From: Octopus sinensis
Lineage: Eukaryota
DNA: 64,000 nt
Assembly (NCBI RefSeq): GCF_006345805.1
Contig: NC_043002.1
Span: 77,004,001 to 77,068,000, forward strand
Direction of reading: 5' to 3'
Shown: one piece after another, positions 1 to 64,000 of the stretch
How the letters are laid out: each line of letters opens with the position of its first letter
Numbering within the stretch: the first letter of the stretch is position 1
Program-made: the position numbers and the translations under genes
Notes under the pieces: generated by a model
Seen by the model: the letters and a program-made list of their open reading frames with translations, nothing else
Databases searched by the model: none
What the model was told of the DNA's origin: nothing

Positions 1-325
1 AGAGAGATAGATATAAATATATTTATATAAATATGTGAACTGTGGGATATAAATATAATCAAATATTAATTAATTGAAAGAACATTCATTATATTTAAGT
101 TGAGTGTCACATCAAATTTATTTTCATGAGGAAGAGGTTGACAATAGCTTACAAAGTTTTACCAGTCATTGGCTTTGCCAGACTTTCAGTGAAAATATGT
201 CTGTCTATCCGTCTTCTGCCTGTCTACCTATTTGTCTGTCTTTTTAGCTGTCTAATTATCTTTGTATTTATCTGTTTATTTATTTGTCTGTGTGTGTATG
301 TATGTATGTATGTACGTATAAATGT

Positions 326-356
326 ATCCATCCATCCATCCATCCATCCATCTATC

Positions 357-438
<82 letters not shown>

Positions 439-440
439 AT
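326..440. repeat. Compound (ATCC)n/(ATCT)n microsatellite
   Basis: Direct tandem tetranucleotide repeats; source of the SIYL-repeat ORFs at 126-595. Confidence 0.95.
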
Positions 441-1057
441 CAATCAGAGAAAGTGAGAGGAAATCAAGCATTAATTTCAATGATCTCACTCAGTTATCAT
501 ACTCATTCAGTTTAGTAGAGACTGAAAAACCAAGAGCCATTGCTCAAACTATCGTTACAAAAACCTCTCCAATATGGTTGCTTTTAATTGATTAAACAGA
601 TTTTATAGCTACTCCATTAAGTAATCAGAAGCAATATTTACTCCAGTATTCATTTTAAAAATATGTTAGCAAATAAAAAAGAGAGAAAAATTTCTCCTTG
701 CATTTATGGTCAGCATTTCAATGTATTTTCCACTACTCAGTATTATAGCCATTAACATCTGAAATAAATCATAGCATTTTGATTTTTTTCTCTGTAACTT
801 ATTGTTTTTCTTTTTCTATTAACTAATGTTTGTCCAGCATTTATCCATATAACTTGCTATAAAAAAAAAAGAGGAAAGAACCTGTATTTTGAAAAGCGGG
901 AAAATTAACAAGGTATTTTTTATTTGGCTTAGTAATCGTTAATAAAACAAATTTGGATTTTCTGGCTTAAGTAGATTCTTATGTACCAGAGCAGAGAGGC
1001 ACCCTCATAGAATCAGTCATGCAAACATACCAGATAAAATATGGTAAAATCCAGAAT

Positions 1058-1111
1058 CCAAGGAAACCAGTGATGGCTTGCATTTAGTCAAACCATCACC
1101 AGTTTCCTCGG
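1058..1111 (-). ncRNA. Candidate pre-miRNA-like hairpin (23-bp stem, 8-nt loop)
   Basis: Minus strand CCGAGGAAACTGGTGATGGTTTG-ACTAAATG-CAAGCCATCACTGGTTTCCTTGG pairs at all 23 positions (19 Watson-Crick, 4 G-U); UG at -14/-13 from the stem base; no expression evidence. Confidence 0.4.
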
Positions 1112-1295
1112 TGGCATTTAATACATAGGAGAGTTTGATAAATTCAGTTGTCGTGAGGAGTGAAGAATATACTGTTTCAGACTTGGTCCTTGTCTTTCAT
1201 CATGGAGTTAGGAAGAGAGAGAAACTTGTCATGATCTGTGCCAGCAGTAGTTTTGAAGAGAATGATTGATAGGACAACTTGATAACTTCCCTTAC

Positions 1296-1316
1296 CTCGA
1301 AGCCCTTGCCCTTCAT
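1296..1316 (-). other. Candidate 21-nt microexon (MKGKGFE in phase 0 or DEGQGLR in phase 1)
   Basis: Minus strand tcatattcactttcag|ATGAAGGGCAAGGGCTTCGAG|gtaagg; frame-preserving length; GC-rich relative to flanks. Confidence 0.3.
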
Positions 1317-1387
1317 CTGAAAGTGAATATGATAGCAGCCATTTAAAAATAACAGAAATACATAACTGTCAGTAGTTGGCTATGTTA

Positions 1388-2058
1388 AATAATGGTTTCT
1401 AATTTAGACACAAGGCCAGCAATTTTGGAGGTAGTGAGTTAGCTAGTATCATCAACCTCAGTACTTGTTGAGTACTTTACTTTATCAACCTTGAGGAATG
1501 AAAGGTAAAGCTGACTTTGAGAGGATTTGAACTCAGAACATAGAGAGCCAGAAGAAATACACAAGGTGCTCTAAATGATTCTGCTTATCCATCACCATTT
1601 GCCATCCACCACAAAATAATAATAATGATTTTTTAAATTTCTACTATAAGCACAAAGCCCGAAATTTTGAGGTAAAGGGCTCATTGATTACACTGCCCCC
1701 CTCCCCAATACATATTTTATTGACCACAAAAGGATGAAGTGCAAAGTTGATCTCAATGGAATTTGAACACAGGATGTAATGAATTGGAAGAAATGCTGCT
1801 AAGCTGTTCTGCTGGGTCACTGCTTTTACATAATAATAATAATAATCCTTTCTATTATAGGCACAAGGCCTGAAATTTGTGGGGAGGGGATAAGTCAATT
1901 ACATCAACCCCAGTACATAACTAGTACTTATTTGATTGACCCCGAAAGGATGAAAGGCAAAGTCGACATCAGTAGAATTTGAACTCAGAACGTAGTGGCA
2001 GATGAAATACCGCTATCATTTCTCCCAGTGTGCTAACGATTCTGCCAGCTTGCTGCCT

Positions 2059-2116
<58 letters not shown>

Positions 2117-2620
2117 TAATAATCATAATAATAATGATAATAATCATAATAATAATAATAATAATCATAATAATCATAATAATAATAATAATAATGATAA
2201 TAATCCATTTTACTAAAAACATGAGATCTGAAATTTTTTTAGTGGGACACTAATCAGTTACATTGATCATAGTGCTTCACTGGCAATTTATCGATTCTGA
2301 AAGGGTGAAAGGCAAAGTTGACCCTGGCAGAATTTGAACTCAGAACGTAAAGATAGACAAAATGCTGCTAAGCATTTTACCCAGTGTGCTAATAATTCTG
2401 TCAGCTCACCTTATTAATAATAATAATAATCCCTTCTACTAAAAGCACAAGGCCTGGAATTTTAGGAGAGGGGACTAGTCAATTACATCAAACCGCAATG
2501 TTTCATTGGTACTTATTCAATTGACCCTGAAATAATGAAAGGCAAAGTCGACCTCGGTAGAATTTGAACTCAACATAGCAACGGATGAAATACTGCTAAG
2601 CATTTCATCCTGCATGCTAA
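1388..2620 (-). mobile_element. Five head-to-tail copies of tRNA-derived SINE family B
   Basis: Copies at about 1388-1597, 1615-1828, 1831-2059, 2060-2412, 2415-2620 share GAATTTGAACTCAGAAC (reverse of B-box GAGTTCAAATTC) and GATGAAAGGCAAAGTCGAC; each has an (AAT)n tail. Confidence 0.9.
2060..2203. repeat. (AAT)n microsatellite, expanded SINE-B tail
   Basis: Tandem AAT with GAT/CAT interruptions abutting a SINE-B 3' end. Confidence 0.95.
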
Positions 2621-2877
2621 TACAATAGAGACACAAAAGGGCAGCACCTTTTTGCAAGGGCTCAGTGACTGATAGGGGAACAAAGAAGAGGTAGTGGGGA
2701 GTGGGGAGTAATTTGTAAGTTAAACCCACATGTGTTCTAAGTGTTCAAACAGAGTGGACCTCGTTAAAGGCACCCATATGCCAGATGGTAGTATAAACTG
2801 GTAGATGAATTTAGTTTACTTTTTAATTTAGCACAAAGCTAATTTTGAAAAAAAAAAAAAAATGGCACTTTATTGGT

Positions 2878-3175
2878 TATGACAATGAGAGTTTCAGTTG
2901 ATTGGATCAATGGAACAGCCTGCTATGGAAATTAACGTGCAAGTAGCTGAGCACTCCACAGACATGTGTACCCTTAATGGAGTTCTCAAGGAGATTCAGT
3001 GCGACACAGAATGGGACAAGGCTGGCCTTTTGAATTACAGCTACAATTTGTTTTTGCCAGCTGAGTGGACTGGAGCAATGTAAAATAAAAGTGACACCAC
3101 ACACTGCCAGGAATCGAATTCATGACTTTACAATCATAAGCTGGTTACTCTAACCACTAAACCACATGCCTTCAC
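2878..3175 (-). mobile_element. tRNA-headed SINE, family D group (chimeric body)
   Basis: Reverse tRNA-like head at about 3110-3175; GCCAGCTGAGTGGACTGGAGCAA block shared with the 35605-35844 copy. Confidence 0.7.
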
Positions 3176-3244
3176 AATTGTGAAGAAAGATAGGGTAATT
3201 TCTCCAGATCAAGCTCAGCATACTTTTTCTTTTATTCTTATATA

Positions 3245-3458
3245 TTCTTTTACTTGTTTCAGTCATTTGACTGCGGCCATGCTGGAGCACCGCCTTTAGT
3301 CGAGCAAATCGACCCCAGGACTTATTCTTTGTAAGCCTAGTACTTATTCTATTGGTCTCTTTTGACGAGCCGCTAAGTTACGGGGATGTAAACACACCAG
3401 CATCGGTTGTCAAGCGATGTTGGGGGGACAAACAATGACACACAAACATACGTACACT

Positions 3459-3490
<32 letters not shown>

Positions 3491-3670
3491 CACATATATA
3501 TATATACGACGGGCTTCTTTCAGTTTCCGTCTACCAAATCCACTCACAAGGCTTTGGTCGGCCCAAGGCTATAGTAGAAGACACTTGCCCAAGGTACCAC
3601 GCAGTGGGACTGAATCCGGAACCATGTGACTGGTAAGCAAGCTACTTACCACACAGCCACTCCTACGCAT
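3245..3670 (-). mobile_element. tRNA-derived SINE family A (internal CA/TA microsatellite)
   Basis: A-box TGGCTGTGTGG and B-box-like GGTTCAGTCCC on the reverse strand; near-identical to more than 10 other copies in the window. Confidence 0.92.
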
Positions 3671-4429
3671 AATGAAAAATTTTTAAATGAGTCTTGGAGG
3701 ATTTGATCTTCAAAACTTGAGCTAACAAACTAAAGGACATCATAAAGCAGCTGGATTGTTCCTCTAGCATGAGTGCTATTTCCACTGTTTTTATAAGAAT
3801 TAGCATCACTTTACACAAAGATATCAAGCTACGTATTTACATATGTTAGGGAGGAAGGCAGTTGTGGCATTTATGCCTTTTCCGTTAATATTGATACTGC
3901 AATCAATCTGTTATTCAATTTCAAACAACATTTCCTCAAGTTAGGATATGGATTTCACTAACACCATCACCACAAGTCATTCAAATTCATCGCTTTTAAT
4001 CTCTTACTTAATCTCCACAGCCCCCACAAATACACACACAGATGTATGTATGTATGTATGTATGTATGTGTGCATAGTACATGTGTATGTGTGCATATAG
4101 TATATATGTATGTGTGTATGTACAATATATATATATATATATATATATGTGTGTACAATATATATGTACATGTGTATAATATATATGTGATCTGTATAGT
4201 ATATGTGTGTATGTGTGTGTGTGCATATGTACTCCAACTGAAGGATGCTATCATCTTAAGCCATGTTCTCCCTTCTCTCTGTTCAGCCATCTCTTCTTCT
4301 ATCTAATCACTGAATGTTAAAATACTCATCCGCTCTCAATATTATATGTTGCTTTTTTTTTTCTCCTTCCACTTTCCTCTTTGTTTCTGTTTTTATTTTC
4401 CTAATGCTTATCCTCTGTCTGTCTGTCTC

Positions 4430-5153
4430 ACTCAGTCTCTCCCTGCTTTCTCATCTCTGCCTCTGTCTCTCTCTTTCCCTCTCTTATTCCCCTGTTCCTC
4501 TCCTTATTCAAATCAAACTTAACTGATAAGCAATCTTTCCTAGCTCTCTTTCTCACTCACTCACTCACTCACTCACTCACTCTTTCTCTCTCTCTTAAAC
4601 CTATTTTGGAGCTAGTGTACTGTTATTAAGGATGATAGTGATAGAAACTTCCTTTGGTATTAATACAAGGCAGCCCATGTGTAAGTAAGCATGCTAGCTT
4701 CAGTTTCATCATCAGCAACACACCACCAACTCCTCTCCCTTTCTCTCTCTCCCTCCTTCTCCCTCTCTCCTACCCACAGCCAGCCGCCTACCAGCTTTTG
4801 TTTTCTACTTTTTCCTTTTTTTTTTTATTACATGGCAGCTAAGATTGGTGAAAAATTGTTATGGAATGTAGGCATGGTAGCAGAGCTGATGCATTTACTG
4901 AAAGGGCACACCACTCTGTCGATACTGTGGCCGCTACCATCAAACGCTTGCAGTATTGGATAGATACAGTCTAGCAAGCTCTCAAGTTTATTCTGCCACA
5001 ACCACTGTTGCTGACAGAGGGGAGTGTATTTTTTTCTTCCTTTGCTGACTCCATTCGGCAGCAGAGAAGAGGAATTAACAGATTGAAGTTGGCTCCAAGA
5101 TATTCATCTAATTTTTGTTTTTTTCGACACTAAACACACTCTGCTGTTTTTTG
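4430..5153 (+). promoter_or_regulatory. Candidate promoter and non-coding first exon
   Basis: Repeat-free, GC-richer island after CT/GA-rich tracts; reverse CCAAT (ATTGG) near 4845; donor-like TTG|GTATGT after 5153 and acceptor-like tttctttcag ending at 5410. Confidence 0.4.
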
Positions 5154-7151
5154 GTATGTTTATTGTTTATTCTGTTCATTTCTTTCTTTTCTTTTTTTAA
5201 TTGAAAATTACTGTAAAACTTGCATAACAAAAAAAACAACAAAAAGAAGTGGGAGAGGGGGTAAAAAAAAGGAGGGAAATACAAGAGTTAGGCTTAATCA
5301 AAATAACATCTTTTATAAATGAAATATTAATATTTCAGGGTTTGTTATTTCTTCCCCCAACTGAAGCAAATGTTTAATTGAAGGCATTTTTATTAAGTAA
5401 TTTCTTTCAGGTTGTTAAACATATGCTTTGAGTTTTATCATTATTTTCATATGAAGATGTTTTATTCTGTTGACTCCTGTTGATAAGAGATCTGCTTTTT
5501 TATCTCTTTTTGCAGAAGAGTTACACAGCTTTTATTTTATTTTGTGCATCTGTGTGTGTGTGTCTCATACCACACACACGCATACACACACACACATTAT
5601 CCATGTGAATGAATTTTTGTTTGTGTGTGTGCATAATGTGTACATGTATTAACATAGCTGATTAAAAAATACCCATAATGGCTCATCATTCCTTCTTTCA
5701 CAAAACTGTTGCATCATTTAGAATACTGCATCCTTTAGGACACTGTATCAATATTATATCTCCAAATTCTGTTCATGTAAAATTTTCAGTTATCAATGTT
5801 GCAGAATAATTGGTTGCTTCACTAGAAAAGTTGAATCTAGTGTAGGTTGGTAAAACCATTTTGGAGTGATAAGAAGTCTTAGCATATATTTTGTTTGTCT
5901 GTAAAGGGTTAATCCCCAAGTATGAATCAAGTTTGATTATCCTTTCTCTTAAGCTCTTTTCTTAAGCTCAAATTCTGTCTGTTTATTATTATTTGTTCTG
6001 TTGCTCCAAGTATCTTTTTCTATGGTTTCAGTGTTAGGTTTATATGCGTTGACATTTCTTAAGAAAGATTCTTTTCTATCTGCAAAATGTTATATTCAAA
6101 AAATTACTTTCTATTTCATTACTTTATTAATTTAAAACTGAAACTTGAAAACAAATTAATTTATTTATTCTAGTATTTATTGAAATATAAAAAAAGAAGG
6201 GAAAGAAAAAAAGCATGTACAATGACATGGAATATGGTTTTTTTTTTTTGTAAAGATATCAGTGTGAGAGGTTTGACAAATTCAAAAGACTTTCACTTTG
6301 AAATTCAATTTAAGAAACATTGTCAATGAAATTTTTATTATCCAATAATGTTTTTTTTTAATCAAATAATCCCCCAAATTCTTTGTAAAATAATCTAATA
6401 AGTACTGGATAAGAAGAAACGACATATCAATTTCTTCTAATCTCATTACATAACATAAAAATAATTCCAATGTGTCCTACCCCTTCAATGAATTATTTAG
6501 TATCAGCTGCACTGAACTGCAATAAGTAAGTTTTTTTCTGAGCTGAATCTATGTGAACTAGTTTCAATTTTCAGTTGGAATTGCATCACTTATATTACCT
6601 AATACCACTAAGAAAGGCATAAATCTCCAACTTCTCATTTTTCCCTCCCAAAAGATTCAGAACTCAATAAAACAATCACATTCTTCATCTGAGTGGAAAA
6701 AAATTAATAAAGATTGGATTTTGTTTTTTACATTCAAAAAGAAGGAAAAGAAAACATAAAAATTTTACAAGTTCTGTTTTAGGATTAAAATTTAAATGAT
6801 GTAGTACTTTAAGATTGGATAATGTGGCATTTATAGAGGATTAAATCATCTGTATTTTCATTGAAACTCTTTTTTTCCTCTCTTCATATTCTCTTAGCTC
6901 TTGATTGAAAGAATAATTATTTGATGTCATATTTAATAAATTATAATATTAATTATAAATGATAAGATCCATTACACTGTGCTAAATGACTCAACAACAC
7001 TTGGTAGAATTAAATTTAGTGATATATATTTAAAAAAGAAACAAAAGACCCCCCCCCCCAAAAAAAATCATCTTTTAGAAATAATCATAGATTTCCTAAT
7101 TGTCAGAAATGTCTTTAAGGTTGAAATACATAAAAAATTTTTATGTTTCTT

Positions 7152-7208
7152 CTGCTGCTGCTGCCGCTGCTGCTGCTGCTGCTACCACTACTACTACTAC
7201 TACTACTA

Positions 7209-7268
<60 letters not shown>
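7152..7268. repeat. Compound (CTG)n(CTA)n(CTG)n triplet repeat
   Basis: Direct tandem triplets; source of the poly-A/T/L/Y ORFs. Confidence 0.95.
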
Positions 7269-7480
7269 AGCAATCTGACAGAATCATTACTACACTGGAC
7301 AGAATGCTCAGTGGCATTTCTTCTGGCTTTTTATATTCTGAGTTCAAATCCTGCCAAGGTCAACTTTGCCTTCCATCCTTTCAGGGACTATCCCAGTTGA
7401 GTACTGGATAGTCGAGTAATTGACATACCTCTCTCCTAAAATTGCTGGTCTTGAGCCAAAATTATTATTATTATTATTAT
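7262..7480 (+). mobile_element. SINE family B
   Basis: TTCTGAGTTCAAATCC B-box, GGTCAACTTTGCCTT core, (ATT)n tail. Confidence 0.85.
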
Positions 7481-7482
7481 TT

Positions 7483-7637
7483 AGGTGCAGGAGTGGCTGT
7501 GTGGCAAGTAGCTTGCTTACCAACCACATGGTTCTAGGTTCAGTCCCACTGCGTGAAACCTTGAGCAAGTGTCTTCTACTACAGCCTCGGGCCAACCAAA
7601 GTGGATTTGGCAGATGGAAACTGAAAGAGGCCTGTCG

Positions 7638-7672
<35 letters not shown>

Positions 7673-7866
7673 CTGTGTTTGTCCCCCCAACATTGCTTGA
7701 CAATCAATGATGGTGTGTTTACGTCCCCGTCATCTAGCGGTTCGGCAAGAGGGACCAATAGAATAAGTACTAGGCTTACAAAGAATAAGTCCTGGGGTCG
7801 ATTTGCTCAACTAAAGGCGGTGCTCCAGCATGGCTGCAGTCACATGACTGAAACAAATAAAAGAAT
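7483..7866 (+). mobile_element. SINE family A, full length
   Basis: AGGTGCAGGAGTGGCTGTGTGG head through GACTGAAACAAATAAAAGAAT tail. Confidence 0.92.
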
Positions 7867-8084
7867 TATTATTATTATTATTATTAGGAGGAGGAGGAGG
7901 CAGAGGTAGACTAGCTGAATCATTAGAACATCAGAAAAGTGCCTTGTGGTATTTGTCCCAGCTCTTTATGTTCCATGTTAAAATCTTGCTGATGTCAACT
8001 TTGCCTTTTGTGTTTCTTGGAGTACCATGTACTCAACTAAACCCCACTCAAAATTGTTTGCCTTATGTCAAAATTTTTTTTGAT

Positions 8085-8341
8085 GCATATGGCATATGTG
8101 TTTCCCCAGCTGGACGGGACGCCAATCCATTGCAGCATTACTCAAGAAACAGGAAGAAAGTGTGAGAGAAAGTTGGTGTGAAAGAGTACAACAGGGGTTG
8201 CCACCACCCCCTGCTGGAGCCTTGTGGAGCTTTTAGGTGTTTTTGCTCAATAAACACACAAAACACCCAGTCTGGGAATCGAAACCGCGATCCTCCGACC
8301 ACGAGTCCGCTGCCCTAACCACTGGGCCATTGCACCTCCAC
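8085..8341 (-). mobile_element. SINE family D with tRNA-Arg-like head
   Basis: Reverse strand TGGCCCAGTGG (A box) ... GGTTTCGATTCC (B box); shares body with 51400-51621. Confidence 0.85.
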
Positions 8342-8379
8342 TTATATCAAGATTAGAAACTATTATTGTTGTTATTGTT

Positions 8380-8605
8380 AAAGCAGCAAGCTAGTTGAAT
8401 TGTTAGAGTTTTGGACAAAAGGCATTTCTCCCAGTTCTTTACTTTCTGAGTTCAAATACCACTAAAGTCAACGTAGTCTATCATCCTATCAGGGGTCAAT
8501 GAAATAAGTGACAGTCAAGTACTGGAGTCAATGTAATCATAGACTTACTCCCTTCTCCAGAAATTGGTGGCCTTATACCAAAATTTAAAACTACTACTAC
8601 TACTG
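8380..8605 (+). mobile_element. SINE family B, diverged
   Basis: TTCTGAGTTCAAATACC B-box, family core, (CTA)n tail. Confidence 0.75.
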
Positions 8606-9218
8606 AGTGGTGGTGGTGGTAGTGGTGATAGTAGTAGTAGTGGTAGTAAAATGATTGATAAGCCATACTTAAGATTCTGTTGTTTTATTAGTATCTTTTG
8701 ATTTTCTTAATTTATTTTTCACTGATTACGATATCACTGTTGCACCTACATTTAAAGATATTCTAGACATGACCCATCACATTCATTCATTCATTCATTC
8801 ATTCATTCATTCATTCATTTAGTCTGTTTCAGGACATAATTATCCAATGTGTCCTTCCTAGTAATTTGAAAGTTGACGGTGTTTTGCAACTATTTCTAGC
8901 AAGCTGAGCAACCACATTGAGGCTGCCTTGCTGTTGTTTCTTTTGTTGTTGTTACTAAAGAATTTATTATTTTATTTATTTTTTTTTGTGACTTTCATAT
9001 TTATTGTGCAAATGAATCAAGCCAGACTGAATGCATTATAAAATCTAGTTCAACTCTCATCACTGTACTATGTCCATTTCATCCTGGAGTCCACTCTATG
9101 TTTTATCTATTCTCCCATGTTGACATCTTAAATGCCAACAAAATATTGATGTTTATTGGTTTTTGTAATAATTCAAAAGAAATTGTTAATGCAGTTGTTG
9201 CTGATGATGTTATTGTCA

Positions 9219-9241
9219 TTATTATTATTATTATCATTATT

Positions 9242-9292
<51 letters not shown>
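9219..9292. repeat. (ATT)n microsatellite
   Basis: Direct tandem repeat. Confidence 0.95.
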
Positions 9293-10270
9293 GTTGTAAT
9301 GACTGATGTTGTAGTTGTGGCAACACTGCTGCAATAATTGTCATTTATTGTTACTAGATGTGTTACCATTTTACTACACTTGTTGTTGTAGCTGTTCGCG
9401 TTATTGTATTGATGCTATTTTAATTGATGTCATTATAATCATTATTTGTTGTTCTACTTAGTGTTGTTACTTATCGTGTTTCAGCAATCAATATTTTTGT
9501 TGTTGCTTCACTCTCCTACTCAATGTCAGTGTTGATCGAAGAAGGCATTCCAGCCATAATTTCCTCAGCGTTTTTAAGAATATCTAGGCCTGCTTACTCA
9601 ATATGTCGTTTGCTTTTTTTTTTTAAAAAAAAAATGGTTGAGTGCGATTTGAGGGAGATTTTGCTACTATTTCTAGTAGGTTTTGCATAGTTGTCAACCT
9701 TATGCAGCCTCTAGTAGGTTAATATTCCTTGTAGATTTTGCATAGAGATTTCCTTATCAGTCTGAAATTTTTGATTTTGCTGATGTCGCTGGCAAATGGT
9801 GATGTCAAACTTGTAGCAGCTGCTATAACTATTTATTGCCATATTTGCAACAACAAAAGAATTGGTACTAAGTATAAATTGTGGTTGTTGTTGTTGTAGT
9901 TATCTCTTACCATAGCCACCAAGACAAAAATTCATTAATATTAATATGGAAGAATCATTTAAATAAATATAATATCTGCTGTCCTGAATACATAATTACA
10001 TTTGAACTCATTTACATATGTAATGATATTGTTGTTGTTTAGCCTCGGGTCAGTTGTGATCAAGCAGACCTGTGATCAAAGGCACTGCCTATGAGATGGA
10101 AGACCAGGGGGTACATTGTAGCTGGATCTGAGAATGTCCTGGGATCTCAGTGAATGTTTGCATATATTAAAAACTAGTATTTGCAGAAGAGAAGGGAGTT
10201 TGAAAGAAACTTTGTACTCCTGCCTGATGAAATCCCCCTCAGGGATCTATTCAAGGACGTTCTAACCATG

Positions 10271-10648
10271 ACTCTTTACTCTTTTACTTGTTTCAGTCAT
10301 TTGACTGTGGCCATGCTGGAGCAGCGCCTTTTAGTCGAGCAAATCGACCCCAGGACTTATTCTTTGTAAGCCTAGTACTTATTCTATCGGTCTCTTTTGC
10401 CGAACCGCTAAGTTACAGGGACGTAAACACACCAGCATCGGTTGTCAAGTAATACTGGTGGGGACAAACACAGACAGCAAACATATAGACACACATACAT
10501 ATATATATATATATATACACATATATACGACGGGCTTCTTTCAGTTTCCGTCTACCAAATCCACTCACAAGGCTTTGGTTGGCCCGAGGCTATAGTAGAA
10601 GACACTTGTCCGAGGTGCCATGCAGTGGGACTGAACCCAGAACCATGT
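10271..10648 (-). mobile_element. SINE family A, head truncated
   Basis: High identity to 3245-3670; lacks the A-box end. Confidence 0.9.
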
Positions 10649-11214
10649 TTGCCATTTAAATCTCACTCATAGTGCAAAATGTTATCCATGTTCTCTACTT
10701 GCTGCCATAGTCTACCTAATTCTTCAAGAACTTTTCTGTTGTCAGTAGTTTGTTGTTCAACAACCAGGTGAAAAATCCAAATCATATATTTATTTATAAA
10801 GATACAAATGAGAGTATTTTTATGTGTGTGAGTGTGTACGTGAGAGTGTGAATACATCTGTGCTTGTGAAAGAGAGTGTGTGTACACTGTTAAGTGGCAG
10901 TAATTAAATTTTCAGCTGAGTCTGAAATGCAGGATCAATTCACAGCTGAGCCTTTTCACTTTATTTTACTTACACCTCATACCTTTGTTTGAAATCATTT
11001 TCAATAACCTGGAATAAGATGTGCTCTACTAAGCTGTCTCTTTTTTTTTTTTGTTTTTTTTTTGTTTTGGAGGTATTTCATGAAGACAAAATCTTCAGCA
11101 GTGGCCAAAGAATTACAGGGCATTTTCACTACATTGTTACCTTGGGTAACTTGTTTACTGATGATACCTTGGGTTAAACAATGCTTTTTGAGTGGAATTT
11201 AGTAGAAGAAAACT

Positions 11215-11455
11215 GTGCAGGCATGGCCATTTGGTTAAGAAGTTCATTTTTCAAGTATGCAGTCTCAAGTTCAGTCTCACTGCATGGAACCTTATACAAG
11301 TGTCTTCTACTATTGTCCTGGGTTGACTAAAGCTTTGTGAGTGAATTTGATAGATGGAGACTGAAAGAAGCTCATCATATATGTTATGCATAACATGTAT
11401 GTGAGTATGTGTGTGCATGCATGTGTGTGTCTCTGTTTGTATACATTTGTGCTTC
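11215..11455 (+). mobile_element. SINE family A, diverged partial
   Basis: CAAGTGTCTTCTACTAT and ACTGAAAGAAGC family motifs. Confidence 0.7.
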
Positions 11456-11685
11456 TTAGAAACTTGCAAGCTAAAAGTGGTGATATTATTGTCAATTCTT
11501 CTGTCAGCAAATTGTTTGATGGCTTTGAGCTTTTGAAGATCTGTGAAATGAAAGAACCTTTACTTTGAAAACAGTGAGGGTTAGTGACAAGAAGGGCATC
11601 TGGCAGTAAAAAGAATGCCTCTATAATATACTTGTGTAACTCATGTTAGCATGGAGAAAAGGCTGTAAAAATGAACAATATACAT

Positions 11686-11938
11686 CCCAACCACATGGTT
11701 CCAGGTTCAGTCCCATTGCATGATTCCTTGGGCAAGTGTCTTCTACTATAGCCTTAGGTCAACCAAAACCTTGTGAGAGGATTTGGTTGTAGTATATGTC
11801 ATCATCATCATCATCATCATCATTTATGTATGTGTCTGTGTTTGTCTCCTATCAATGCTTGACACCAAGTGTTGGTGTGTTTGCGTTTCTGTAACTTAGC
11901 CATTCAATAAATAGGGAGTGATAAAATAAGTATCAGAA
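11686..11938 (+). mobile_element. SINE family A, partial
   Basis: CCAACCACATGGTTCCAGGTTCAGTCCC ... GGGCAAGTGTCTTCTACTATAGCC. Confidence 0.8.
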
Positions 11939-12249
11939 TGAAATAGCTACTTATGCTGATATGATTGCAACTAACCAAAGAAAAAAAAAAGAAAAGAAAA
12001 AGAAAACAGAAAAGACTATTGTAGGTTGTGCACCAGCATGGCTGAATCCAATGATTGAAACCAGTAAAATCATAAAATATTGCATAAAAGGAATATCTAG
12101 GCCAACATCTATGGTAACACATGTATGTAATGATATTTTCCTTTGCAAACACTCTTAAGGTCAGACAAATGATAAAACCATTGATACAGAAGAAAGAAAT
12201 GTATGAATATGCAGAAGTTAGCTGACTAGAAAGACTATAAAGATCAACA

Positions 12250-12331
12250 GCAATAATAATAATGATGATGATGATAATAATAATAATAATAACAATAATA
12301 ATAATAATAATAATAATAAAAAGGATAATAA

Positions 12332-12362
<31 letters not shown>

Positions 12363-12390
12363 ATGGATAATAATAATAATAATAATAAGG

Positions 12391-12441
<51 letters not shown>

Positions 12442-12482
12442 TAATAATAATAATAAAAAGGATAATAATAATAATAAAAATA

Positions 12483-12524
<42 letters not shown>

Positions 12525-12557
12525 GGATAATAATAATAATAAAAATAAGGATAATAA

Positions 12558-12588
<31 letters not shown>

Positions 12589-12617
12589 AATAACAACAAT
12601 AATAATAATAAGGATAA

Positions 12618-12677
<60 letters not shown>

Positions 12678-12720
12678 CAATAATGATGATGATGATAATA
12701 ATGATAATGATGATGATAAA
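12250..12720. repeat. Long interrupted (AAT)n array
   Basis: About 470 bp of AAT with AAAGGAT/AAAAT interruptions; source of the 258-aa poly-L/I ORF. Confidence 0.95.
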
Positions 12721-12752
12721 ACTGAGGATTGAGAGATTTACACTTTATTCAT

Positions 12753-12783
<31 letters not shown>

Positions 12784-13244
12784 TTTGCTTCCTTCATTGC
12801 TCCTAAGAGTGTTGTCAACACCATGCTTATTGCATAGCTTTACTTTGTGAAATGTGTGAAAAGATGAATTGTTAAGTTGCAGTGAACTGGTCAAATTTGT
12901 GGCATATTTACTGTGTACTACAATTGTAAGGGAAATCATGTGTAAAATTGAGAATAAGGCTTGTAAATAATCGAAGATGCCAGAAAGCACGTATTAAGCA
13001 ATCAATAAACATATCTTACTATTTTATATGCACACACACACACACACACACACACACGATTTTAGCTCAAAGCAAATTATCTTTATAGTTCTTAGTATTT
13101 GGATTTTCTGTTTGAACAGGAGTGTGTATATCTATCTATATATCTATATTTGTATGCAGAGAGGAGTGTGTAAATGTACTTATATCTATGTCTAGTATGG
13201 TAATTTATATGCATGTACTCAGACACAAATACACACACATGTAT

Positions 13245-13284
<40 letters not shown>

Positions 13285-13595
13285 AAGTCAATCTAATGTA
13301 AAGCAATACAATCTAATAATAGTAGCTCTTGGATGGATATGTTAGTAAACCTGATAACTGATAAAATGTGAAAAGAATGATAAAGAAGAGTATCCATAAC
13401 CCTATTTGCAATTGATGAGCAACTACTTATCATGCATGTTAAAACCTGTCTATAAATATAGAAAGCGGTGTGTATACGAGAGCTTTGGCTGAATTGGTAA
13501 CAGAATCAGGAATAAGAGATTAAAGTTGTATTTATGCATTAGCAGCAGAAAAAGATAACACAGTGTTCTTCTGTTGGTACTTGAAATTATAATAT

Positions 13596-13845
13596 TTTTA
13601 CTCTTTTACTTGTTTTACTTGTTTCAGTCATTTGACTGCGGCCATGCTGGAGCACCGCTTTTAGTCGAGCGAATCGACCCCCCCCCCGAATTTATTCTTT
13701 GTAAGCCTAGTACTTACATTATCAATCTCTTTTGCCAAACTGCTAAGTTACGGGGACGTAAACATACCAGCATTGGTTGTCAAGCAATGTTGGGAGGACA
13801 CAGATACACAAACATATACACACACATACATATATACATATATGT

Positions 13846-13880
<35 letters not shown>

Positions 13881-13886
13881 TATATA

Positions 13887-13932
<46 letters not shown>

Positions 13933-14102
13933 TATATACGATGGGCTTCTTTCAGTTTCCATCTGCCAAATCCACTCACAAGAACTTTGGTCAGCCTGAG
14001 GCTATAGTAGAAGACACTTGCCCAAGGTGCCATGCAGTGGGACTGAACCCAGCACCATGTGGTTGGTAAGCAAGCTACTTAACACACAGCCAATCCTGTG
14101 CC
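13596..14102 (-). mobile_element. SINE family A with expanded (TA)n core
   Basis: Family A tail, body and head in reverse; (TA)n at about 13845-13935. Confidence 0.92.
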
Positions 14103-14608
14103 TTTTGTTCATCTTTAATCAGAGTTTCGTTTATAACAGCTTAAAGGGGTATGGCTGCTCGCTGCATTTGATGTTTTCACCCTTCACCATAATTTATAAA
14201 TACTAAAATAAATGTTAGCTCAAATAGCCAAATTCTTGGACTAAACATTGTCACTGCTCATTGAGGGCAAAGTGATTCTTACATTTGGTTTGGATCTTGA
14301 AAGAGTAAAAAAAATTCCAGATAGATTGTCACTCAATCTACATGTGGCAACCATATCATCATCAACATCATCATCATTATCATCATCTCACTAGCACATT
14401 TCTTTCAGTTCTCCTTCAACAGTTCCATGTCAAGTGTTCTTTGACCACCCAGGCTTTCACTTCTCCAGGTGATGGCCATCTTAATGCTTCATTAGTTATC
14501 TTGTTCTGGTCCATTATTAGTAAACCTATTGAAAGATGTTGTTGATCATCTATCTACCTCAGTGATCTTGGTTTACTCAAGCAGCACTAATAAGAGCTGT
14601 CTAGCTGT

Positions 14609-14642
<34 letters not shown>

Positions 14643-15764
14643 TTCACATGACAAGCCAACAAAGGACTCCCTACAGGTCATTCAATCTACTAGAAATAAC
14701 AGCTACATTTCCTATAACATGTTAAGTGCCACGGCCTGTTACTAGAATTTTCTGGTGATGCCACATATTTTGCACAATCATACTCTTACTGTTTAATTAC
14801 AAGGAAATATAATATTGTTTTTGCATTTTTGCAATATTTCATAATTAAACTTTAATAGTTAGCATTCATGTTATTTAAATATCCTTGAAACCATGTCAAA
14901 GATACAGAGTAAAAATATTTTCTCAAATCATGAAAATGTACCCCCAGTGGTACACAACGGTTGTGTGAAGTTTGCAATGACTCACCAGTGGTGGTTAACA
15001 TGTTCAAATCACATACTACTTTAAATGATATATCTAAGACTCTATTGAACACTATGATATTAGATATAGGATACATAAAAAACACACCACAAGCTGGTCA
15101 TAGAATGCTTTTTTTAATGCTTTTCATAAATTTACATTTAGGGCTGATTTAAACTACATCACTAACAATATCATCAAGCTACTAATGGTATGTTAGTATT
15201 ATCATAATCTTTTGTGAATGTCAAATAGTTAGCAATCATACTTCTGTCCCATATAATTCTATCTCTTTCAAACAGTTTTCCTGACTTGTTTGTGGCAAAT
15301 GTTTAACAGGAAATGATAGTCTCTTGAAATGGAAGGCAAAGGCAATAGATCTTTAGGTGCCTGCTTTGCACTTGTTTCTATGGCCTATTTTGCTGTACTC
15401 TTCCTCACATTCTAGAAAAATTACATGCTTCATATTTGTTCTATGGATTCTTGTCACAACTGATAGCATTCCATCTAGCAAGATTTGTCTTCCTAATACA
15501 CCTGTTTCTCTTTAATTTTAATGTTGTATGGTTGTGCAGAAAAAAAAATAATAATAAATAAATAAAATAAAAAAACTAACATAATAAATGAAAGAGGATA
15601 TCTGAACTCCACAAGCTCTAATTCAGGTAACCCATTTAGGAGAAGGCTAACTCTGAATAAAAACACCAATACATAATAAAAGGCACTCTCTAGTTGTCTT
15701 GCGGCAGACAACATCCCTAACGCCAATGGCTTGATAAAATGTACCAAGTCTATACTGTAAAATG

Positions 15765-15950
15765 GTTGGTGTTAGAAAGGACATCCAGCTATAAAAACCA
15801 CACCAAAATGGAGGACATACAAAACAAAGATGGGCAGTTTTCTTTTTGTTATGTATACCAGATGATGAAGTATCATGATGTTTGTCCTAAAATAATGTGA
15901 GAACTGCTCAACCCATGAAAGCATGGAAAAGCAGATATAAAGTTCTGATG
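15765..15950 (+). mobile_element. Family C retroposon 3' end (LINE-tail-like)
   Basis: GGTTGGTGTTAGAAAGGACATCCAGCT ... ACCCATGAAAGCATGGAAAAGCAGA matches the reverse of 62433-62665. Confidence 0.7.
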
Positions 15951-17606
15951 ACTTATAAATGTAGTGCTTAAAAGACTGTAGATAAACGATATGTGTGTGT
16001 ATATATATATCACAATTATTGAGCAAACTGTGTAAAGAGGTATTGAGATAAAGGCTAATGGGAGCTTGGAAAGAGAGAGCTGTGAGTAGATAACGAGTTC
16101 GAAAGAAAACATAATACTGCATTAAATATGGGTGCATTTGAGTTGAAAAAGAAATGTGGATAAAAGAAAGTAAAAGTTAACAGTGTAATAGCAAATATAA
16201 AGAGATTTGCATGGTTATCAAAAATAAATGAAACAAAAAAAATTAAGAGCTTTAATTTCATAATCAAGATGGATAAAACAATCTTTAAATTATAATTTAA
16301 ATAATTTCTCCATATTGAAAAATATAATAATGTGAAGGAAAATGATAAAAATAAAAGAAGTGTACATGTCACTCCATTTTTTAACATGTTTTAATTAAGG
16401 AAGTAATGTGTAAAAAAAAGTTTAGCAATAAAACCATATTACAGTATTAAAGAAATGAAGAACTTATGTAGAACAAGAACTGTCTATACCTGCAAAGTAA
16501 GCTAATTATGAGAAGAACTTTTATAATTGAGTAGTGTTATAACATTTTGCTGTTTCATTAATTCAATTGATATTGTGATTCTGAACTAGGTATGTGAAAT
16601 TTCAGTTTTAAGCTTAGAGCTGGCATATGTTTGAAATTTCTAAAATTCAAATGAGAAAAAAATTATATTTGAATATTGTATAAAGCCTATTATTAAGTCA
16701 CACTTGGAGATGAAGTTTTAGTTGTGAATGATCAACAGCTGAGCTATGAAAATAGGCCACACACACGAACACACACCACACACACACACACCACACATAC
16801 CACACACAAATCACACATGCACCACACATACAGCACACACACACACACACACTATGCACCATACACATACACCACGCACACACAGAGTCTATTTTATTCA
16901 TAAGATTATCTTGTTTATCAGCCTTATCTTAATACCGTATCTTATCAAATAAAGATCCAATCTGCTTTCTTTTATATTTATGACAATAAATTTCCATTCC
17001 AGTATTAATTAGGTCATCTAAGAAAATGAAGTTACCTGCCGAGTCAGAAAATCATTACTGTAGCTTCTAAAATGTGTTACTTCTGGATAATATATCTGAA
17101 ATATCACTATCATTTTGTATGTATAACACTGGCCATACACAATCTGTTTGAAAAGTTAGCCAAATCTTCGAATTACACTTTAATGTATGAAAATGATGAC
17201 GGAGATACAAGCCGGAATGCTACTGGTCATAAGTTTACTCATTCAGGGCTAACCTGAGGCTAAACAATTAACATATGATATTCTTAGTTGTCATAAAATA
17301 TAGCGAATTTCTTTGACCAGTAAATAGATATCAATTATATTTTATGCTCAACTCTGGCCTTCAATACAACAAGAAGCTATTTATATACGTTATTTAAGAA
17401 ATGACTCACAAATCTTAATAGTTCTCTTACACACTGTATATACCAACTTGGAATTGGATATTAGGTGAGGTTGCTCTCTGAAACAACCTATTAAAGCTAT
17501 TAAGTAATGGACTTAAGGAACCTTAAATTTGAGCATTCTTCTGATAAGTGAAAAAAAAAATCAGCAGTTACAGGATATGATTCTCAGTTTGTGTATGTGT
17601 GTGTGT

Positions 17607-17651
<45 letters not shown>

Positions 17652-17855
17652 AGTGTGTGTGTGACGGGTGTCTCCTGTGTGAATGCAACATGTGCTTATG
17701 TAAGCAACAACAAATAACAAAATTCAGTTTTAATATAAACCTTTCATTTGTATGAGAGACAGCTGTACATGCTATACATGGTATAGGTAACCTACTTCAG
17801 TTCCTTGATTTTGATTTTCAAAATTGCATGGTCTGATTAAGAACCTGAAGCCACC

Positions 17856-17898
<43 letters not shown>

Positions 17899-17992
17899 CT
17901 TCTTCATTGGATAACCAGATTCCATTAGTTTCATGCTGAGAGAGATATATCTCAACAATTATTCAAATCTGTCATAGGACTTTTGGTGATCA

Positions 17993-18045
17993 TCTTCATC
18001 TGGGATATATATATATATATTATATATATATATCCAAGATGAAGA
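17993..18045. repeat. Inverted repeat with 13-bp unique arms around a (TA)n core
   Basis: TCTTCATCTGGGA ... TCCAAGATGAAGA (12/13 complementary) flanking a self-complementary TA run. Confidence 0.85.
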
Positions 18046-19029
18046 CACATGAATGCGTGCTAACATTTCTGCTAACATTTCTGCCAGCTCGGGTGCAATA
18101 TCTGTGCTGAAATGAGGAGAAACAAGTCAAATGAGTCAGATATGCCTGAGTACAGATAGCATCTCTTGAACTTGTGGTAGGAAAAGTAAAGTGAAGACGA
18201 CACTTTGGTGTGCTAAAAATTGGAGAGTGTTAATGTATAGCTTCTTGCCAGTCAGGTGGGTAGCCTCTCTATTTATTTATTTATTCATTCATTTATTTTT
18301 ATTCATTTATCTATTTATTTATTTATGTATTTGGGGATGGGAGATGTAGTCTAGGATGATTGTATGTGTAAGCAGCAGCAAAATTCCACTTGAGGGAGCA
18401 ATATTCCTTTGTGGGATTCACTTGAGCTTTGTATAGGGTTAAAGTAAATAGCAGTAAACTAAAATAGAAGTTAACCCAAGAGTTAAATTGCTTTATTTAC
18501 TTAAGATGTTATATTTGTTACATTTAGACAATTACTGTTAAAAATACAATGATGTAACTTATTGATTGGCTTCTTGCTATTCAAAATACTTGCCAGTTAA
18601 CATTAGTGTTTTGTGATGATTGTGTTACAATGGAAAATTAATTTGCAAGATGCATCAGAGAAAAATGAAAAATTGAATATTTTTGGAATATTGAATATTT
18701 TATAGCTATTTTGTCTGCTAAATGTTGTTAAAACGTTATTGGTTGTTGGCTAGAAGTCACACAAGTGGTGTATTATGATGCATTCTCCAATTCTTTGTTT
18801 GGTTTGCTTAAATTATTGCAGTTCTAGTTATGGTAGAACACTGCCACAGGTTACTGAAGATATTTATTGTATCTTTACTTTTTTTTAACTAATTATATTT
18901 TTAATTCTTGCTTTTAGCCTCAGGTCAGCTCTGTTTCAATGATTTTGATGTTGGATTAATTCATATTATTTTGCTGGGTTTTGCTGTACTGTTGTTACTA
19001 GTTGTATGGGGAGAGGGAGAGGGAATTGG

Positions 19030-19260
19030 CAAGGCTCAGTAGAGTAGTAAACAAAATAAATGCTTGCAGTGTATTTAGTTATGCTTTTTCACATTCTAAT
19101 TTCAAATCCTGCCGAAGTAAACTCTACCTTTCATTCTTCTGGAGTTGATGAAAATACATAAGTACCAATGAAATACTAAGGATCAATATAATCATTTATA
19201 CTCTCCTCCACAATCTGAGAGTTTGAGAGTTTTCTCTTTGTATGGTGGAATAGATAATGT
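19030..19260 (+). mobile_element. SINE family B, diverged
   Basis: TTCAAATCCTGCCGAAGTAAACTCTACCTTTCATTC core. Confidence 0.65.
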
Positions 19261-20990
19261 ATTGTCCTATTTAATAATGGTCATTTATATTACTTAATTA
19301 ACTTAATCTTTCATCCTTTCAGGATTAATAAAATAAAGAGCAAGTTGTTCTTGTTCTTTAAACATAGATCAGTTTTGACCAACAGACCTATAATCAAAGA
19401 CATTCCAGCCATTATCATCTGTTTTTTTTCCTATGTGCAGATAACATAGGACTATATTTAGGATAGTAGAATGAGATTTGAAGCAAATTTGGATTCTATA
19501 TGTAGCAAACTAAGCAATCGTGTAGAGGCTTCCTTGCTGGCATGATAAAGTACCAGTCAACTACTGGAGTAAATTTAACCAACAGTACTGTCCCCAACAC
19601 TGTGTAGGCCTGGATTCATCTTAATAATACTCATTTGTACTTAATTCTGTAGTTTCATTTAGGTCTCATCCCCACTCCCTATGGTTGATATAATGTATAC
19701 CAGTAACATTTTGAGGTTGATTTCAATTAGTTATAATCTCTACAGATATACTGTCTCAGATTTTGGCCTGTGGCCAGCAATTTTAAGGAATTCATATTGT
19801 CTGCTTATGTTGGGATGTGTAAAGAAATGTCACTGAAATATGCACATATTTGGTGCATGCAAACCCTATACAATCAAAAGGATGTGTTATAGTACTATTC
19901 CACAGCCATACCAACAATCCAATAATACTAATCCACATATACAAAAACAGCCATACCAACAATCCAACATGCCTTCATCATCAGCTGCCTCATGGATATC
20001 ATTATGGTTTCAACACCTGGGCAAGTGCCATTCCATCTGGCGGTGTCAATACCACTAAAATAAGTGTTGTTTGGGAACAAACAAACCAAAGAAACCATAA
20101 CTTTCAAACACATTTACCTAATGTACAACCGTATCGATAAATAAATTCCATATGTAAATTACAACAACTCCTAAATACGTAACTAAACAGTGACAACTCT
20201 ATTAAGCCATTATAATTCCTATTGTCTTCCATAGAGTAATTTTAATGTGGTTGTAAATTTTAAATTTGATAAAAGATAATCACTATTATAATTTTAAAAT
20301 CCCCTTTCCTCTGCTTGCATGGGCCAAATGGAGTTTATTGAAGCAGATATGCTACAGCTGGATGCACTTCCTGTCACCAACCCTCCACAGTTTCCAAGCA
20401 AGGTAATATTTCCTTGTGGTCAGACATATTTTCAGAGAGTATTGGCAATGAATGACATTCATTTACATTTTGCGATGTCAAGACAAGAAAGTACAAGAAC
20501 ACAGAACCCACACACACACACACGTACACACACACACGTACACACACACACAATGGGCTTCTTTTAGTTTCTGTCTACCAAATCCACTCACAAGGTTTTG
20601 GTCAGCCAGGAGTAATACTAGAAGACACTTGCCCAAGGGTGCAACACTGTGTGACTGAACCTGAAACTATGTAGCTACAAAGTCGGCTCCTTAATGACAG
20701 CCCTTTCTGCACCTATTATTAAATATTGATTTCTTTTGGTGGGGCACAGTGCCAGTGTTTGTAATGAAGGGGACTTAATTAACCCCAATTAATTGCTGGT
20801 AATTAAGTGCTGCAACATAGAAAAGAAATAACAGGATGAAAGGCAGTGTGCGCTTTGGCAGGGTTATAACTTGAAAGTAAAAGGTTCAAACTAAGTATAA
20901 AATATTCAATCTGGTGTCTTATCATTTCTATTCACTGATCACCATTTTAAATATTAATTTTATATTAGTTTAACATTCTATATATATTAT

Positions 20991-21380
20991 ACTCTTACTC
21001 TCTACTCTTTTATTTGTTTCAGTCATTTGACTGTGGCCATGCTGGAGCACCGCTTTTAGTTGAGCAAATTGACCCCAGGACTTATTCTTTGTAAGCCTAG
21101 TACTTATTCTATCGGTCTCTTTTGCCGAACCGCTAAGTTACGGGGACGTAAACACATCAGCATCGGTTGTCAAGCGATGTTGGGTGGACAAACACACACA
21201 CACACATATATATACATATACGATGGGCTTCTTTCAGTTTCCATCTACCAAATCCACTCACAAGGCTTTGGTCAGCCCGAGGCCATAGTAGAAGACACTC
21301 GCTCAAGGTGTCACGCAGTGGGACTGAACCCAGAAGTGTGTGGTTGGTAAGCAAGCTACTTACCACACAGCCACTCCTGT
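20991..21380 (-). mobile_element. SINE family A, full length
   Basis: High identity to other family A copies, with intact boxes. Confidence 0.92.
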
Positions 21381-21908
21381 AACATTCTATATATATTATA
21401 TAAATTATATAATTCTATTTTGTCTGTCTTAAAATATCTTTATATATTATCATTGCCACGACTACCATCATTTATATACCATTATCACTGCTACATCACT
21501 ATTGTCCTCATAAATTTAACATCTATGCTTCATGCAAATTGTAGTTCAATGTATATATCAATATGTGAATCCTTTCACGTGTGAAGTCTTTGTAAGTTTT
21601 GATCTAATTTTCTTGTTTGAGGCTTCTTGAAATGTATGTCATCCATTGATTAATAATATATTCATGAAAGAGTGACTACATGGCTGTAGTGTGATAGTGT
21701 GAGGAAGAAAGTTAGTGTACATAGCACTCCCAATCTTCTTAGTCTTCTTAGTCAGGAAGATTAGTGCAGTTAATATTCCATTTAAACTATTCAATATTGG
21801 TGGTATAAAGAAGAGTTCCTGAAGGATATAGTTCTAGAAAATAAGGCCTGGATGTTCGGGGCTGTAAAAGTAATCTTAAATGCATGGCTATACCTGTGAC
21901 TGTATATA

Positions 21909-22165
21909 TCGTCATCATCATCATTATCATTTAACATCCGTTGTCCATGTTGGCATGGATTGGACAGTTTGACTAGGGCTAGCAAGCTGGAAGGCTGCAC
22001 CAGACTCTAGTCAGATTTGGCATTGTTTCTATGACTGAATGCCCTTCCAAACACCAACTACTCCTAGAGTGTAATGGGTGTTTTTACATGCCAGTAACGT
22101 GTCACCAGCATCGGCCACAACTACAATTTCACTTGGCTCGACAGGTCTTCTCAAGCACAGCATGT
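21909..22165 (-). mobile_element. Family C retroposon with (GAT)n tail
   Basis: (TCA)n then TTTAACATCCGTTGTCCATGTTGGCATGG ... GAATGCCCTTCC; same family as 48650 and 62433. Confidence 0.8.
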
Positions 22166-22430
22166 CATATATGTATGTGTGTATATATCTCGTTGAAATT
22201 TACAAAAAACAAAACAAAAGACAAAGATGGGTGTGTAAACAACGAACAGATGTATTAGTTTAATGCTTGGGAAGTGAGACAGTCTTTTACGTTTCGAGCT
22301 TACGGTCTTCAACAGAAAGGAACACAGAAATAAGCAGAGAGAGGAAATAAAAAAGGTTTAGTAGCTAGCAATCAATCATGGCGAATATATATATATATAG
22401 AGAGAGAGAAAGAGAGAGAGAGAGCTATAT

Positions 22431-22880
22431 AGGTGCAGGCATGGCTGTGTGGTAAGAAGCTTGCTTCCTAATCAATCACATGTTTCCAGGTTCAGTCCCA
22501 CTGTTTGGCAACTTTGGTAAGTATCTTCTACTATCAAAGCCTTGTGTGTGGATTTTGGTAGATGGAAACTGAAAGAAGCCCATCATATATATATGTGTGC
22601 ATGTGTGTTTGTGTGTGTGTTTGTGTGTGTGTATGTGTGTGTGTGTGAGTGTGTGTGAGTGTGTGTCTTTGTGTCTGTGTTTGATCCCCACCACCACCAG
22701 CACTTGGCAAATGGTGCTGGTGTGTTTATGTCCCTGTAACTTAGCAGTTTAGCAATAGAGACCAATAGAATAAGTACAAGGCTTAAGCAAAAAAAAAAGG
22801 GTCGATTTATTTGACTAAAAATTAAAGGCAGTCCCTCAGCATGACTGCAGTCTATGTTTGAAGCAAGTAGATGATATAAA
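22431..22880 (+). mobile_element. SINE family A
   Basis: AGGTGCAGGCATGGCTGTGTGGTAAG head, internal TG repeat, family tail. Confidence 0.88.
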
Positions 22881-23821
22881 AAAAACAAGTATAAATAAAA
22901 CAGAACATCAGTATTCTGAAACAGGAGACAAATGCACTTCTCTAGATGTGGCAGCTGCACCACTATTGGAGTGGGGGAGAGGTCAGTCATAAGCTTGGCA
23001 ACAGAAGCTGTGAGGTTGGTCTTCAGAATCTTCTGCAGTAGACATTAAAGGGCTTTGTTATATAAGTATTGTTTGAATGAGGCATTGTGTGACAGAGTGG
23101 TTAAGGTTTGTTAAAAATCCAGTACAATGCATATTGGAAATAAAAGAGTGAAAACAGAAATAGGGAAGATAAAAATGGTACTTTATCATATATTGTGATA
23201 TTTTGGATTAAAATTTCTTTTCAAGAAAAATTTTTTTTTTTTAATAAAAAAACAATGGAGAATGAAGTGTGGCATTAAGCTGATATCTTTTGCTCAGATA
23301 TGTGGAAGAGAGCTGCAATATGCACAGATGTGGTTTTGTTGTTATAACCAATCTGCTTTGTGCAGTTCACAGAACTAACGAGGTCATGCTCATTAATAAA
23401 GTGAAACCATCCATTAACAAAAAAAAAAAGAAACCAACTGCCTGTCTGCCATACTAATACTTTTATGTACAAGCAGCACCTTCTTCTTGTATATCTGGCC
23501 AAAAGATACCTAGCGTGACACCTTCCTTCATTTTCTGTTCACAAAGAACTGCCTTAATCACAAAATATCGAAATATATGGTATGTGTAAAATTTTTTGTT
23601 CCTTTTGTTTTCACTCCTTTGAGTCTGTGCATGTATGTGTTTATATATGTATCTATGTGTGTATGTATGTGTGTGTGTGTGACTTGTTATGGTTATCTCT
23701 ACAGATTTTCTATAGAAATTATAACCAATAACCAATACTAAGTTTGTTACAACATTTTGAATCTGTGATGCCTGATGCAATATGGCTGCATAGCGAAATG
23801 CAGTGTCCTTACAGGTCATTC

Positions 23822-23959
<138 letters not shown>

Positions 23960-25354
23960 ACACACACACACACACGTATTCATTTAATCAGTTCAACAGG
24001 GGTCAAGTGGTTCTTAAAAGTTGGAAATATGAATTTTTTTTTTTTAACTGAACTATCAGATAACCAAATAAGAGGTACAATAGATACATCAATTTCTTTC
24101 CTTGCAATTTCTTTAGTTTGAGATCAGGAATGTGAGCCGCAATAAGACAGGTAGAGGGTCAAGAAAGGATGTGATTCAAGTACAGCACTTCAGTTTAGAT
24201 GGGGTGATGATTGAATAGGGTCTGATAGTTCTGAAAGACCTGTCATAGTCACAACAGAAGAGACAAAGAACAGTGTTGTGTTTTCATAATGACAATAGAG
24301 CAGTGTTTTGTAAGTGTAAGTAAGTGTATTTGTGTATCTTGAAGTACATGTGAAAGTGGAAATTAATTGTGATTATCCTTATCTAATGAAGTGTTTAATT
24401 AAGAAAAATGAAACAGCTATGCAGTGTTATTGGGAAACTGATATGAACCATTAAAGATTAATATTTTCCCCTTCTCTTTTGGTCTAAGACAACATGTTTC
24501 TCTGAATTTGTGAATAATTAATTGTTATCATAAAATTAATTAGTGTTTAAAATTTTTGTTGCTAAAATTAATTTTCAATTAATCTTACCCACTGGCAGAT
24601 GAACTGGTATTTCAATGGAAACACATCAATGCCAAAAGGTGATTAAATGCTTTTAATGAACACTACAAATATGAGAAAACTTTAAAAGAAGTATATTTTT
24701 TTTTAATATTTTCCCAAGTTATTTAAAATAATTTAATTTTAATTAATTTTAATAATCGTGTTACATGTTGTCAGTCACTTTACAAATAAATATTTTTAAT
24801 ATAAACTCAGGTTGTGCATTAAGTTTATAATATGAGCATTTCAAAGTCTTTATTCTGTGTATACAATGACTATGAGCAAAATAGGACTATTTTAAACTTA
24901 TAGCTTATACTTTTGTATTGCTGCCACAGAGATTGGGTTGATCAAACTGTTAGATTTAAGGAGGCGAATTGAGAAAATTGTTAGAATGTTCAATAGAATA
25001 CTTTGCTGTATTGGTTCTGATCCTACCAAGGTCATCTTTGTTTTTTCTTTGGGCCCTTAACAAAAAAAGTGCCATTCTGGGATGATGCCTTCTCAGAATT
25101 GTTAGAGTGTCAGGCCAGATGTCTTATGGTATCAGTTCTGCCTCTGTGCATTCCAAGTTCAAATCTCACCCTGTCACCAAAAAACAATGATCCTTCTGTC
25201 AATAGATGCAACCATCAAAAACCGATAAAATCACAGTTTCATTGCTTCAGTCAGAAGATCAACTGCTATCTAGCACTACATTTGAATCAATCTCAAACTG
25301 CAATCAGATTCAATGCCTTAATATCATCATTGTCTTTGAAACCATTCCTCAATT

Positions 25355-25565
25355 GGTTCCTCTTTTGTTATCATATTTATGTTGATATTTACTGCCATTG
25401 TTTCAATTAATTTAGAAATTAATGAAAAAATTAGCAAAATAACTTTATCATTCTGAACATAGATTAACATGAAATTTTGATGGAAGGTTTTAACTAGCTC
25501 AGTTTAAAACAGGAAGTTTCTATCAAAGAACCAGTTGTCTTAGGTGGGTTAGTATCCAAAGGATG
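25355..25565 (+). mobile_element. MITE-like family F (older TTAA-type element)
   Basis: CAATTAATTTAGAAATTAATG ... AACATGAAATTTTGATGGAAGG ... TTTAAAACAGGAAGTTT shared with 26325, 38375, 59750, 61395. Confidence 0.6.
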
Positions 25566-25903
25566 AATGATTAAATGAATTAACAAAAATCTAAAAGATT
25601 GTTCAAATAGTCACTACATATTTGAACAATCACCCATTACAGCAACAACAACTATATCTTATTCATCTCACAGTTGTGCTAAATAAATTCAATTGCTTGA
25701 CCTTTCTCTGTGATATTCATCAGTGAATAATAAATCAGACTGAACAATAATCAAAATAGGGAGTAAAATATTCCTACATTATTATTCAAAGCTGTTAGAA
25801 TCAAGTGAATTTATTTTTCACTTAAAATTACAGTTGTTTTTAAATAAAGGACTAAAATTGATAATTTAACTTTCTTTAGAATTTTCTATATTAGTTTGTT
25901 ACA

Positions 25904-26310
25904 TAGGCGTAGGAGTGACTGTGGTAAGTAGCTTGCTTACCAACCACATGGTTCTGGGTTCAGTCCCACTGCATGGCACCTTGAGCAAGTGTCTTCTATT
26001 ATAGCCTCGGGCTGACCAAAGTCTTGTGAGTGGATTTGGTAGATGGCAACTGAAAGAAGCCTGTGATATATATATATGTGTATGTATGTGTGTGTATATT
26101 TGTGTGTCTATGTTTGTCTCCCCAACATCGCTTGACAACCGATGCTGGTGTGTTTACATCCCCATAACTTAGCAGTTCGGCAAAAAGAGACCAATAGAAT
26201 AAGTACTAGGCTTACAAAGAATAAGTCCTGCAGTTGATTTGCTAGACTAGAGGTGGTGCTCCAGCATGGCCACAGTCAAATGACTGAAACAAGTAAAAGA
26301 GTAAAAGAGT
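25904..26310 (+). mobile_element. SINE family A, full length
   Basis: Head AGGCGTAGGAGTGACTGTGG to tail GTAAAAGAGTAAAAGAGT. Confidence 0.92.
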
Positions 26311-26390
26311 ATATGTTTAACCAAAACCTTTTCATTATCATTTTTCTATTGAAACTCACCCCCTTAATTTCAGTTAATTTTGAAAATAAT

Positions 26391-26605
26391 CCTTTCTACT
26401 AGAGGCACAAGGCCTCAAACTTGTGGGGTGGGGACTAGTTGATTATACTGACCCCAGTGCTTTACTGATACTTAATTTATCAACCTCGCAATGGATGAAA
26501 GGCAAAGTTGACCTTGGCAGAATTTGAACTCAGAATGTAGCGACGGGTGAAATACTGCTAAGCATTTTATCCCCCGTGCTAACGATTCTGCTAACTCATG
26601 GCCTT
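26391..26605 (-). mobile_element. SINE family B with 19-bp target-site duplication
   Basis: Flanked by AGTTAATTTTGAAAATAAT (26372-26390) and AGTTAATTTCGAAAATAAT (26606-26624). Confidence 0.9.
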
Positions 26606-26721
26606 AGTTAATTTCGAAAATAATGGAAAATTTACTAAAATAATTTTATCATTATTAGGATAGAGTCTGGAACATATAAATTAATGTGAAATTTTTCAAG
26701 AAGTTTTTAACTTTGATCACT

Positions 26722-26949
26722 TTAACCCTTTAGTATTTAAACAGGCCATATCCGGCCCAAATATTCTACCTGCTTTATGTTCTAACTAGTCAGATCCAAC
26801 CTATCACACCTACCCTTCAATGCCATTCTAGAAATATACAACCTCATCATGAAAACTTTATAGCTACAAAATAAAGCATGATTAATTATAAACAATGTCA
26901 ATGAAAAAACATTACATTTGACAAAATAATCTGAATACAAAAGGGTTAA
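26722..26949 (+). mobile_element. piggyBac-like MITE family E
   Basis: TTAA-CCCTTTAGTATT ... AATACAAAAGGG-TTAA; TIRs plus TTAA at both ends; no ORF. Confidence 0.85.
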
Positions 26950-29900
26950 AACAGAAAGTTTGCATCATAGAACAGGGATTGTCTCAGGCAGCTTGATATC
27001 AAAATGGCTAAACATCCTGCTTGACCCCATCCCTCTTTCTAATTAGCCTCATTTCACAGTTGACAGCTAATTAGTTAAGACTTACATACATACATACATA
27101 CATACATATATACATACATACATACATACATACATACACACACACACATACACTCATATGTACAAATTTGAAGAATTTTTCCAGTCATACGTGAATAGAA
27201 AAAAGACAATGCTCTGTTACCAAAGCAGCTTAATCACTATTAAATGAGACAATGGCCATATAAAATAATGATGTGTCTATATTAAACTCAAGTCAAGAAG
27301 TAAAAAGAAATGTCTGTCTTAAGAGGATTTCCTTACAGTCATAAGATTAATAGTATAATGTGTTAGATGATGATGATGATGATGATGATGCTGACACTGA
27401 TGACGATATTGTGATAGTGACAGCAGCTGGCTCTCCTCTGTCAGTTTTCACAATCAGCATTTAATTGTTTGATCAACTGAACTATCTATTTGTTAAATTA
27501 ATGTATAAGTGGCTGAGTATATCACAGGCATATGTACCTTTAGTGTAATTTCAGGTCAAATCAGTATAACACAGTATGTAACAAGGTTGAACCTCTAGAT
27601 TACAAATACAATCCATCAGATAGGCTTCCATACAATTTGCACCTATCCTGTGTCATTCACAAGGCTTGGGTCAGCTTAAGGAATTGAATTCAGGAGTTCA
27701 TGATTGTGAAGTAAACTTTTTAATGACTCGGCCATGCCTGTGTCCCCAATGTATTAGAAATATAAAACAGAACCTGAAATTTGAGTAGTGAAGGTCAGAA
27801 AGATATTAGAATTATGTTTTGGGAATGTGACATGAAGCTAAAGGAGAAATTGAGTGAGGAAATAAAAATATCAAGTCCCATTAATGAATGTCAATTTTGG
27901 CACTCTTATTGACGGATCTAATTTGATTTCTAACAATGATAAAAACCAGGCCAAGTTCTGAAGGCCTTTTTTGCCTTTATGTCTCCCTGAAATTTGAAAA
28001 AGTGGTACTATGTTAAAAAAGTAGTGGTGGTGGGGGTTCGACATATTATATGTTAGTTCTTAGAATAAACCAATATATTTGGAAGAGAAAACAGGAAAAA
28101 GAAATTAATAAAACGGCTATCAAACAATTCCCTTATGCAAAGGCTGACATTTTGGCTTCATCAGACACAAGTCATGATAGGAAAAAAATTGCTCACAAAC
28201 TGATAAGGTGTGTGAAGTTGATAGAATTCATTCTTTAGCTCTAATTAATGTGACCAATTTAAACTCTCACACACACATAGTTCCACATGTACTTTTAATA
28301 CTTTTCATAATATTTTATATTTATTTGAATAGATGATTCTTACATGTTTCTGTATGGTGTTGTAGTTAAAAATAAATCATCATCGCTTAACATCCACCTT
28401 TATCCGTGGACTGCAAATATAAACAGAAGTGCACACTGGCATGCCATGAGATGAAGTAAAAGCAAGCAATTTTGGGTGTGGCTCTCACCTGAAACATTAG
28501 TCTCTATTTCATCTTAAGACATACCAACATACGCTTCTACTGTTTTCATTTCCATTCTGATTCATTCCAGCCTAGAATCTAGCTTACCAAATCTAGTGAC
28601 TATCATTATCTCTGGACTAAATTTATGAGATAACTATGGAAATTCTAAGTAACTATTTATAAATTTAGTTCTGGTGTGAAACAAACTGTATAAGGTTCTA
28701 GATATTTGTTTCAATAAATTTCTTAATGGTTGACAGGTTATAATTGAAAATCATTTCATACTACAAACCAATGTTGATTGAAAATAAAGTAGCTGGTATT
28801 AAAACTGATTGTGTTTAGTATAAGAGGTATGACGGCTCAAATGTTAAGGTATTGAACTTTCGGCTTACAGTTTATAATATTTGTATTATGTTTTTAGTTG
28901 TGGTACATCACTTGAATCATTCTATCTAGCAGAAAAATAGACACCTATTGACAGGGATAAGAGAAGCAACCAGCCATGAAAATCATGATCCTACAATTCC
29001 TGGAAATACATAATTCTTCAGGCCCATCAAAGCATAAAATATTGGATGTGAAAATACTAAAATAATATAGGCATTCAAACTCTTGTTTACTTTGTTACAT
29101 TTTTATCTGCTTGAATACACATTTGTATGCATAAAAGCACTCACTTATATCACACATATAAATCTATATAACACAGGCATACTATAAAATACATACATCA
29201 TATGCCTGTAAATTGCATGCTACCATCAGTCAATCACCTGTGCAAACACACTCATTCACTTGCACAAATGTATTTATCTCCAAACACATAATTTCACACA
29301 TATATTACAACCATTCATTCATTCATTTCTGTTCTGGTAAATGAATGAATAGTTTTATTTACTTCCAAACACACTGCTCATCAATCACACAGACATGTTA
29401 CATGCATGCATATATATAGAGTCACTTAACTAAGTACTGGCATTTCTACATGATAAAATTACAATACCAGAGAGTAATCAAAACATGGACTGATTCCTGA
29501 AATATATGAAATGTCCAGAATTACAAACAGATTCCAATATATTAAATGTTATGTAAAGTGATTTTAACAGAGCAACATGTCATACTATCCAAGCTGTAGG
29601 AAGCAATGGATATTAACACTGATATAAATAGGAAAAGTCAATGAACTCCTGAAAATTTCCAGAACATTCATTTTAATACCTAAATCATAACCATTATTCT
29701 GATTTCCTTTCCTCTTGGTTATTTGGAAGAATATTCTTCACATGAATTTACTTCGGTGCTGAATAATTAATTCTACAGGTTTACAATTATTTTCCATGGA
29801 CAATTGCACTTGATTTCTATTAATGTAATTGCTCAAAGCTGGGTAACAAAATTTATCTATTTCTTTCTGTAGATATCATATGTATGTGTGTATGAGGGAA

Positions 29901-30237
29901 AGAAAAGAAGGAGAGATAGAGGAAAAGAGGGGAAAATCACAACACATAATACCCCACCACCACACACAAATATCTGGGCAAGTTTCAGTTGTGACGCTTA
30001 GTGCACAGCTCCATTTGTATGGCACAGTTAACAAAAATAATTAATTAGTTTCTCAACAGCTTACGGAATGGCAACAAGTTCTGCCTATTCACCATAGAAT
30101 AGCTCCTCACCTTCCACCAAATATTGTTAGGAATTCTATAATATATTCTATTCTTCTTAAGAGAGAGAAAAGCAGCAATCAACTGAACTCAAATCACTGT
30201 ATTAATTAGCAATTTCTATCATTAGCAGTCATATATA

Positions 30238-30281
<44 letters not shown>

Positions 30282-30471
30282 TGTCTTTTCAACATTACAT
30301 CTCTCTCTCTCTTTCTCTTTCTCTCCCACCTCCCTAGCTCTCTCTCCTCCCACTATTTATTGCATCTTTATCTTCCTCTCTTTAATTATTTCAGTTATAA
30401 GTTCTGATACACTGGGACTAAACTGTCTCATTCAAAATCAATCTACAAATAGCAATTCTTCACAAGCTGCA

Positions 30472-30520
<49 letters not shown>

Positions 30521-30667
30521 TTCTAAAACAGGATATTTCTTTTGTAAAATAACTTTTTTTACTGTTTTCAATCACTGGGGTTTGACCATACTGGGGCACT
30601 GATTTCAAAAAATTTCTGTCGATCATATTGATCTCAGTAACTATTTGAGTCTGGTACTGACCTTAAC

Positions 30668-30905
30668 GTGGAGGTGCAAGGCTTAATGGTTAAGGTGTTA
30701 TACTCTTGATTATAAGACTGTGGTTTTGATTCCTGGACCAGGCGATCTGTTATGTCTTTGAGCAAAACACTTCATTTCACACTGTTCCAGTCCACTTAGT
30801 TAGCAAAAATGAGTAATCCTGCAACAAACTAGCATCCCATCCAAGGGGTGAACATACACACCACAAAATCTGGAAAACTAGTCTTTTTAGACAATGGCTT
30901 GAGAA
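30668..30905 (+). mobile_element. SINE family D group
   Basis: GTGGAGGTGCAAGGCTTAATGG head; TGAGCAAAACACTTCATTTCAC central block shared with 35605-35844. Confidence 0.75.
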
Positions 30906-31879
30906 AAACATTTAATCATTTTAGTGACTTATCTTAACAGTCTTTCTATCAAATAACTTGGGAACCTTTAATGTAAGTGGATGTAACACCAGTTTACACT
31001 AATAAACAGCTATGAAGATGCATGCACACATAAACACACACAGACACACACACACACACACACACAGGGTAACCTGTATAAAGTTGGTGTCATGATAAAA
31101 TGCACCCAGTACACTCTGTAAAGTGATAGATATTGAATGGCACCTAGCCATAGGTCCATCCCTTTAGGGTTGAGGAAATAAATACAAGCCATGAACTGAG
31201 GTTGAATGAATCAATTATACCCTTCTTTTATGAATTTGGCTTTATATCAATGAGAGAAATCATTTGTGTTTATTGTCCATTTATTTTTTCCCCTTTATAT
31301 CTCCAGAATCAATGAAATATAATATACTAATCTAATACACAACCACTTCCAGAGTAATGGTAGTATATTAGAATTAATGATATTAACTATATTTAACTAT
31401 ACGTTCTGCCTTTAGATAAAATGGATATATACTGTGGCCATAGGAAACATCGTTATTACTTTTTGGCAACTAACTTTTCAGAATTGTGTGGTTCTGAACA
31501 GGAGATGGCATTGATTTGTTGCTGATATTCTGATAATACAGTGAGTCAATTTCAATCAATCACGACTGTTACAGCAGATAGATAAAATTATTCCACTCTT
31601 TCATCTGCTAACTACACTGCTAAAACAGAATGGTTGCTACACATACATCTAAAATAAAACGAACCTATACATAGACATGCAAACACATTCTCTGTCTGTC
31701 TGTCTCTCTCTTTCTCCCAAACACACACACACATACAAGCCTGAAGTCCAGTTCCACTTCCAAACTCACTGAAGCTGATTTTGAGAAAATGAATGATTTA
31801 AGCTCCCATTTTCTCTGCACTTTATTGCAAATGTTATATTTTTAATTAAGAAATAATTATTTTTGCAGTGATCTGCTAT

Positions 31880-32275
31880 TGTTATTTAGCTCCAGGTCAG
31901 CCCTAGTTGAGCAGACCTATGATCAAAGGTATTTCAGGAATAACCACCCTGTCTATTATCTTCATGCATAGTGTATCTAGGATTATAACACCTTACTTCC
32001 TTGTTCTTCCTTAAGATGATGTGATGTGATGTGAGGAAAATTCAGCAGCTATATCTAGCAAATAGAACAACAATGTAAAAGGTCCTATCGCTGGCTCATT
32101 GTGTTGGAGTTTGTTGCTGTTTAGTTCGTTTCCAACCATGACCATCCCATCTTTTCATATTTCTTATATTAGACTATATTATGCAATATGTTCTTTATAG
32201 CAGTAAAGTTTGATATGAGAGAGATTTGGTTGTAATTTCTAGCAGGTCAAGAGACTATATAGAGATTCCCTTGAT
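31880..32275 (+). mobile_element. Unnamed dispersed repeat family G (one copy plus partial; orientation arbitrary)
   Basis: TTTAGCTCCAGGTCAGCCCT..GAGCAGACCTATGATCAAAGG ... GATTTGAGGGAGATTTGG..TATTTCTAGCAGG motifs recur at many sites. Confidence 0.7.
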
Positions 32276-32949
32276 ACACAATACATTGGCAGTGTAGTTG
32301 GCACAGGCAGCAGAGAGTGGATTCCTAAACTTTGTACAGTATATATTTTGTTCTTCACTATTTTGAGTTCAACTGAATTGCCTTTCCTAATGTAGGGTTT
32401 GATAACTTGATAATGCATTCACATATCAATGAAAGCAATCATAATTGAAATTTAAACTTTAATTCAGCAGTTGTAAATTTGGAATTATAGAGAAAGGTAA
32501 GTTTAACAAATAGCTTTTATTTCTAACATTCAAGGAAATGCTTATTATGCACTTAATTCCCAAACATTTAAGCTAATAGTGCAGGATTCAATTAAAGTAT
32601 CACATATATATACTGCAGAGCATACCTGCGACCTAGCTTAGTAGCTCATTTAATTTCAGCACACTTATAAGCGAAATAGCTTACAGCCATTTAGCAATTG
32701 CATCTTATTTCATGCAGAGTTAATTTTCAAACTGGTGCTCGCATGACCACAATTAATATATGGAATAAATAAGGCAGTGAGTGGGAAAAATTTTTAGCAT
32801 GCCAGGATAAATGCTTAGTGGCATTTTGTCCAACTTTACATTCTAAGTTCAAATTCTACCAAGGTCGATGTCCTTTAGAGGTCAATAAAATAAGTACCTG
32901 TTGAACACTGGACTCAGTATAATCAACTTATCCTTCCCCCAGGTTTGCA

Positions 32950-33290
32950 TAGGTGCAGGAGTGACTGTGTGATAAGTAGCTTGCTTACCAACAACATGGT
33001 TCTGGGTTCAGTCCAACTGCATGGCACCTTGGGCAAGTGTCTTCTACTATAGCCTTGGGCAGACCAAAGCCTTGTGAGTGGATTTGGTAGATGGAAACTG
33101 AAAGAAGCCCGTCGTATATATGTATATGTATATATATGTGTGTGTGTGTGTGTCTGTGTTTGTCCCCTCAACATTGCTTGACAACCAATGCTGGTGTGTT
33201 TACGTCCCTGTAACTTAGCAGTTCGGCAAAAGAGACCGATAGAATAAGTACTAGGCTTACAAAGAATAAGTCCTGGGATCGATTTGCTTG
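32950..33290 (+). mobile_element. SINE family A, 3' truncated
   Basis: Family head and body; ends after GGGATCGATTTGCT. Confidence 0.9.
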
Positions 33291-33319
33291 CTGAGTTTTA
33301 TTCCACAGCCTCTGAATGC

Positions 33320-33533
33320 TTAACCCTTTAACATTCAGATTACTCTGTCAAATGTAATGCTTATCGATCCACATAGTTTTGAATTAATGATGCATTATCT
33401 TGTATCTTTGAGAATTGAATGATATGATACTAATAGAATGACATGGTACAAAGCGGTTTTAAGATCTAGTTTGAACATAAAAGCGGAAGAATACTTGGAC
33501 TGGATATGGCTGGTTTAACTACCAAAGGATTAA
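33320..33533 (-). mobile_element. piggyBac-like MITE family E
   Basis: TTAACCCTTTAACATTCAGAT ... AAAGGATTAA; reverse of the 26722 copy. Confidence 0.8.
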
Positions 33534-34720
33534 ACATATAAATATACTTAAAAAAAGCAAGTCAAAGATATATTATCATGTGGTTATGATGCTCAAAATA
33601 TACATGCTTACAATTATAGAAAATATACCTAAGGCTGCTACAGTGAAGAAAACTGACTTTAATTCTAAATCTTTATCTTCAAATCTCTGAAATTTATGTT
33701 GTATTTTCAACCAGCAGTTGGGTTCAGTTCCAACATTCAAGTGCTTTGACGTGTAAATGCTTATGCTTTTGTTAACCAACCTTTTTTTAGCCTCTGGTGC
33801 AGATTCTGATTAAGGTATTATTCTGCAGAGCAGAACTCATGCTTCTGACTCCGTTTAAGTGGCCCAGTTACTTTCAGTAAAATTATATTTTGTATTTTGG
33901 CTCACATTTTTGACATGAATGCTTAAGGCTGCAAAAGTGGAAAAAAACTGGCATTTAATTGTAAATCTTTAAACGTGTATGTGTGTATGTATGAGTGAGT
34001 GGATATCTATGTAGATACATATGTGCTTCATACATACATACGTACATACATACATACATACATATTGTTGCTATTATGCAAAAGTGCCATTTAGTCCATT
34101 TCTTTTTACATTAGCAACAGTTTCAGCTTAACAATAATAGTTTGTTGGGTGCATAAAATCGTAACTCCATGCATGTATGATATTTTCAGTCAGAAATATT
34201 TTAACAAAACTGTTGTATTTAGGACTTACTATACTTTTGAAAAATGCTAAGCCATTGTACTACACTTTCACAATTTTCATATCTTGGCATCTGAAGCAGC
34301 TGGAGATACGATAGTTTGACCAAAAGAACTGGCTATTGCAAGTAAAATTAAATAGGGAAAAAATGCATTTGGTCAAATTTGGACATACAACAGTTTAACA
34401 TAATAGCAACAATATATATTTATAAAACTGTTAGTACTTCAAGAGAAGTTTAAAAAGTTACCTGGCCAATATGTGTGTGTGTGCATGCGCGCGTGCGTGC
34501 ATGTGGGTGTGTATTCTTGCTATGGAAAAAATGTGAGGAATATACGCAGTTATTGGTTGCACAGCATGAATGTCAAACCAATTCTACAATTTCAAACATT
34601 TCAAAGTTCACTACCATGATACAGATTACAGCCATATAACAGATGCATATTAATTCACACAGGCTGAGTTAATTTTCATATTGATAATAATATGACAATC
34701 ATTAATAAATGGGATAAAAT

Positions 34721-35145
34721 AAGGCAGTAAGCTGGCAGAATCCATAGCATACCAGGCAAAATGCTTAGTGACATTCTGAGTTCAAATTCCACTGATGTCA
34801 ACTTTGCTTTTCATCCTTTCAGGATGAATAAAATATGTACTAGTTGAGTACCGGGGTTGATGTAATCCACTTATTCCCTTAACCAGAATTGCTGGCCTTG
34901 TGCAAAAATTTGAAACCAATATTTCTCTTGTTCCAGCTAGCAGAACCCTTCGCACGCCAGGCACAACCCTTAGCAGTATTTCATCCGTCTTTACAGTTTT
35001 GGTTCAAATTCCACCGAAGCTAACTTTGTCTTTCATCCTTCCAGGGTTGATAAAGTAAGTACCAGTTGAATACTGGAGTTGATGTAATCGACTTGTACCC
35101 CGCTCCCACGAAATTGCTGACTTTGTGCCCAAATTTGAAACCATT
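34721..35145 (+). mobile_element. Two tandem SINE-B copies
   Basis: About 34721-34925 and 34945-35145, both with GTTCAAATTCCAC and CTTTCATCCTT core. Confidence 0.85.
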
Positions 35146-35402
35146 AAATAGGATGCACGCCCTGATTTTCCTTCCACAACTTATACATGTTTAAACTTAG
35201 AAACGTACTTCAAATATAGTGAGACACAGGTACTGACATATAATTGGGAAATGAACTTCGCAACAACATGGTTCCAGGTTCAATCCTGCAATGTGGTATC
35301 TTGGATAGGTTTCTGTCGCTGCAGCCCTGAGTTGACCAAATGTTTTGTGAATGGAATTTGGTCAACAGAAACTGAAATTCTATCCTCTGTGTGTGCGTGT
35401 GT

Positions 35403-35472
<70 letters not shown>

Positions 35473-35604
35473 TTTCAATGGAAGGGTATAATTTAGATTA
35501 CTTTAAAGCAGGAAGTTTGAATTATGGGGATGATTTCATGTAGGTTGGTTTCAGAAGGGTTCGACAGTGTTGTCTAGCATATAAGTTCAAGTAAAAAGGT
35601 AAAG

Positions 35605-35844
35605 TTACCTTTTTGAGTCATGCTGACTCATAAGGGCTGGTTTCCTAGTTTCCATGGTGCATAAATTCCCCACCTGGATGGGATGCCACTCCCTCGTGGG
35701 ATAGTTCACTTTTGCCAGCTGAGTGAACTGGAGCAATATGAAATGAAATGTTTTGCTCAAAGAACACAATGCATTGCTCAGTCCAGGAATCCAAACCACA
35801 ATCTTATGATCATGAGTCCAACACCAAAACCACTAGGCCTCCAC
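35605..35844 (-). mobile_element. SINE family D group
   Basis: Reverse of the 30668 copy; tRNA-like head at about 35780-35844. Confidence 0.75.
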
Positions 35845-35877
35845 AGTAAGTTCAAAGTTATAATGACTAAAGGATTG

Positions 35878-36115
35878 AAGGCGGCAAGCTAGCAGAATCG
35901 TTAGCACGCTGGGCAAAATGCTTAGCAGTATTTTGTCTGCCGCTGTATTCTGAGTTCAAATTCCACCGAGGTCGACTTTGCCTTTCATCCTTTCGGGGTC
36001 GATAAATTAAGTATCAGTTATGCACTGGGGTTGATGTAATCAACTTAAACCCTTTGTCTGTCCTTGTTTGTCCCCTCTATGTTTAGCCCCCTGTTGGGCA
36101 ATAAAGAAATAATTA
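35878..36115 (+). mobile_element. SINE family B, well preserved
   Basis: AAGGCGGCAAGCTAGCAGAATCG ... GAGTTCAAATTCCACCGAGGTCGACTTTGCC. Confidence 0.92.
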
Positions 36116-36431
36116 TAACTAAAGTAAGACTTAGTTTTACAGAGTGGAAGCAATTTGTGGCAGGAAAATTAACAGGTCAGGCAGATGAAAATTTTTTTCA
36201 TGTCACCCTCCTCCTCATCATCAATGCTATTGGTACGATCAATTTTAGTATCTATTTTTCCCATGTTGGTATGAATTGGTGGACATTTCTGCAATACAGC
36301 ATTTCTCCAGCATGATGCTGAGTCATCTGTCAAGTCTGTTCCAACACACAGACATGTCTAATTTAGAACAGGACTGACTGAAAGAATTAAAAGCGGACTT
36401 AGATTACTGATAAATGACTACTCAAATAGAA

Positions 36432-36435
36432 CTAT

Positions 36436-36508
<73 letters not shown>

Positions 36509-36718
36509 ACTACTACTACTGCTGATGCTGCTGTTACTACTAGTACCATTACCCCCACCACAATCACCACCACCACTACCATCACCACCACAACCACCAC
36601 CACCACAACCACCACCACCACAACCACCACCACCACAACCACCACTACCACAACCACCACCACCACCACCACCACCACCACTACTACTACTACTACTAAT
36701 ACCACCACCACCACCATA

Positions 36719-36754
<36 letters not shown>
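36432..36754. repeat. Compound (CTA)n(CTG)n(CCA)n(CTA)n array
   Basis: Direct triplet repeats with a 15-nt CAACCACCACCACCA higher-order unit. Confidence 0.95.
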
Positions 36755-37444
36755 GACTAATGTAGTATAGATCTAACAATGACTCAAAATTGTCTTTATG
36801 TCTCAATATTGCATCACCAGACAGACAAATAAACAAAAAAACTATGAATATTGATTCTAATCCAGCGTTAGCTTATTATTCGCTGCAAAAAAAAAAAAAA
36901 AGAAAATGGTACCAACTTGACTTATTTATTCTTTAACGCTTCCTCTCAGATTTCATCCTGCCATTATATCATAGCCAATCCTCCAACTATCATCTAGTTA
37001 TCGCAAATATAAAAAAAAAACTTTTACCCCTACCCAAACACACACACATACACACAGAGAAAAGGAGAAAATATAGAAATTATTTGTCTGTTTCCTAATT
37101 GGACAACACAATGTCAAAATATTCTCCAATAAGATACAGGCTAACTCTAGAAATCTGATATTGATCAGATATTTAGAATAATAACTTCATCAATGACTTC
37201 TAGATATTTATTTGATAATCAATCACGAATGCCATGCTTCTGCTGATTTCCAAAACTGGAATGATAAACTTTTTGAAAAATTAGCCATTGTTTCCCTGGG
37301 TGGAACTATTTTTTACTTTCCCTTCCTCAATGTATATTAAATTATCTTCAGTGAGTATTTGATTATATATAATGCATACATATATATATATCTCAATGCA
37401 AAGATATATTAAGGCAATGAATCATTGACCGTGAAAGGGAAATA

Positions 37445-37490
37445 TAAATGTGTATGTGTGTGTGTGTGTGTATGTATATATGTATATATA

Positions 37491-37538
<48 letters not shown>

Positions 37539-37705
37539 ATATTATATATATATATATATGTATATGTATAAGTATATATATATATATGTATATATGTATA
37601 TGTATATATATATATAAACATGCAGACAGTCAAATCTTGCCAACGCAAAGAAGAAATAGTATTCATACATACATACATACATACATACATACATACATAC
37701 ATACA

Positions 37706-37738
<33 letters not shown>

Positions 37739-37770
37739 GTGTGTGTGTTTGTATGTATATATGTATGTAT
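37445..37770. repeat. (TG)n/(TA)n/(ATAC)n compound microsatellite
   Basis: Direct tandem repeats. Confidence 0.95.
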
Positions 37771-38374
37771 ACTATTTCTTTTTACATTTTTGTGTTGGCG
37801 AAATCTGACTACGTCTGCATTGCAGCATCTCTTCTTGTCTCTTAATTTGGTGCCGTTATGCCCATGAAGCTGAAAAGACCAAGGTCTAAACCTAACTATT
37901 TTATTGTTTTCTGTAGCCTCACCCTGCTACACATCTTTTCCACCAGCAATGAAGCATTTTCCCCAACATCTCATCATATTATGTTCCTCTACCAACTGAA
38001 TAGTCTATCCTGCATTGATTGTCCAACAATTTTTGTCGCTTCATTTGTGTCTTAATTCTCTTACTTTTCTGGTATATTATCGTTGTTTATTAACCAGATT
38101 ACACCCAATACTTTTTTTTATTCCAACCACTGAAAATTTTGCACATTTACTGCCCTGTTGTTTTACATTTGTAGCACATATTTCTTTTTGTGTATCTTTC
38201 ACTTAGAAAGGGAAACTCTTTATTATGAAGGATGTTAGTAAGTCATTCCTTAACTCTTTTTATACGAACTTGCCTAAGATCCTCTCTCGTTCTCTGACAC
38301 AAGTTTCCTACTTGAAAATAATTGAGATTACAATCTTCCCAAAAAAAAAAGAGAAGAAGAAAACAAGATTTATT

Positions 38375-38468
38375 GGGATAAAATTATTTTGCTAAATTCT
38401 TAATTATTTTCAAAATTAATTGAAATAAAAGCAATGTATTTCAACAGAAATACAGTAATAAAAGGCTA
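38375..38468 (-). mobile_element. Family F 5' fragment
   Basis: Reverse reads CCTTTTATTACTGTATTTCTGTTGAAATAC...CAATTAATTTTGAAAATAAT. Confidence 0.6.
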
Positions 38469-39574
38469 CACTTGTAACATTCTTCTTAAACCCTTCTATA
38501 AGAGATGAAGCTCTGTCTCTTGTATTAATTATTTAATGAGGGCTACCTCACTCAGGGGCACAACTAATCAGTCCATAACCTTTAAATCCATAGCTGTTCT
38601 AGTTTATCTTGTGTGCCTAAAGTTTTGATTCTGTGTCAATTTGTCAGATAATCCCTCTGCACTCTTTATATACCCATTGTTTGCATTGACTACACAGTAT
38701 CATATTCCTGCTTCTCTTTTTCCAGCATACATAAATAGATGTTCTATATAATATGCACACAAACATGTGTACACTTTTTATGCCTACATTCAAAGAAATC
38801 TCATACACACATACCTAATACACATGTGTATACTCATAGAAGCACATACATACACACAACACATATACACACACACATGTGTACATATACAGCATATATG
38901 CACAAACACTATCATTTCCTCACAAGCTGTTATCACACATCCTTTCACAGTCTCAGAGGTTTCAAATTCAGTTTGTTAATTTTCTCAAAGGTTGATATCC
39001 TAATTCTCACAGACTTTCTCACAGTTTAATATATCACCCATATGTACCACAGTCTCTTCTGTTTCTCCCTGCATCACTCTTATTCTATCTTATTGAAATT
39101 TTCCTTCTCTCTCTTTCTCTCCCTCTCTCTCTCACCAATGCCATCCATGCTTCTCTCTTCCATATTTTATGGCTCTCTTATTCTGGTTTATAGAAATTCT
39201 ATTGCCACTTTTCTGCTGTTTTACTTATATACTAAAATATATGATGCACTTAAAATGCTTGCTTTGCTAAAACCTTCAGACCATTATTAATAAAAGAACA
39301 AACTGCTGCAGCCTCTTTGGTGACATTAATATTTGATTATCCAGTGCCTAAGCTACATATAAATCGTGGAATAGACATTCCAAGTTTATAGATTGTATAA
39401 CTAACTTAGTCATAAATTAGTATTAATGTTAAGGATCATGTTAAAATGTTTATAACTTCCATTGATGCATTCAAGCATGCTAATATATAAATATATCGAA
39501 GCATTGTGTGTATATGTGAGTTGTGTGTAACTACTGAGTCATTAAACTACTGGACCAAGTTTTGAAAATATCAG

Positions 39575-39801
39575 TTAACTCTTTAGTATTTAAACCGGCC
39601 ATATCCGGCCAAAATATTTAATCAGTTTTATGTTCAAACTGACCAGATCCAGGCTCTCACACCTACCCTACAATGCTATTATACATTAAGTAATTACACC
39701 GTCAAGATCTTGAAGATATGAGATAATGCATGATTAATTCAAATCAATGTGAATCAATAAGCATTACGTTTGATAGAATAATCTGAACACTAAAGGGTTA
39801 A
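39575..39801 (+). mobile_element. piggyBac-like MITE family E
   Basis: TTAACTCTTTAGTATTTAAACCGGCC ... CACTAAAGGGTTAA. Confidence 0.85.
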
Positions 39802-39925
39802 AGCACAACTAAATAGGAAGAAATTAAATAAGATACTATTTGACTTTGTGCCAGGACAGGGTTTCGCTGATGTTTCTTTTTTGGTGGGGTTTTTATCAAA
39901 TAGCAAGTCACTATGTTTAACATTT

Positions 39926-40143
39926 AAGGCAGCGAGCTGGCCAAAACGTTAGCATGCTGGGCAAAATGCTTAGCGGTATTTCATCTCTTTACATTCTGAG
40001 TTCAAATTCCGCTGAGGTCAACTTTGCCTTTCATCCTTTCAGGGTCGATAAATTAAATACCAGTTAAGTACTGGGGTTGATCTAATAGACTGGCCCTGCT
40101 CCCCAAAAATTTCATGCCTTGTGTCTAGAGTAGAAAAGAATAT
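39926..40143 (+). mobile_element. SINE family B, well preserved
   Basis: AAGGCAGCGAGCTGG head, GAGTTCAAATTCC B-box, TAGAAAAGAAT end. Confidence 0.92.
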
Positions 40144-40986
40144 TTGGGGAAGATCTTTGACAGAATACCACACGCTGTTGTAGTCTTGTGACCATTAAAA
40201 ATATGAAGTGCAGATGAATGCCTATCAAGAGTTGTGCAAGCCACACACAAAGATATGATCAACAAGCGATTTTAATCTATTTTATGCATTTCCAAATGTA
40301 AACCAATTTATGTAATTTTTGATATGGTCTCTATAACTTCAGGCTCAAATCCACCAAAATTATTTGTGCAATGAGGAATTAAATTTTCCCAAACAGCTTT
40401 CATATTCCTGGCTGTTTAGTCGTGCTATACATCATTAATTCTTTCCATTGCATTCTTTGTGTTAATTATCTGCTGTAAGTCTTTAAGCTCAATTGCATTT
40501 TCTTTCATTCTTTTATAACCTGGACAAAAATTGCGTATAAGTAACTATCATTTTTTGTTGATATCACTCCCTGATCCACTGGCTGCAAGTTGTGTCATTG
40601 TGTCATTCTTCTGGGGTCAGCAAATAAAGCCCCAGTCTAACATTGTAGACTGATAAAATCAATAGAGTACTGGATAAGTGGCTTTTCAGTATTTGGTTTG
40701 GCTCTTTGTGCTATGAGTTCAAATATCACCTTGGCCTACATGGATGGCAGACTTGCTCTGTCATTCAGTTTAACACCATTGCTTGGTCCCTGGGTGCCTT
40801 TGTTAGGGTGTATTCTGTTGCAAGCATTAAGACTAGGTGCCCAGTATGAGGATCCCTTTTTCCTTCCCTACCACCAGTCGCAATCGACCTGTAAAAGGTC
40901 ATGAGCATCATCCTTTCTCATGACCAAGCAGAAAACAAAAATCAGTGCTAAAAACAGCCTTAACTGCTTAAGTAACCCAAGTAACA

Positions 40987-41376
40987 TAGGTGCATGCATA
41001 GCTGTAGTTTGCTTCCTAATCACATGGTTCTGGGTTCAGTCCCACTGCACGGCACTTTGGGCAAGTGTCTTCTACTATAGCCTCAGGTCTACCAAAGCCT
41101 CATGAATGGATTTGGTAGATGGAAACTGAAAGAAGCCCATCATATACACATATTTATGTGCCTTTATGTTTGTGTTTGTCTCTCAACACCACCTGACAAC
41201 TGGTGTCGGTGGATTTATGTCCCCATAACTTAATGGTCTGGTAGAAGAGACCAATAGAATAAGTACCAGGCTTAAAAAAACATAATTCTTGTGCTCAATA
41301 CACTCGACCAAAATTTTTCAAAGAATTGCCCCAGCGTGATCACAGTCTAGTGACTGAAACAAGCAAAGATAAAGAG
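40987..41376 (+). mobile_element. SINE family A
   Basis: Family head, body and tail motifs. Confidence 0.85.
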
Positions 41377-41774
41377 CAGTTGGGTGACCCAGGGCATTGT
41401 CCAAAATTAATTAAAGTTTAAAATCTCAATTTATCAACTTACAATATCTTTTGGCTTTGGGACAGAAACAATTCTTGTGCCAGAACTCAAATAAAGATTT
41501 TATTACACAAGTTTTTTTTTTTATTAGATTTCTAATAAGATGATGTAAAATGTTTTCTGAATCCTTTAAAAGTGCATAAATTTTCCGATTGATAGATCAG
41601 CATGAGTTTTAATTTTAAATCACTTGTAACATTTCCATCTATTAAAAGTATTAAGCAATCATTGACTATTTTGAATCTTTGAATCTAGTTTGCAGTTTTA
41701 CTTTCTTTGCCATAATTTGTTTTATGAGACATTTGTTTCCAGAATTCATTTCACCAACATTTATAATTTGTTTC

Positions 41775-42210
41775 AGGCATGGCTGTCTGATAAGACGCTT
41801 GCTTTCCAACCACATTCTGGGTTCTGGGTTCTGTTCCACTACATTACACCATGGGCAAGTGTCTTCTGCTATAGCTTCAAGTTGACCAAAGCCTTATGGG
41901 TGGATTTGGTAGATGAAAACTGTAAGAAGCCCGTTGTATATACAACTGTGTGTATGTATATATGCGTGTGTGTGTACACGTATGCATGCTTGCGTGCACG
42001 TATGTGTATGTGTGTCTTTCTCCTCCACCACTCCTTAGAAACTGGTGTTGGTTTGTTTATGTCACCATAACTTAGCAGTTCAGTAATAGAGACCAATAGA
42101 ATAAGTATGAGGCTTAAAAAAAATAAGTACTGTGTTGATTCATTCAGCTAAAAAGTCTTCAGCATAGCCACAATCTGATGAGTGAAACAGATAAAAGATA
42201 AAAGATAAAC
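41775..42210 (+). mobile_element. SINE family A
   Basis: Family motifs; tail GATAAAAGATAAAAGATAA. Confidence 0.85.
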
Positions 42211-44204
42211 AGCATTTTTAATAGCTTTTCTTCTTTTTTCTTAATTTGGTAGGTTATCCAGTGCTGCACTATCATTTGCACATGAACTTCCAACAGTTGG
42301 CTTTATAGATTCCAGATAATTTTCTAAACTTGTTGAACCATATAGAACTTCCGGGAAAATTTTCATTACTTTCAGCTTTAGTTTTGATTTCTTCTTTCCA
42401 TTTTCTTCAGGCTGCTATGAAGAGACAGGCATCTTTCATTCTAGTGGTCACCTGATTTAAAATGAATGTACTTTTAACAACAATCTTTGATCCAAATTAA
42501 CAAAAAGAGGTTCTAACTGAAATTATTGCAATGCTTTTGTTCCTTGTGGTTTGGAAATTTGATGCTGATGCAGCTCTTTTCCTTGTTCTTTATAAAGATT
42601 TGTGCTCTGAATAATTATTATTATTATGCACTGTTCATTTACAAATAGTGTGATCCCAGGCTATATTAGCTTTAGTAACACCACTTTCATAATTGCTGTT
42701 TTACTAGTTTTTCTTCCAGTCCTTAACCTTTTTTATCCTTCTCATTGTAACCATTTGTACTAGCATTACTCATCTAGAAGTCTTAGAGAATCTCATGGTT
42801 TTGGAAATCCAGAAAAACCTTTCATTATTCTCACTTTGAATAACATGGTTTATAAGTTAATATCAAATCTCTCCAAACTCAAAATGTATATACACAGCAT
42901 GCAAACAATATGACTTCGATTAAGAACTTGATAGAGAAAATATGCATTGTGCTGATTCAAAAAATAATTTTAAAATCTGTTGGTAAATTTAACTTTCTGT
43001 CTGATTTGAAATGAACTATGAACTTTATCAGCATCAATCAATTTTAATAAAAATTTTAATACATAAATATTCTTTAAATATTTCCTCATGCTAATATTAT
43101 TTTTCATCTGCACTAAGAAATAAAACATAGAAGAAAATTCATCAATCTTTTCAAATGTTTTTATTTACTTCCATAAACTCTTTCAAGTGCTTTTATTTGC
43201 TTGGTCTTCTGAAATATATCAGACTGAAGAGAAAGTGAAACTTCTGAAAAAGTCTGTTTATGATTATAGAGAGGATACTCAAATAAGGAGGGAAAAAAAT
43301 TAGCTCATTAAAAATAGTCACAGAAATAAAGTATTATTATTATTTTTTTTTTTTCCATTATTTTATGAGAAAAGGAGAGAACAAGGTACAGAGTTTTCCA
43401 TGCAATGGTTCTCTGCTTTGCAAAGAATTTGGATTAACCAAAGAAATTAATTTATATCAATACATACACATACACACAAGGTATTTCATATGCGTGTGTG
43501 TGTGTGTGTGTGCTTGTGTGAGTGTGTGTTTGTGTGTGCTTGTGTGTGATTGTGTGTGTGTGTGTGTGTGTCTGTGTGTCTGTGTCTGTGTCTGTGTATG
43601 TGTGTGTGTGTGAAAAGATATATTTCAAAATCAAAGAAACATTATTTCTAAATTATTTTTACTACAATAATTCTTATTTAAAAAAAAAGCTACAGTTATT
43701 AAAACATCACCTCTCCATTATTTTATTTATCTACTCCAATGCCAAAGTGTAAACTACAGTTAGAGCTCCAGACACCATTTTTGCTCTTCATTGTCTGTTA
43801 CCACATTGTGTTGATGACAGCTAATCCACTTGGTCTTACACCAATTGAATCTGATTAGAAATGTACATAAATGTATATTGATGAGGGTAGGGGGTCAGTG
43901 TTGGAAATCCCTGCAGTATATGTATATGATTTGTTGATGTCTGCTTTGCAAAGTTCACATGAGATCTGCTGTCCCACTTAACACCTCCTACACTTAACAG
44001 CAAAATTCTCATCCGTTGGCAATAAGCATTAAGCTGCAAGAAAGAAGCCTAGGAGCACACAGGATGGTGACCTGACAAACTCTTCCATCGTTTGTCACCT
44101 GGGAGGGATCAGCCTACCATAAAATGGCTTCTGGGTTTTGCAGATCTTGTCATCACCATAGTTATTATCATCACAGTCATGGGTGTCGTTGTCATCTTCA
44201 TTGC

Positions 44205-44263
44205 TGTCATCGTCGTCGTCGTCGTCGTTGTCGTCGTCGTCGTTGTCGTCGTCGTCGTCGTCG

Positions 44264-44311
<48 letters not shown>
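44205..44311. repeat. (TCG)n(TCA)n triplet array, CpG-rich
   Basis: Direct repeats; source of the poly-V/I and poly-R/H ORFs. Confidence 0.95.
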
Positions 44312-44312
<1 letters not shown>

Positions 44313-44768
44313 TGTAATCATCACCTTTTTAGTGCATACTATCTTGTCGCTTTCTCTTACTTCTGAAATTAATTTATTTATTTCTGCTGCTTTTATATAG
44401 CTTTTCATGGCTACTCAATCAAAGCTGACTTGGAGCTAAACAGTGACTATTTAAATGATGATCATAAAAAATAATTTTAAAAAATGAACATTTTTAGAAT
44501 GAATATTTCTAAATTGAGCTAAAACATCAAGGAATTAATTTTACATGTTGCTCAAATTTACATTGTTAGGACAGTATTGGTGATGGTGATTGATATAATT
44601 GATTAAAAGTCTTGGAGGCATTGTCACAGCTGAAATCGGCAAAAGGGGAAAAAGTAAAGTTAAATAAATGAATATTTTAATAAAATCAATCAAGGAATTA
44701 ATAAATATCAAGCAATAATAATAATGATGATTTATGAGCATTTCATACTTTTGAATCTTACCTCTTGT

Positions 44769-44774
<6 letters not shown>

Positions 44775-44803
<29 letters not shown>

Positions 44804-45010
44804 TATCATCATCACCACCACCACAACCACCATCATCATTGTTTTAATGTTCACTTTTTCATAGTTACATGAGTCAGATGGAATTTGTTGAGGAGCAGGT
44901 TATTCAACTGCCAAATGGCTTTCCTGTTGCCAAGCCTCACCTGTTTTGAAGTAAGGTAACATTTGCCCATGACCAGGCACGTTTACATAGAACATTGGAA
45001 ATGAAGGACA
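44775..45010 (-). mobile_element. Family C retroposon, diverged
   Basis: (TCA)n tail then TTTAATGTTCACTTTTTCAT. Confidence 0.6.
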
Positions 45011-45140
45011 CTGCTTGTATAACAGTGACACTCGTTTACAACTATTATATGATGTCAAGACAAGAAGACACCAACAGACATACACATATATATGGGAGCT
45101 ATGACTTACCTTGCTATTTAACAATATAGGGTTAATATAT

Positions 45141-45186
<46 letters not shown>

Positions 45187-45226
45187 TTTGTTAGTCGATT
45201 TGACAGGAGGAAACTGAAAGAAGCTC

Positions 45227-45262
<36 letters not shown>

Positions 45263-46774
45263 GTGTGTGTGTGTGTGTGTGTTTGTGCCACAACTAAATT
45301 TCACTTGAGTTGACAGGTCTTCTCAAGCACATCATATCACCCAACATTCAAAGGGTGCTTTTTACATGCTACTGACATGGGTGCTAGTTATGTTACACTG
45401 GCTTGGCAGGTCTTGGACTTCTTTTAGTTTCTGTCTACTAAATCCACAAGGCATTGGTTGCCCTGGGACTATAGTAGGAAAACATCCAAAGTATCACACT
45501 GCAGAACTGAACCTGACACCTTGTGGTTGGGAGGCAAACTTCTTAATCACATGGCTACACCTACACCTTGCGTATGTAAACAACAATAGAATTGACTTCC
45601 ATTGAACAACATTTCCAGTCACTAAAAAGAACCTGTTATTTCTAGTTTCTCTTTTATTATTTTCATTTGTTAGTTTGTTTCCCTAAGTATTGTTTTCCAT
45701 CTACCAATCTATATTTGATTATCTACAGGTGAGGTCAAAATCTCACTCAAATTTGTTAATAATTTGTTACCTACATTCACAGTAAATAGATTGCCCCGTA
45801 CTTTTCTTTCAAGTAATTTCTTTTGAAATCCAGTTATCAATTACATGTAGTTGCCCTTGATTACTCAATATTTAATTGTTGTTTATTGATGCATATTGAT
45901 CTTGTTAATGTAGGTAATTTTTTAGTTGCTTTTTTTGCATATGTATGTATAGTGTTTCTTTCTTTAAAGCTTAATATTCAAGTATACAACATGTGCAATA
46001 GATTGTTATTTATCTCAATGATAGCAATGGTGGCGGTGGTGGTGGTGGTGGTGGTGGAGGAGGAGGAATACAGTCATTGATAGTATCTTGATAGTAGAGG
46101 AAGAGGTGTGTCTGACAGCAGGACAATGGTAGGGATGATACCGGGTGGCAGCAGTGAGGCGGGGCAACATTAGTAATGTGTGTTATGATGACAATAGTTT
46201 TGTTAGCAGTGGCAGTGGCAGCGGGGATGATGTTTGAATTAATGATAACGAAAGAAATTAACTGAGCATAGAAAATTCATTTATGCATATGTTAGCCAAA
46301 TTTTAGCATCTGAATCATCAATTAATTAGGTGTTTTTTTTTTTTTGTTATTCTATGCATGGCATAAGACCAAGAAACAAGTTAAGTTTTAAAAGATCATT
46401 TAATTTATATAATGAATAAATTAATACTTATTTAGGTGTTACCTTTGCAATAGAGCAGGAGCAAATTGCCAACGAAGTGACAGGGCTTCTTTATTGTAGT
46501 TTATGCAGTGTCAAGTATTTTCCTTCATTATTCACATCAGTGAAATCAAATAGGGAATGTCAGCAACATTTTGTCACATATTATGAATATTTATACAGAT
46601 ATCAGAAACACAGATGTTCTTAGGTATGTGTATCAGTGCATGAATAATTAAATACTCAACCTCACCTGAGGGGATATCTTACTAATAACTTGGTGTATTT
46701 GCAGAAAGAAGGAAAAGAGAGGAAAAAAATAATTAAAAAATGGGTGTGAGTTTGTATGTTAGCTGTATGGTTAT

Positions 46775-47000
46775 TGTCATTGTTCTTGTTTAACCCAGGG
46801 TAAGCCCTGACTGAATGCAACAGAACTTTGATAAAAGGTATGTACTCATCCAACAGTAACCAACCCCATGTGTTTGTATATCAGAAAGTATATTGTCCAG
46901 TGTATCCCTCTAATTTTCTTTTCATATGATAGGACATAATTTGAGGGAGATTCAACTGCTATTTCTAACAGGCAGTGACCATACAGAGACTGTCTAGTCC
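46775..47000 (+). mobile_element. Family G repeat
   Basis: CCCAGGGTAAGCCCTGA ... AATTTGAGGGAGATTCAACTGCTATTTCTAACAGG. Confidence 0.65.
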
Positions 47001-47782
47001 ATGGTTAAGCAGGTAAAAATCTAACAGTTGTCTAATGATAGATGATTATTTTCTTTTTTATGTAACTTTTGTTGTTGCAGTTCTTTTGTATTAATTAACA
47101 TTGGCCACATTGTAGAAATTTTCATTCAATGAAATTTTGAATTGCAAACATCATTCTAATAATATTGGGTTGATTGTTCTTGGTTTTAGGACCAAAAATG
47201 TTGAACTAAAACTGAAAGAAACTGGGATTTGTTCAAGAAAAATTTTTTAGTAGTTTATTAATTATTTGGAAGATATCGGTAAAAGCTCCTATACCAATTC
47301 TGATAATGTATATGATTAGAACACAGGGATGGCCAAATAGTTAAGAAATGTTTTCCTCAGTCATCAGGTCCTGCATTCAGTTCTACTGTACAGCATCTTG
47401 GGAAAGTATCTTCTTATATAGTCTTGGGTTGATCCATGTCTTTGTGTGTGAAATTAGGTTGATAAAAACTTTTTGATTGACTGTACTTTGGTTACGGTTG
47501 TGGTCTTGTATCAGGTAAAAAGTTCATTACTTAACTAAAGTGCTCACAATGGTAATAACCATTATCCTATAGGGACCGTTTTTGTTGCTAGATTGACATG
47601 AATTATCCTGAAATTTTATTATGATTCTCATTTGTAATTTCCATTTATATTTTCAAAGTATTTTTGAAAATTATAAACAATCTTTTTTTATCTTCCCTTT
47701 ATCCGTCTTTATGCTGACATCAAAAGTCTTAATCTTAGCTAGAGAGTTGCAAACAAAGAGCATTCTTTTAATCTCATTGCTC

Positions 47783-47869
<87 letters not shown>
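47783..47869. repeat. Perfect (ATCT)n microsatellite
   Basis: Direct tandem repeat. Confidence 0.97.
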
Positions 47870-48649
47870 CCCTCCTTCTTTCTCTCTATCTTTCTCTCAC
47901 TCTCTCTCTCTCTCTCAACGTATTGTAATAGTAGTTCTGAAGACTAGTAGTTAAAGACTACTGTAAATACTTGTGACAGTTTTTACTACTTAATTACGGC
48001 TACATTTATCAATTTAGTCCTTCCTCCTTGCTGCCCAATCATCAGGATAGATTAAGATCTTTTTCATCTTCTCTTTTTATTATCTGTCCTTCACTTTTCT
48101 TCAACAGAACAGTGTTGGATACCATTACAAGACATAAACAGAAAGTTTGGCTCAAATCAAGTTATCTCAGGAAATTTATCATGTATTATATCAAAAAGAG
48201 TATGTACTTTTGTTTAATCTAGTAGGATATTGATTAAGTTTCCAATATCTTAATGACATTTACATCACTGACTCTCCAGAAACAAAAGGACAAAAAAATT
48301 CTACTTTGAATTTAGACCCTGAAATTGTGTGATTATTAATCTAAATACCATAAAACATCTAGTTTAACTCTTTATCCTTTGAAGTATTCCAACTACTCTT
48401 TGAGTAGAATAATGGATTTCTTTTGAAAGGAACTGACATTCCTCTGATGGATAAAAAGAATATTGAATTTTCTCCATTATACTCCTGACAAGTATTTTAT
48501 CAGTCCTTGTAGATTTGGACCTGGATCAGTGAATTAGTGAATTTTAGTTTTCATAATTCCCGTTCTTTACCAACTGTTTTATTATCACTGTTCTCCGTAT
48601 GTCTTCACACACACTCAAAATATCCTGTCTATATATTATCATTATCCTC

Positions 48650-48910
48650 ATTATCTTTTGATATCCATTTTCCATGCTGGCATGGGCTGAACAGTTTGAC
48701 AGGATCTGACTAGCTGCAGGGCTGCACTGATCTCTAGTGTCAACTGTGATATGTTTTCTATGACTGAATTTTCTTCCTAACACCAAGTACTTTACAGCGT
48801 TGTACTGGGTGCTATTTTCCTGCCAATAACAAGTTGTAAGAACAGGAAAGAGGCATGAAATAAACCATGTTAGTTGCCGAGACATTGCATCCTTTAAAAC
48901 CTCCATGCTT
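48650..48910 (-). mobile_element. Family C retroposon
   Basis: TTTTCCATGCTGGCATGGG ... TGACTGAAT..CTTCCTAACACCAA. Confidence 0.75.
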
Positions 48911-49129
48911 CCTGAAATTCGCCAGCACTACAACTGGTATCCCCCCACCCTTCATATGCATGCACACATGTATATCATGACTCATATACTGTTCACTTTC
49001 CTGGCTTTTTTACATAATTCTATGTACTGTACGTGCACCTTTGATGAGTTGTAGTGCACCTGAGCACAATACAAGATAATATCATTATTATTATTATTAT
49101 TATTATAGAATTTGAAGTAGATAAAGTAA

Positions 49130-49330
49130 TAAACAATCTTTTCTACTACAGGCACAATTCTGGAAGAGGAGGTTAGTCAATTACATTGACCCCAGTATTC
49201 AACTGGTACTTATTTCATTGACCCTGAAAAGATGAAAGGCAAAGTCAGCCTTGGCAGAATTTGAACTTGAAATAGACAGATGAAATGCCACTAAGCATTT
49301 TGTTTGGCATACCAATGATTCTGCCTGATC
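49130..49330 (-). mobile_element. SINE family B
   Basis: GATGAAAGGCAAAGTC..GAATTTGAAC reverse core. Confidence 0.85.
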
Positions 49331-49370
49331 CCTAGCTCATTGCCTTGCATAAAGCTACAAATAATAGTGT

Positions 49371-49599
49371 TTGACCCATTAGCATTCAGATAACTCTGTC
49401 AAATGCAATGCCTAATTATTTCTCATTGTTTTCAATTAATCATGCAATGTCCTATGGTTTTGAAATTTTGCTGATGCGATTGTTTATTTTTAGATTGGTA
49501 TTGTAAAATAAATGAGAGAAGCTGGATCTGGTCAGTTTGAACATAAAATCAGTAGAATACTTGAACCGGATATGGCTGGCTTAAATGCTAAAGGGTTGC
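49371..49599 (-). mobile_element. piggyBac-like MITE family E (decayed TTAA ends)
   Basis: TTGACCCATTAGCATTCAGAT ... AAATGCTAAAGGGTTGC. Confidence 0.8.
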
Positions 49600-49746
49600 A
49601 TAATTGAGTTAAGAAACCTTCTGAATGGAAAAAGTCAAATGCTGCTCTTCCATTCAAAGAGCTTTTTAACCCAATATTTAAATATTTAAATGCTATTATT
49701 CATAGCTTTATCTACTTTAAGGTCCACCATTAAAAATTATATATAT

Positions 49747-50157
49747 ACTCTCTTTACTCTCTTTTACTTGTTTCAGTAATTTGACTGTGGCCATGCTGGA
49801 GCACTGCCTTTAGCTGAGGAAATCAACCCCAGGATTTATTCTTTGTAAGCCTAATACTTATTCTATCGGTCTCTTTTGCCGAACCGCTACATTACAGGGA
49901 TATAAACACACCAGCATCGGTTGCCAAGTGATGTTGGGGAGGAGGAGGGGACAAACACACAAACACACACATATATATTCATATACATATATACGACGGG
50001 CTACTTTCAGTTTCTGTCTACCAAATCCATTCACAAGGCTTTGGTCGGCCCGAGGCTATAGTAGAAGACACTTGCCCAAGGTGCCACACAGTGGGTCTGA
50101 ACCCGGAACCATGTTGTTGGTAAGCAAGCTACTTACCACACAGCCATTCCTGTACCT
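49747..50157 (-). mobile_element. SINE family A, full length
   Basis: High identity to other family A copies. Confidence 0.92.
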
Positions 50158-50449
50158 ATTCTCATTCTTACTTAGATATTTGCATGTATCTCCACAGCAC
50201 AGTTCTTCAGTTGTCAGGGAGATGTTAAAAACAAAGTAAAAAAAATTCTATCAGCTTTGCCAATATGATACAAAGGAAAACAAAGCAATCTGTCTGTCTG
50301 GCTAGATAGTTCACTTTCAGACCATTCCAAAGCACATTTTGCATTCTGCAGCAACTGTTTTTCAAATTACTCACTTTCTGACAGAATGAAATTTTAATGT
50401 CTCATGTGTATAACACTGATATCTTGCTGATTATGGCAGCTGCCCAACC

Positions 50450-50536
50450 ATGTCTTTGAGCAGATGGCCTAATGTCGAAGTCAACAAACTGCGCATTTTC
50501 ACAACTCAGCACTTTCATATCAATTTACATCATCAG
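50450..50536 (+). other. Candidate ATG-initiated exon (MSLSRWPNVEVNKLRIFTTQHFHINLHHQ) or E-box enhancer
   Basis: CCAACC-ATG, 29 open codons, CAG|GTGTGT donor in phase 0; unique non-repeat sequence; no recognised homology. Confidence 0.3.
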
Positions 50537-51039
50537 GTGTGTGCACATCTTTGTTTGCTTATGTATGCATGTTTGTGCCTGTGTGTGTAATGAAATTTGT
50601 TCTATGAAGCAGATAAACAGTGATGGTTGTCACAGTAATATCAACTACCACTGCTACTATTACTGCTGCTACCATGACTTTCTGTTTGCAGATCTGCAAA
50701 GGAAGGGCAATATTGGTAGCCTTTTCTACCTTTATAGACAAATGAATTGAAGAAGTAAATGTAATTAATATTCAGTTTGAACATATTCATAATAACTAAG
50801 GAAAGAAAAAGTGCAGAAAGAGTGTTTCAAAGGGATTCAATTTAGGAGAGGAAAAATTGTTTAGGGGTTTTTAGTACAAAATTTTGGAGGCTGATACATA
50901 AAAATGGGAGGAGTAGCAGAAACAGGTGGATCAAAAGGTTTAGTTGGTTGTGGTATATGGCAGAGTTTGGCTGTTGAAGCAGTAGTGATAGAGAAGACAG
51001 CAAAGATCCAGCTCAGTAGTGGGCTAGTAGTAACTGTTG

Positions 51040-51155
51040 TCTTCTTCTTCTTCTTCTTCTTCTTCTTCTTCTTCTTCTTCTTGTTCTTGTTCTTCTTCTT
51101 CTTCTTCTTCTTGTTCTTCTTGTTCTTGTTCTTCTTCTTCTTCTTCTGCTTCTTC
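51040..51155. repeat. (TTC)n / (GAA)n with TTG interruptions
   Basis: Near-pure pyrimidine strand triplet array. Confidence 0.95.
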
Positions 51156-51621
51156 CAATCAGGACTCATGCCATTAGCCACAAAGAATAATCTCTAATTC
51201 AACCCTACTCTAAGCTACTAAGAATGCGTGTGGCAACTTGAAGATCCACCCACAACACACGATAGACTGGCAGTTGCACGGGTGTGAAAGCTACATTGTT
51301 ATCCTCATTCCATAAACGGTGGCTCTTAATGGGTGGAGAGCTGAACCATCCTGGGATACAGAGGATTTGCAATCCAGACTAGGGTCTGAAAGTTTACCAC
51401 ACCATAGTGGGTTACACCATGGTTCCAATGCTTTGTGGCAGAAGTAGGAAGAAAGAGTGAGAGAAAGTTGTGGTGAAAGAGTACCCCGCCTCCCACCGGA
51501 GCCTCATGGAGCTTAGGTGTTTTTGCTCAATAAATACTCACAATGCCTGGTCTGGGAATCGAAACCGCATTCTTACAACCATGATTCCGCTGCCCTAACC
51601 ACTGGGCCATTGTGCCTCCAC
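51156..51621 (-). mobile_element. SINE family D, long variant, probably ending in the (GAA)n tail
   Basis: 51400-51621 matches 8140-8341 including the tRNA-like head; leftward extension to the TTC array is inferred. Confidence 0.7.
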
Positions 51622-51629
51622 AGTAACTG

Positions 51630-51870
51630 TTGTTGATTAGACCCAAATTAGCCCTGACTAAAAAGTCATATGATGAAAGATTTTCCAGCCATGGCCATCC
51701 AGTTCTTTTCACTTCAGTTTTTTTTTTTTTCAGGAATAATAAAGCTTAGACTACATTGTCCAATGTGTGTGTCTTTTTAAGATAGTGGTGTGTGATTTTA
51801 GGGAAATTTGGCTGTTATTTCTAGCATGTTGAAGATCCATGCAACAGTAGCCCCATTGGCTCATCTTATA
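51630..51870 (+). mobile_element. Family G repeat
   Basis: TTCCAGCCATGGCCATCC ... GACTACATTGTCCAATGTG ... GGCTGTTATTTCTAGCA. Confidence 0.7.
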
Positions 51871-51954
51871 GATTTATGGTGTTGGAGTGTGATTAGCATA
51901 TCTAGAAAATTTTTTATTTTTTAATATATGGAACACAATGTGATGGTAGATGCA

Positions 51955-52163
51955 TCATCATTATCATCATCACCACCACCATCACCAATATCACCACTAT
52001 CACCACCATCATTGTCATCATCTTCATCATCGTCATCATAACCATCATCATTATCATCATCATTATCGTCACCAGTATTAGTAGTAGTAGTAGTAGTAGT
52101 AACAGCAGCAGCAGCAGTAGCAGTAGTAGTAGTAGTAGTAGTAACAGCAGCAGCAGCAGCAAC

Positions 52164-52201
<38 letters not shown>

Positions 52202-52212
52202 TAGTGGTAGTA

Positions 52213-52260
<48 letters not shown>

Positions 52261-52292
52261 CAACAGCAGCAGCAGTAGTAGTAGTAGTAGTA
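51955..52292. repeat. Compound (ATC/ACC)n and (TAG/CAG)n triplet arrays
   Basis: Direct repeats. Confidence 0.95.
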
Positions 52293-52859
52293 AGCAGATG
52301 TTGAGGCTTGCAAGTGGGAGGGCTGCAGTAGCTGTCGTAATGGTAGTGTTAATAAACAGTGAGAATTACTGTTTGTTGCAGGTGTGTAATGGAATAATGG
52401 TAGGCATCTTCAGTGGCTTTGTGACTGATAAGGATGATGATGGGGGTTGGGGGGAGGTCAGTAGTGATGTTGTTAGGTAGCAGCAGTATTGACAATAGAT
52501 AAAGTTACTAACAACAGTAGTGGGTAATGGTTGTGATGGTGGTGGTAGGGGTGGTGGCAAGTATTTTATGGCATATGGTTCTGATATTTCAGGTGCTGTT
52601 TGGTTGGTTACCAAGAATCAACAGTGGTCAGGAAATCTAATCTGTGACCTCCCAGATTGTTATCTTATATTTAAACTTTCCTTACAAGATGGCAATGTCC
52701 TGCAGCAATGAATTTAATGAGGAGCTGTTAGAAAGTTAGGAAAGTTTTCCTAAGTAGGCCTGGTTTGGAGGAATAATGTCTGTACAAGAATATGAAATGT
52801 AATTTCAATACAAACAACAACAACAACAACAACAACAATAATAATAATAAGAGCCATTG

Positions 52860-53065
52860 AAGTTTCTGGGTTATCACACAACTTACAAGTAACAGCAGTT
52901 TAATCTCATATTACACTCCTACCATCTCAAGAAGGAGAAGAATACATTGAACAATATAGTCCTAGATATGCAATGCCTGAAAGAAGGATGTGTTGGTCAT
53001 GGCTGGAATAACTTTGATCCTAGGTTTGCTCAGTTAGGATTGACCAAGGGCTAAACTATGCCATT
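52860..53065 (-). mobile_element. Family G repeat, reverse
   Basis: CATTGAACAATATAGTCCTAGAT ... GGTCATGGCTGGAATAACTTTGATC. Confidence 0.7.
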
Positions 53066-53224
53066 GATAACAAGTACAGTGTTAGTTGTAATGGATGAAT
53101 TTCTTTGATTCTTTTCAATGTATTTACCATTATGCTCATTTTTTTCTGTCTTTTAACTTCTTTTAGCCTCTAATTTTAACATAGATTCTTCTTTAGAAAA
53201 CTTCACAAAGAAAAAGGTGTCATT

Positions 53225-53435
53225 TCAAATTTTTGCACAGGGCCAGCTATTTGGGGGCAGGGAGTAAGTTGATTATATGAACCCCAGTGTTCAACAGGTA
53301 CTTCTTTTATCAACCCCCCCCCCAAGGATGAACTGTAAAGTCAACCTTGGCGGAATTTGAACCCAGAACATGACAGACAAAATGCTATTAAACATTTTGC
53401 CTGGTGTGCTAAAAATTCTGCCAGCTCAACACCTT
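53225..53435 (-). mobile_element. SINE family B
   Basis: GTCAACCTTGGCGGAATTTGAACCCAGAAC reverse core. Confidence 0.85.
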
Positions 53436-53568
53436 GAAGTTAAATATTACATAGGTAATGATAATTAATTCAGTAGAATAAAGGTAAAAAACGCAATTCG
53501 ATACTCAATCAGATGAACATATAAACCTTATCTGTACTACATTCATATTGATTTTTCTTGTTATTATA

Positions 53569-53640
53569 CAGGGTGTTCCAAAAGTCACTGATGGGTTTCA
53601 GTTTTTAATAACTTCCTTAACTTTACAAATAAATGCATGG
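53569..53640 (+). mobile_element. Possible Tc1/mariner terminal fragment
   Basis: TA-CAGGGTGTTCCAAAAGTC resembles Tc1-type termini; no partner TIR found. Confidence 0.3.
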
Positions 53641-53721
53641 TTGTCATGGCCACAGTGAAACAGCAATACTTTCACAATGACTAGCGCAGAGTTACTTTCC
53701 TCAGTATTAAGCTCCAAAAAT

Positions 53722-53940
53722 AAGGTGATGAGCTGGTAGAAACGTTAGCACACTGGGTGAAATGCTTCTCAGTATTTTGTCTATCCTCACGTTCTGAGTT
53801 CAAATTCCACCGGGGTCAACTTTGCCTTTCATCCTTTCGGGATCAATAAATTAAGTACCAGTTACATACTAGAGTTGATCTAATTGACTGGCCCTCTCCT
53901 TCAAAATTTCTGGCCTTTGTACCTAGAGTAGAAAAGAATA
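53722..53940 (+). mobile_element. SINE family B, well preserved
   Basis: AAGGTGATGAGCTGG head, GAGTTCAAATTCC, TAGAAAAGAAT end. Confidence 0.92.
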
Positions 53941-55189
53941 TTTAGTTATGTTCCTTTAAGTTTTGAGTTTATATCTTGATGCAGCCAGCTTTGCTTTTTA
54001 TCTCTCTGAAGTTGAGTAAATAAATACCAAAACCTGGCATTATACAGCTGGAATGTCTTTGATCGTAAGTCTGTTTGATTAGGACTGACTTGGGGCTAAC
54101 CAAAAGCTAGAACAAAGCTCCATCCTTTTGATGTATGATCACATGCAATAATAACAGTACAGACAGGCTATTTTACATTGTAACACTTGTTTTCATCTGA
54201 TCATTGAAATAATGTTAAACCTAGCTGGGTTTGGCCTGTTGGGAAACTTGGTGCCTTAAGCAACTTATAAGAGCCCTTGTAAGCCAGTAAAAGAAACTAT
54301 TATTATCATAAGTACCAGTTTCTGAAATGTTATCTTTGCCAAAAGCACTGCTAAGTTTATAATTGACAATAATAGTGCTGAGCCAACAAAAGAACTTCTA
54401 TATGCTTTTTTGGCCAGGCAGAAATAGTGACTAAACTCCTTCAGATCACTTCGTACTGTCTTAAAGAAAGGACATGTTAGATAATATTATCTAAAATATA
54501 TTGTAACTGAAAAGAAAAGGTAAAAATAGATGGAATGGTCTTGGAAGGAATGACTTTTGGTCATAGATTTGCTTGATTAAGGTTGATTTGAGGCTAATCA
54601 ACAATAACAATCATAATCACAATGCAAAAGCTTTTTATTGATTTAAGAAAGGAATAAGCTTATTAAATACTAATTGGCACTTATGAAGTTACAGCTATAG
54701 ATGTTACTGTCTTATATTACTCTTTCTTCTTTTGGCAGAAGGCCAGAAATTTTGAGGGGAGGAAACAAGTCAATTATATAGACATCAATACATGACTGGT
54801 ATGTTATTTTATTGACCTTTGAGGGATGAAAAGCAGAATTTGAACTCATAATGTAAAGAACTGAAAGAATTTCCACTAAACATTTTGTCTGTTGTGCTAA
54901 CAATTCTGCCTTCCCTAGTGTATTACTGGTACTTATTTTTAGCGATATTTTTAGATTAAAACGATAAAAGCAATCTGTGCAAGATTTGAACTCAAAACTA
55001 AGAAATAGCATGGTTATACATTATCAGACTAATTAACACTGTTTTGTAGAGGAAAAAACAAAAAAATACTTTAATATTTTCATTTACACTGTATTTCAGC
55101 TAATTGGATCTCTGGTTGTCATCAGGTCTGAAAATTTATAAATTGCATTAGCAACAACTCATTTCAGACATTTGCATTTAATCATTTAT

Positions 55190-55425
55190 GGGAAGTAATG
55201 GTTACATATCCAAGAAGCACTGGCTGTATGCCTGAGAAGAAGTGGTTACATGTCTCAGAAAAAATGGTTACATTTTATGGGTAGTGGTGGTTACATACCT
55301 GACAAGAAGTAGTTATATGCCTGGGAAGTAGTGGCAATATATCCAGGAAGTGGTGGTTGCATGCCTTGATGTAGTGGTTACATGTCTCAGAAAGAGTAGT
55401 TAGAGGCCTGGGAAGTATTAGCTGA
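55190..55425. repeat. Degenerate 22-bp minisatellite, about 10.5 units
   Basis: Consensus GGGAAGTAGTGGTTACATGCCT; units of 21-23 bp. Confidence 0.85.
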
Positions 55426-55928
55426 TACAAGCAAGATATTACTTACCAAAGTTCTTTCTCTGTCAGTTGCAAAAACTCTACATCTTATCAAAACGATTTC
55501 TTAATTATAGTTCCTAGTTAATAGAAAAACAAAGTGGAATTCTTACATAAGAGACTGGCTGAAATGTAAATGGTTCTAAAGTAATGGAGTGTAATTCAAC
55601 ACGAGTTAATTAATAAACAGTGAGTCATTTTACACTATATTTATGAATGAAATAAGATATTGCTCATTTGATTTAATCAACAACTCATTAGATTCAATAT
55701 GCTGTAATGATAAACATATTAAATCTCAATTCTTTTTTAAAACTATTACTTCTACTACAAATTTTATTATTAGTGCAAGCATGGTTTGTGTGTTTAGAAA
55801 GTGCACTTTCAGTCACATGACTTCAGAGTGGCTCCTACTGGGTGATGGTTTAAACAAGTGACTTGTGTAATAGCCTTGAGTTGAGTGATGCTTTGTAAGT
55901 GAAACTGTACAAAAAAACCTGTTGTATA

Positions 55929-56788
55929 TGAGGAGGTACCCAATAGTTACTGGAAGCGTTCTCTGTGGGACAAGCCTGTTGTAGTTCGGTTTTCTGCTGC
56001 AAGAAGCCACTTAATGCAACCTTCAGGCATAAGTCTGTTGACCGGTGTCATACCACCACATGGTGTGTCTTTGTTTTGCAGTGCTTCTTTCTTGTTCATT
56101 GATTTTGCGATGGCTGAAATGAAAGAACAGCATGTTTCCATGAAATTCTGTATTCTGCTGGAGAAAAAGGTAGCTGAAATAGTTGTCATACTTCAAACAG
56201 CTTAGAGGGATGCTGCCATGAGCAAAACACAACTTCATGAGTGATTTTTATGCTCTAGGAATGGTCACTTGTCACTTGGAGACCAACCTCATTTAGGACA
56301 ATCATTGATCTCCTGAATGAATGAAAACATCATGAATATTCATGAACTGATCTTGGAGGACCATCACTGAACAATTGACGAACTTGAAATGATTGGTGTG
56401 TCCTGGAGCTCCTGTCAACGAATGAAAAGAGTTGCAACAAAATTTGTGCTTTGCTTGCTTATGGAAGTTCAAAAGAGTCACAATAGAATGTGTGTTGGGA
56501 ACTTAGAGAGCAGTTGATCTGGATTTTTTTTCAAAAGTCATCACTGGTGATGAAAACTGGTGCTATGGAATTTGCAAATGTGGAAGAGGAGAAGAAAAAA
56601 GCAACAGAGTCATTAAAGGGCATCACTTTGCAAGAGTTCCAGCACTGCTTTGAACAGTAGAAAATGCATCTGAACCGATGCATTGCTTCAAATGGAGAAT
56701 ACTTTGAAGGTGATAAAAGTGTAAACATGTAAAACTAAGTGAATAAAATAACATTGCAAGATTCTTGTTTCTTATAGGTACCCTCTCA
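55929..56788 (+). mobile_element. Mariner (Tc1/mariner) transposon, internally deleted, inactive
   Basis: TA-flanked imperfect TIRs (TGAGGAGGTACC / GGTACCCTCTCA); decayed transposase from ATG 56110 with N-terminal HTH region, VITGDENWCY motif at about 56537-56569 and C-terminal RCIASNGEYFEGD; stops and a frameshift. Confidence 0.92.
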
Positions 56789-58994
56789 TATGTGTGTATT
56801 TGTCTCTGCGTGACTTCACATCACCACTGCTTAGATAACATTTCAAAAACAAAATTTCCTGTAGCTCAGTAGTTTGATGTGTGAAACACTAATAGAATAA
56901 AGTTCCTTAATAGAGAGAGAGAAAAAAAGTTGACATACAATACTGTCTCAAGAAGTCTTGTTAAACCAATATCACCATGGTAAAAGATGTTGCAAAAACG
57001 ATGATGAGGATGAGCATGATGATGACAGAAACTTAGGTGAGGGATAATATCTTAGTGAAACCAACAAGGTTTCAAATCTTAGGTAGGAATTGCTTTACTT
57101 GTGGTTAGCCCTTTTGCGATCATTTTTCTCAAAGACATATACGATTTGTGTGTTCGTGTTAATTTTGGAAATAATTAAGAATTATGAAAGGATTCTATAA
57201 AGTCCCTTATTCAATGGGACATAAATTGACAGATTTTAACTCAAATATGAACACTTCACCCCACAAGGTTTTGAACTATAAACTTTGTAGTGATTCTAAG
57301 TGACTTGGTATTGAAAACATCAACATGCTTGATAGGAGCATAAACCAAAAGCTCCTGCAATAAGAAAAGGAGTTTTAATGTCTATATTTATTATTTAAAT
57401 CTGGTTAGGGAGCTTGCTTCCTAGCTACATAGTTTTGGGTTCAGTCCCACTGCATGGCACTTTGGGTAGGTGTCTTTCACTATAGCCCCGAGCTGACCGG
57501 AGCTTTGTGATTGAATTCGGTAGGTGGAAGTTACTGCCGTGTGTGTATATGTGCGTGTAGGTGCTTGTGCCTCTCCGAAAGAGAGAGAGAGGGATTTCTA
57601 GTTTACAGAAAAATTTTTATAACTTCCAAAAATTGTTTTAAATTCAACAATTCAGAGATGGAGATAGAGGTAGCAATGTAAGAAACATATGATTATACCA
57701 TTCATATAATTTATGAAGATCTTGCAGTTTGTCTTTTTGTTTTGTCTATTTGAAATTCAAATATTTTTGAAGGAATTTTAAAATTACACTACTCTTATCT
57801 ATTCATTTTTTTTTTGTCTCTTGTAAACAGTGTTCCATCTTCTTCAGTATAAAACCTCAGCAGTTTTCATCTCCACAAAGTTTATGTTATACTTTTATGC
57901 ATGATATATTCTGCTCTATTTAGATCTTCTTAGAGTAAGTTTTTCATTAGAAGCCATTCTGTTTTTGTTGATATTTTTTTCTTAAAGTACTTTTTTTTAA
58001 AGATATATATACACTTCAGTGGAGCACTGTTTTTTTTGTTGTTTTTTTTTTTATCTTAGACGTGGAACATTTATCGAGAATTTCTTTTGATGTTTATGCT
58101 TATTTTCACAGACTGTTGCTAGACGTCTGTAATTACAGGGATTCTTTTTTTTATGTTCATATTTGTTGATATTTTGATTTGGAGAGTTTTCTCAACTTCT
58201 TTCGCTGACACATTGTTGTCCTTTTGAAAAACTTCCTTTCTCTGTGTTCAAAAGCTAGATATCAAATCAAAGTATCTATTATCAGTATTTACATTTTCCC
58301 CTCTCTCATATTCTTGCGACTTCATACCTAGGAAGAAAGAAAAACACAACAAAACAAAAAACAAAACTGACAGCAACAACATAGTTATATGAATTTTATA
58401 ATTGTTGTTTTTATCAGAATGGTAAAGGATTTACATATGCTACTATGTTAGACTTGTTGTTTAATGGCATTTCATTTAGTATCTCTTTATTCTGAATTCA
58501 AACACCTTTGAATATAATCAGACAAGCATCAGTAGTATAATGGGGTAATTCAATTGACTATATCCTTCTCTCCATTGAAAACTGGTCATCTGTGTAATTA
58601 TAAAACAAAAGTAAACCCAAATTTGTTGTTATTGTTATTGTTATTCACACGTTGGACCTATTTATTGCTTAATGTTATATTTTGTTGCCAAGGAAGGAAC
58701 AACTAAATTACAGATTTCACTATACGCTGACGTCTTTGTTTTGCTTTTGCTTTTGCTTTTTTTCTCTTTGCTAGAAAGGCAAACTTACTCTGTTACTATC
58801 TTATCTTTGCAAATGTTAAATGGATGCTAATTTGCATTAGAAAATCATAAAAGAAACACAAACTCTCAACGTATGGAAATAGAGTCAACAATGACTTTTA
58901 TTTATTAGAATAAGTTTTCACACAAAATGATTCCATTAAAAAGATAAATTAAACAATTACTAATAAAATAGATAAGTATATTGGTTTATTGATT

Positions 58995-59242
58995 GAAATA
59001 TATATGTGTGCGTGTGTGTGTGTGTATTTATGTATATATACATACATATCATATATATGTGTGTGTGTATATATATATATATATATGTATGTATATATAT
59101 GTATATATATATATGTATGTATATGTATATATACATATATATACATACAAACATAGATGTGTGTGTGTATATATATATGTGTGTGTATGTATATATGTGT
59201 ATGTATGTAGTATATGTATGTATGTAGGTGTGTGTAAAAAAA

Positions 59243-59270
<28 letters not shown>
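58995..59270. repeat. (TA)n/(TG)n/(CA)n compound microsatellite
   Basis: Direct repeats. Confidence 0.95.
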
Positions 59271-59273
<3 letters not shown>

Positions 59274-59573
59274 AATCAACATTTTAATAACTATATATAG
59301 ATGTGTCAATAAATTATAGTAATATACCAATAGATAACTTTATAGCTGTCATAACAGATAAAGAAGTCGCTAACTTGGTATATAAATTCGTTGATACACA
59401 GATATCAATACATAACTTGATAAATCAAATGAAATTATTATCCAAGACTTTGTAATCCCATATAAAATGTTAAATGTTTAAACAGAATTCTCCAAAGTTT
59501 CCAAATGTTTGTGATAATTCATCATTGCAACTTGTATGATTTTTATTAAAATGCTTTTCTATTTCTTTTTCAG

Positions 59574-59586
59574 GTACTATTAAGTG
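59574..59586 (+). other. Candidate 13-nt microexon
   Basis: atgcttttctatttctttttcag|GTACTATTAAGTG|gtgagt: long pyrimidine tract, TGC at 59552-59554, consensus donor. Confidence 0.6.
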
Positions 59587-59749
59587 GTGAGTATCTTCTA
59601 AATTTTACATAAATAATGGTTTTTTTCAGACATAATTTTGGTGGCTGAGTTTTGGCTTCTAAAAATACTTAGAAACAAACAGATTTTTGAGGAATTAAAT
59701 GAAACTTATGGAATCTACTTCTGGAAGAGAATATCTACAACTAGTACTT

Positions 59750-59965
59750 ATTTTCTTCCTCTTTTACCATTTTTGTTACAATATTCTACATTAATTTTGA
59801 AAATAATGAAATATTTCATAAAATAATTCTGTTATTATTAAATGGCATTTAAAATAAAACTTAACATGAAATTTTGATTGAAGGATTTAACTAAAACCAT
59901 TTTAAAACTAGAAGTTTATATCATTGAACCAAGGGTAGTTGCATGCAGAGTGGTTTCAAAAGGTA
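59750..59965 (+). mobile_element. Family F element
   Basis: TTAATTTTGAAAATAATG ... AACATGAAATTTTGATTGAAGG ... TTCAAAAGG. Confidence 0.6.
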
Positions 59966-60150
59966 CCCTTTAGCATTTAAACTGGCCATAGCTAGCTAAA
60001 ATATTCTACCTGTTTTATGTTCAAACTGTTAAATTCTGGCTTTTCACACCTACCACACATAGTCATTCTAAAAAATCTCAAAACTACGATGAATTCAAAA
60101 CAATGTGAGTAAATAAGTATTAAATTTGACAGATTAATCTCAATGTTAAG
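59963..60150 (+). mobile_element. piggyBac-like MITE family E, diverged, abutting the end of family F
   Basis: CCCTTTAGCATTTAAACTGGCCATA ... TTTGACAGATTAATCT. Confidence 0.75.
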
Positions 60151-60639
60151 GAACAAAAGCTGAGTTAATTTTGAGAGAATTTAAGCTTCTGAACTCCAAA
60201 GTGATTCATATTTACAAATATGTTAAACTGAGGCATGGTAGATGAGAAGTTATGATTCTAAATGCAGAATATACATTCAAACCTTATTTATGCATGATAT
60301 TCTACAGGAAGTAGGCACAACATGATGAAGTAGTTAATGCTAGAAGAGTTTTCAATTATAATAACCATATGCTCCAACTATTAGAAAATATTAAAAAAAA
60401 GCAAAAATAAAATCCACTGGATGTGCGTTTGATTAGTCTCAATAACACTAAACAAATGAGACAGATATTCACATGATCGGATACTAGACTATCAAAGTTA
60501 ACTTTCCAGAAAGCTTCTCAGATATTTATTATGATTTTTACCACCTCAAGACACAAAAAACGCCTATGACCTGCCATATAGATCTGTATTTATATGATTG
60601 TAATCCATTGCTTTATCTACATGTCCTCCTGGCATCCTA

Positions 60640-60870
60640 CCTCAGTAAACCATCAAGTGGATCTTCTCTATAGGTTACCCAGACTTCTAGGAATAACAGC
60701 CAAATCACCTTCAAAATATATCCTACCATCTTAAAAATTGAGAAGTATACAGTGAATAATGTAGTTCAAAGTACAAATGCCTGAAAAAAGGCAGGATGGT
60801 CATTAGTGGAATAGCTTGATTACAGGTTGTTTTATCAGAGCTGACCTGAGAGCTAAATGACAACATCCAG
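60640..60870 (-). mobile_element. Family G repeat, reverse
   Basis: CTAGGAATAACAGCCAAATC ... CTGACCTGAGAGCTAAA. Confidence 0.65.
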
Positions 60871-61900
60871 TCCATATTGTTATTTCTGTGTGCATATCTT
60901 ATTGTATACACTCGTGTGCATTGATATGCATAAATTAAATTAAATTAACTTTGTTAAACATGAAATAGTTTATTTCATTAAATATTATTAGATCATTAAA
61001 AACACTCTTCATCAAACTTTGAACTCAGCTATCCTTACAGTACCAAGCCAGATACTTATAGTAAGATTATTATCCTCTTAAGTGGTGGTTAATTCTATTG
61101 TTTATGATTGCCATATTTAAAAGTAGATTCAAGATGTGTGTTGGGGAGAGAAGAGATTAATGTAATTATTTTAATCAGCAGCTCCACTTTGACCATTATC
61201 CTTAATTGCTTTGCCAAATGAGAGTGAATAACATGAAGAAACAAGAAATGGACAAGAAAATGTTAAGACAGAAAGGTTTAAGGAAAATATCGTTTGAACT
61301 AATAAAATTCTCATTATCTATAGACATTGTTACCTTTTTGTGATCATATTTCTAATGAAATACACTGCCTATGTGTTTCGATTATTTAAAAAAATAAACA
61401 AGATTTAGTTGGTGTTTTGAAAATGACTTGAAAAAACATTGTTACATAAAATCTTTGATTGAAAGTTTAAATTTAGATATGAACACTTTAAACTGGGAAG
61501 TTTTCTATCATAGAAGCAGAGGTAGTCTCAGGCGGGTTGATGTCAAAAAGGTCTGCAGTAAACAACTTCTACCTCTTATGAAAGCAAAATATTTCGAAAG
61601 TCAAGAGGCATAACACAATTAGCATAAGATTTTTTTTAATTTGTAAACTCTCACAAAATTTTAATTTGGCTAATTAGAACAGAAACAACTTATTAATTTG
61701 ATTAAAAGTTTAAAAGTAAATTACTCATGTTTCAGAAAATGTGCTTTTAAATTTCACAATCCGTTGCATAAAAAACATCCAGTCTGGTAGATTATATTAC
61801 TTATAACACTTTAATTAAAACTTACTATAGCAATTTTATTACTACTGCTATGGTTTTCTTCTCTCCCTTTTCCTTTCTCTCATTCCTCTACATTTTGTAG

Positions 61901-61919
61901 ATGATGAAGTTTAGAATAG
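61901..61919 (+). other. Candidate 19-nt exon (start MMKFRI) or start of a terminal exon (DDEV-stop)
   Basis: About 44-nt pyrimidine-rich tract ending cattttgtag|ATGATGAAGTTTAGAATAG|gtcagt; AATAAA at 62320-62325. Confidence 0.5.
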
Positions 61920-62432
61920 GTCAGTATTGCTTCATACAGTAATATTTATGCTGGAACTAACATATTGATGGCAATACAAGTACTCCAACAAAACTATTAT
62001 AAAAATTATTACCATAAATAGAATGGCTAGTTATTATGACTTTTTAATTAGGCATAAAAAAATGAATAAGGAGTGCCTAAGGTCATAATACATGTACTTG
62101 CACTAAGATATGAGCTCAAAAACCATTAACTAAAAGCCTGTTATCACAGTCACTCATCCATATTTCTTATTAATATCTTAAATGAATGCAAAGTATTTCA
62201 AATTTAGTTTAATATTTTGCCCAGAGACACAACTGCCAAAGAAAAAGAATGTTTTTCTTTCTACAGTTGCTTTTCTCACTTGTTTTCTTTGTTATTTTCT
62301 TTTCTCTCATTACCAACAAAATAAAGATATCTAACCATATTTAGCCATTTCATTTCCCTGGCAATACTCATATTCTTGGAAACTAAATCAAAACGATGTT
62401 CAACTCATCAGTATAAGAAAGTTATTGTTGAT

Positions 62433-62665
62433 TCATCATCATCATCATCATCGTTTAACGTCTGCTTTCCATGCTAGCATGGGTTGGACGATTTGACTGA
62501 GGACTGGCAAACCAGATGGCTGCACCAGGCTCCAATCTTGATCTGGCAGAGTTTCTACAGCTGGATGCTCTTCCTAATGCCAACCACTCAGAGAGTGTAG
62601 TGGGTGCTTTTACGTGCCACCAGCATGAGGGCCAGTCAGGCGGTACTGACAACAGTCATGGATTG
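62433..62665 (-). mobile_element. Family C retroposon, well preserved, (GAT)n tail
   Basis: (TCA)n-CGTTTAACGTCTGCTTTCCATGCTAGCATGGG ... CAGCTGGATGCTCTTCCTAATGCC. Confidence 0.85.
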
Positions 62666-64000
62666 TGCATTATATTTAACCCTTTAACATCTACACCAGC
62701 CACAAGTGTCCTTAATTACTTATTGCATATAACCATCATAGGGAAATCATATTAACGAGTTGTTACACAAGAGTTTATACTTTCAAGTATTCCAAAAAGT
62801 TATTATATAAAATCCTTCTATTTATAAATTTTTCTATGACTGATTTAAGAAATGCAACAATGGTTGTTGTTGTTGTAGTTGTTGTTATTGCAGCAGTTGT
62901 AAATTATTTTTGTGATAGGAAATGTTGTTTATTGAAAGTTACAGTTAATCCATGAATTCCAATATGTTACAGACATCTGCAAATTTCAACTAAGAACTGC
63001 AAGTAACTAATTTACAAAGTATGATATTACACTTGCTTTTACTAGATTAATATCCACAAAACTCTATGGATTAAATTAGAGCAAATTTGTTTTTGTTATC
63101 TATCTTTCTTACCACTATGGTGTATAGTTTTAGGTCATGATTTCACAACTGAAAACAGTTGGGATTGTTGCTTTGCATGCAGCATCAACACTTGTTTTCA
63201 CTGAGATGCAACTACTATCATCAACAGTGTACTAATAGTTGGAAAAGAGTTTACATTGTCATGGCAAAATCTTCTGGCTTATCAGCTCCTGTTAAACCAT
63301 CCAATCCATGCCAGCAAAGGAAACAGACATTAAATAATGATGATGACAATGATGATGACGATGACAATGTTGTGATGATTTTTGTGATGATGTGGCTCCT
63401 CTCAAATTTCCAAGTCTGAACCAAAGTTTCAAGCCAAGACTATTCGGCTTCTAATCCGCAAGAACTCTTCACATGCATTCTCACATCTTCAAAATAATCC
63501 AGAGAGAGAAATTTAAAGTTTTCATCAAATAGTAATCTTATAATTTACTTTTAACCACTCTCATATTGCAATTGTTACTATTGTATATTTTTTATCCATT
63601 TGCTGACATAAACCAAGTTTCCATTTTTGAAATTACTACTTCATTCATGCCTTTCCTCTATAACTTTCTGTATCATTTCCTGTACGCTGTGGTGGTAGTA
63701 ATGGTGATGGTGGTGACACCATGGCTAAATTTCATTGATGAGTGAGCATGTTGCTGCTAAGCAGTTATTTATATTTTCAACTCAATTTACAACCATTCAG
63801 AAGCCAAGGTGATTTAAATCCCAACTAGTTAAGATGTATGAATTAACGATAATCTGTTATCAATCTGTTGCTAATCCATAGTTTAGTGAGAGATTGTCTA
63901 CAGTGACTGATTTCATGAAGAAACTATATACTAGACACTGAGAGAATGTTTTGCTTTTTTTAATCCTTGTAATGGTTATAGGTGGTTGTAAACACATTGT

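What the first reader, a model, noticed from the sequence alone, without database searches (positions are those of the whole stretch)
1058..1111. Strand-specific, fully paired 23-bp hairpin with pre-miRNA geometry
Seen: on the minus strand, two 23-nt arms around an 8-nt loop pair at every position. All four non-Watson-Crick positions are G-U; on the plus strand they would be C-A mismatches. Given four transitions, all falling as G-U on one chosen strand has odds of about 1 in 16, which hints at selection on RNA structure. A loose lower stem (aaat/attt, cca/tgg) and a UG at -14/-13 also occur. It lies in unique sequence, about 180 nt downstream of the candidate minus-strand microexon donor. Known: about 55-nt hairpins with 22-23-nt arms and a basal UG are Microprocessor substrates, and coleoid cephalopods have many lineage-specific miRNAs. 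Inference: a possibly undescribed intronic miRNA or a short ADAR substrate. No CNNC or apical UGU motif is present and I do not recognise the seed.
Basis: partly seen in the sequence, partly recalled or inferred. Interest (0 to 1): 0.7.

Follow-up and report, generated by a model that had tools for sequence, protein, structure and literature searches.

The report
Young palindromic hairpin, unproven microRNA
The 54-base hairpin is real and far too good to be chance, but it looks most like a recently created small DNA palindrome (raw material for a microRNA) and nothing testable here shows that it is a working microRNA.

Summary
On the minus strand, 1111..1058 folds into 23 uninterrupted pairs (19 Watson-Crick, 4 G-U) around an 8-nt loop: -37.0 kcal/mol, z -10.2. 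The plus strand gives -23.2. It is the strongest hairpin in the window; the next uninterrupted one outside simple repeats has 13 pairs. About 6e-4 are expected by chance, and it is single-copy in the window.

- The inverted symmetry stops sharply at the arm ends.
- The proposed lower stem is no better than shuffled flanks, so the roughly 35-bp pri-miRNA stem is missing.
- CNNC and apical UGU are absent. Only the basal UG is present.
- Rfam and the held cephalopod miRNA seed-site tables give no match.

The G-U argument is weak. The window is strongly CpG-depleted (o/e 0.25). Three of the four wobbles lie at inferred ancestral CpGs. Neutral decay leaves the stem fully paired on a named strand in 4-8% of simulations.

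Most likely (about 0.6) this is a recent local inverted duplication, probably a replication template switch, with no shown function. A real miRNA is about 0.1. Small-RNA reads and orthologous sequence, neither reachable here, would decide.

The parts
1089..1111 (-). 5' arm of the hairpin (CCGAGGAAACUGGUGAUGGUUUG), read 1111 to 1089
   Evidence: pairs at all 23 positions with 1058-1080
1081..1088 (-). 8-nt apical loop (ACUAAAUG); contains no UGU or GUG
1058..1080 (-). 3' arm of the hairpin (CAAGCCAUCACUGGUUUCCUUGG)
1112..1130 (-). 5' flank. It holds the proposed loose lower stem (CCA 1114-1112, UAAA 1120-1117) and the UG at -14/-13 (1125-1124).
   Evidence: The pairing appears in the MFE fold but is no better than shuffled flanks. 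UG position read.
1035..1057 (-). 3' flank. A 4-nt bulge (AUUC) is followed by UGG 1053-1051 and UUUA, the partner of the proposed lower stem. No CNNC occurs within 30 nt.

Best explanation
The feature is a small, sharp-edged DNA palindrome: two 23-nt inverted copies around an 8-nt spacer, created by one recent local inverted-duplication event. The most likely cause is a replication or repair template switch, which produces perfect base pairing for a whole hairpin in one step.

Since then the palindrome has picked up four transitions. Three fall at what would have been CpG dinucleotides of the perfect ancestor (CCGG in both arms and TCGG in the 3' arm). They happen to read as G-U on the minus strand.

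If the minus strand is transcribed, the RNA would fold into a very stable hairpin of pre-miRNA size. That makes the locus raw material for a microRNA, a 'proto-miRNA'. There is no evidence that it is cropped by Drosha, diced, loaded into Argonaute, edited, or under selection.

Shown here: the structure, its uniqueness and non-chance nature, its sharp boundaries, the CpG context and the CpG depletion. Inferred: the template-switch origin, the perfect ancestor, its youth, and the lack of function.
For: - The perfect 23-bp stem is far beyond chance, with 5.7e-4 expected per window. It is an extreme outlier in the window, so a mutational event that copies sequence in inverted orientation is required.
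- The symmetry ends abruptly. Flanks of 30-200 nt show no residual inverted similarity (p 0.19-0.86), and flank pairing is not better than shuffled flanks. A single short copying event predicts this; an evolved roughly 35-bp pri-miRNA stem or a decayed long inverted repeat does not.
- All four arm differences are transitions. Under the C-to-T reading the ancestor is CCGAGGAAACCGGTGATGGCTTG / CAAGCCATCACCGGTTTCCTCGG, with four CpGs of which three have decayed. The window has CpG o/e 0.25 and TG/CA 1.33.
- Neutral simulations leave the stem fully paired on a named strand in 4-8% of runs with CpG hypermutability, so selection need not be invoked.
- No target-site duplication flanks the arms (sequence). 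No other copy exists in the window.
- Base rate from PMC10710096: template switches made more than 6,000 miRNA-sized hairpins in primate genic regions, of which 18 are MirGeneDB miRNAs.
Against: - No outgroup sequence was available, so the event, its age and the direction of the four changes are all inferred.
- Four of four differences preserving pairing on one strand is mildly unusual under neutrality (about 0.04-0.08 for a named strand). That strand is also the one carrying a candidate microexon with good splice sites 184 nt upstream, which would make the hairpin sense-intronic. Both points fit selection on an RNA structure.
- The basal UG sits at the position expected for Drosha substrates.
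- Copy number in the whole genome is unknown, so a transposon-derived origin is not excluded.
Confidence: 0.6

Rival explanations
1. It is a genuine, lineage-specific intronic microRNA gene. The minus-strand host transcript is cropped by Drosha at the base of the 23-bp stem. Dicer removes the 8-nt loop. One arm is loaded into Argonaute, probably the 3' arm, whose 5' end (CAAG/UUUG) is the less stably paired.
For: - The hairpin is pre-miRNA sized (54 nt, 23-nt arms) and very stable.
- All mismatches are G-U on the strand that also carries a candidate microexon.
- UG is present at -14/-13.
- An interrupted lower stem of about 11 bp can be drawn.
- Octopuses gained many novel miRNA families, and species-specific ones were deliberately left out of the published set (PMC9699675).
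- Template-switch hairpins in introns are a documented source of new miRNAs (PMC10710096).
Against: - The lower stem is not better than chance, and inverted symmetry stops at the arm ends. The roughly 35-bp stem that Microprocessor measures is therefore not demonstrable.
- CNNC and apical UGU/GUG are absent, and the loop is only 8 nt.
- A stem with no mismatch at all is atypical of established animal miRNAs (my knowledge, not tested here).
- No Rfam hit.
- No candidate seed appears among the held Ovu seed sites.
- The base rate for such hairpins becoming bona fide miRNAs is about 0.3-2%.
- The plus-strand version, with four C-A mismatches, is equally miRNA-like, so pairing alone does not fix the strand.
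Confidence: 0.1
2. It is a functional or at least used RNA duplex of another kind in a minus-strand intron. It could be a short ADAR editing substrate. It could also be a structural element that modulates splicing of the neighbouring candidate 21-nt microexon, for example by positioning or masking the downstream UGCAUG.
For: - A 23-bp uninterrupted duplex is long enough for ADAR binding (established knowledge).
- In octopus most A-to-I editing is in introns and 3'UTRs, where hairpins are enriched (PMC9699675).
- Under the alternative A-to-G reading of the wobbles, two lie in UAG triplets (ancestor CUAG/CUAG), which is the ADAR-preferred context (my knowledge).
- The hairpin lies 184 nt downstream of a candidate microexon donor and 35 nt upstream of a UGCAUG hexamer.
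Against: - There is no transcript, editing or conservation evidence.
- The microexon is only a candidate; a pair of splice sites that good is expected about 0.34 times per window by chance.
- A UGCAUG within 300 nt has roughly a 7% chance expectation.
- The CpG-decay reading explains the wobbles without invoking editing.
Confidence: 0.15
3. It is a remnant of a mobile element: the paired terminal inverted repeats of an internally deleted DNA transposon or MITE, a foldback element, or a fragment related to the abundant SINE. In that case it would be present in many copies elsewhere in the genome.
For: - 27.6% of the window is self-similar repeat.
- One arm matches 17 of 18 bases of a diverged SINE-like copy at 42038-42055.
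- Short hairpins with perfect arms are typical of MITEs (established knowledge).
Against: - No second copy occurs in 64 kb.
- The SINE match does not extend beyond 18 nt, and other SINE copies do not match within 3 mismatches.
- No direct target-site duplication flanks the arms, and the ends do not resemble the termini of the common superfamilies (sequence; my knowledge).
- A degenerate arm pattern found nothing in the viral, metagenome or prokaryote collections, though these collections are not expected to hold the host genome.
Confidence: 0.12

Closest known systems
Template-switch-generated hairpins ('de novo miRNA' raw material; Mönttinen et al. 2023, PMC10710096)
   Same: It is a short inverted copy next to its template with a small spacer. 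Pairing is perfect at birth and the boundaries are sharp. It lies in unique, possibly intronic sequence and is of miRNA size.
   Different: The event itself is not demonstrated, because no ancestral or outgroup sequence was available. The published cases were defined on primate and mouse alignments with hairpin stems of 30-55 bases. This is a single sequence from an unverified, probably cephalopod, genome.
Canonical animal pre-/pri-miRNA (MirGeneDB-type gene)
   Same: It has 23-nt arms, more than 16 paired positions, an 8-nt loop, a total of 54 nt, and a basal UG at -14/-13.
   Different: It has no demonstrable lower stem of about 11 bp, no CNNC and no apical UGU. The stem has no mismatch at all. 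There are no expression data, no conservation data and no family match.
Intronic dsRNA substrates of ADAR in coleoid cephalopods
   Same: It is an uninterrupted duplex in probable intronic sequence of a probable cephalopod genome.
   Different: It is much shorter than the repeat-derived duplexes that are usually hyper-edited. No RNA-DNA differences could be examined.
MITE or foldback transposon remnants
   Same: It has perfect or near-perfect inverted arms with a tiny internal segment.
   Different: It has no target-site duplication, no other copy in the window, and no recognisable transposon termini.

Membership tests
Bona fide animal microRNA (MirGeneDB / Fromm et al. criteria, recalled from memory) | Reads of 20-26 nt from both arms of the hairpin | not testable with these tools
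   No small-RNA data are accessible.
Bona fide animal microRNA (MirGeneDB / Fromm et al. criteria, recalled from memory) | 2-nt 3' offsets (Drosha and Dicer cuts) and homogeneous 5' ends | not testable with these tools
   No small-RNA data are accessible.
Bona fide animal microRNA (MirGeneDB / Fromm et al. criteria, recalled from memory) | At least 16 complementary positions between the arms, in a hairpin of pre-miRNA size | tested here: met
   23 of 23 positions paired, 54 nt, 8-nt loop.
Bona fide animal microRNA (MirGeneDB / Fromm et al. criteria, recalled from memory) | Presence in a second species (the rule used for novel octopus families in PMC9699675) | not testable with these tools
   No cephalopod DNA is reachable. 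ORF look-ups, protein searches and DNA scans gave nothing.
Canonical Microprocessor substrate (pri-miRNA) | Stem of about 35 bp: a lower stem of about 11 bp below the duplex of about 22 bp, with single-stranded flanks | tested here: not met
   Inverted symmetry stops at the 23-bp arms. The energy gain from flank pairing is -5 to -11 kcal/mol against a similar null (p 0.08-0.32). The drawn lower stem is 3+4+4 bp with a 4-nt bulge and two internal loops.
Canonical Microprocessor substrate (pri-miRNA) | Sequence motifs: basal UG, apical UGU/GUG, downstream CNNC | tested here: inconclusive
   UG is present at -14/-13. UGU/GUG is absent. There is no CNNC within 30 nt 3' of the stem. These motifs help processing but are not obligatory, and their use in molluscs was not checked.
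Known RNA families (Rfam 15) | Match to a curated covariance model | tested here: not met
   No match at gathering score in the window. Only chance-level snoRNA/sRNA matches (E of 1 or more) occur in 800-1400.
Template-switch mutation product | The inverted arm is absent from the ancestral or outgroup sequence, and the change is explained better by one inverted copy than by point changes | not testable with these tools
   No outgroup is available. Indirect support: sharp boundaries and perfect pairing apart from four transitions.
MITE or DNA-transposon remnant | Multiple copies, and a target-site duplication flanking the inverted repeats | tested here: not met
   It is single-copy in the window. 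The flanks GCCA / ATTC are not a direct repeat. The genome-wide copy number is not testable here.
ADAR substrate | A-to-G RNA-DNA differences within a duplex | not testable with these tools
   The duplex requirement is met structurally. No RNA data are available.

The most novel reading that the evidence does not exclude
The hairpin is a newly born, species- or genus-restricted microRNA. A template switch created it inside the intron just downstream of a neural-type 21-nt microexon. Selection has kept it fully paired by tolerating only G-U-forming decay of its CpGs. Its cropping might be coupled to inclusion of the microexon.
Probability: 0.08. Interest if true: 0.5.

Novelty: new member of a known kind. 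Interest (0 to 1): 0.2.

Why it matters
If small-RNA data showed precise processing, this locus would be a clean example of how the large cephalopod miRNA repertoire grows. It would show a one-step palindrome in an intron caught early, with its CpG decay still readable. If they do not, it is one of the many neutral short palindromes that genomes generate, and its only value is as a caution: a perfect hairpin with G-U-only mismatches does not by itself indicate selection in a CpG-depleted genome.

Tried and rejected
**Routes to related sequence or annotation that gave nothing**
- Known family: Rfam at gathering score on the whole window and at E up to 10 on 800-1400 gave nothing relevant.
- Literature: 15-mers of both arms in 8.3 million full texts gave 0 hits.
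- Supplements of the octopus miRNA paper PMC9699675: arm 10-12-mers and 12 candidate seed-site 7/8-mers gave 0 hits. A let-7 control showed that these files hold only 8-mer seed sites and are truncated, so the negative is weak.
- Exact look-ups of four window ORFs in the assembly index found none on record.
- Two protein searches used chimeric queries of all non-repeat stop-free translations. One covered 2,161 aa from 1-11.7 kb, including every frame across the hairpin. The other covered 4,937 aa from the rest of the window. Neither gave a hit at E up to 0.001. The host gene, the organism and orthologous loci therefore remain unidentified.
- Scans of the metagenome, viral and prokaryote collections with a degenerate arm pattern gave 0 hits.

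**Ideas considered and dropped**
- SINE origin of the arm: the 17/18 match at 42038-42055 does not extend, and other SINE copies do not match. Rejected as probably chance.
- Longer decayed palindrome or pri-miRNA stem: rejected.
- Mirtron: rejected, because the hairpin ends do not coincide with splice sites (184 nt from the candidate donor).
- A simple exon finder found no convincing exon of 60 nt or more.
- My impression of mariner-like fragments at 55.9-56.7 kb was not confirmed by Pfam.
- ARAGORN found no tRNA genes.

Full report
**1. The observation**

Read on the minus strand, 1111..1058 is CCGAGGAAACUGGUGAUGGUUUG-ACUAAAUG-CAAGCCAUCACUGGUUUCCUUGG. All 23 positions of the two arms pair. 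Nineteen pairs are Watson-Crick and four are G-U, at stem positions 3, 11, 12 and 20 (window 1109/1060, 1101/1068, 1100/1069, 1092/1077). The minimum free energy is -37.0 kcal/mol, with z = -10.2 against dinucleotide shuffles. On the plus strand the same positions are C-A mismatches and the energy is -23.2 kcal/mol (z = -6.1).

From the base composition, about 5.7e-4 stems of 23 contiguous pairs (G-U allowed, loops of 3-15 nt, both strands) are expected in 64 kb. A scan of both strands found no other uninterrupted stem longer than 13 bp outside low-complexity DNA. Among 26,449 non-simple 64-nt windows this one has the lowest energy, -38.1 against a mean of -8.4 (sd 4.1). The arms occur nowhere else in the window. 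The hairpin is therefore real, at the stated coordinates, and not a chance product.

**2.

- The UG at -14/-13 is there (1125-1124).
- There is no CNNC within 30 nt downstream and no UGU/GUG in or next to the loop.
- A 21-nt candidate microexon lies on the same strand at 1316..1296. It has a pyrimidine tract plus CAG acceptor and a GTAAGG donor, and the donor is 184 nt upstream of the hairpin. The donor is among the seven best in the window. However, a pair of sites this good within 3-30 nt is expected about 0.34 times per window, so the exon remains a candidate.
- The 'loose lower stem' does appear in the MFE fold of 1020-1150. When the 23-bp stem is fixed and the flanks are shuffled, though, the extra energy from flank pairing is ordinary: for example -6.7 against -3.8 (sd 1.9) kcal/mol with 20-nt flanks, and p = 0.08-0.32 over flank lengths of 15-40 nt.

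**3. What the anatomy says**

The inverted symmetry is sharp-edged. Aligning the left flank with the reverse complement of the right flank over 30-200 nt gives scores at or below the shuffled expectation (p 0.19-0.86). The object is thus a discrete 23+8+23 palindrome. It is not the core of a longer, decayed inverted repeat, and it is not an extended stem of about 35 bp.

No direct repeat flanks it (GCCA on one side, ATTC on the other). One arm matches 17 of 18 bases of a diverged SINE-like copy at 42038-42055. That similarity does not extend, and the other SINE copies do not share it. I treat it as chance.

**4. The G-U argument**

Each transition in a perfect stem gives G-U on one strand and C-A on the other. 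Four of four on one strand therefore has probability 1/16 for a strand named beforehand and 1/8 for either strand.

Context matters more than this arithmetic. If the wobbles arose by C-to-T changes, the ancestor was CCGAGGAAACCGGTGATGGCTTG / CAAGCCATCACCGGTTTCCTCGG. That ancestor has four CpGs, of which three have decayed to TpG and one (CCGAGG in the 5' arm) survives. The window is strongly CpG-depleted (o/e 0.25, TG and CA 1.33), so CpG transitions are the fastest changes here.

I simulated four substitutions on the perfect ancestor. The stem stayed fully paired on the minus strand in 0.5% of runs with no rate bias. It did so in 4.2% of runs with transitions twice each transversion and CpG x10, and in 8.0% with stronger transition bias. 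The figures are about double for 'either strand'.

This is suggestive at best, and the hairpin was flagged precisely because it is fully paired. The alternative reading (A-to-G, ancestor CUAG/CUAG) cannot be excluded without an outgroup.

**5. Is it a microRNA?**

Features that fit:
- size (54 nt, 23-nt arms)
- stability
- the basal UG
- a possible sense-intronic position

Features that do not fit:
- The stem of about 35 bp that Microprocessor measures is not demonstrable.
- CNNC and apical UGU are missing, and the loop is only 8 nt.
- A stem without a single mismatch is more typical of a newborn palindrome than of an established animal miRNA (my knowledge).
- The plus-strand form, with four C-A mismatches, is still a strong hairpin. 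Pairing alone therefore does not tell which strand, if any, is used.

No Rfam family matches. The arms occur in no searchable paper. None of twelve candidate seed-site 7/8-mers appears in the held supplements of the octopus miRNA study PMC9699675. A let-7 control shows that those files list only 8-mer sites and are truncated, so this is weak negative evidence. That study also required presence in two octopus species, so species-specific loci would not be listed in any case.

The base rate is low. In primates, template switches created more than 6,000 miRNA-sized hairpins in genic regions, about 100 of which are in miRBase and 18 in MirGeneDB (PMC10710096). I put a bona fide miRNA at about 0.1.

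**6. Related sequences**

I could not reach any.
- Exact look-ups of four window ORFs were not on record.
- Two protein searches used chimeric queries covering 7,100 aa of non-repeat, stop-free translation, including every frame across the hairpin. They returned nothing.
- A degenerate arm pattern found nothing in the metagenome, viral or prokaryote collections.

The negative protein searches also indicate that the window has no recognisable coding exon of 45 aa or more.

**7. Best explanation**

The best explanation is a recent local inverted duplication, most likely a replication template switch. That mechanism generates perfect pairing for a whole hairpin in one event. Neutral decay dominated by CpG transitions followed. 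The locus is potential raw material for a miRNA, but no function is shown (confidence about 0.6).

Rivals:
- a genuine young miRNA (about 0.1)
- another use of the duplex, such as an ADAR substrate or a splicing element for the neighbouring candidate microexon, with a UGCAUG 35 nt downstream at 1023..1018 (about 0.15)
- a transposon remnant (about 0.12)

**8. Novelty and score**

The hairpin is undescribed as far as I could check, but it belongs to a known and common kind. A specialist would not be surprised by it, and it opens no long-standing question. Interest is 0.2.

The most novel reading not excluded is a newborn miRNA coupled to a microexon, with pairing kept by selection. I give that probability 0.08 and interest 0.5 if true.

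Noticed in passing
window 1296-1316 (minus strand): Candidate 21-nt microexon ATGAAGGGCAAGGGCTTCGAG (62% GC in a 34% GC window) with a pyrimidine tract plus CAG acceptor and a GTAAGG donor. The donor is among the 7 best of both strands. A pair this good is expected about 0.34 times per window. Two of its reading frames are open (MKGKGFE, or xEGQGLR). A UGC lies about 25 nt upstream of the acceptor.
   Followed up: partly
window 1018-1023 (minus strand): A UGCAUG hexamer (the Rbfox-type motif) lies 35 nt downstream of the hairpin and about 270 nt downstream of the candidate microexon donor. The chance expectation within 300 nt is roughly 7%.
   Followed up: no
whole window: Strong CpG depletion (o/e 0.25) with TG/CA excess (1.33), 34% GC, many microsatellites, and 27.6% self-similar repeat. 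The repeat is dominated by one SINE-like family, for example at 1400-2000, 3270-3640, 7350-7800 and 10230-10670.
   Followed up: partly
window 42038-42055 (+): A diverged SINE-like copy contains GAAACTGGTGTTGGTTTG, which matches 17 of 18 bases of the hairpin's 5' arm. The similarity does not extend and other SINE copies lack it. It is probably chance.
   Followed up: yes
whole window: About 7,100 aa of non-repeat stop-free translations gave no protein match at E up to 0.001. No tRNA (ARAGORN) and no Rfam family at gathering score were found. The window appears to hold no recognisable coding exon of 45 aa or more and no known RNA gene.
   Followed up: yes
window 38647-38814 (minus strand): A stop-free stretch has a weak PHD-finger-like match (PF00628, E 6.8e-4, 20.1 bits, below the 24-bit cutoff). 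It may be a fragment of a mobile-element protein.
   Followed up: partly
window 8265-8328 (minus strand): A GC-rich, cloverleaf-like stable fold (-30.4 kcal/mol) lies in a repeat that also occurs near 51.2-51.7 kb. It looks tRNA-derived, but ARAGORN and Rfam do not call it.
   Followed up: partly
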